DNA from: an uncultured virus (IMG/VR IMGVR_UViG_3300003690_000005)
Lineage: Duplodnaviria; Heunggongvirae; Uroviricota; Caudoviricetes
Direction: 5' to 3' (one strand)
IMG/VR virus record: IMGVR_UViG_3300003690_000005
DNA: 20,000 nt
The notes beneath the pieces are model-generated. The model ran no database searches, was not told the origin of the DNA, and saw nothing but the letters and a program-made list of their open reading frames with translations. Below are positions 1 to 20,000 of the stretch, in pieces; positions within the stretch are counted from its first letter, which is position 1; every line of letters starts with the position of its first letter. The position numbers were made by a program, and so were the translations under genes.

Positions 1-1
1 T

Positions 2-1024
2 TCTAGTGACATAATTAATACATTTGAAACTGCGAAATCGTTTGCTCCGAATTGTCCTATTATCGTTATAACGGCTTATGATGATAAAAATATTGCAATA
101 CAGGCTTTAGGAAATGGTGCTCAAGACTATCTTTTAAAAGATTCTTTAAATCCAGATGTACTTGAAAGAACAATTAAATATGCTGTGATTAGGTTTGATT
201 TACTAAAAGACATACAAACACAACACGAGCGGTTAGAATCTCTAAATAAAGAATTAAGTGCTTTTGCTTATGTGGCTGCTCATGCACTAAAAGAGCCATT
301 ACGAACTGTTTCGAATTATATATCTATTTTTTCTGATAAAAACCAGGATATAGTTGACGCAGAAAGTTCTGCGTATATAGATAAGATATTGATTGCTAAT
401 CGGCATTTAAACGAATTAATTTCTGGTCTTCTAGAATATTCTAAAGTATCTAAACCGCAATACCATATAGTAAACATAAAACATGTGTGTGACGGGGTAA
501 TGTTGATGCTGAAAGACATCATAGAGGATAGTAGAGTTCTGATTTCGTGTAGCGATTTGAACCATAATATACTATGTGACCAGTTGCAATTAGCTCAGGT
601 ATTTCAGAATTTAATATTAAATGCTATTAAATTTCAAGATGTTACTCGTACTGTTGAGATTAATGTTTTGTTTGTAGAAAGACATAGTTATTATGAATTT
701 TCTGTAAGTGATAACGGACAAGGTGTAGATAAAAAAGATTTCAAAAGTATTTTTTATATGTTTAATAAAGGCTCGCAAAGGTGTACAATGGGAAGTGGCA
801 TCGGCTTGTCTGTTTGTCGTAAAATTGTGGAAAGACATGGAGGTAAAATGTGGGTTGATTCTGAAAAAGGTGTTGGTAGTACTTTTTATTTTACAATCTC
901 TAAGGAAATTATAAATGGAGATAATGGACATAATGGAAGATCGGAAATAGAGGATATGTTGCATGATGTGAAAAATGGAGTTCGTAATAAACAATATGAG
1001 AATGCTCTTGCTTTAGCCATTTGA
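2..1024 (+). CDS. Hybrid receiver domain-sensor histidine kinase (REC-HisKA-HATPase), 5' end outside window
   Basis: Frame is open from base 2. Upstream of the listed ORF it reads ...PIIVITAYDD...GAQDYLLKDSL, the C-terminal half of a REC domain. H-box FAYVAAHALKEPLR, N-box NLILNAIKF, G1 DNGQG, G2 GSGIGL. Confidence 0.93.
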   Translation, partial: SSDIINTFETAKSFAPNCPIIVITAYDDKNIAIQALGNGAQDYLLKDSLNPDVLERTIKYAVIRFDLLKDIQTQHERLESLNKELSAFAYVAAHALKEPLRTVSNYISIFSDKNQDIVDAESSAYIDKILIANRHLNELISGLLEYSKVSKPQYHIVNIKHVCDGVMLMLKDIIEDSRVLISCSDLNHNILCDQLQLAQVFQNLILNAIKFQDVTRTVEINVLFVERHSYYEFSVSDNGQGVDKKDFKSIFYMFNKGSQRCTMGSGIGLSVCRKIVERHGGKMWVDSEKGVGSTFYFTISKEIINGDNGHNGRSEIEDMLHDVKNGVRNKQYENALALAI

Positions 1025-1390
1025 CATACTCCCACAACTAAAGTACATGAGATTCTAGGATACAAGCGAAAAATGCTTTTAACAACATTACATTGTTAAA
1101 AGACTGACAAGACAATGCCCTGTCTTGTTATCCTGAAGATCAGGATAAATTCTTGTCAGAGTTTTATTTCTTAAGGCTTCTCAGTATATTAAGTAAATGT
1201 TGTTTTACCAATCTTTTCACTATGATTTCTCTAAAAAACTGAGAGTAGCTATTCAAACTTTTGCACCAGTGTTCTGTTTTTATCTGGCAACCAGTACTTG
1301 ACTTGTCAAAGAACTAACTATATTATCGATATAAGAGTATGAATTTCTTTAATATAATTTTACGAATAAATTCGTGGGTTTTCTTGAAAA
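1021..1390 (-). mobile_element. Non-autonomous IS200/IS605-derived element (no TnpA/TnpB ORF) with structured interior
   Basis: Minus strand ends in AGAATCTCATGTACTTTAGTTGTGGGAGTATGTCAA (right-end-like imperfect hairpin ending TCAA) and begins TTTTCAAGAAAACCCACGAATTTATTCGT (left-end-like), preceded by TTAT. Several internal perfect stems. Exact left boundary is inferred. Confidence 0.72.
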
Positions 1391-1406
1391 ATAACTTATA
1401 AACAAT

Positions 1407-1478
1407 GTCGCCTTAGTTTAATGGCAGAATATCTCCCTTTCAAGGAGATGGTGGCGGGTTCAACTCCCCCAGGCGGCA
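1407..1478 (+). tRNA. tRNA-Glu(TTC)
   Basis: Acceptor GTCGCCT/AGGCGGC, anticodon arm TCTCC-CTTTCAA-GGAGA, T arm GCGGG-TTCAACT-CCCCC (one mismatch). CCA not encoded. Confidence 0.85.
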
Positions 1479-1500
1479 TTTTTTTTTGAAAGGATTAGAT

Positions 1501-2181
1501 ATGTCACAAGTTTTAGAATTCCTGACCCCGACAAATGGTATTGATATCGCAGAAGAAATCATATATAGATTAACCGAAGAGGCAACTCCAGAAAATATGC
1601 ACTGTGAATATGATGTATCACATGGCAGAGTTGTAGGGTCAAGTGCAAACACTTGGTTTGTCTTTGATACCGTAGATGGTGAAATTATAGATGAATTTAA
1701 AACGAATATTTTTTCTTTTAATTTAACAGATGAAGAAAAAGAGGCAGTTAATAAATTTAAAAATGATATTATTCAATATATCAAGGATACTGGGATAGAT
1801 GCTATTAGAGGGAAAATAAGAGAAGTGTTAATTCCTGATAGCGATCCAGACATGATGCCTTTACATGAGATTAGGATAACGGATGTAGAAATTGTTGATT
1901 ATTCTTCAGTTCCTTTTTATCATAGGTTTTTAATAAAATTGAAGAAGATACAAGGGACGAACATTGATACTGAAGCAGTTATAAGAATGCTTGCCGATTA
2001 TCAAGAAGATACAGGTGAAAAAGACATGGATAAAGCTTTTAAAGCATTAAAAGATAAGCCTGAATTTGAAGGAGTTTTAGGTGTTGTTCAAGGAGAGAAA
2101 TTTTTGAATGATGTGAGCATAGCGATATTTGTTGATTATTCTTTCTCTGAAACAATCCTTGAAGCAATACAATCGAATTGA
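1501..2181 (+). CDS. Hypothetical acidic protein
   Basis: Long ORF; ATG at 1501 follows AAGGA and is preferred over TTG at 1486. No recognised motif. Confidence 0.8.
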   Translation: MSQVLEFLTPTNGIDIAEEIIYRLTEEATPENMHCEYDVSHGRVVGSSANTWFVFDTVDGEIIDEFKTNIFSFNLTDEEKEAVNKFKNDIIQYIKDTGIDAIRGKIREVLIPDSDPDMMPLHEIRITDVEIVDYSSVPFYHRFLIKLKKIQGTNIDTEAVIRMLADYQEDTGEKDMDKAFKALKDKPEFEGVLGVVQGEKFLNDVSIAIFVDYSFSETILEAIQSN

Positions 2182-2219
2182 AATTTCTTCTCCAGAATTA
2201 AAATATCTGTTTTAACACA

Positions 2220-2250
2220 GCAGCGATGGTGAAATCGGTATCACATAATG
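2220..2250 (+). pseudogene. tRNA 5'-half fragment (Leu/Ser/Tyr-type D arm)
   Basis: GCAGCGA-TG-GTG-AAATCGGTAT-CAC gives an acceptor 5' strand plus D arm. No matching 3' half (TCGCTGC) or T arm nearby. Confidence 0.5.
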
Positions 2251-2271
2251 ATTTATTTTAACGAAAAGGTG

Positions 2272-2305
2272 ACTCCTATGTAGGATACTACACTTACATA
2301 GGAGT
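2272..2305 (+). promoter_or_regulatory. 11-bp perfect hairpin occluding the Shine-Dalgarno of the ORF at 2311
   Basis: ACTCCTATGTA (2272-2282) is the reverse complement of TACATAGGAGT (2295-2305), which contains AGGAG just upstream of ATG 2311. Confidence 0.6.
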
Positions 2306-2310
2306 TAAAA

Positions 2311-2733
2311 ATGAGTTATAGCGCGTTGCGTCAGCCTCACACGACGCAAGAGAAACGTATGTGGTTTGCTTCTTTAGACGAAGCAGGTTGCAACTTATCT
2401 CGTGCCCGCAGAAGCCCAAGAAATTTAGCCGATGCTTGGGATGATATTGGTCGTAGTTCTCATAATTGTTGGAAACAGCACAGAAAAACACAATATCGTG
2501 TGAAAGATGCTTTCTCCAGAAGAAAAAAAGATAGTTCTATATATGGTGAGTCGATGAGCCGTAGAGATCACTGGCATCTTGAACATTACCGTTGTGAGTA
2601 CAAGAGATGTAAGTCGTGCATAAAAAGTGGTATTTGGAATGATTACGATAAGCAATTTGCTCGTCGAATGAAGAAAAAAGAGCCGCTTATTGTAGAGTAT
2701 TATTGGAATTTTTTGAATGGTCTCGTGGTGTAA
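2311..2733 (+). CDS. Basic hypothetical protein (RxPxTTQExR...AWDD...WKxxRKTQY pattern, recalled from phage hypothetical proteins)
   Basis: ORF with AGGAG RBS; its 3' end overlaps tRNA-Asp. Confidence 0.75.
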   Translation: MSYSALRQPHTTQEKRMWFASLDEAGCNLSRARRSPRNLADAWDDIGRSSHNCWKQHRKTQYRVKDAFSRRKKDSSIYGESMSRRDHWHLEHYRCEYKRCKSCIKSGIWNDYDKQFARRMKKKEPLIVEYYWNFLNGLVV

Positions 2734-2791
2734 TTTGGTAGCATGACAGATTGTCTATCTGTTGGTGCCGATTCGATTTAGGTCGAGATCG
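2719..2791 (+). tRNA. tRNA-Asp(GTC), somewhat degenerate
   Basis: Acceptor GGTCTCG/CGAGATC, discriminator G, anticodon arm ACAGA-TTGTCTA-TCTGT, T arm GCCGA-TTCGATT-TAGGT with a mismatch. Pyrimidine at position 37. Confidence 0.72.
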
Positions 2792-2811
2792 TTTAGTTAT
2801 AGGTTGAAACA

Positions 2812-3108
2812 ATGGAAGACGAACTAAAAGATAATTGGGAAAAGTGGTGTAAAAACCCTGAATTTACACATCTTGATCTAGGTGTATGGGGCAAAACAGG
2901 ACACAATGATGGTGGTTTTAAGATTCTGTGGGGCATAGAGGGTATCGGTTTTGGAGAACTTGTATTTGTTAAAAAAGGTGATAAGGTAGAATGTGACAAC
3001 GAAACAATGAGTGAAAAATTTTGTAGTATTGTTTTAGAGCAATTTTTAAAGAAAACGTTTTTCAGGAACGAAGTTCCAGACCACAAACTGACTGTAGAGG
3101 AAAAATAA
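2812..3108 (+). CDS. Hypothetical protein
   Basis: ORF abuts the next gene (TAA-ATG). Confidence 0.7.
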   Translation: MEDELKDNWEKWCKNPEFTHLDLGVWGKTGHNDGGFKILWGIEGIGFGELVFVKKGDKVECDNETMSEKFCSIVLEQFLKKTFFRNEVPDHKLTVEEK

Positions 3109-3363
3109 ATGGCTAAAAGTATGACAAAAAAGACTGAAGATAAGGTTGCGTTTACCACTCCAAGCCGGTATGGTTCTCATGCTGCTATGATTGATAACGA
3201 ACAAACAGAACAATTAAAAGATAAAAACCTTGTAGTTCTCAAAGACGACGCTGGTTCTTATGTTACAGAACGCAAAAGATTAGATTCAGGTGGAGCAGAT
3301 CCAAACCGTTACTCTTTACAAGAAACTAGAATATATTCTCTAGAAAAAGCTCTCAATGGCTAA
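3109..3363 (+). CDS. Hypothetical protein
   Basis: GAGG RBS; translationally coupled to ligA. Confidence 0.7.
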   Translation: MAKSMTKKTEDKVAFTTPSRYGSHAAMIDNEQTEQLKDKNLVVLKDDAGSYVTERKRLDSGGADPNRYSLQETRIYSLEKALNG

Positions 3364-5437
3364 AGACCTTTTTGAAGATCTTTTTGATTCCGAGTCTGTT
3401 ATTGTTGAAGCAGATGAGGCAAAACAACTTGAAACCCTCATAGAGCATTTAGATACGCTTTACGAGGCAGGTGAAGATTGCATACACCCTGACACAGAGC
3501 GGTTGGTTGCTGATGCTCAATACGATGATTATAAAAATAAGTTATTTAAAGCAAAACCTAATTCGTATATATTTGAAACAGTTACTGCATCTAAATTAGA
3601 TTCACAGGGAGGCATTGTTGTTCATGACCCTCCTATGACATCAATTTCTAAAATTAATGGTACAGACGAAGAGAAAGAAGAAGATCTTACAGAATGGTTA
3701 AAAGCGTCAGCAAAATCTGAAAAAGATTTTGTGATGGGATACAAACATGATGGAGTCGCATGTTCTTTATATTATAAGGATGGTGCTTTAGTATCAGCGG
3801 GACTCAGACCCAGAGATGGGATTCATGGTGAAAATGTTGTAGATAATGTTCAATTTGTTAAAGACGTGCCATTAGAATTGCCTGTTAAGGTCACATGTGT
3901 GATTAGAGGTGAGTTAGAGTGTCTTATCTCTGTATTTAACTCTCTTAATGGTAGCGACACAGTAGATCAAAGAGTCTTTGCTAATCCAAGAAATTATACA
4001 GCGGGAAGCGTTAGACAATTTAAAGACTGCCGTAAAACAGGGAAGAGAAATTTATCATTTACAGCATATTCTGTTGAGAATCTAGATAATCCGCCCTATA
4101 AGACAGAAATAGAAAGAGCAAAATGGGTTAGTGGTGTTCTTGGAATACCTTTTATTGAACTGGTTTATTTTAAGCACAAAAAATTAGAAGTCATGGAAGA
4201 GGTATCTGGCGATCTCGATTTTGAGGTTGATGGAATTGTTATTTCAGTCAATGATCTTGAAGAACAAGAACAATTAGGTAGGCATGGAGATCAAGCAACA
4301 GGAAACCCCAAAGGAAAGATAGCATGGAAATTCAGAGACGAAATCGCCAGAGTAATAGTTAAAAATATTCGTTGGCAAGCAGGTAGAACAGGAAAATTGA
4401 CTCCTGTGCTAGAATTTGATGCGGTTCAATTAGAAGGCACACAAGTAACTCAATGTACGGCCCACAATGCCGGTGTCATAATGACACATGCTATACAGTC
4501 TGGCGTGGAAGTCGAAATTAAAAAATCAGGGAAGATTATTCCTAAATTTGAAAGAGTTATTTCTAAAATAGATGGTACTTTTGACTTAAATGTTGATAAG
4601 TGTCCTTCGTGTGGATCTGCTGTTGCTATTAATAAAAGTGGTTCTAAAGATAAAGGCGACTGGACATGTGAATTTGTTTGTAAAAACAAAGAATGTCCAG
4701 CAAAGCACATCAAAGGTTTGATGCATTATTTAACAACGATTGGGGTTAAAGGACTTGCAGATAGCACAATTAAGAAATTAATAGAGAGCGGGTTGGTTAA
4801 GGTTAGATCAGATTTCTATTATCTTGATTTTAATGATTTACAGAATAAGGTTGGTTTTACTGAAAGACAATCTGCACTTATTTTGGCTAGAATATTTATG
4901 CTTTCTAGTCCAGAGAAAAATAAGGACACAGATAAACTTTTATTAGAAGCAAAGGATAAGAAAACAGTTTCTGTCCCTATAGAAAAGTTTATTGCTGCTT
5001 TAGGTATTATAGGTGCAAGCAAAGGAACTGCGAGAGCATTAGTTTCTCATTTTTCAGGTGATCTTAATAAAATAATGAATGCTTCTATAGATGAATTAGT
5101 AAAAGTTGAAGATATTGGAGAGAAAACAGCTATTGCTTTAGAGAAGTTTTTTGAAGATAATGATGGAGGAATTGATGAATTACTACGATTTGTAGAATTA
5201 GAGTTACCGAAGACTGGTAAATTAAGTGGTAAGACTTTTGTATTCAGCGGAAGTTTTCCAGATGGAAAAGAAACATGGCAAAACGCTGTTGCTGAATTAG
5301 GAGCGAAAATAGGAACCTCGGTATCTAACAAAACTGATTATGTTGTTATTGGTCCTGGTTCTGGTGCTAAAGAGAAAAAAGCTACAGAATTAGGAATAAC
5401 AAAATTAGACATTGAAGATCTACAGGAGATGTTGTAA
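3356..5437 (+). CDS. ligA: NAD-dependent DNA ligase
   Basis: Adenylation motif KHDG, RGE motif, FANPRN, EVDGIV, OB fold GRTGKLTPV, Zn finger CPSC...CxNxxC, HhH repeats, C-terminal BRCT (LSGKTFVFSG...SVSNKTDYVV). Confidence 0.97.
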   Translation: MAKDLFEDLFDSESVIVEADEAKQLETLIEHLDTLYEAGEDCIHPDTERLVADAQYDDYKNKLFKAKPNSYIFETVTASKLDSQGGIVVHDPPMTSISKINGTDEEKEEDLTEWLKASAKSEKDFVMGYKHDGVACSLYYKDGALVSAGLRPRDGIHGENVVDNVQFVKDVPLELPVKVTCVIRGELECLISVFNSLNGSDTVDQRVFANPRNYTAGSVRQFKDCRKTGKRNLSFTAYSVENLDNPPYKTEIERAKWVSGVLGIPFIELVYFKHKKLEVMEEVSGDLDFEVDGIVISVNDLEEQEQLGRHGDQATGNPKGKIAWKFRDEIARVIVKNIRWQAGRTGKLTPVLEFDAVQLEGTQVTQCTAHNAGVIMTHAIQSGVEVEIKKSGKIIPKFERVISKIDGTFDLNVDKCPSCGSAVAINKSGSKDKGDWTCEFVCKNKECPAKHIKGLMHYLTTIGVKGLADSTIKKLIESGLVKVRSDFYYLDFNDLQNKVGFTERQSALILARIFMLSSPEKNKDTDKLLLEAKDKKTVSVPIEKFIAALGIIGASKGTARALVSHFSGDLNKIMNASIDELVKVEDIGEKTAIALEKFFEDNDGGIDELLRFVELELPKTGKLSGKTFVFSGSFPDGKETWQNAVAELGAKIGTSVSNKTDYVVIGPGSGAKEKKATELGITKLDIEDLQEML

Positions 5438-5715
5438 TGGCTGTTATAGATGGACAAATAAACTTTAGTAGCCCTGCTTGTTTAGAACAGATGTCTTATT
5501 TGAAAAGTAGGTTAAACGAAGCATTAGATAGTTTGAGCGGTATACAGCAACCACCTATGTCTACAGATACTAAAGAGGTTTGGGATGAGCATGAAGAGAT
5601 GTGTGTCAAGGAAACAGAGAAGATTAGAGTAATTGCTGAGGAAATTTTTCTTGCTTTAACTGGGACTGGTTGCTTTGACTGTAATGAAGTTGTTGCAAAA
5701 ACTTATGACGATTAA
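5437..5715 (+). CDS. Hypothetical protein
   Basis: TAATG overlap with ligA; AGGAG RBS. Confidence 0.7.
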   Translation: MAVIDGQINFSSPACLEQMSYLKSRLNEALDSLSGIQQPPMSTDTKEVWDEHEEMCVKETEKIRVIAEEIFLALTGTGCFDCNEVVAKTYDD

Positions 5716-5720
5716 GTGTT

Positions 5721-5936
5721 ATGAACCATCCTCACCCAAAAATCTTTGAGTTATCTCCAGAAGAACTTGACGAAGCTTTAAGAGATTATATAATGAAGAA
5801 GTGTCCAGATGCTGTTTTGCCACCTAACCGAATAACCTGTAGCCACCCTGAACAATACTATGGTGGCAAAAGCTTTTATTATCCTGTTGTGGTGACGACG
5901 ACATATCACCACGACAAAGACAAAGAAAAAGGATGA
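5721..5936 (+). CDS. Hypothetical protein
   Basis: Tiles between neighbouring + strand ORFs. Confidence 0.6.
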   Translation: MNHPHPKIFELSPEELDEALRDYIMKKCPDAVLPPNRITCSHPEQYYGGKSFYYPVVVTTTYHHDKDKEKG

Positions 5937-5940
5937 GTCT

Positions 5941-6561
5941 ATGAGTTGTCTCTTCTCAGAACATGAAACAGAACACACTAGAAAACGATTATCTTCTCAT
6001 CCGAATCATTGTGGAGTATTTTTCAAGCAGTTGTTTATATGCATAGAGGAAGAGTGTGTGGAAACTCCTGATCGGCGTGTAGAGTTAAAGGTAGTGGATG
6101 GTAAATTTGTTTCAGATCGATACCAAGTTGCAATAACAGAAGAAGAGAAAACAGGGAAGTGTGTTGAGCACGGGATACATGTTCATGTGCATCGTGATCC
6201 GCTTCCCGAAGGTCCAGCGCCTTTTTGCTCTTCTCGTAGTCTGTACTGGAGTGTTAATGTAGAGGTAACAGGGCGTCTCGAATGTTTTGTATCTGCTGGC
6301 CGACGTTTTATTGTTAGTGGTGATGCTGGCCGACGTTTTATTGTTAGTGGTGATGCTGTGTTTACAGAAATAGAAATAAACAAAAAAGATTTTACAGATG
6401 CTCTGTTAAGTCAGATACCTGCAATGCATGAGCGTGGTATAGGAGAACCAGAGGTTCTTGTAAAAAGACTAGTTGATAAATATTTCCCAGAAGAAACTCC
6501 AGAAGAAATTGAAGAAGTGTATACCGAAGAAGTTGAACCTGAAGAACTAGTTTTAGTTTAA
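5941..6561 (+). CDS. Hypothetical protein with internal 10-aa duplication and acidic tail
   Basis: AAGGA RBS; AGRRFIVSGD occurs twice. Confidence 0.7.
   Translation: MSCLFSEHETEHTRKRLSSHPNHCGVFFKQLFICIEEECVETPDRRVELKVVDGKFVSDRYQVAITEEEKTGKCVEHGIHVHVHRDPLPEGPAPFCSSRSLYWSVNVEVTGRLECFVSAGRRFIVSGDAGRRFIVSGDAVFTEIEINKKDFTDALLSQIPAMHERGIGEPEVLVKRLVDKYFPEETPEEIEEVYTEEVEPEELVLV
6294..6358 (+). repeat. Perfect 30-bp tandem duplication (2 copies plus TGCTG)
   Basis: TGCTGGCCGACGTTTTATTGTTAGTGGTGA at 6294-6323 and 6324-6353. Confidence 0.95.
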
Positions 6562-6564
6562 ATT

Positions 6565-6900
6565 ATGTCAAAAACAAAAGTTGTTAATGTTAAAAAGAAA
6601 GATTTTGATGTCTATGTCGGCAGAGCAGTGCCTACTTATTACGATGCAAGGATACAAGCAGGTAGTGAATTCGCTAATCCATTTAGCATAAATGATCGGG
6701 TAACTAGAGATCAGGCTATTGAACAATACAGAGAACATATTATTAGTAAATTGAAAAAAAATCCTAAGTTGAGAAATCGGTTAATGCAAATGGAAGGTAA
6801 AAAATTAGGATGCTGGTGTAGTCCTCGTCGATGTCATGGCGATGTATTGGTTGAATTAATTGAAGAAAATGTCAAGAAAAGAGACGATGAAGTACTATAA
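6565..6900 (+). CDS. DUF4326 domain protein
   Basis: DVYVGR...GSEFANPF...GKKLGCWCSPRRCHGDVL signature. Confidence 0.88.
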   Translation: MSKTKVVNVKKKDFDVYVGRAVPTYYDARIQAGSEFANPFSINDRVTRDQAIEQYREHIISKLKKNPKLRNRLMQMEGKKLGCWCSPRRCHGDVLVELIEENVKKRDDEVL

Positions 6901-7006
6901 ACGTGTCGAATTGCAGATATGTATTATAGAGTTTATGTCGTTATTAATTCCTGTTTTATGTGGTTTATATTCATTCTATCAAGTTGGAATTTTAACTATT
7001 TTGTGA
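6887..7006 (+). CDS. Possible 39-aa hydrophobic peptide
   Basis: MKYYKRVELQICIIEFMSLLIPVLCGLYSFYQVGILTIL; overlaps the upstream stop codon and fills an intergenic gap. Weak. Confidence 0.3.
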   Translation: MKYYKRVELQICIIEFMSLLIPVLCGLYSFYQVGILTIL

Positions 7007-7075
7007 AAAAAATTAAAGGTTTGTATTACTGTAAATCGAACTTAGTCTTTAACACCCTTTTTTAGGAGTTTCGTT

Positions 7076-7939
7076 ATGTTTAAGTCTTTATGGGCATCGT
7101 TGGTGCTGCTTGTTGCAGCGAGTCTCTCGTTTGGAGGAGTGGAAATTGTGCAAGAGGATCCTGTGGATATCACAGGAACTTTTAGCGTGGACGTGCTGAC
7201 AAGTTATTTTGACAACGGCATATTGCAAGAAAATGCAGGAATTCTTATTCAGCCTGCACTTGAGTTTAATATTGCATTGCCGTTTGGTGATGGTTTGCTC
7301 GCAAACACTAGCGCAGTCGTAGGGACATGGCACAGCATTCATACAGATAGAACTGGATCTATACATGATTCAGTTGCGCCGTGGTATGAAGCTGATGTCT
7401 ATGTTGGATTAGAAAAAGGTATTGGCGACTTTACGACAGGTGCTTTTGTAGAAAGAGTTACAAGTCCCAGTGAAGCGTTTGAAGATTATACTGAATTTAA
7501 TTTTGCAGTAGCATATGATGATTCTAAGTGGTGGGGCGAGCCGATTCTCCCCGGTTTTAATGGTTTGCAGCCTTCTGCTAATGTAACGGTAGAAGCTGGT
7601 GGATCAGTAGATGGTTCTGAGGAAGGAACGCTGTTAATATTGGGTATTGAGCCAGGTGTTAATATCGTTGCAAGTGAAAGCCAACCAGTTAATTTATATG
7701 TACCTGTAAGTGTAGGAATTGATTTAAACGATTATTACCAGTCGTTCGACAGCGAAACTACAAGTGGCTTGGGTTATGTTGAAGCTGGCTTGAAGCTTCA
7801 AACTGTGTTGCCGTTTTTGAACAATGCGACTATTCATGCTGGTCCTTATCTCGTATATTTCGATAATGATGCTAGAGATTTGAGTGCTGGCGATGATTAT
7901 GAGGTTGTTGGAAAATTTGGACTTGAAATCCCATTTTAA
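7076..7939 (+). CDS. Outer-membrane beta-barrel protein (TorF/Gcw_chp-like putative porin)
   Basis: TAGGAG RBS, Sec signal peptide MFKSLWASLVLLVAASLSFG, amphipathic beta strands, WYEADVYVG, C-terminal Phe (GKFGLEIPF) typical of a BAM beta-signal. Confidence 0.78.
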   Translation: MFKSLWASLVLLVAASLSFGGVEIVQEDPVDITGTFSVDVLTSYFDNGILQENAGILIQPALEFNIALPFGDGLLANTSAVVGTWHSIHTDRTGSIHDSVAPWYEADVYVGLEKGIGDFTTGAFVERVTSPSEAFEDYTEFNFAVAYDDSKWWGEPILPGFNGLQPSANVTVEAGGSVDGSEEGTLLILGIEPGVNIVASESQPVNLYVPVSVGIDLNDYYQSFDSETTSGLGYVEAGLKLQTVLPFLNNATIHAGPYLVYFDNDARDLSAGDDYEVVGKFGLEIPF

Positions 7940-7982
7940 TCAAGTCTTTTTGTTGCTGTTCTCTTTATGAGAGGACACCTTG

Positions 7983-8015
7983 GCCACTATGCCTGCGGAG
8001 GCTTAGTGGCTTTTT
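7983..8015 (+). terminator. Rho-independent terminator
   Basis: GCCACTA-T-GCCT-GCGG-AGGC-T-TAGTGGC followed by TTTTT. Confidence 0.75.
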
Positions 8016-8031
8016 AATTTAGGAGATAACA

Positions 8032-8517
8032 ATGAACATTGTTGATGATGTGATTAACGAGTGTGCTCAGCCGTATGTAAACATGATAGATCTGTTGTTG
8101 GATATAAATACTGATATTTGGATTCTTCCGCGAGAACGTGTTTTTATAGATGCTTTAAATCAAAAATGTAAATCTATCCCTAATTGGTTTTCAAGTCGCG
8201 TACAGTCGTTGAAGCTAGAGAGAATTGCTTATGAACGGCTGAGTTCACTCAGAAACGCTTGTAGTATGCATGGAACATTTAATGATGGGGCGGTTGCTAC
8301 GTCCAAGCAGGAAGTGTTGCTGGACCGTTTAATTATGTTACCTGACGATAATAATAGACGAGATGTGAAAGTTATTGATACTATAGATAAAGAACGGTCT
8401 GAATATTGCCGTTCATTTAACCGCTGTATTGGTCAAAGCTCTGACGGGTGGATTCCAAAAGATGAACCGCAGTTTATAGAACTTTGTACTCGTTTGTTAC
8501 TTGATGAGGATGATTGA
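8032..8517 (+). CDS. Hypothetical protein
   Basis: AGGAG RBS; 161 aa. Confidence 0.75.
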   Translation: MNIVDDVINECAQPYVNMIDLLLDINTDIWILPRERVFIDALNQKCKSIPNWFSSRVQSLKLERIAYERLSSLRNACSMHGTFNDGAVATSKQEVLLDRLIMLPDDNNRRDVKVIDTIDKERSEYCRSFNRCIGQSSDGWIPKDEPQFIELCTRLLLDEDD

Positions 8518-8520
8518 ATT

Positions 8521-9033
8521 ATGAATCCAACAGGTCAAAATCAAGGTAAACTTGTCCGTTATCCAGATCCTATTTTACGTAAAAAATGTGCAAAAGTTGA
8601 AGATATGGGATTTGTGCAAGGTGCAGCACAAATTATGTTGATGCTTATAGGTCAAGCAAATGTTAAAGGGTTAGGGTTAGCTGCACCGCAAATGGGATTT
8701 GATTTAAGGTTTTTTGTTGTTAAGGATGGGGAGCAGAATGTCTTTATTAACCCAGAGATATTAGAAGCGAGTAAGAAAACAGAAGTTCAAGAAGAAGGAT
8801 GTCTTAGTATCCCATATGTTAAAGCACATGTTAATAGACATAAATCTATAAAAATAAAAGCGACAGATGGAGATGGGCAAGAATTTATTTTAGAAGCAGA
8901 AGATGATTCGGCTAGGGTTATACAACACGAGATGGATCATCTCAATGGAGTGCTTATTATTGATAAACTAACTCCTATGGACAAAGTGGCTCAGAAACAG
9001 GTGCTAAAGAGATACTATAATATTAAAACATAA
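8521..9033 (+). CDS. def: Peptide deformylase
   Basis: All three motifs present: GLGLAAPQ, EGCLS, QHEMDHLNG. Confidence 0.97.
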   Translation: MNPTGQNQGKLVRYPDPILRKKCAKVEDMGFVQGAAQIMLMLIGQANVKGLGLAAPQMGFDLRFFVVKDGEQNVFINPEILEASKKTEVQEEGCLSIPYVKAHVNRHKSIKIKATDGDGQEFILEAEDDSARVIQHEMDHLNGVLIIDKLTPMDKVAQKQVLKRYYNIKT

Positions 9034-9041
9034 GATATACT

Positions 9042-10532
9042 ATGATATCTCTCGAAAAACGTCTATTTTGGATTGACAAAGGCTATACTGTGCTTCTTGA
9101 GGGGAAAGCAGGCACAGGCAAGACTTCTATCACATTAGAGGCATTTGAGAAAGCAGGTCTAAAATATGCATATTTTTCAGGTTCAACATTAGATCCTTTT
9201 ATTGATTTCTGTGGTGTTCCTGTCAAAGTTGATGGTCCTAATGGCGCTGTTATAAAACTTATTCTTCCTGAACATATGAAGCCAGAAGAAATAGAAGCAA
9301 TATTTATTGATGAATATAATCGAACGCATAAAAAAGTGAGGAACGCTCTTCTTGAATTAATTCAATTCAAGACTATCAACGGCAGACCTTTTGGAAAACT
9401 AAGAGTCATCTGGGCTGCTATTAATCCTGCTCCTAAAGATGATGACGATATCGAAAACGCTTATGATGTTGAAAGACTAGATAAAGCGCAACAAGATAGA
9501 TTTATTATTCAGGTGTCATTGCCATACGAATGTAGTGAAGATTATTTTGTGAAAAAATATAATAATTCTTTAGCTAAATCTGCTATTCAATGGTGGAATG
9601 ATTTGCCAGAAAAGGTTAAGGATAGGGTATCTCCACGTCGTCTTGATTACGCTATACAGGTTTTTTGTGATGATGGGGACATTGTAGATGTGTTGCCCAG
9701 AGAATCTAATCCAGCAAGATTAAAATCTCTTTTAGGCACAGGTCCAGCAGAATTAAAATTGCAAAAGATGATGGATGAGGATGATGTAGAGGGATCGAAA
9801 TTCTTCTTAAAAGATCCCAATAATTATGATTATGCGATTCCTGTTATTTTGGAGAACACAAAGTTTCTGAAATTCTTTTTGCCCGTTTTAGAAAATGAAA
9901 GAATTTCATCTTTACTTAGCGACAAATGGAGTAAAATACGTCCAATTATATTTTCTGATCTTAAACGCAGTAAACAGGATTCCTGTTTTTTTGAGACATT
10001 GAAAGAAATATCAAAGGCTAATCAAAACAATAGATTAAGTAAAAAGATAGATGCAGAATTTGATAAGATTGACGGGTTGGTGGTTAAGAAGGATGCCGAT
10101 GGTGAAGACGTTAAAAGAATAGAATTCTGGTATAATGATGATGCTCCAGATAATTATGCAGAGAATTTAACAGAATTTGCTGTTAACGGAACGCCAGTGA
10201 TAAAAATCCATAATCTTTTATATAGAAACGCTGCTGTCAAAATGACTAAAACCGCAGCTTGGACGGCTTTAAAAATTATGAACACTAGAGTAACTGGTTT
10301 AAAATCGATGGAGCCGACGATTGTTGAACTATCTAATCATTTTATAATACAGCTTTTGTCTAATGGCGCTCAGCCCAGCAATATTGAGAGATCTATTGGT
10401 GTTGCTGCTTTTAGTGGAAAAGAGAGTTTGCTTGAAGTCAGAAAATCTTTAAATGCTCCCAGTGTTGTAGAGATCCAAAGGTTTGTTGATAATTCGTTTA
10501 TTAATGAGGGTGATAATCTGGCTACATGGTAG
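9042..10532 (+). CDS. MoxR-like AAA+ ATPase with C-terminal extension
   Basis: Walker A GKAGTGKT, Walker B IFIDEYNR, sensor AAINP, LDKAQQDRF, SPRRL. Confidence 0.88.
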   Translation: MISLEKRLFWIDKGYTVLLEGKAGTGKTSITLEAFEKAGLKYAYFSGSTLDPFIDFCGVPVKVDGPNGAVIKLILPEHMKPEEIEAIFIDEYNRTHKKVRNALLELIQFKTINGRPFGKLRVIWAAINPAPKDDDDIENAYDVERLDKAQQDRFIIQVSLPYECSEDYFVKKYNNSLAKSAIQWWNDLPEKVKDRVSPRRLDYAIQVFCDDGDIVDVLPRESNPARLKSLLGTGPAELKLQKMMDEDDVEGSKFFLKDPNNYDYAIPVILENTKFLKFFLPVLENERISSLLSDKWSKIRPIIFSDLKRSKQDSCFFETLKEISKANQNNRLSKKIDAEFDKIDGLVVKKDADGEDVKRIEFWYNDDAPDNYAENLTEFAVNGTPVIKIHNLLYRNAAVKMTKTAAWTALKIMNTRVTGLKSMEPTIVELSNHFIIQLLSNGAQPSNIERSIGVAAFSGKESLLEVRKSLNAPSVVEIQRFVDNSFINEGDNLATW

Positions 10533-11824
10533 TTCAAGAGTCTATATCTCGCAATGAATATTTTTCTGTAAGCAGAAAACTTGAACAGTATCACGCTGTC
10601 TTTTATAAATTGTGGGAATTAGGAAAGCCTATTTTCGATGACAGAATCCCTACAGCATCAGTTGCTTTTGATAAAAAAGGGAATTGGGTAGAGTTTAGAT
10701 TTAATCCTGATTTCTGGAGGAACATTAGTGAAACAAAAAGATGTTTTGTGATATGCCATGAATGTTTACATGTTATATTAAATCATGGTATTAGAATGAA
10801 AGATGCTGAAGGAGATCAGCATAGACTCAACCAGGCGCTTGATCTTGTTGTAAATCATATATTGCTTAGTAAATATGGATTTAAAAGGCAGGATATTGAT
10901 CCTGAAAATATATATTGTTGGGTTGATACAGTATTTCCAAATCAAAAAGTACCCGACAACCAATGTTTTGAATATTATTTTAACAGAATACCTGAAGGAA
11001 AGAATGAAAAGCTAGTTATCGTTGATATACATGATACTCTTGATGGATCTGAGTCAGGAGAAAGCATTAAAAGATTAAATCGTGAATTAACTGATGAAGA
11101 AAAAAATAAACTTAAAGATATGATTCAAAAACATTTCCAGAAAAAGAAAGAAGAGGAAGATAAGCAAGATTATAGTGAGAATGTTTTAGATGATTTGAAA
11201 GAAGTTCCTGCGGGTTCTGAAGCAGGAAATCTGTGGAATTTTGTGCCTGAAAAAGAGATTAAGAAAAAAGCAAAATGGGAATCAGTGATTATTAAGTGGA
11301 GTAGAAAGTTTCTTAGAGATGAATTTTATACTGTGTCTCACTGGTTAAGAGTAAACAGGCGTCTTACTGAAATGCCTGATGAAGTTGTTCTTCCCACAGA
11401 AATGGAAATGGAGGATAAACCAGATAAGGGTAAAGTGGATGTTTATTTTTTTATAGATGCATCTGGTTCTTGCGGTGCTTTTGCAGATCGTTTTTTCTAT
11501 GCTGCTGAGTCATTGCCGACTAGAAGATTTAATGTATCTTATTTTTGTTTTGATATTAGGGTTTATGAACTTGATATAAAAAAGAGGAAATTGTCTGGAT
11601 ATGGTGGAACAAGATTTGATATTCTTGAAAAGCAGATTCAGGATGATCTCCAGAACAAAAAGATCAAGAAATATCCTGATGGGATATTTGTGTTGACAGA
11701 TGGCATGGCTGGATCACTTGTCCCTGTTCATCCAGAGAGATGGAACTGGTTAATTACAGAGCATGGCAGCAAAAAAAGTATACCTAAAAAGTCAAAAATT
11801 TTCTCTTTGTCAGATTTTGAGTAA
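10526..11824 (+). CDS. HExxH metallopeptidase-like plus vWA domain protein (DUF2201-like)
   Basis: IPTA...FNPDFW...HECLH, acidic/charged linker, MIDAS DASGS, GGTRF, LTDG; overlaps the ATPase stop. Confidence 0.88.
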   Translation: MVVQESISRNEYFSVSRKLEQYHAVFYKLWELGKPIFDDRIPTASVAFDKKGNWVEFRFNPDFWRNISETKRCFVICHECLHVILNHGIRMKDAEGDQHRLNQALDLVVNHILLSKYGFKRQDIDPENIYCWVDTVFPNQKVPDNQCFEYYFNRIPEGKNEKLVIVDIHDTLDGSESGESIKRLNRELTDEEKNKLKDMIQKHFQKKKEEEDKQDYSENVLDDLKEVPAGSEAGNLWNFVPEKEIKKKAKWESVIIKWSRKFLRDEFYTVSHWLRVNRRLTEMPDEVVLPTEMEMEDKPDKGKVDVYFFIDASGSCGAFADRFFYAAESLPTRRFNVSYFCFDIRVYELDIKKRKLSGYGGTRFDILEKQIQDDLQNKKIKKYPDGIFVLTDGMAGSLVPVHPERWNWLITEHGSKKSIPKKSKIFSLSDFE

Positions 11825-11907
11825 AAGTTGAAATCTCCAGAATTTAATTATTGGAACCTTTATATGTAGATGAACCTTGATGTCCTCAACACAAAAAGGA
11901 AACAAAC

Positions 11908-12222
11908 ATGCCAAAAAGTCCAAAAAGTCCTAAAAAAGAATCCAATAAATTACCTGACGAAGAAAAACATCAATTGGTTGAAGATTTTCTGAAAACAGGG
12001 ACGGGCAGAAAATTGAGGTTGGCGACACTGATGCTTTCTATGGAGCCTAAAGATGATTGGAAGGTGGGTGATGCGGAGAAGCTACTTAATTCGGTGGACG
12101 GTACAGCAGATGCATCTGGTGTAGCGTCAGAAGATATACTTTATGCGATGTGTGATTTGAAATTAAAACAAGCAAATCCTAAACTTCCTGATTTGTTAAG
12201 TAAGTTGATGGATGATGTCTAA
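11908..12222 (+). CDS. Hypothetical protein with N-terminal PKSPKSPKK
   Basis: AAGGA RBS; 9-bp tandem CCAAAAAGT at the start. Confidence 0.75.
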   Translation: MPKSPKSPKKESNKLPDEEKHQLVEDFLKTGTGRKLRLATLMLSMEPKDDWKVGDAEKLLNSVDGTADASGVASEDILYAMCDLKLKQANPKLPDLLSKLMDDV

Positions 12223-12236
12223 ATCGACTAGAAAAT

Positions 12237-12284
12237 GCCCTATTAATCAAGCGGGATAGGTTGGTTCGACCCCAACATGGGGCT
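12237..12284 (+). pseudogene. Mini-tRNA remnant: acceptor stem plus T arm, anticodon arm absent
   Basis: GCCCTAT (12237-12243) pairs with ATGGGGC (12277-12283); perfect T arm GTTGG-TTCGACC-CCAAC; only 16 nt between them. Confidence 0.65.
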
Positions 12285-12302
12285 TTTTAAAGGTCTTTAA
12301 AA

Positions 12303-13046
12303 ATGGCAACAATAACAATATATCCTGACAAAATCATTCGTTCTGATAACTATGAAGATATCCAAGGCGAGTGGATTGATGATGAGAATTTTGCTCAATG
12401 TATGGGTGATTGCATCGAAATAGATAAAGATGTGACATTCGGCAGGTTCATGAATATATTGCGAGCAGCATCGGAATTATATCAGGTGTTTTTCAACACA
12501 GAGTTAGGCGGGTTCCCATTAGAAGCTTATTTAGATGACATGGATGCTCCTGTAGAGAAAGACGTAGAGCCAGAGAATACTAGTTGCATAATAAGATATG
12601 TACGAGTCTATTGGGATTGTGACATATGGGAACATAAGGGCGTTAATGACTTTTCATTAAATACTGGTTTCGATGGCTTCGGAGATATTGATGATAGTGA
12701 TTTTGGAAAATATCAAGGGGCGATAGCAATTGAGTTTACTCCACTATGTAGATTAAAAGATTTTCCATTAAGATTGGATACAAAATTCAACATAATGATT
12801 CATGTGTCAAATCAACGTGTTTTTCGTATACAAGAAACACAGAATGATTTTTTAGCAAGAGACGTTGTTGCTGCCGTATTAAATGAAATTTCTTTTTGCG
12901 GAATGCCTGACGACAGAGATATCAAAATAGAGGATTTAAAAGAAACAGTTCAAGACGTAAAAGACGGCAAGGTAGAATTAATTTCCTGGGAAGATGTAAA
13001 AAAAGAATTAGGAGAAGAATTCGATGGAAGCAAAGAATCAGAATAG
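12303..13046 (+). CDS. Hypothetical acidic protein
   Basis: 247-aa ORF with AAGGT RBS. Confidence 0.8.
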   Translation: MATITIYPDKIIRSDNYEDIQGEWIDDENFAQCMGDCIEIDKDVTFGRFMNILRAASELYQVFFNTELGGFPLEAYLDDMDAPVEKDVEPENTSCIIRYVRVYWDCDIWEHKGVNDFSLNTGFDGFGDIDDSDFGKYQGAIAIEFTPLCRLKDFPLRLDTKFNIMIHVSNQRVFRIQETQNDFLARDVVAAVLNEISFCGMPDDRDIKIEDLKETVQDVKDGKVELISWEDVKKELGEEFDGSKESE

Positions 13047-13134
13047 ACTTTGGGAAATAAAATCTCCAAAATGGACGGGTGATAATTTTGAGAAGTTAGA
13101 ACCTGATTTTATTTCGATTGAGTTTGATTTCCCG

Positions 13135-13163
13135 TTGACATTTACTTTTTTGATAAACATAAT
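13135..13163 (+). promoter_or_regulatory. Sigma70-type promoter
   Basis: TTGACA-17 nt-CATAAT in the intergenic region upstream of 13284. Confidence 0.6.
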
Positions 13164-13283
13164 AAAGTAATAATGTCGCATCATGACTAATTGATATTTT
13201 CGTCATTTCTTTTCTCGTTCCGATATAGTATAAAAGTGATTAATGTTGTTGTATGATAACATAGTTGCTATATTGGAGCCAAC

Positions 13284-13679
13284 ATGAAAATCAATGTTCC
13301 GTATCGTAAAGTGGATATTTATGAGAGCGATGATGGTCGTAGAGTTCAAGTGTACACCAAAAAAGGGGAATTGGAAACAGAATTTCCTGAAGGTGAAGAA
13401 CTTCCAGAGCAGTTAGACATTTCTACAGAAGAAGTTCTTTACATGGGATTATTGCAGTTGCAGTTTATTGATGGCAACCGCGATATCCCATTTGTGATTC
13501 CTGAAGCCACGTCTGTTGATGATGCTTTCCATAAGTTTAATGAAGTGGCACCTGGTATTATTAATGATATTTATGAAAAAGAAAAAGCATCAGACAATGG
13601 CATTATTCCTGCCTCAGAAGGTGATTTTACGACTATGGGTGAAGGTGGGATTGTTGTTCCAGATGGTTACAATGGTTAA
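13284..13679 (+). CDS. Hypothetical protein
   Basis: GGAG RBS; 131 aa. Confidence 0.8.
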   Translation: MKINVPYRKVDIYESDDGRRVQVYTKKGELETEFPEGEELPEQLDISTEEVLYMGLLQLQFIDGNRDIPFVIPEATSVDDAFHKFNEVAPGIINDIYEKEKASDNGIIPASEGDFTTMGEGGIVVPDGYNG

Positions 13680-14067
13680 TAAAAAACGACATTTGCTTGA
13701 ACAATTACTGAAAGTCACTAAGGAGTGGGATGCATATCATGTGGCATTAGAATCTGCTTTGGGGATGATGCGGATGAAATATACAATCTCAGATGAAGAA
13801 TTTGAAGAACTATCCAGTCAAGTGGGATTTGAATTTTATATTGATAAATTGATGGAGGTTTATGAGAGATATTTATCGGAAGAAGACTTAAAAGAATTAT
13901 TAGAATTTTATTCTACAAAAGTGGGTAGAAAGCTAGGCAATATGCAAATGCTTAATGAATTAGTAAAAGCTAATAAAAATTGGGCAATGCAAGTTGATTC
14001 TATCTTAGTGGCTAAGGGGACAAAACCTTCTGAAGGTAGCTTTACCAGAACGGAGAATTTGAAATGA
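13672..14067 (+). CDS. DUF2059-like protein
   Basis: YERYLSEEDLKELLEFYSTKVGRKL matches the DUF2059 pattern. Start moved to ATG 13672, overlapping the upstream stop. Confidence 0.72.
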   Translation: MVNKKRHLLEQLLKVTKEWDAYHVALESALGMMRMKYTISDEEFEELSSQVGFEFYIDKLMEVYERYLSEEDLKELLEFYSTKVGRKLGNMQMLNELVKANKNWAMQVDSILVAKGTKPSEGSFTRTENLK

Positions 14068-14462
14068 CACCGATGGCGAAAGAAAAAATTATTAATTATG
14101 TTCTTCCTAAGTTTAAAAATACTTTAACAGTTTGTTTGGATTATACTTATACTTTTGTTGCGTATTATGATAATGCAATGAAGTATAAACGGGTTCGCCA
14201 TAGAGCGAATTTATTGCTGGGTAGTGATCATGAAGATATCAGGTTTCAGATGGAAGAATTGCATAGAGATTGTATGGTTGGATTAAGAATGATAAATGTT
14301 GCTGAACAGAAAAGTAAATTTTTAACTAAAGATGTAGAGCGAATACGTAAGTTCTTTAATTTTCACGCTAAAAAAGTACGTGATTTATTTGTTAAGTCTG
14401 CTCGTCTTTCTGAACGATTTGGCACTATCTGTAGTTTAGGCATGTTTGAATCTAGTAATTGA
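14064..14462 (+). CDS. Hypothetical protein
   Basis: ATGA overlap with the upstream gene. Confidence 0.65.
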   Translation: MTPMAKEKIINYVLPKFKNTLTVCLDYTYTFVAYYDNAMKYKRVRHRANLLLGSDHEDIRFQMEELHRDCMVGLRMINVAEQKSKFLTKDVERIRKFFNFHAKKVRDLFVKSARLSERFGTICSLGMFESSN

Positions 14463-14557
14463 TCTTTATCCGTTAAAAATTTTTAGGTGGTTCAATTAAC
14501 TCCAGAAGTTTTATTGGCTCTTTAATCTGAGTAGTTCTCACACAAAGGAGTCTCAAA

Positions 14558-15376
14558 ATGCCTCGTATCGAAATGTTAATTATCGACCCTGAACTTGATT
14601 TCTGCCAACCTGGCGCTCCTCTTTTTGTGACAGGAGCAGACGGGGATATGAGTCGATTAGCTAAAATGGTGGGAAGGATTTATAAAGATCTGGATGATAT
14701 TCATATAACTCAAGATGCTCATCACTGGTTTGATGTGGGGCATCCTTGCTTTTGGCTGGATGGAAATTTTAAGCATCCAGATCCATTCCAGACTCTTTCA
14801 CCTGACGATCTAAAAACTTCTAAATGGCGTCCTGCTGTTTCTATTTTACAGCAAAAGATGTTGGATTATGTTACTGCTTTGGAGTCCGGTGGCAGGTATC
14901 CTTTATGGGTGTGGCCTCCACATTGTCTTATTGGTTCTCCAGGCGTAACAATTGTTCCTGACTTGTTTGCTGCCGTGGGTATGTGGGAAGCACATAAAAA
15001 AACTGCTTTTGTTGATTATGTCACAAAAGGCACAAATCCATACACGGAACATTATTCTGCCGTAAAAGCAGAAGTCCCTGACCCAGAAGATTCTTTAACA
15101 CAAATTAATACTCGATTTGTAGAAACATTAAAGGGAGCAGACATTATTTTAGCTGGTGGCGAAGCTGGGAATTTTTGTCTAGCCAACACATTACGAGATA
15201 TTGCCCATGAGTTTGGTGATGATTCGTTGGTTAGTAAAATCATATTGATTGAGGACGCGACAAGCCCTGTTGGTCCCAATGGGCAACAGGAACAAGATGA
15301 TTTTATCCATGAAATGGTTGGTCGTGGTATGCGAACAACTACAACTGATAAGTTTGATTCGAAAAAGGCTGCTTAA
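14558..15376 (+). CDS. Nicotinamidase/isochorismatase-family cysteine hydrolase
   Basis: LIIDPELDF (catalytic Asp), TQDAH and WPPHC (metal ligands), TKG (Lys), GEAGNFC (catalytic Cys); AAGGAG RBS. Confidence 0.9.
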   Translation: MPRIEMLIIDPELDFCQPGAPLFVTGADGDMSRLAKMVGRIYKDLDDIHITQDAHHWFDVGHPCFWLDGNFKHPDPFQTLSPDDLKTSKWRPAVSILQQKMLDYVTALESGGRYPLWVWPPHCLIGSPGVTIVPDLFAAVGMWEAHKKTAFVDYVTKGTNPYTEHYSAVKAEVPDPEDSLTQINTRFVETLKGADIILAGGEAGNFCLANTLRDIAHEFGDDSLVSKIILIEDATSPVGPNGQQEQDDFIHEMVGRGMRTTTTDKFDSKKAA

Positions 15377-15400
15377 CTTTAACTTTAAGGAGTTTACGCG

Positions 15401-16171
15401 ATGCCAGTTATTCAATCTCAAACCCTTCAGCAACACCAGTTGCCGACTGGTCAGTACGGATATTCAGCAGCGAAGATAGACGATTTAGGTGCCACTGAAT
15501 ATACATTAGTTACGATTGTAGTTGATGCAAGTTCAAGTGTTTCTGCGTTTAAGAAAGAGCTTGAACTAATGATTCAAAAGATTATTGAAGCTTGTAAGCG
15601 ACACCCTCGTGGTGATAATCTTATGGTTCGTCTTGTGCAGTTTGCTACTCAAAATGGGAGAGGTAAACAGAATATCCAAGAAATTCATGGATTTGAAATT
15701 CTTGAACAAATTGATATTGATAATTATGAGAATTGTGTAGATTTGGGGAGATTTACTCCATTATGTGATGGTGTAGAAAATGCTATTAGTTCTACATCAG
15801 ATTGGGCTGGAAAACTTGTTGATCAAGATTTTTCGGTTAATGGTGCTATCTATGTTATCACCGATGGGAGGGAGAATGCATCAGGGATTGTAGTTGATGA
15901 TGTAAAGAAGGCTTTGAAGAAAGCAATGATGGACGAAGATAATCCGCTTGAATCGTTGATTACTGTGCTGATAGGTGTTAATATCGAAGAGCCGCAAGTA
16001 AGTATGGCTTTAAATGAGTTCAAAGAGGATGCTGGGCTTACTCAGTTCATAGGACTTAAAGACGCTGAGCCTAAGACATTGGCTAAGCTAGGTGGTTTTA
16101 TTTCACATAGCATCAGTGCTACCAGAACTGCTTTGGGATCAGGCGCTCCGTCACAACCTTTAAAGATATGA
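15401..16171 (+). CDS. vWA domain protein (TerY-like)
   Basis: IVVDASSS MIDAS, TPLCD, VITDGREN; TAAGGAG RBS. Confidence 0.87.
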   Translation: MPVIQSQTLQQHQLPTGQYGYSAAKIDDLGATEYTLVTIVVDASSSVSAFKKELELMIQKIIEACKRHPRGDNLMVRLVQFATQNGRGKQNIQEIHGFEILEQIDIDNYENCVDLGRFTPLCDGVENAISSTSDWAGKLVDQDFSVNGAIYVITDGRENASGIVVDDVKKALKKAMMDEDNPLESLITVLIGVNIEEPQVSMALNEFKEDAGLTQFIGLKDAEPKTLAKLGGFISHSISATRTALGSGAPSQPLKI

Positions 16172-16178
16172 TAGTACC

Positions 16179-16280
16179 ATGTCCAATATTGTCACAGACT
16201 TCGCTTTTGCTATAGGTACTACACATTATGTGTGCGAGGATTATGCTCGTTGCTCTGATAATGCAGTAGCACTGTGTGAC
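16179..16280 (+). pseudogene. N-terminal fragment of a PP2C-like phosphatase
   Basis: FAIGTTHYVCEDYA...AVALCD resembles PP2C motifs 1-2 and breaks off where DG is expected. The remainder of the ORF to 16418 looks non-coding. Confidence 0.6.
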
Positions 16281-16352
16281 CCGGTGTGCTACAGAATGTT
16301 AACATGCCTGTATGTAAGTCAGGATGAATGTCTGTGGAATCTCTACCTTTAT

Positions 16353-16380
16353 GGTGGGGTAGTTCAATTGTTGAGAATCT
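16353..16380 (+). pseudogene. tRNA 5' fragment
   Basis: GGTGGGG-TA-GTTC-AATTGTTGA-GAAT gives an acceptor 5' strand plus D arm; no anticodon or T arm follows. Confidence 0.45.
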
Positions 16381-16446
16381 TGATAATAAGAATCCAGATA
16401 AATCTCAAAACTCTTTAGGGTAATAACTAGCAAAAAGGATTTCCTT

Positions 16447-16809
16447 ATGGAAACGACGCAGCAAATAGTCAAAGAGGGAAAAAGTAAAATTGTTGAATCA
16501 CAAAGGGTTGATATTGTTGATGTCCCGATTGACCAACAACCTCAACTTGCAGAGATGCAACACAAGGAAGTGCTAGAACAAAAAGAAGAGCCGCAACAAG
16601 AAGTCGCAGCTTCTCATTTTAACATTCTTGCGAGATCTGTTTGTAATATCGTATTATTAATTGGTTTTTTTATGTCGCTGTTTTTTGGTTTTTATCTGTA
16701 TCCAGAGACGAGGGAAGCAGCACAGGGTGTTGTAGATGCGATACAGGGTCAGCATGCAAAACCGAGTGTGCTTTTTAATGCATGGAGCAGCAAGCAAGCA
16801 AAAAGATAA
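16447..16809 (+). CDS. Hypothetical single-pass membrane protein
   Basis: Hydrophobic stretch IVLLIGFFMSLFFGFYLY; AAGGA RBS. Confidence 0.75.
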   Translation: METTQQIVKEGKSKIVESQRVDIVDVPIDQQPQLAEMQHKEVLEQKEEPQQEVAASHFNILARSVCNIVLLIGFFMSLFFGFYLYPETREAAQGVVDAIQGQHAKPSVLFNAWSSKQAKR

Positions 16810-16830
16810 TTTTTAACGACCCCCACCCTG

Positions 16831-16869
16831 GGCCAGTCTGATATATTCATATATTGGGCTGGCCTTTTT
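16831..16869 (+). terminator. Rho-independent terminator
   Basis: GGCCAGTCTGATATA-TTCA-TATATTGGGCTGGCC (15-bp stem with G-U pairs) followed by TTTTT. Confidence 0.8.
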
Positions 16870-16932
16870 CTGGTGACTAATATATCTGTATAATAATCTT
16901 TTCTAACAACTTCTTTTTAGAAAGGATTTAAA

Positions 16933-17307
16933 ATGAAATCTCCTGCTTACTCTTTTCCTAGTGTTTGGGATAAAGAAACCGAAAAATTACAGCCTGCTGA
17001 AGTGAAAACATGTAGTGATCGCGTTGTAAAGCCAGAACCAACGTATAACACTTTAACTGATAAAATTATTGCAGCAAATAAGTTTGCTGAAGAAAATCGA
17101 CTTTTACGGGAAATTCAATTTGGTCTTAGTATAGATGGTAAGCTTACTATTACTATTCTGAATAAAGATGCGGTGGCAGGTAAAGATAAGGTAAGTGCTC
17201 AAGAGTTGATTGACGAATTGAATAAAGCAATTGCCGGTGTGACTCGTAAACGCATCCAAGGGAACGAGTCTGCAATGAGAAGGATTCTTGGTCGTTCTTC
17301 TCGCTGA
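16933..17307 (+). CDS. Hypothetical protein
   Basis: AAGGA RBS; TATAAT upstream near 16889. Confidence 0.75.
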   Translation: MKSPAYSFPSVWDKETEKLQPAEVKTCSDRVVKPEPTYNTLTDKIIAANKFAEENRLLREIQFGLSIDGKLTITILNKDAVAGKDKVSAQELIDELNKAIAGVTRKRIQGNESAMRRILGRSSR

Positions 17308-17327
17308 AGAAAATTCATTCTGTTATT

Positions 17328-17606
17328 ATGAGTCAGAAGACAGGTGATATATTACACGAATTGTGGATGAAAGATCAGGAACTCTATCATTTATTGTATA
17401 AAGAAGCTCTCAATAAATATCCGTTGCGTTTTAATAAAAAAGGATCACCGATAACAAAGAGTTTATTGGAAGTTAATGAAGAAACTGCACGACTTTATAG
17501 ATTATATAAAAAAGGCAAATTAGCAATTAATGAAGAAATTTATTCGTGGCAGCGATTTGAAGTGCAAAAGAGCATAAAATATAATGGGAATCGTAAGAAA
17601 AGTTGA
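17328..17606 (+). CDS. Hypothetical protein
   Basis: Tiles with neighbours. Confidence 0.65.
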   Translation: MSQKTGDILHELWMKDQELYHLLYKEALNKYPLRFNKKGSPITKSLLEVNEETARLYRLYKKGKLAINEEIYSWQRFEVQKSIKYNGNRKKS

Positions 17607-17796
17607 TTTTGAACGTATTGACAGGATAGATCTTGAAATGGATGCTGCTGTTCAAGGAAATAGTTCGGCAGCAGCACAGGCATTAGAAGATGCGAAAGGA
17701 TGCTCCGACGTGGAATTTTATGTTCCAACAAATGATGTACCTACTCCCACTGTGTTAGTCGCAAAGTTTCCAGGAAGCAACAATACCGAGCATTAA
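17584..17796 (+). CDS. Hypothetical protein
   Basis: Abuts the next ATG. Confidence 0.6.
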   Translation: MGIVRKVDFERIDRIDLEMDAAVQGNSSAAAQALEDAKGCSDVEFYVPTNDVPTPTVLVAKFPGSNNTEH

Positions 17797-18264
17797 ATGG
17801 AACCATTAACCGAAGAACAAATTGCATTTGTAACTAGAGCTTTTAGCGAATGGTTTGCAGTGTTGTTTGATGAGCAAAAGGTTTATCCTACTAACGCTGA
17901 CGTAGATCATTCTGCTTTACTGCATAGGTTATTAGAAGGTAAAAAGCCTTTTCCTAATCCTCCTCCTAAAAGATTTAGTTATCCATGTTATGCTTTAGCG
18001 GAAGGTGAAAAAGTAGAAATTGGTAGTTTCACGGAACATGATAATGGAACTATTCATATAGATCAGTCTGATGAATGGAGATGGTACAATAAGACGACAG
18101 AGCAGTTAACACATGTTCCCACGTTAGATAGGTATATGCTGACAAAAGAACCAACAGAGAGGGAAGAAAACGCTCCAGATGGAAGTATGATGAAGGTAGT
18201 ATATATCGCTTGGTTTTTACAAAAAGTGCCTGTAGCTAAAAAGGTTGCAAATGTGTCAGCGTAA
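17797..18264 (+). CDS. Hypothetical protein
   Basis: 155-aa ORF. Confidence 0.75.
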   Translation: MEPLTEEQIAFVTRAFSEWFAVLFDEQKVYPTNADVDHSALLHRLLEGKKPFPNPPPKRFSYPCYALAEGEKVEIGSFTEHDNGTIHIDQSDEWRWYNKTTEQLTHVPTLDRYMLTKEPTEREENAPDGSMMKVVYIAWFLQKVPVAKKVANVSA

Positions 18265-18682
18265 TGTAACGGTAGAAGAATTCCAGTGTTTTGCCTGTCG
18301 CCTTACTGGCGACAAGGAAGAGGACTTTGTTTCTGTTTCTTCTTCTGAGTGGCCATCTTTTGTTGAGTTGCCTAGCTCTGCCTGGCATAACATTGAGGAT
18401 CTTTTGCCAGAAAATCATATTGATCCTGTCTATTGGTGTAAAAAATGCTATAAGTCGTGTAAAGATAAAGTTGAAAAGAGGGTATTTTATTTAAAATACT
18501 TTTTTCGGGACGATAATCCAAATAGCAATGTGTCGCCAGAGGCAGAAAAATGCACTGTTCTATGCAAATGTGGTAGCAATGATTTTTTTGTAAACTGGAT
18601 TCCAGCTTCTGGAGGCGGGTATTTGAAATTGACTTGTATTCAATGTAGTACGTCGGAGGTTTTATACGATGATTATTCTTAA
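18251..18682 (+). CDS. Cys-rich putative Zn-binding protein
   Basis: CFAC, CKKC, CKCG, CIQC motifs; ATG 18251 follows AAGG. Confidence 0.65.
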   Translation: MCQRNVTVEEFQCFACRLTGDKEEDFVSVSSSEWPSFVELPSSAWHNIEDLLPENHIDPVYWCKKCYKSCKDKVEKRVFYLKYFFRDDNPNSNVSPEAEKCTVLCKCGSNDFFVNWIPASGGGYLKLTCIQCSTSEVLYDDYS

Positions 18683-18744
18683 CATGAAAAACATATTCTG
18701 TTGTCTCATAACAAGAGCCGTAGACCGGCACAGGAGACAACAAT

Positions 18745-18966
18745 ATGTCAAAAAGAGCAGAACGTCGTTTCCATAAACAACGCATGAGATATCATGCAAA
18801 AAAAGTATTCCGCGACATAGACGATTGTTGGATAATCCGTATGGCTGATAATCTTTGCATGTGTTCACGACATTGTTGTGGAAATCCAAGAAAATGGTTT
18901 AAAGAAAAATCGCGGCAAGAGCAAAAAGCAGATAATGATTTTATAGAGCAAACAAGAGAATTGTGA
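18745..18966 (+). CDS. Small basic protein with CSxxCCGNPRK motif
   Basis: AGGAG RBS; motif recalled from phage hypothetical proteins. Confidence 0.75.
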   Translation: MSKRAERRFHKQRMRYHAKKVFRDIDDCWIIRMADNLCMCSRHCCGNPRKWFKEKSRQEQKADNDFIEQTREL

Positions 18967-18982
18967 TAGAAAATTTAGGATA

Positions 18983-19204
18983 ATGACAGAAGACTATTAC
19001 AAAAAGTGCAGTATGAGAAAAGATGGATGTGATGAGATGGTTGCTTTTATTCCTGTGCAGTATGCCGAAAAAGGCAAATGGCTTAAATTGAGACAGGACA
19101 ACGGATGGCTTGTCTTCTCTGCAAGCAATAGAAAATACGCTAAATCAGAAGTAGATAGTTTTCGAGATGCATACAGTACAATTCGTGCGGTGAGCGGCGT
19201 TTGA
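18983..19204 (+). CDS. Hypothetical protein
   Basis: TAGGA RBS. Confidence 0.65.
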   Translation: MTEDYYKKCSMRKDGCDEMVAFIPVQYAEKGKWLKLRQDNGWLVFSASNRKYAKSEVDSFRDAYSTIRAVSGV

Positions 19205-19261
19205 GTCAAAACGACGACAATGTAGCAACGGCAGTTGTAGTAGCTTTTAATCAGGCGCAAT

Positions 19262-19537
19262 GTGACACCCTCTGAAATACAAAGTTGTGAATACGTAGTT
19301 AAGTCAATACAAAGTGGCATGTGTCCTAAGTGCCAGTATGTAGGTTTTAAACATGAGTTTACAGATGGCGTAGCTTATACATGTCCTAAATGTAAGTTGT
19401 GTGTTACTTGGGTTGAGCAAAGGGCAGTCAAAATACTTATAGCCAATGAGGTTAGATTGCCAGAAGGATATTTTAAAGAATTTGAACGTTGTAGAGATAA
19501 ATTAAGAGAAATTTCTTTGACAGGCAAAATACAATGA
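19262..19537 (+). CDS. Zinc-ribbon protein
   Basis: CPKC...CPKC; start codon uncertain. Confidence 0.6.
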   Translation: MTPSEIQSCEYVVKSIQSGMCPKCQYVGFKHEFTDGVAYTCPKCKLCVTWVEQRAVKILIANEVRLPEGYFKEFERCRDKLREISLTGKIQ

Positions 19538-19560
19538 GTTCAGATATTTGGATGTAATTC

Positions 19561-20000
19561 ATGGGCGGTAATATTTGGTATTATGATCCCTATGATATAA
19601 GAAAGTTTGGTATAGATGATGTACATACATTTCTTGATATAGGTTGCAACATTGGTTCTGTTGTTATGATGGCAAAAATTCTTTTTCCAAAAACTAGAAT
19701 TATTGCTGTTGAGCCTTGCAAAGAAAATTTTGATTTTTTAGGAGAACAAAGAACTTTTTGGGGACGTAATATTTTTGAACCTTATAATCTAGCATTGGGT
19801 GACGGAACTCCAATGTGGATACAAAAATATAATAGAGTCGGTGGAAGCAAATTAAGATATAGTGGGGAAATACAATTTTACACAGAAGAAGAACGTAAGT
19901 TGCACGAAATCCCAGAAGAATATTCAGTCGAAAGTAAAACATTAACACAAATGTTTGATGATTTTAAAATAGATACTTCTAAGCCTTATATTATTAAGAT
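19561..20000 (+). CDS. FkbM-family SAM-dependent methyltransferase, 3' end outside window
   Basis: Not in the ORF track. Reads MGGNIWYYDPY...FLDIGCNIGS...IIAVEPCKENF...NLALGDG...PYIIK, open to the end of the window. Confidence 0.85.
   Translation, partial: MGGNIWYYDPYDIRKFGIDDVHTFLDIGCNIGSVVMMAKILFPKTRIIAVEPCKENFDFLGEQRTFWGRNIFEPYNLALGDGTPMWIQKYNRVGGSKLRYSGEIQFYTEEERKLHEIPEEYSVESKTLTQMFDDFKIDTSKPYIIK

Follow-up and report, generated by a model that had tools for sequence, protein, structure and literature searches.

In IS608 of Helicobacter pylori, the left cleavage and target site, TTAC, is located 19 nt 5' of the foot of the left hairpin, and the right cleavage site, TCAA, is located 10 nt 3' of the foot of the right hairpin. 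A 4-nt guide that precedes the foot on its 5' side recognises each site (AAAG at the left end), and altering the left guide changes the target in a predictable way (PMC3201880; He et al. 2011). Minimal gene-less IS elements resembling PATEs are reported from Geobacillus stearothermophilus, and PATEs often encode omegaRNAs that would need TnpB in trans, as stated in a preprint (Meers et al., PMC10055086). Here we describe a stretch of 377 nt, read on the minus strand, that is very probably a single ORF-less IS608-like IS200/IS605 derivative of the PATE type, namely a decaying relic with an omegaRNA module. The original prediction had flagged a slightly shorter span (1021-1390) as an ORF-less element with IS200/IS605 ends, a reading that proved largely right, and all the strings and stems that it quoted are present where it placed them.

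The window, that is, the whole 20-kb stretch of DNA analysed in this study, appears to be a phage-like marine contig. Near-identical DNA was found in sequencing runs labelled as hydrothermal vent, seawater and marine metagenomes; none of the 15 runs listed was an RNA run. All ORFs of at least 140 aa are on the plus strand, PHROG and Pfam matches include an NAD-dependent DNA ligase, a peptide deformylase and a number of families whose function is unknown, and there are two tRNA genes, tRNA-Glu and tRNA-Asp (2718-2792). Megablast of the window against phage records gave no match. No relatives of the kinase encoded at the start of the window were found in IMG/VR or in metagenome contigs, and none of the ORF 3' of the tRNA in IMG/VR. 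The element forms the spacer between this kinase ORF and the tRNA-Glu gene (Table 1). On direct reading of the sequence, the kinase ORF would keep its last residue and terminate in TAA if 1021-1397 were deleted.

Table 1. Features of the element and its immediate neighbours (positions in the window).
Feature	Coordinates	Strand	Basis and remarks
Receiver-HisKA-HATPase kinase ORF	2..1024	+	ORF list and domain matches; stop codon 1022-1024 inside the element's right end
Putative guide flank of a read-through omegaRNA	1001..1020	-	Position; antisense to the last kinase codons
Whole ORF-less mini-element, 377 nt (probable)	1021..1397	-	Right-end homology; left-end-like sequence with IS608 geometry; right end 1021, left end 1397
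omegaRNA 3' module (P1-P2-P3 plus 10-nt tail)	1021..1134	-	R1 match; homologous to RNA encoded at tnpB 3' ends
10-nt tail AGTATGTCAA, ending in the TCAA cleavage site (1024->1021)	1021..1030	-	Invariant in all aligned relatives
Right-end subterminal hairpin P3	1030..1055	-	Foot 1051/1031; GAAT guide 1055->1052; fold as in L023 when RNA
P2 hairpin, perfect 10 bp	1076..1102	-	Homologous position in the R1 match and alignment
P1 hairpin, 8 bp, GGGCAT loop	1107..1128	-	Perfect in the window; family covariation; 20-nt core match
P0 hairpin, perfect 9 bp	1128..1148	-	Inverted repeat; just upstream of the omegaRNA homology, outside the R1 match
Promoter-like TTGACT-17-TATTAT	1298..1326	+	Consensus match only, 10/12; inside the element, points at tRNA-Glu
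Left-end-like segment	1358..1397	-	19 nt from target site to foot; AAAA guide 1382->1379; residual 5-bp hairpin 1375->1362; foot CCC/AAA unpaired
TTAT, presumed target/TAM tetranucleotide	1398..1401	-	Outside the element; flanks the left end; AAAA/TTAT pairing
tRNA-Glu (UUC)	1406..1479	+	tRNA search; 4 nt past the target tetranucleotide

A scaffold of the omegaRNA type had been proposed on the minus strand, running up to the right end, and this was borne out by a covariance model. The model, R1, was built without the window from the family ends in alignment A3, in which 13 diverse ends are represented by their final 93-122 nt; of these, only L011 lacks a TnpB-size frame upstream, and the window was likewise left out of the alignment. 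The whole of R1 (model positions 1-114) aligned to 1134->1021 on the minus strand of the window, with a score of 71.8 bits (E = 2.2e-12), compared to 8.8 bits for the second best of the 12 window matches listed. Across the fetched loci, complete modules mostly scored 70-112 bits, divergent modules (L027 and the Poribacteria copies) 54-61 bits, and places with the terminal hairpin only mostly 33-50 bits. The family layout runs from P1, with a GGGGCAT-type loop, through the composite stem P2 and a conserved linker to the right-end hairpin P3 and the 10-nt tail, and in the window the scaffold homologous to tnpB 3'-end RNA ends at the right-end cleavage site. A single match was obtained by blastn against phage records, in which window positions 1020-1066 (47 nt) are 87% identical to MT839900, directly behind a frameshifted TnpB gene with OrfB_IS605, HTH_OrfB_IS605 and Cas12f1-like TNB domains. 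The 20-nt P1 core of the window is identical to those of L119, L104 and L129, and in the RNAalifold analysis of the 13-sequence family alignment 7 of the 8 P1 pairs were changed on both sides. In the family, the P1 region also encodes the C-terminus of TnpB.

The comparison with covariance models suggested in the original prediction thus turned out well for the TnpB-linked end model with its covarying P1, but not for Rfam, in which only tRNA was matched at the gathering score and permissive settings added one sub-threshold snoRNA match. One might take the Rfam result, together with the failure to find another copy in the sequence searched, to mean that the locus has no transposon origin and is either a structured RNA native to the contig or an intergenic spacer in which palindromes cluster by chance. 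However, this account has next to no likelihood, given the distance between the R1 match and the next one, the direct identity to TnpB-linked ends and the IS608 geometry at both ends.

The module of the window also differs from those of its relatives. P2 is remodelled into a plain hairpin with no inner hairpin, the partner of its ancestral outer stem is not recognisable, and an extra 8 nt including a U-run follow it. Homology to L119, L104 and L129 ends at the 5' edge of P1 (1134), and the part of the scaffold 5' of P1, which lies inside tnpB in the relatives, is absent from the window. A conserved stem 5' of P1 was not found in the TnpB-linked relatives, for which RNAalifold offered just a 3-bp long-range pairing without covariation.

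The right end has the IS608-like arrangement, with a hairpin, a 4-nt guide and TCAA 10 nt 3' of the foot, although the hairpin is weakened as DNA. Three positions of P3 can pair as G-U only; as single-stranded DNA it does not fold (MFE 0, compared to -5.8 to -7.2 kcal/mol in three relatives). At the other end, TTAT (1401->1398) is followed by exactly 19 nt, including AAAA (1382->1379), up to CCC at the foot (1378->1376). From this TTAT, the 19-nt spacing and TCAA (1024->1021), the element would therefore extend from 1021 to 1397. When the element was compared to the fetched loci by blastn, the left ends of L015, L023, L054 and L019 were matched in the correct orientation (85-88% identity over 25-28 nt, E 0.012-0.04). 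However, the left-end model R2 scored only 8.0 bits on the left end of the window (E 2.7, rank 9 of 15), because AAA replaces the GGG of the relatives in the 3' arm, so that 3 of the 8 pairs no longer form. An inner pair of the left hairpin also differs on both sides, being A-T in the window and C-G in the relatives, and as single-stranded DNA the hairpin folds at -2.9 kcal/mol compared to -8.8 (L023) and -5.2 (L119). From its geometry and the 25-28-nt blastn match, 1358-1397 looks like an IS608-type left end that has eroded. Thus, of the predicted IS200/IS605 ends, the right one is established by homology and layout, and the left one is a candidate with IS608 geometry and a short blastn match, for which the model score was not significant. 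Since the end hairpins are weak as single-stranded DNA, both TnpA substrates are impaired, and we infer that this copy is no longer mobile.

The pairing of guide and target could also be followed in natural variants. In alignment A5, with 15 left ends, an AAAG guide went with TTAC in 11 of 11 cases and an AAAA guide with TTAT in 4 of 4, a count that is partly by construction, as the regular expression sought TTAC or TTAT upstream, and in which two of the four AAAA/TTAT ends are copies of one family. The IS608 rule for the left guide and its target is therefore readable from such variants, and the window belongs to the AAAA/TTAT type.

As predicted, the element holds no substantial ORF: the largest ones within 1025-1405 are 30-34 aa, and no protein-coding gene lies between the ends. 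The GC content of the element is 0.305 compared to 0.362 for the window, and its interior (1135-1361) has a GC content of 0.286, below 99.5% of same-size windows, and matched neither the fetched loci nor phage records. A TnpB gene was not found anywhere in the 20-kb window by ORF domain scans and tblastn, and 12 TnpB and 2 TnpA proteins of relatives gave nothing at E <= 0.1 by tblastn against the window. The only local match, of 8 residues, proved to be the translation of P1 itself; other matches were weak (E > 0.1) and were regarded as noise.

Further copies in different flanks, for which the original prediction suggested a search, were not seen either. The contigs of four sequencing runs contained no second copy at 82% likeness or above. 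Among those of their contigs that were placed on positions 1-3000, none skipped 1021-1397 and none carried the element in other flanks; in this comparison runs X2-X4 were uncovered at 1001-1100, and no contig joined across 1021-1397. A lone fragment of 50 nt with low identity, from another X1 contig, corresponded to 1304-1353, and the seawater run X3, from another study, agreed with the window at every position across the left junction (1123-1585). Scanning metagenome contigs for the P1 core returned only three loci, all in other elements, and the exact 23-nt end string had no match in IMG/VR. Neither the run contigs nor the metagenome-contig scan contained an empty site, that is, an element-free allele, and neither the four runs nor the P1-core scan gave any sign that this copy is mobile. 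Because neither a second copy nor a gene for TnpB or TnpA was present in the sequence searched, the proposed service to a TnpB encoded elsewhere is conjecture.

Relatives of the end are widespread. The 22-nt end motif, with one free position, was found at 57 loci in IMG/VR and at 68 loci in GTDB species genomes, spread over many phyla, and the boundaries were fixed by the copies of one family in different flanks, which span about 1676 nt between a TTAC at the left and the motif end at the right. For a survey of linked genes, we considered the 64 loci at which R1 reached at least 55 bits (37 of 56 viral and 27 of 68 genome loci; L083 scored 53.8 bits and was therefore not included), representing 56 distinct insertion sites. 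A frame of at least 300 aa was located directly upstream at 29 of these sites, while five had only a frame of 150-299 aa (one a frameshifted tnpB and four with the frame far upstream), nine had no frame of 150 aa or more, and at the remaining 13 the upstream sequence was too short to judge. Two loci had their linked ORFs scanned with Pfam, and both encode TnpB: L119, from a Candidatus Anoxychlamydiales MAG as is L104, encodes a TnpB of 383 aa, and L129, from a metagenome contig, a Y1 TnpA and a TnpB of 377 aa. Some gene-less loci are plain truncations (L104, L008/L042 and L055); others possess a left end and are complete mini-elements (L011, 323 nt; L068, 216 nt; L102, 178 nt), or belong to a multi-copy Poribacteria family of about 425 nt present in several flanks. 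Gene-less elements that keep the omegaRNA module thus recur in other contigs.

The inner part of the element is rich in hairpins. Perfect inverted repeats of 10, 8 and 9 bp are found at 1076-1102, 1107-1128 and 1128-1148, respectively, and the repetition of ACAAGA on either side of P0 gives an alternative outer stem (1104-1112/1151-1159; full span 1097-1112/1151-1166). The whole window has 10 perfect hairpins (arm at least 8, loop 3-8) compared to 2.4 +/- 1.6 in 50 block shuffles, and three of the ten are packed into the 73 nt of 1076-1148. The last 155 nt of the minus strand (1175->1021) fold as RNA with z = -3.5. For the full 300 nt of the original prediction, z was unremarkable on the minus strand (-1.1) and somewhat lower on the plus strand (-2.3). 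P0, P1 and P2 are perfect, whereas the hairpins at both ends carry mutations, a pattern that plain neutral decay would not predict.

This contrast between inner and end hairpins leaves a small chance for use of the RNA or for a terminator/promoter block on the plus strand. In the latter case, the spacer would have been exapted, with the hairpins after the kinase stop codon serving as a terminator or RNA stabiliser and the AT-rich interior as a promoter for tRNA-Glu and the genes downstream. The inner hairpins, being perfect palindromes, form on the plus strand as well, the 300 nt are the more structured on that strand, and 1128-1148 was flagged as terminator-like on that strand; the promoter-like sequence at 1298-1326 is the third best plus-strand match of the window, and the two better sites are also intergenic. 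The survival of the inner hairpins beside decayed end hairpins would fit such a role as well. However, the promoter and terminator calls are consensus matches only, and the U-runs after the hairpins are poor. We regard this exaptation as unlikely.

A working stand-alone omegaRNA cassette, as in the original prediction, is possible but unsupported. Its minus-strand transcript, started within the element, would bind a TnpB supplied by the phage or its host and target the TTAT-flanked empty site, thereby keeping or spreading the element. Consistent with this, the R1 scaffold match is of full length, and P1 is perfect and identical to those of TnpB-linked relatives; the 155 nt that fold well would begin near a possible start at 1176; and omegaRNAs of PATEs acting in trans have been proposed (PMC10055086). 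In addition, all three substitutions in P3 keep G-U pairing in the minus-strand RNA, in which the L023 fold is retained, while the plus-strand RNA, like the single-stranded DNA, is unfolded. However, three C-to-U and no G-to-A changes are weak evidence for selection on the RNA (p about 0.125), and the retained P3 fold is far weaker than in the relatives (-4.6 kcal/mol compared to -12.2 for L023 and -10 to -12.2 for the relatives overall). Transcription also speaks against it. The best minus-strand promoter match in the element (1211->1183, 9/12) is at chance level, with dozens alike in the window, and the window as a whole has fewer promoter-like matches than its shuffles (60 compared to 71.5 +/- 8.2). 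The remodelled P2 with its U-run could moreover end transcription before P3 and the guide, scaffold sequence upstream of P1, some of which may be needed, is missing, and there is no TnpB within the 20 kb. The RNA of about 290 nt starting near 1315 that had been proposed was not supported, as no more than the final 114 nt are homologous to omegaRNA and direct reading found no usable -10 hexamer (A2/T6 at 16-18 nt) for TTGACA at 1309->1304. The string labelled boxA-like (about 1303-1315, minus) is present, but nothing in the analysis supported the label. By its position past the right end, 1020->1001 is where the guide proposed in the flank would lie. All these points considered, we think it quite improbable that the cassette works.

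We favour the reading as a worn IS608-like derivative, under which the element would have arrived by TnpA-mediated single-strand insertion 3' of TTAT, between the kinase gene and tRNA-Glu, and would now be an immobile relic. It has kept its right end, together with the final 114 nt of a TnpB omegaRNA scaffold; the left end would be recognisable but eroded, and all that once lay between the ends, any tnpA or tnpB included, would be gone or replaced by very AT-rich sequence. Arrival as a mini-element and shrinkage in place are indistinguishable. A minus-strand transcript through 1021 would have the form of an omegaRNA with a guide corresponding to the empty site, and a compatible TnpB in trans could therefore cut the excised or element-free allele, after which recombination could restore the element. 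It is a long shot that the relic is kept by the phage for its minus-strand RNA, which would load a host TnpB and direct it to sister phages that lack the element, at their TTAT-flanked kinase/tRNA junction. If this were true, the element would behave in mixed infections as a homing-like cassette without a nuclease gene of its own, and the intact inner hairpins beside the decayed end hairpins would mean that selection had acted on the RNA rather than on mobility.

These results suggest that: the locus, located in a phage-like marine contig, adds to the cases in which the guide-RNA module of TnpB has survived the loss of its nuclease gene; and R1, R2 and the end motif may allow such relics to be annotated quickly, without mistaking them for new small-RNA genes. 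The copy in the window leaves knowledge of TnpB biology unchanged.

Compared to IS608 as described in PMC3201880, the element has the same 19-nt left spacing, 4-nt guides and TCAA at 10 nt, and its layout implies that no target duplication would arise. It differs in having TTAT with AAAA instead of TTAC with AAAG, and in lacking both tnpA and tnpB, with a total of 377 nt; the likeness is drawn through the published rules. The PATE-like elements of G. stearothermophilus described in PMC10055086 are likewise protein-less, with IS200/IS605 ends, and in both cases the right end directly adjoins the omegaRNA scaffold, which makes the flank the source of the guide; the element in the window would also depend on TnpA and TnpB in trans. 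However, unlike them, it is a single copy in what was searched, both of its end hairpins are degraded, its P2 is remodelled and it has no convincing promoter; moreover, it belongs to an IS608-like sequence family and is located in a phage-like marine contig rather than in a bacterial chromosome.

Among the loci compared here, L129 and L119 share with the window an identical P1 core over 20 nt, the same order of P1, P2 and P3 with the 3' tail, and about 70% identity over the 114-nt module, but they encode TnpB proteins of 377-383 aa (OrfB_IS605 plus Cas12f1-like TNB) and L129 a Y1 TnpA as well, whereas the window has neither. The elements of about 425 nt in Candidatus Poribacteria MAGs (L066, L083, L067, L090 and L096) resemble it in using TTAT with AAAA, in the variant of the end motif, in consisting of a left end, the module and a right end without an ORF, and in having a hairpin just 5' of P1. 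However, they are present in several flanks, with an intact left-end hairpin, one more hairpin within the module and, on reading of the sequence, an internal TTGACA-17-TAGTAT on the omegaRNA strand, and their interior is unlike that of the window. Gene-less IS200/IS605 elements bearing an omegaRNA are thus already in print as PATEs (PMC10055086), and the window holds a further member of this kind. The traits that distinguish this copy are its worn state and the contrast between its mutated ends and its three perfect inner hairpins.

The stop codon of the kinase ORF beside the mini-element (the ORF-less IS200/IS605 derivative) is supplied by the right end of the transposon. This hybrid sensor kinase belongs to a contig of otherwise phage-like look. 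On the other side, the gap between the end of the mini-element and the tRNA-Glu gene is 8 nt, and both tRNA genes, Glu-UUC and Asp-GUC, are set among ORFs without family matches. A 10-bp inverted repeat, read from the sequence, directly precedes the ATG of an ORF at 2311-2733 (+) and may be a regulatory hairpin. The contig also encodes host-like functions, namely a peptide deformylase, an NAD-dependent DNA ligase and a DUF4326 protein.

Features of the window accompanying the mini-element
Feature	Position	Strand	Domains or basis
Hybrid sensor kinase ORF	2-1024	+	partial receiver, HisKA, HATPase_c
tRNA-Glu (UUC)	1406-1479	+	
10-bp inverted repeat	about 2270-2306	+	reading of sequence
tRNA-Asp (GUC)	2718-2792	+	
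NAD-dependent DNA ligase	3356-5437	+	
DUF4326 protein	6565-6900	+	
Peptide deformylase	8521-9033	+	

In the alignment of TnpB-linked relatives (A6), RNAalifold predicted a 3-bp long-range pairing of columns 60-62 with 222-224, in which the GAY codon from the 'RD' motif conserved in TnpB lies opposite the GUC of the 3' tail. The changes at this pairing were wobble-to-Watson-Crick only, without true covariation.

Several fetched loci sharing the right-end motif had other arrangements. In L055 (about 2380-2522), a full omegaRNA module starts about 45 nt past the apparent 3' end of a tRNA gene, with TTAC 14 nt upstream of P1; this locus has neither a left end nor tnpB. In L010, L029 and L052 (around 2480-2522 in each), the right-end tail and hairpin make up a single long perfect palindrome, in which an inverted tail is joined to the hairpin plus tail, and the omegaRNA module is absent. 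This palindrome resembles two right ends joined in inverted orientation. L017/L026 (2021-2522) and L043 carry a ~500-nt element whose two ends share one ~40-nt left-end-type sequence, with the right-end tail coming after the second copy; this element is likewise devoid of the omegaRNA module.

The Poribacteria family (L066, L083, L067 and L096, all from MAGs) is gene-less and multi-copy. Its members have one hairpin directly 5' of P1 and an additional hairpin placed between P2 and P3, and their omegaRNA strand bears TTGACA-17-TAGTAT about 60-90 nt past the left end.
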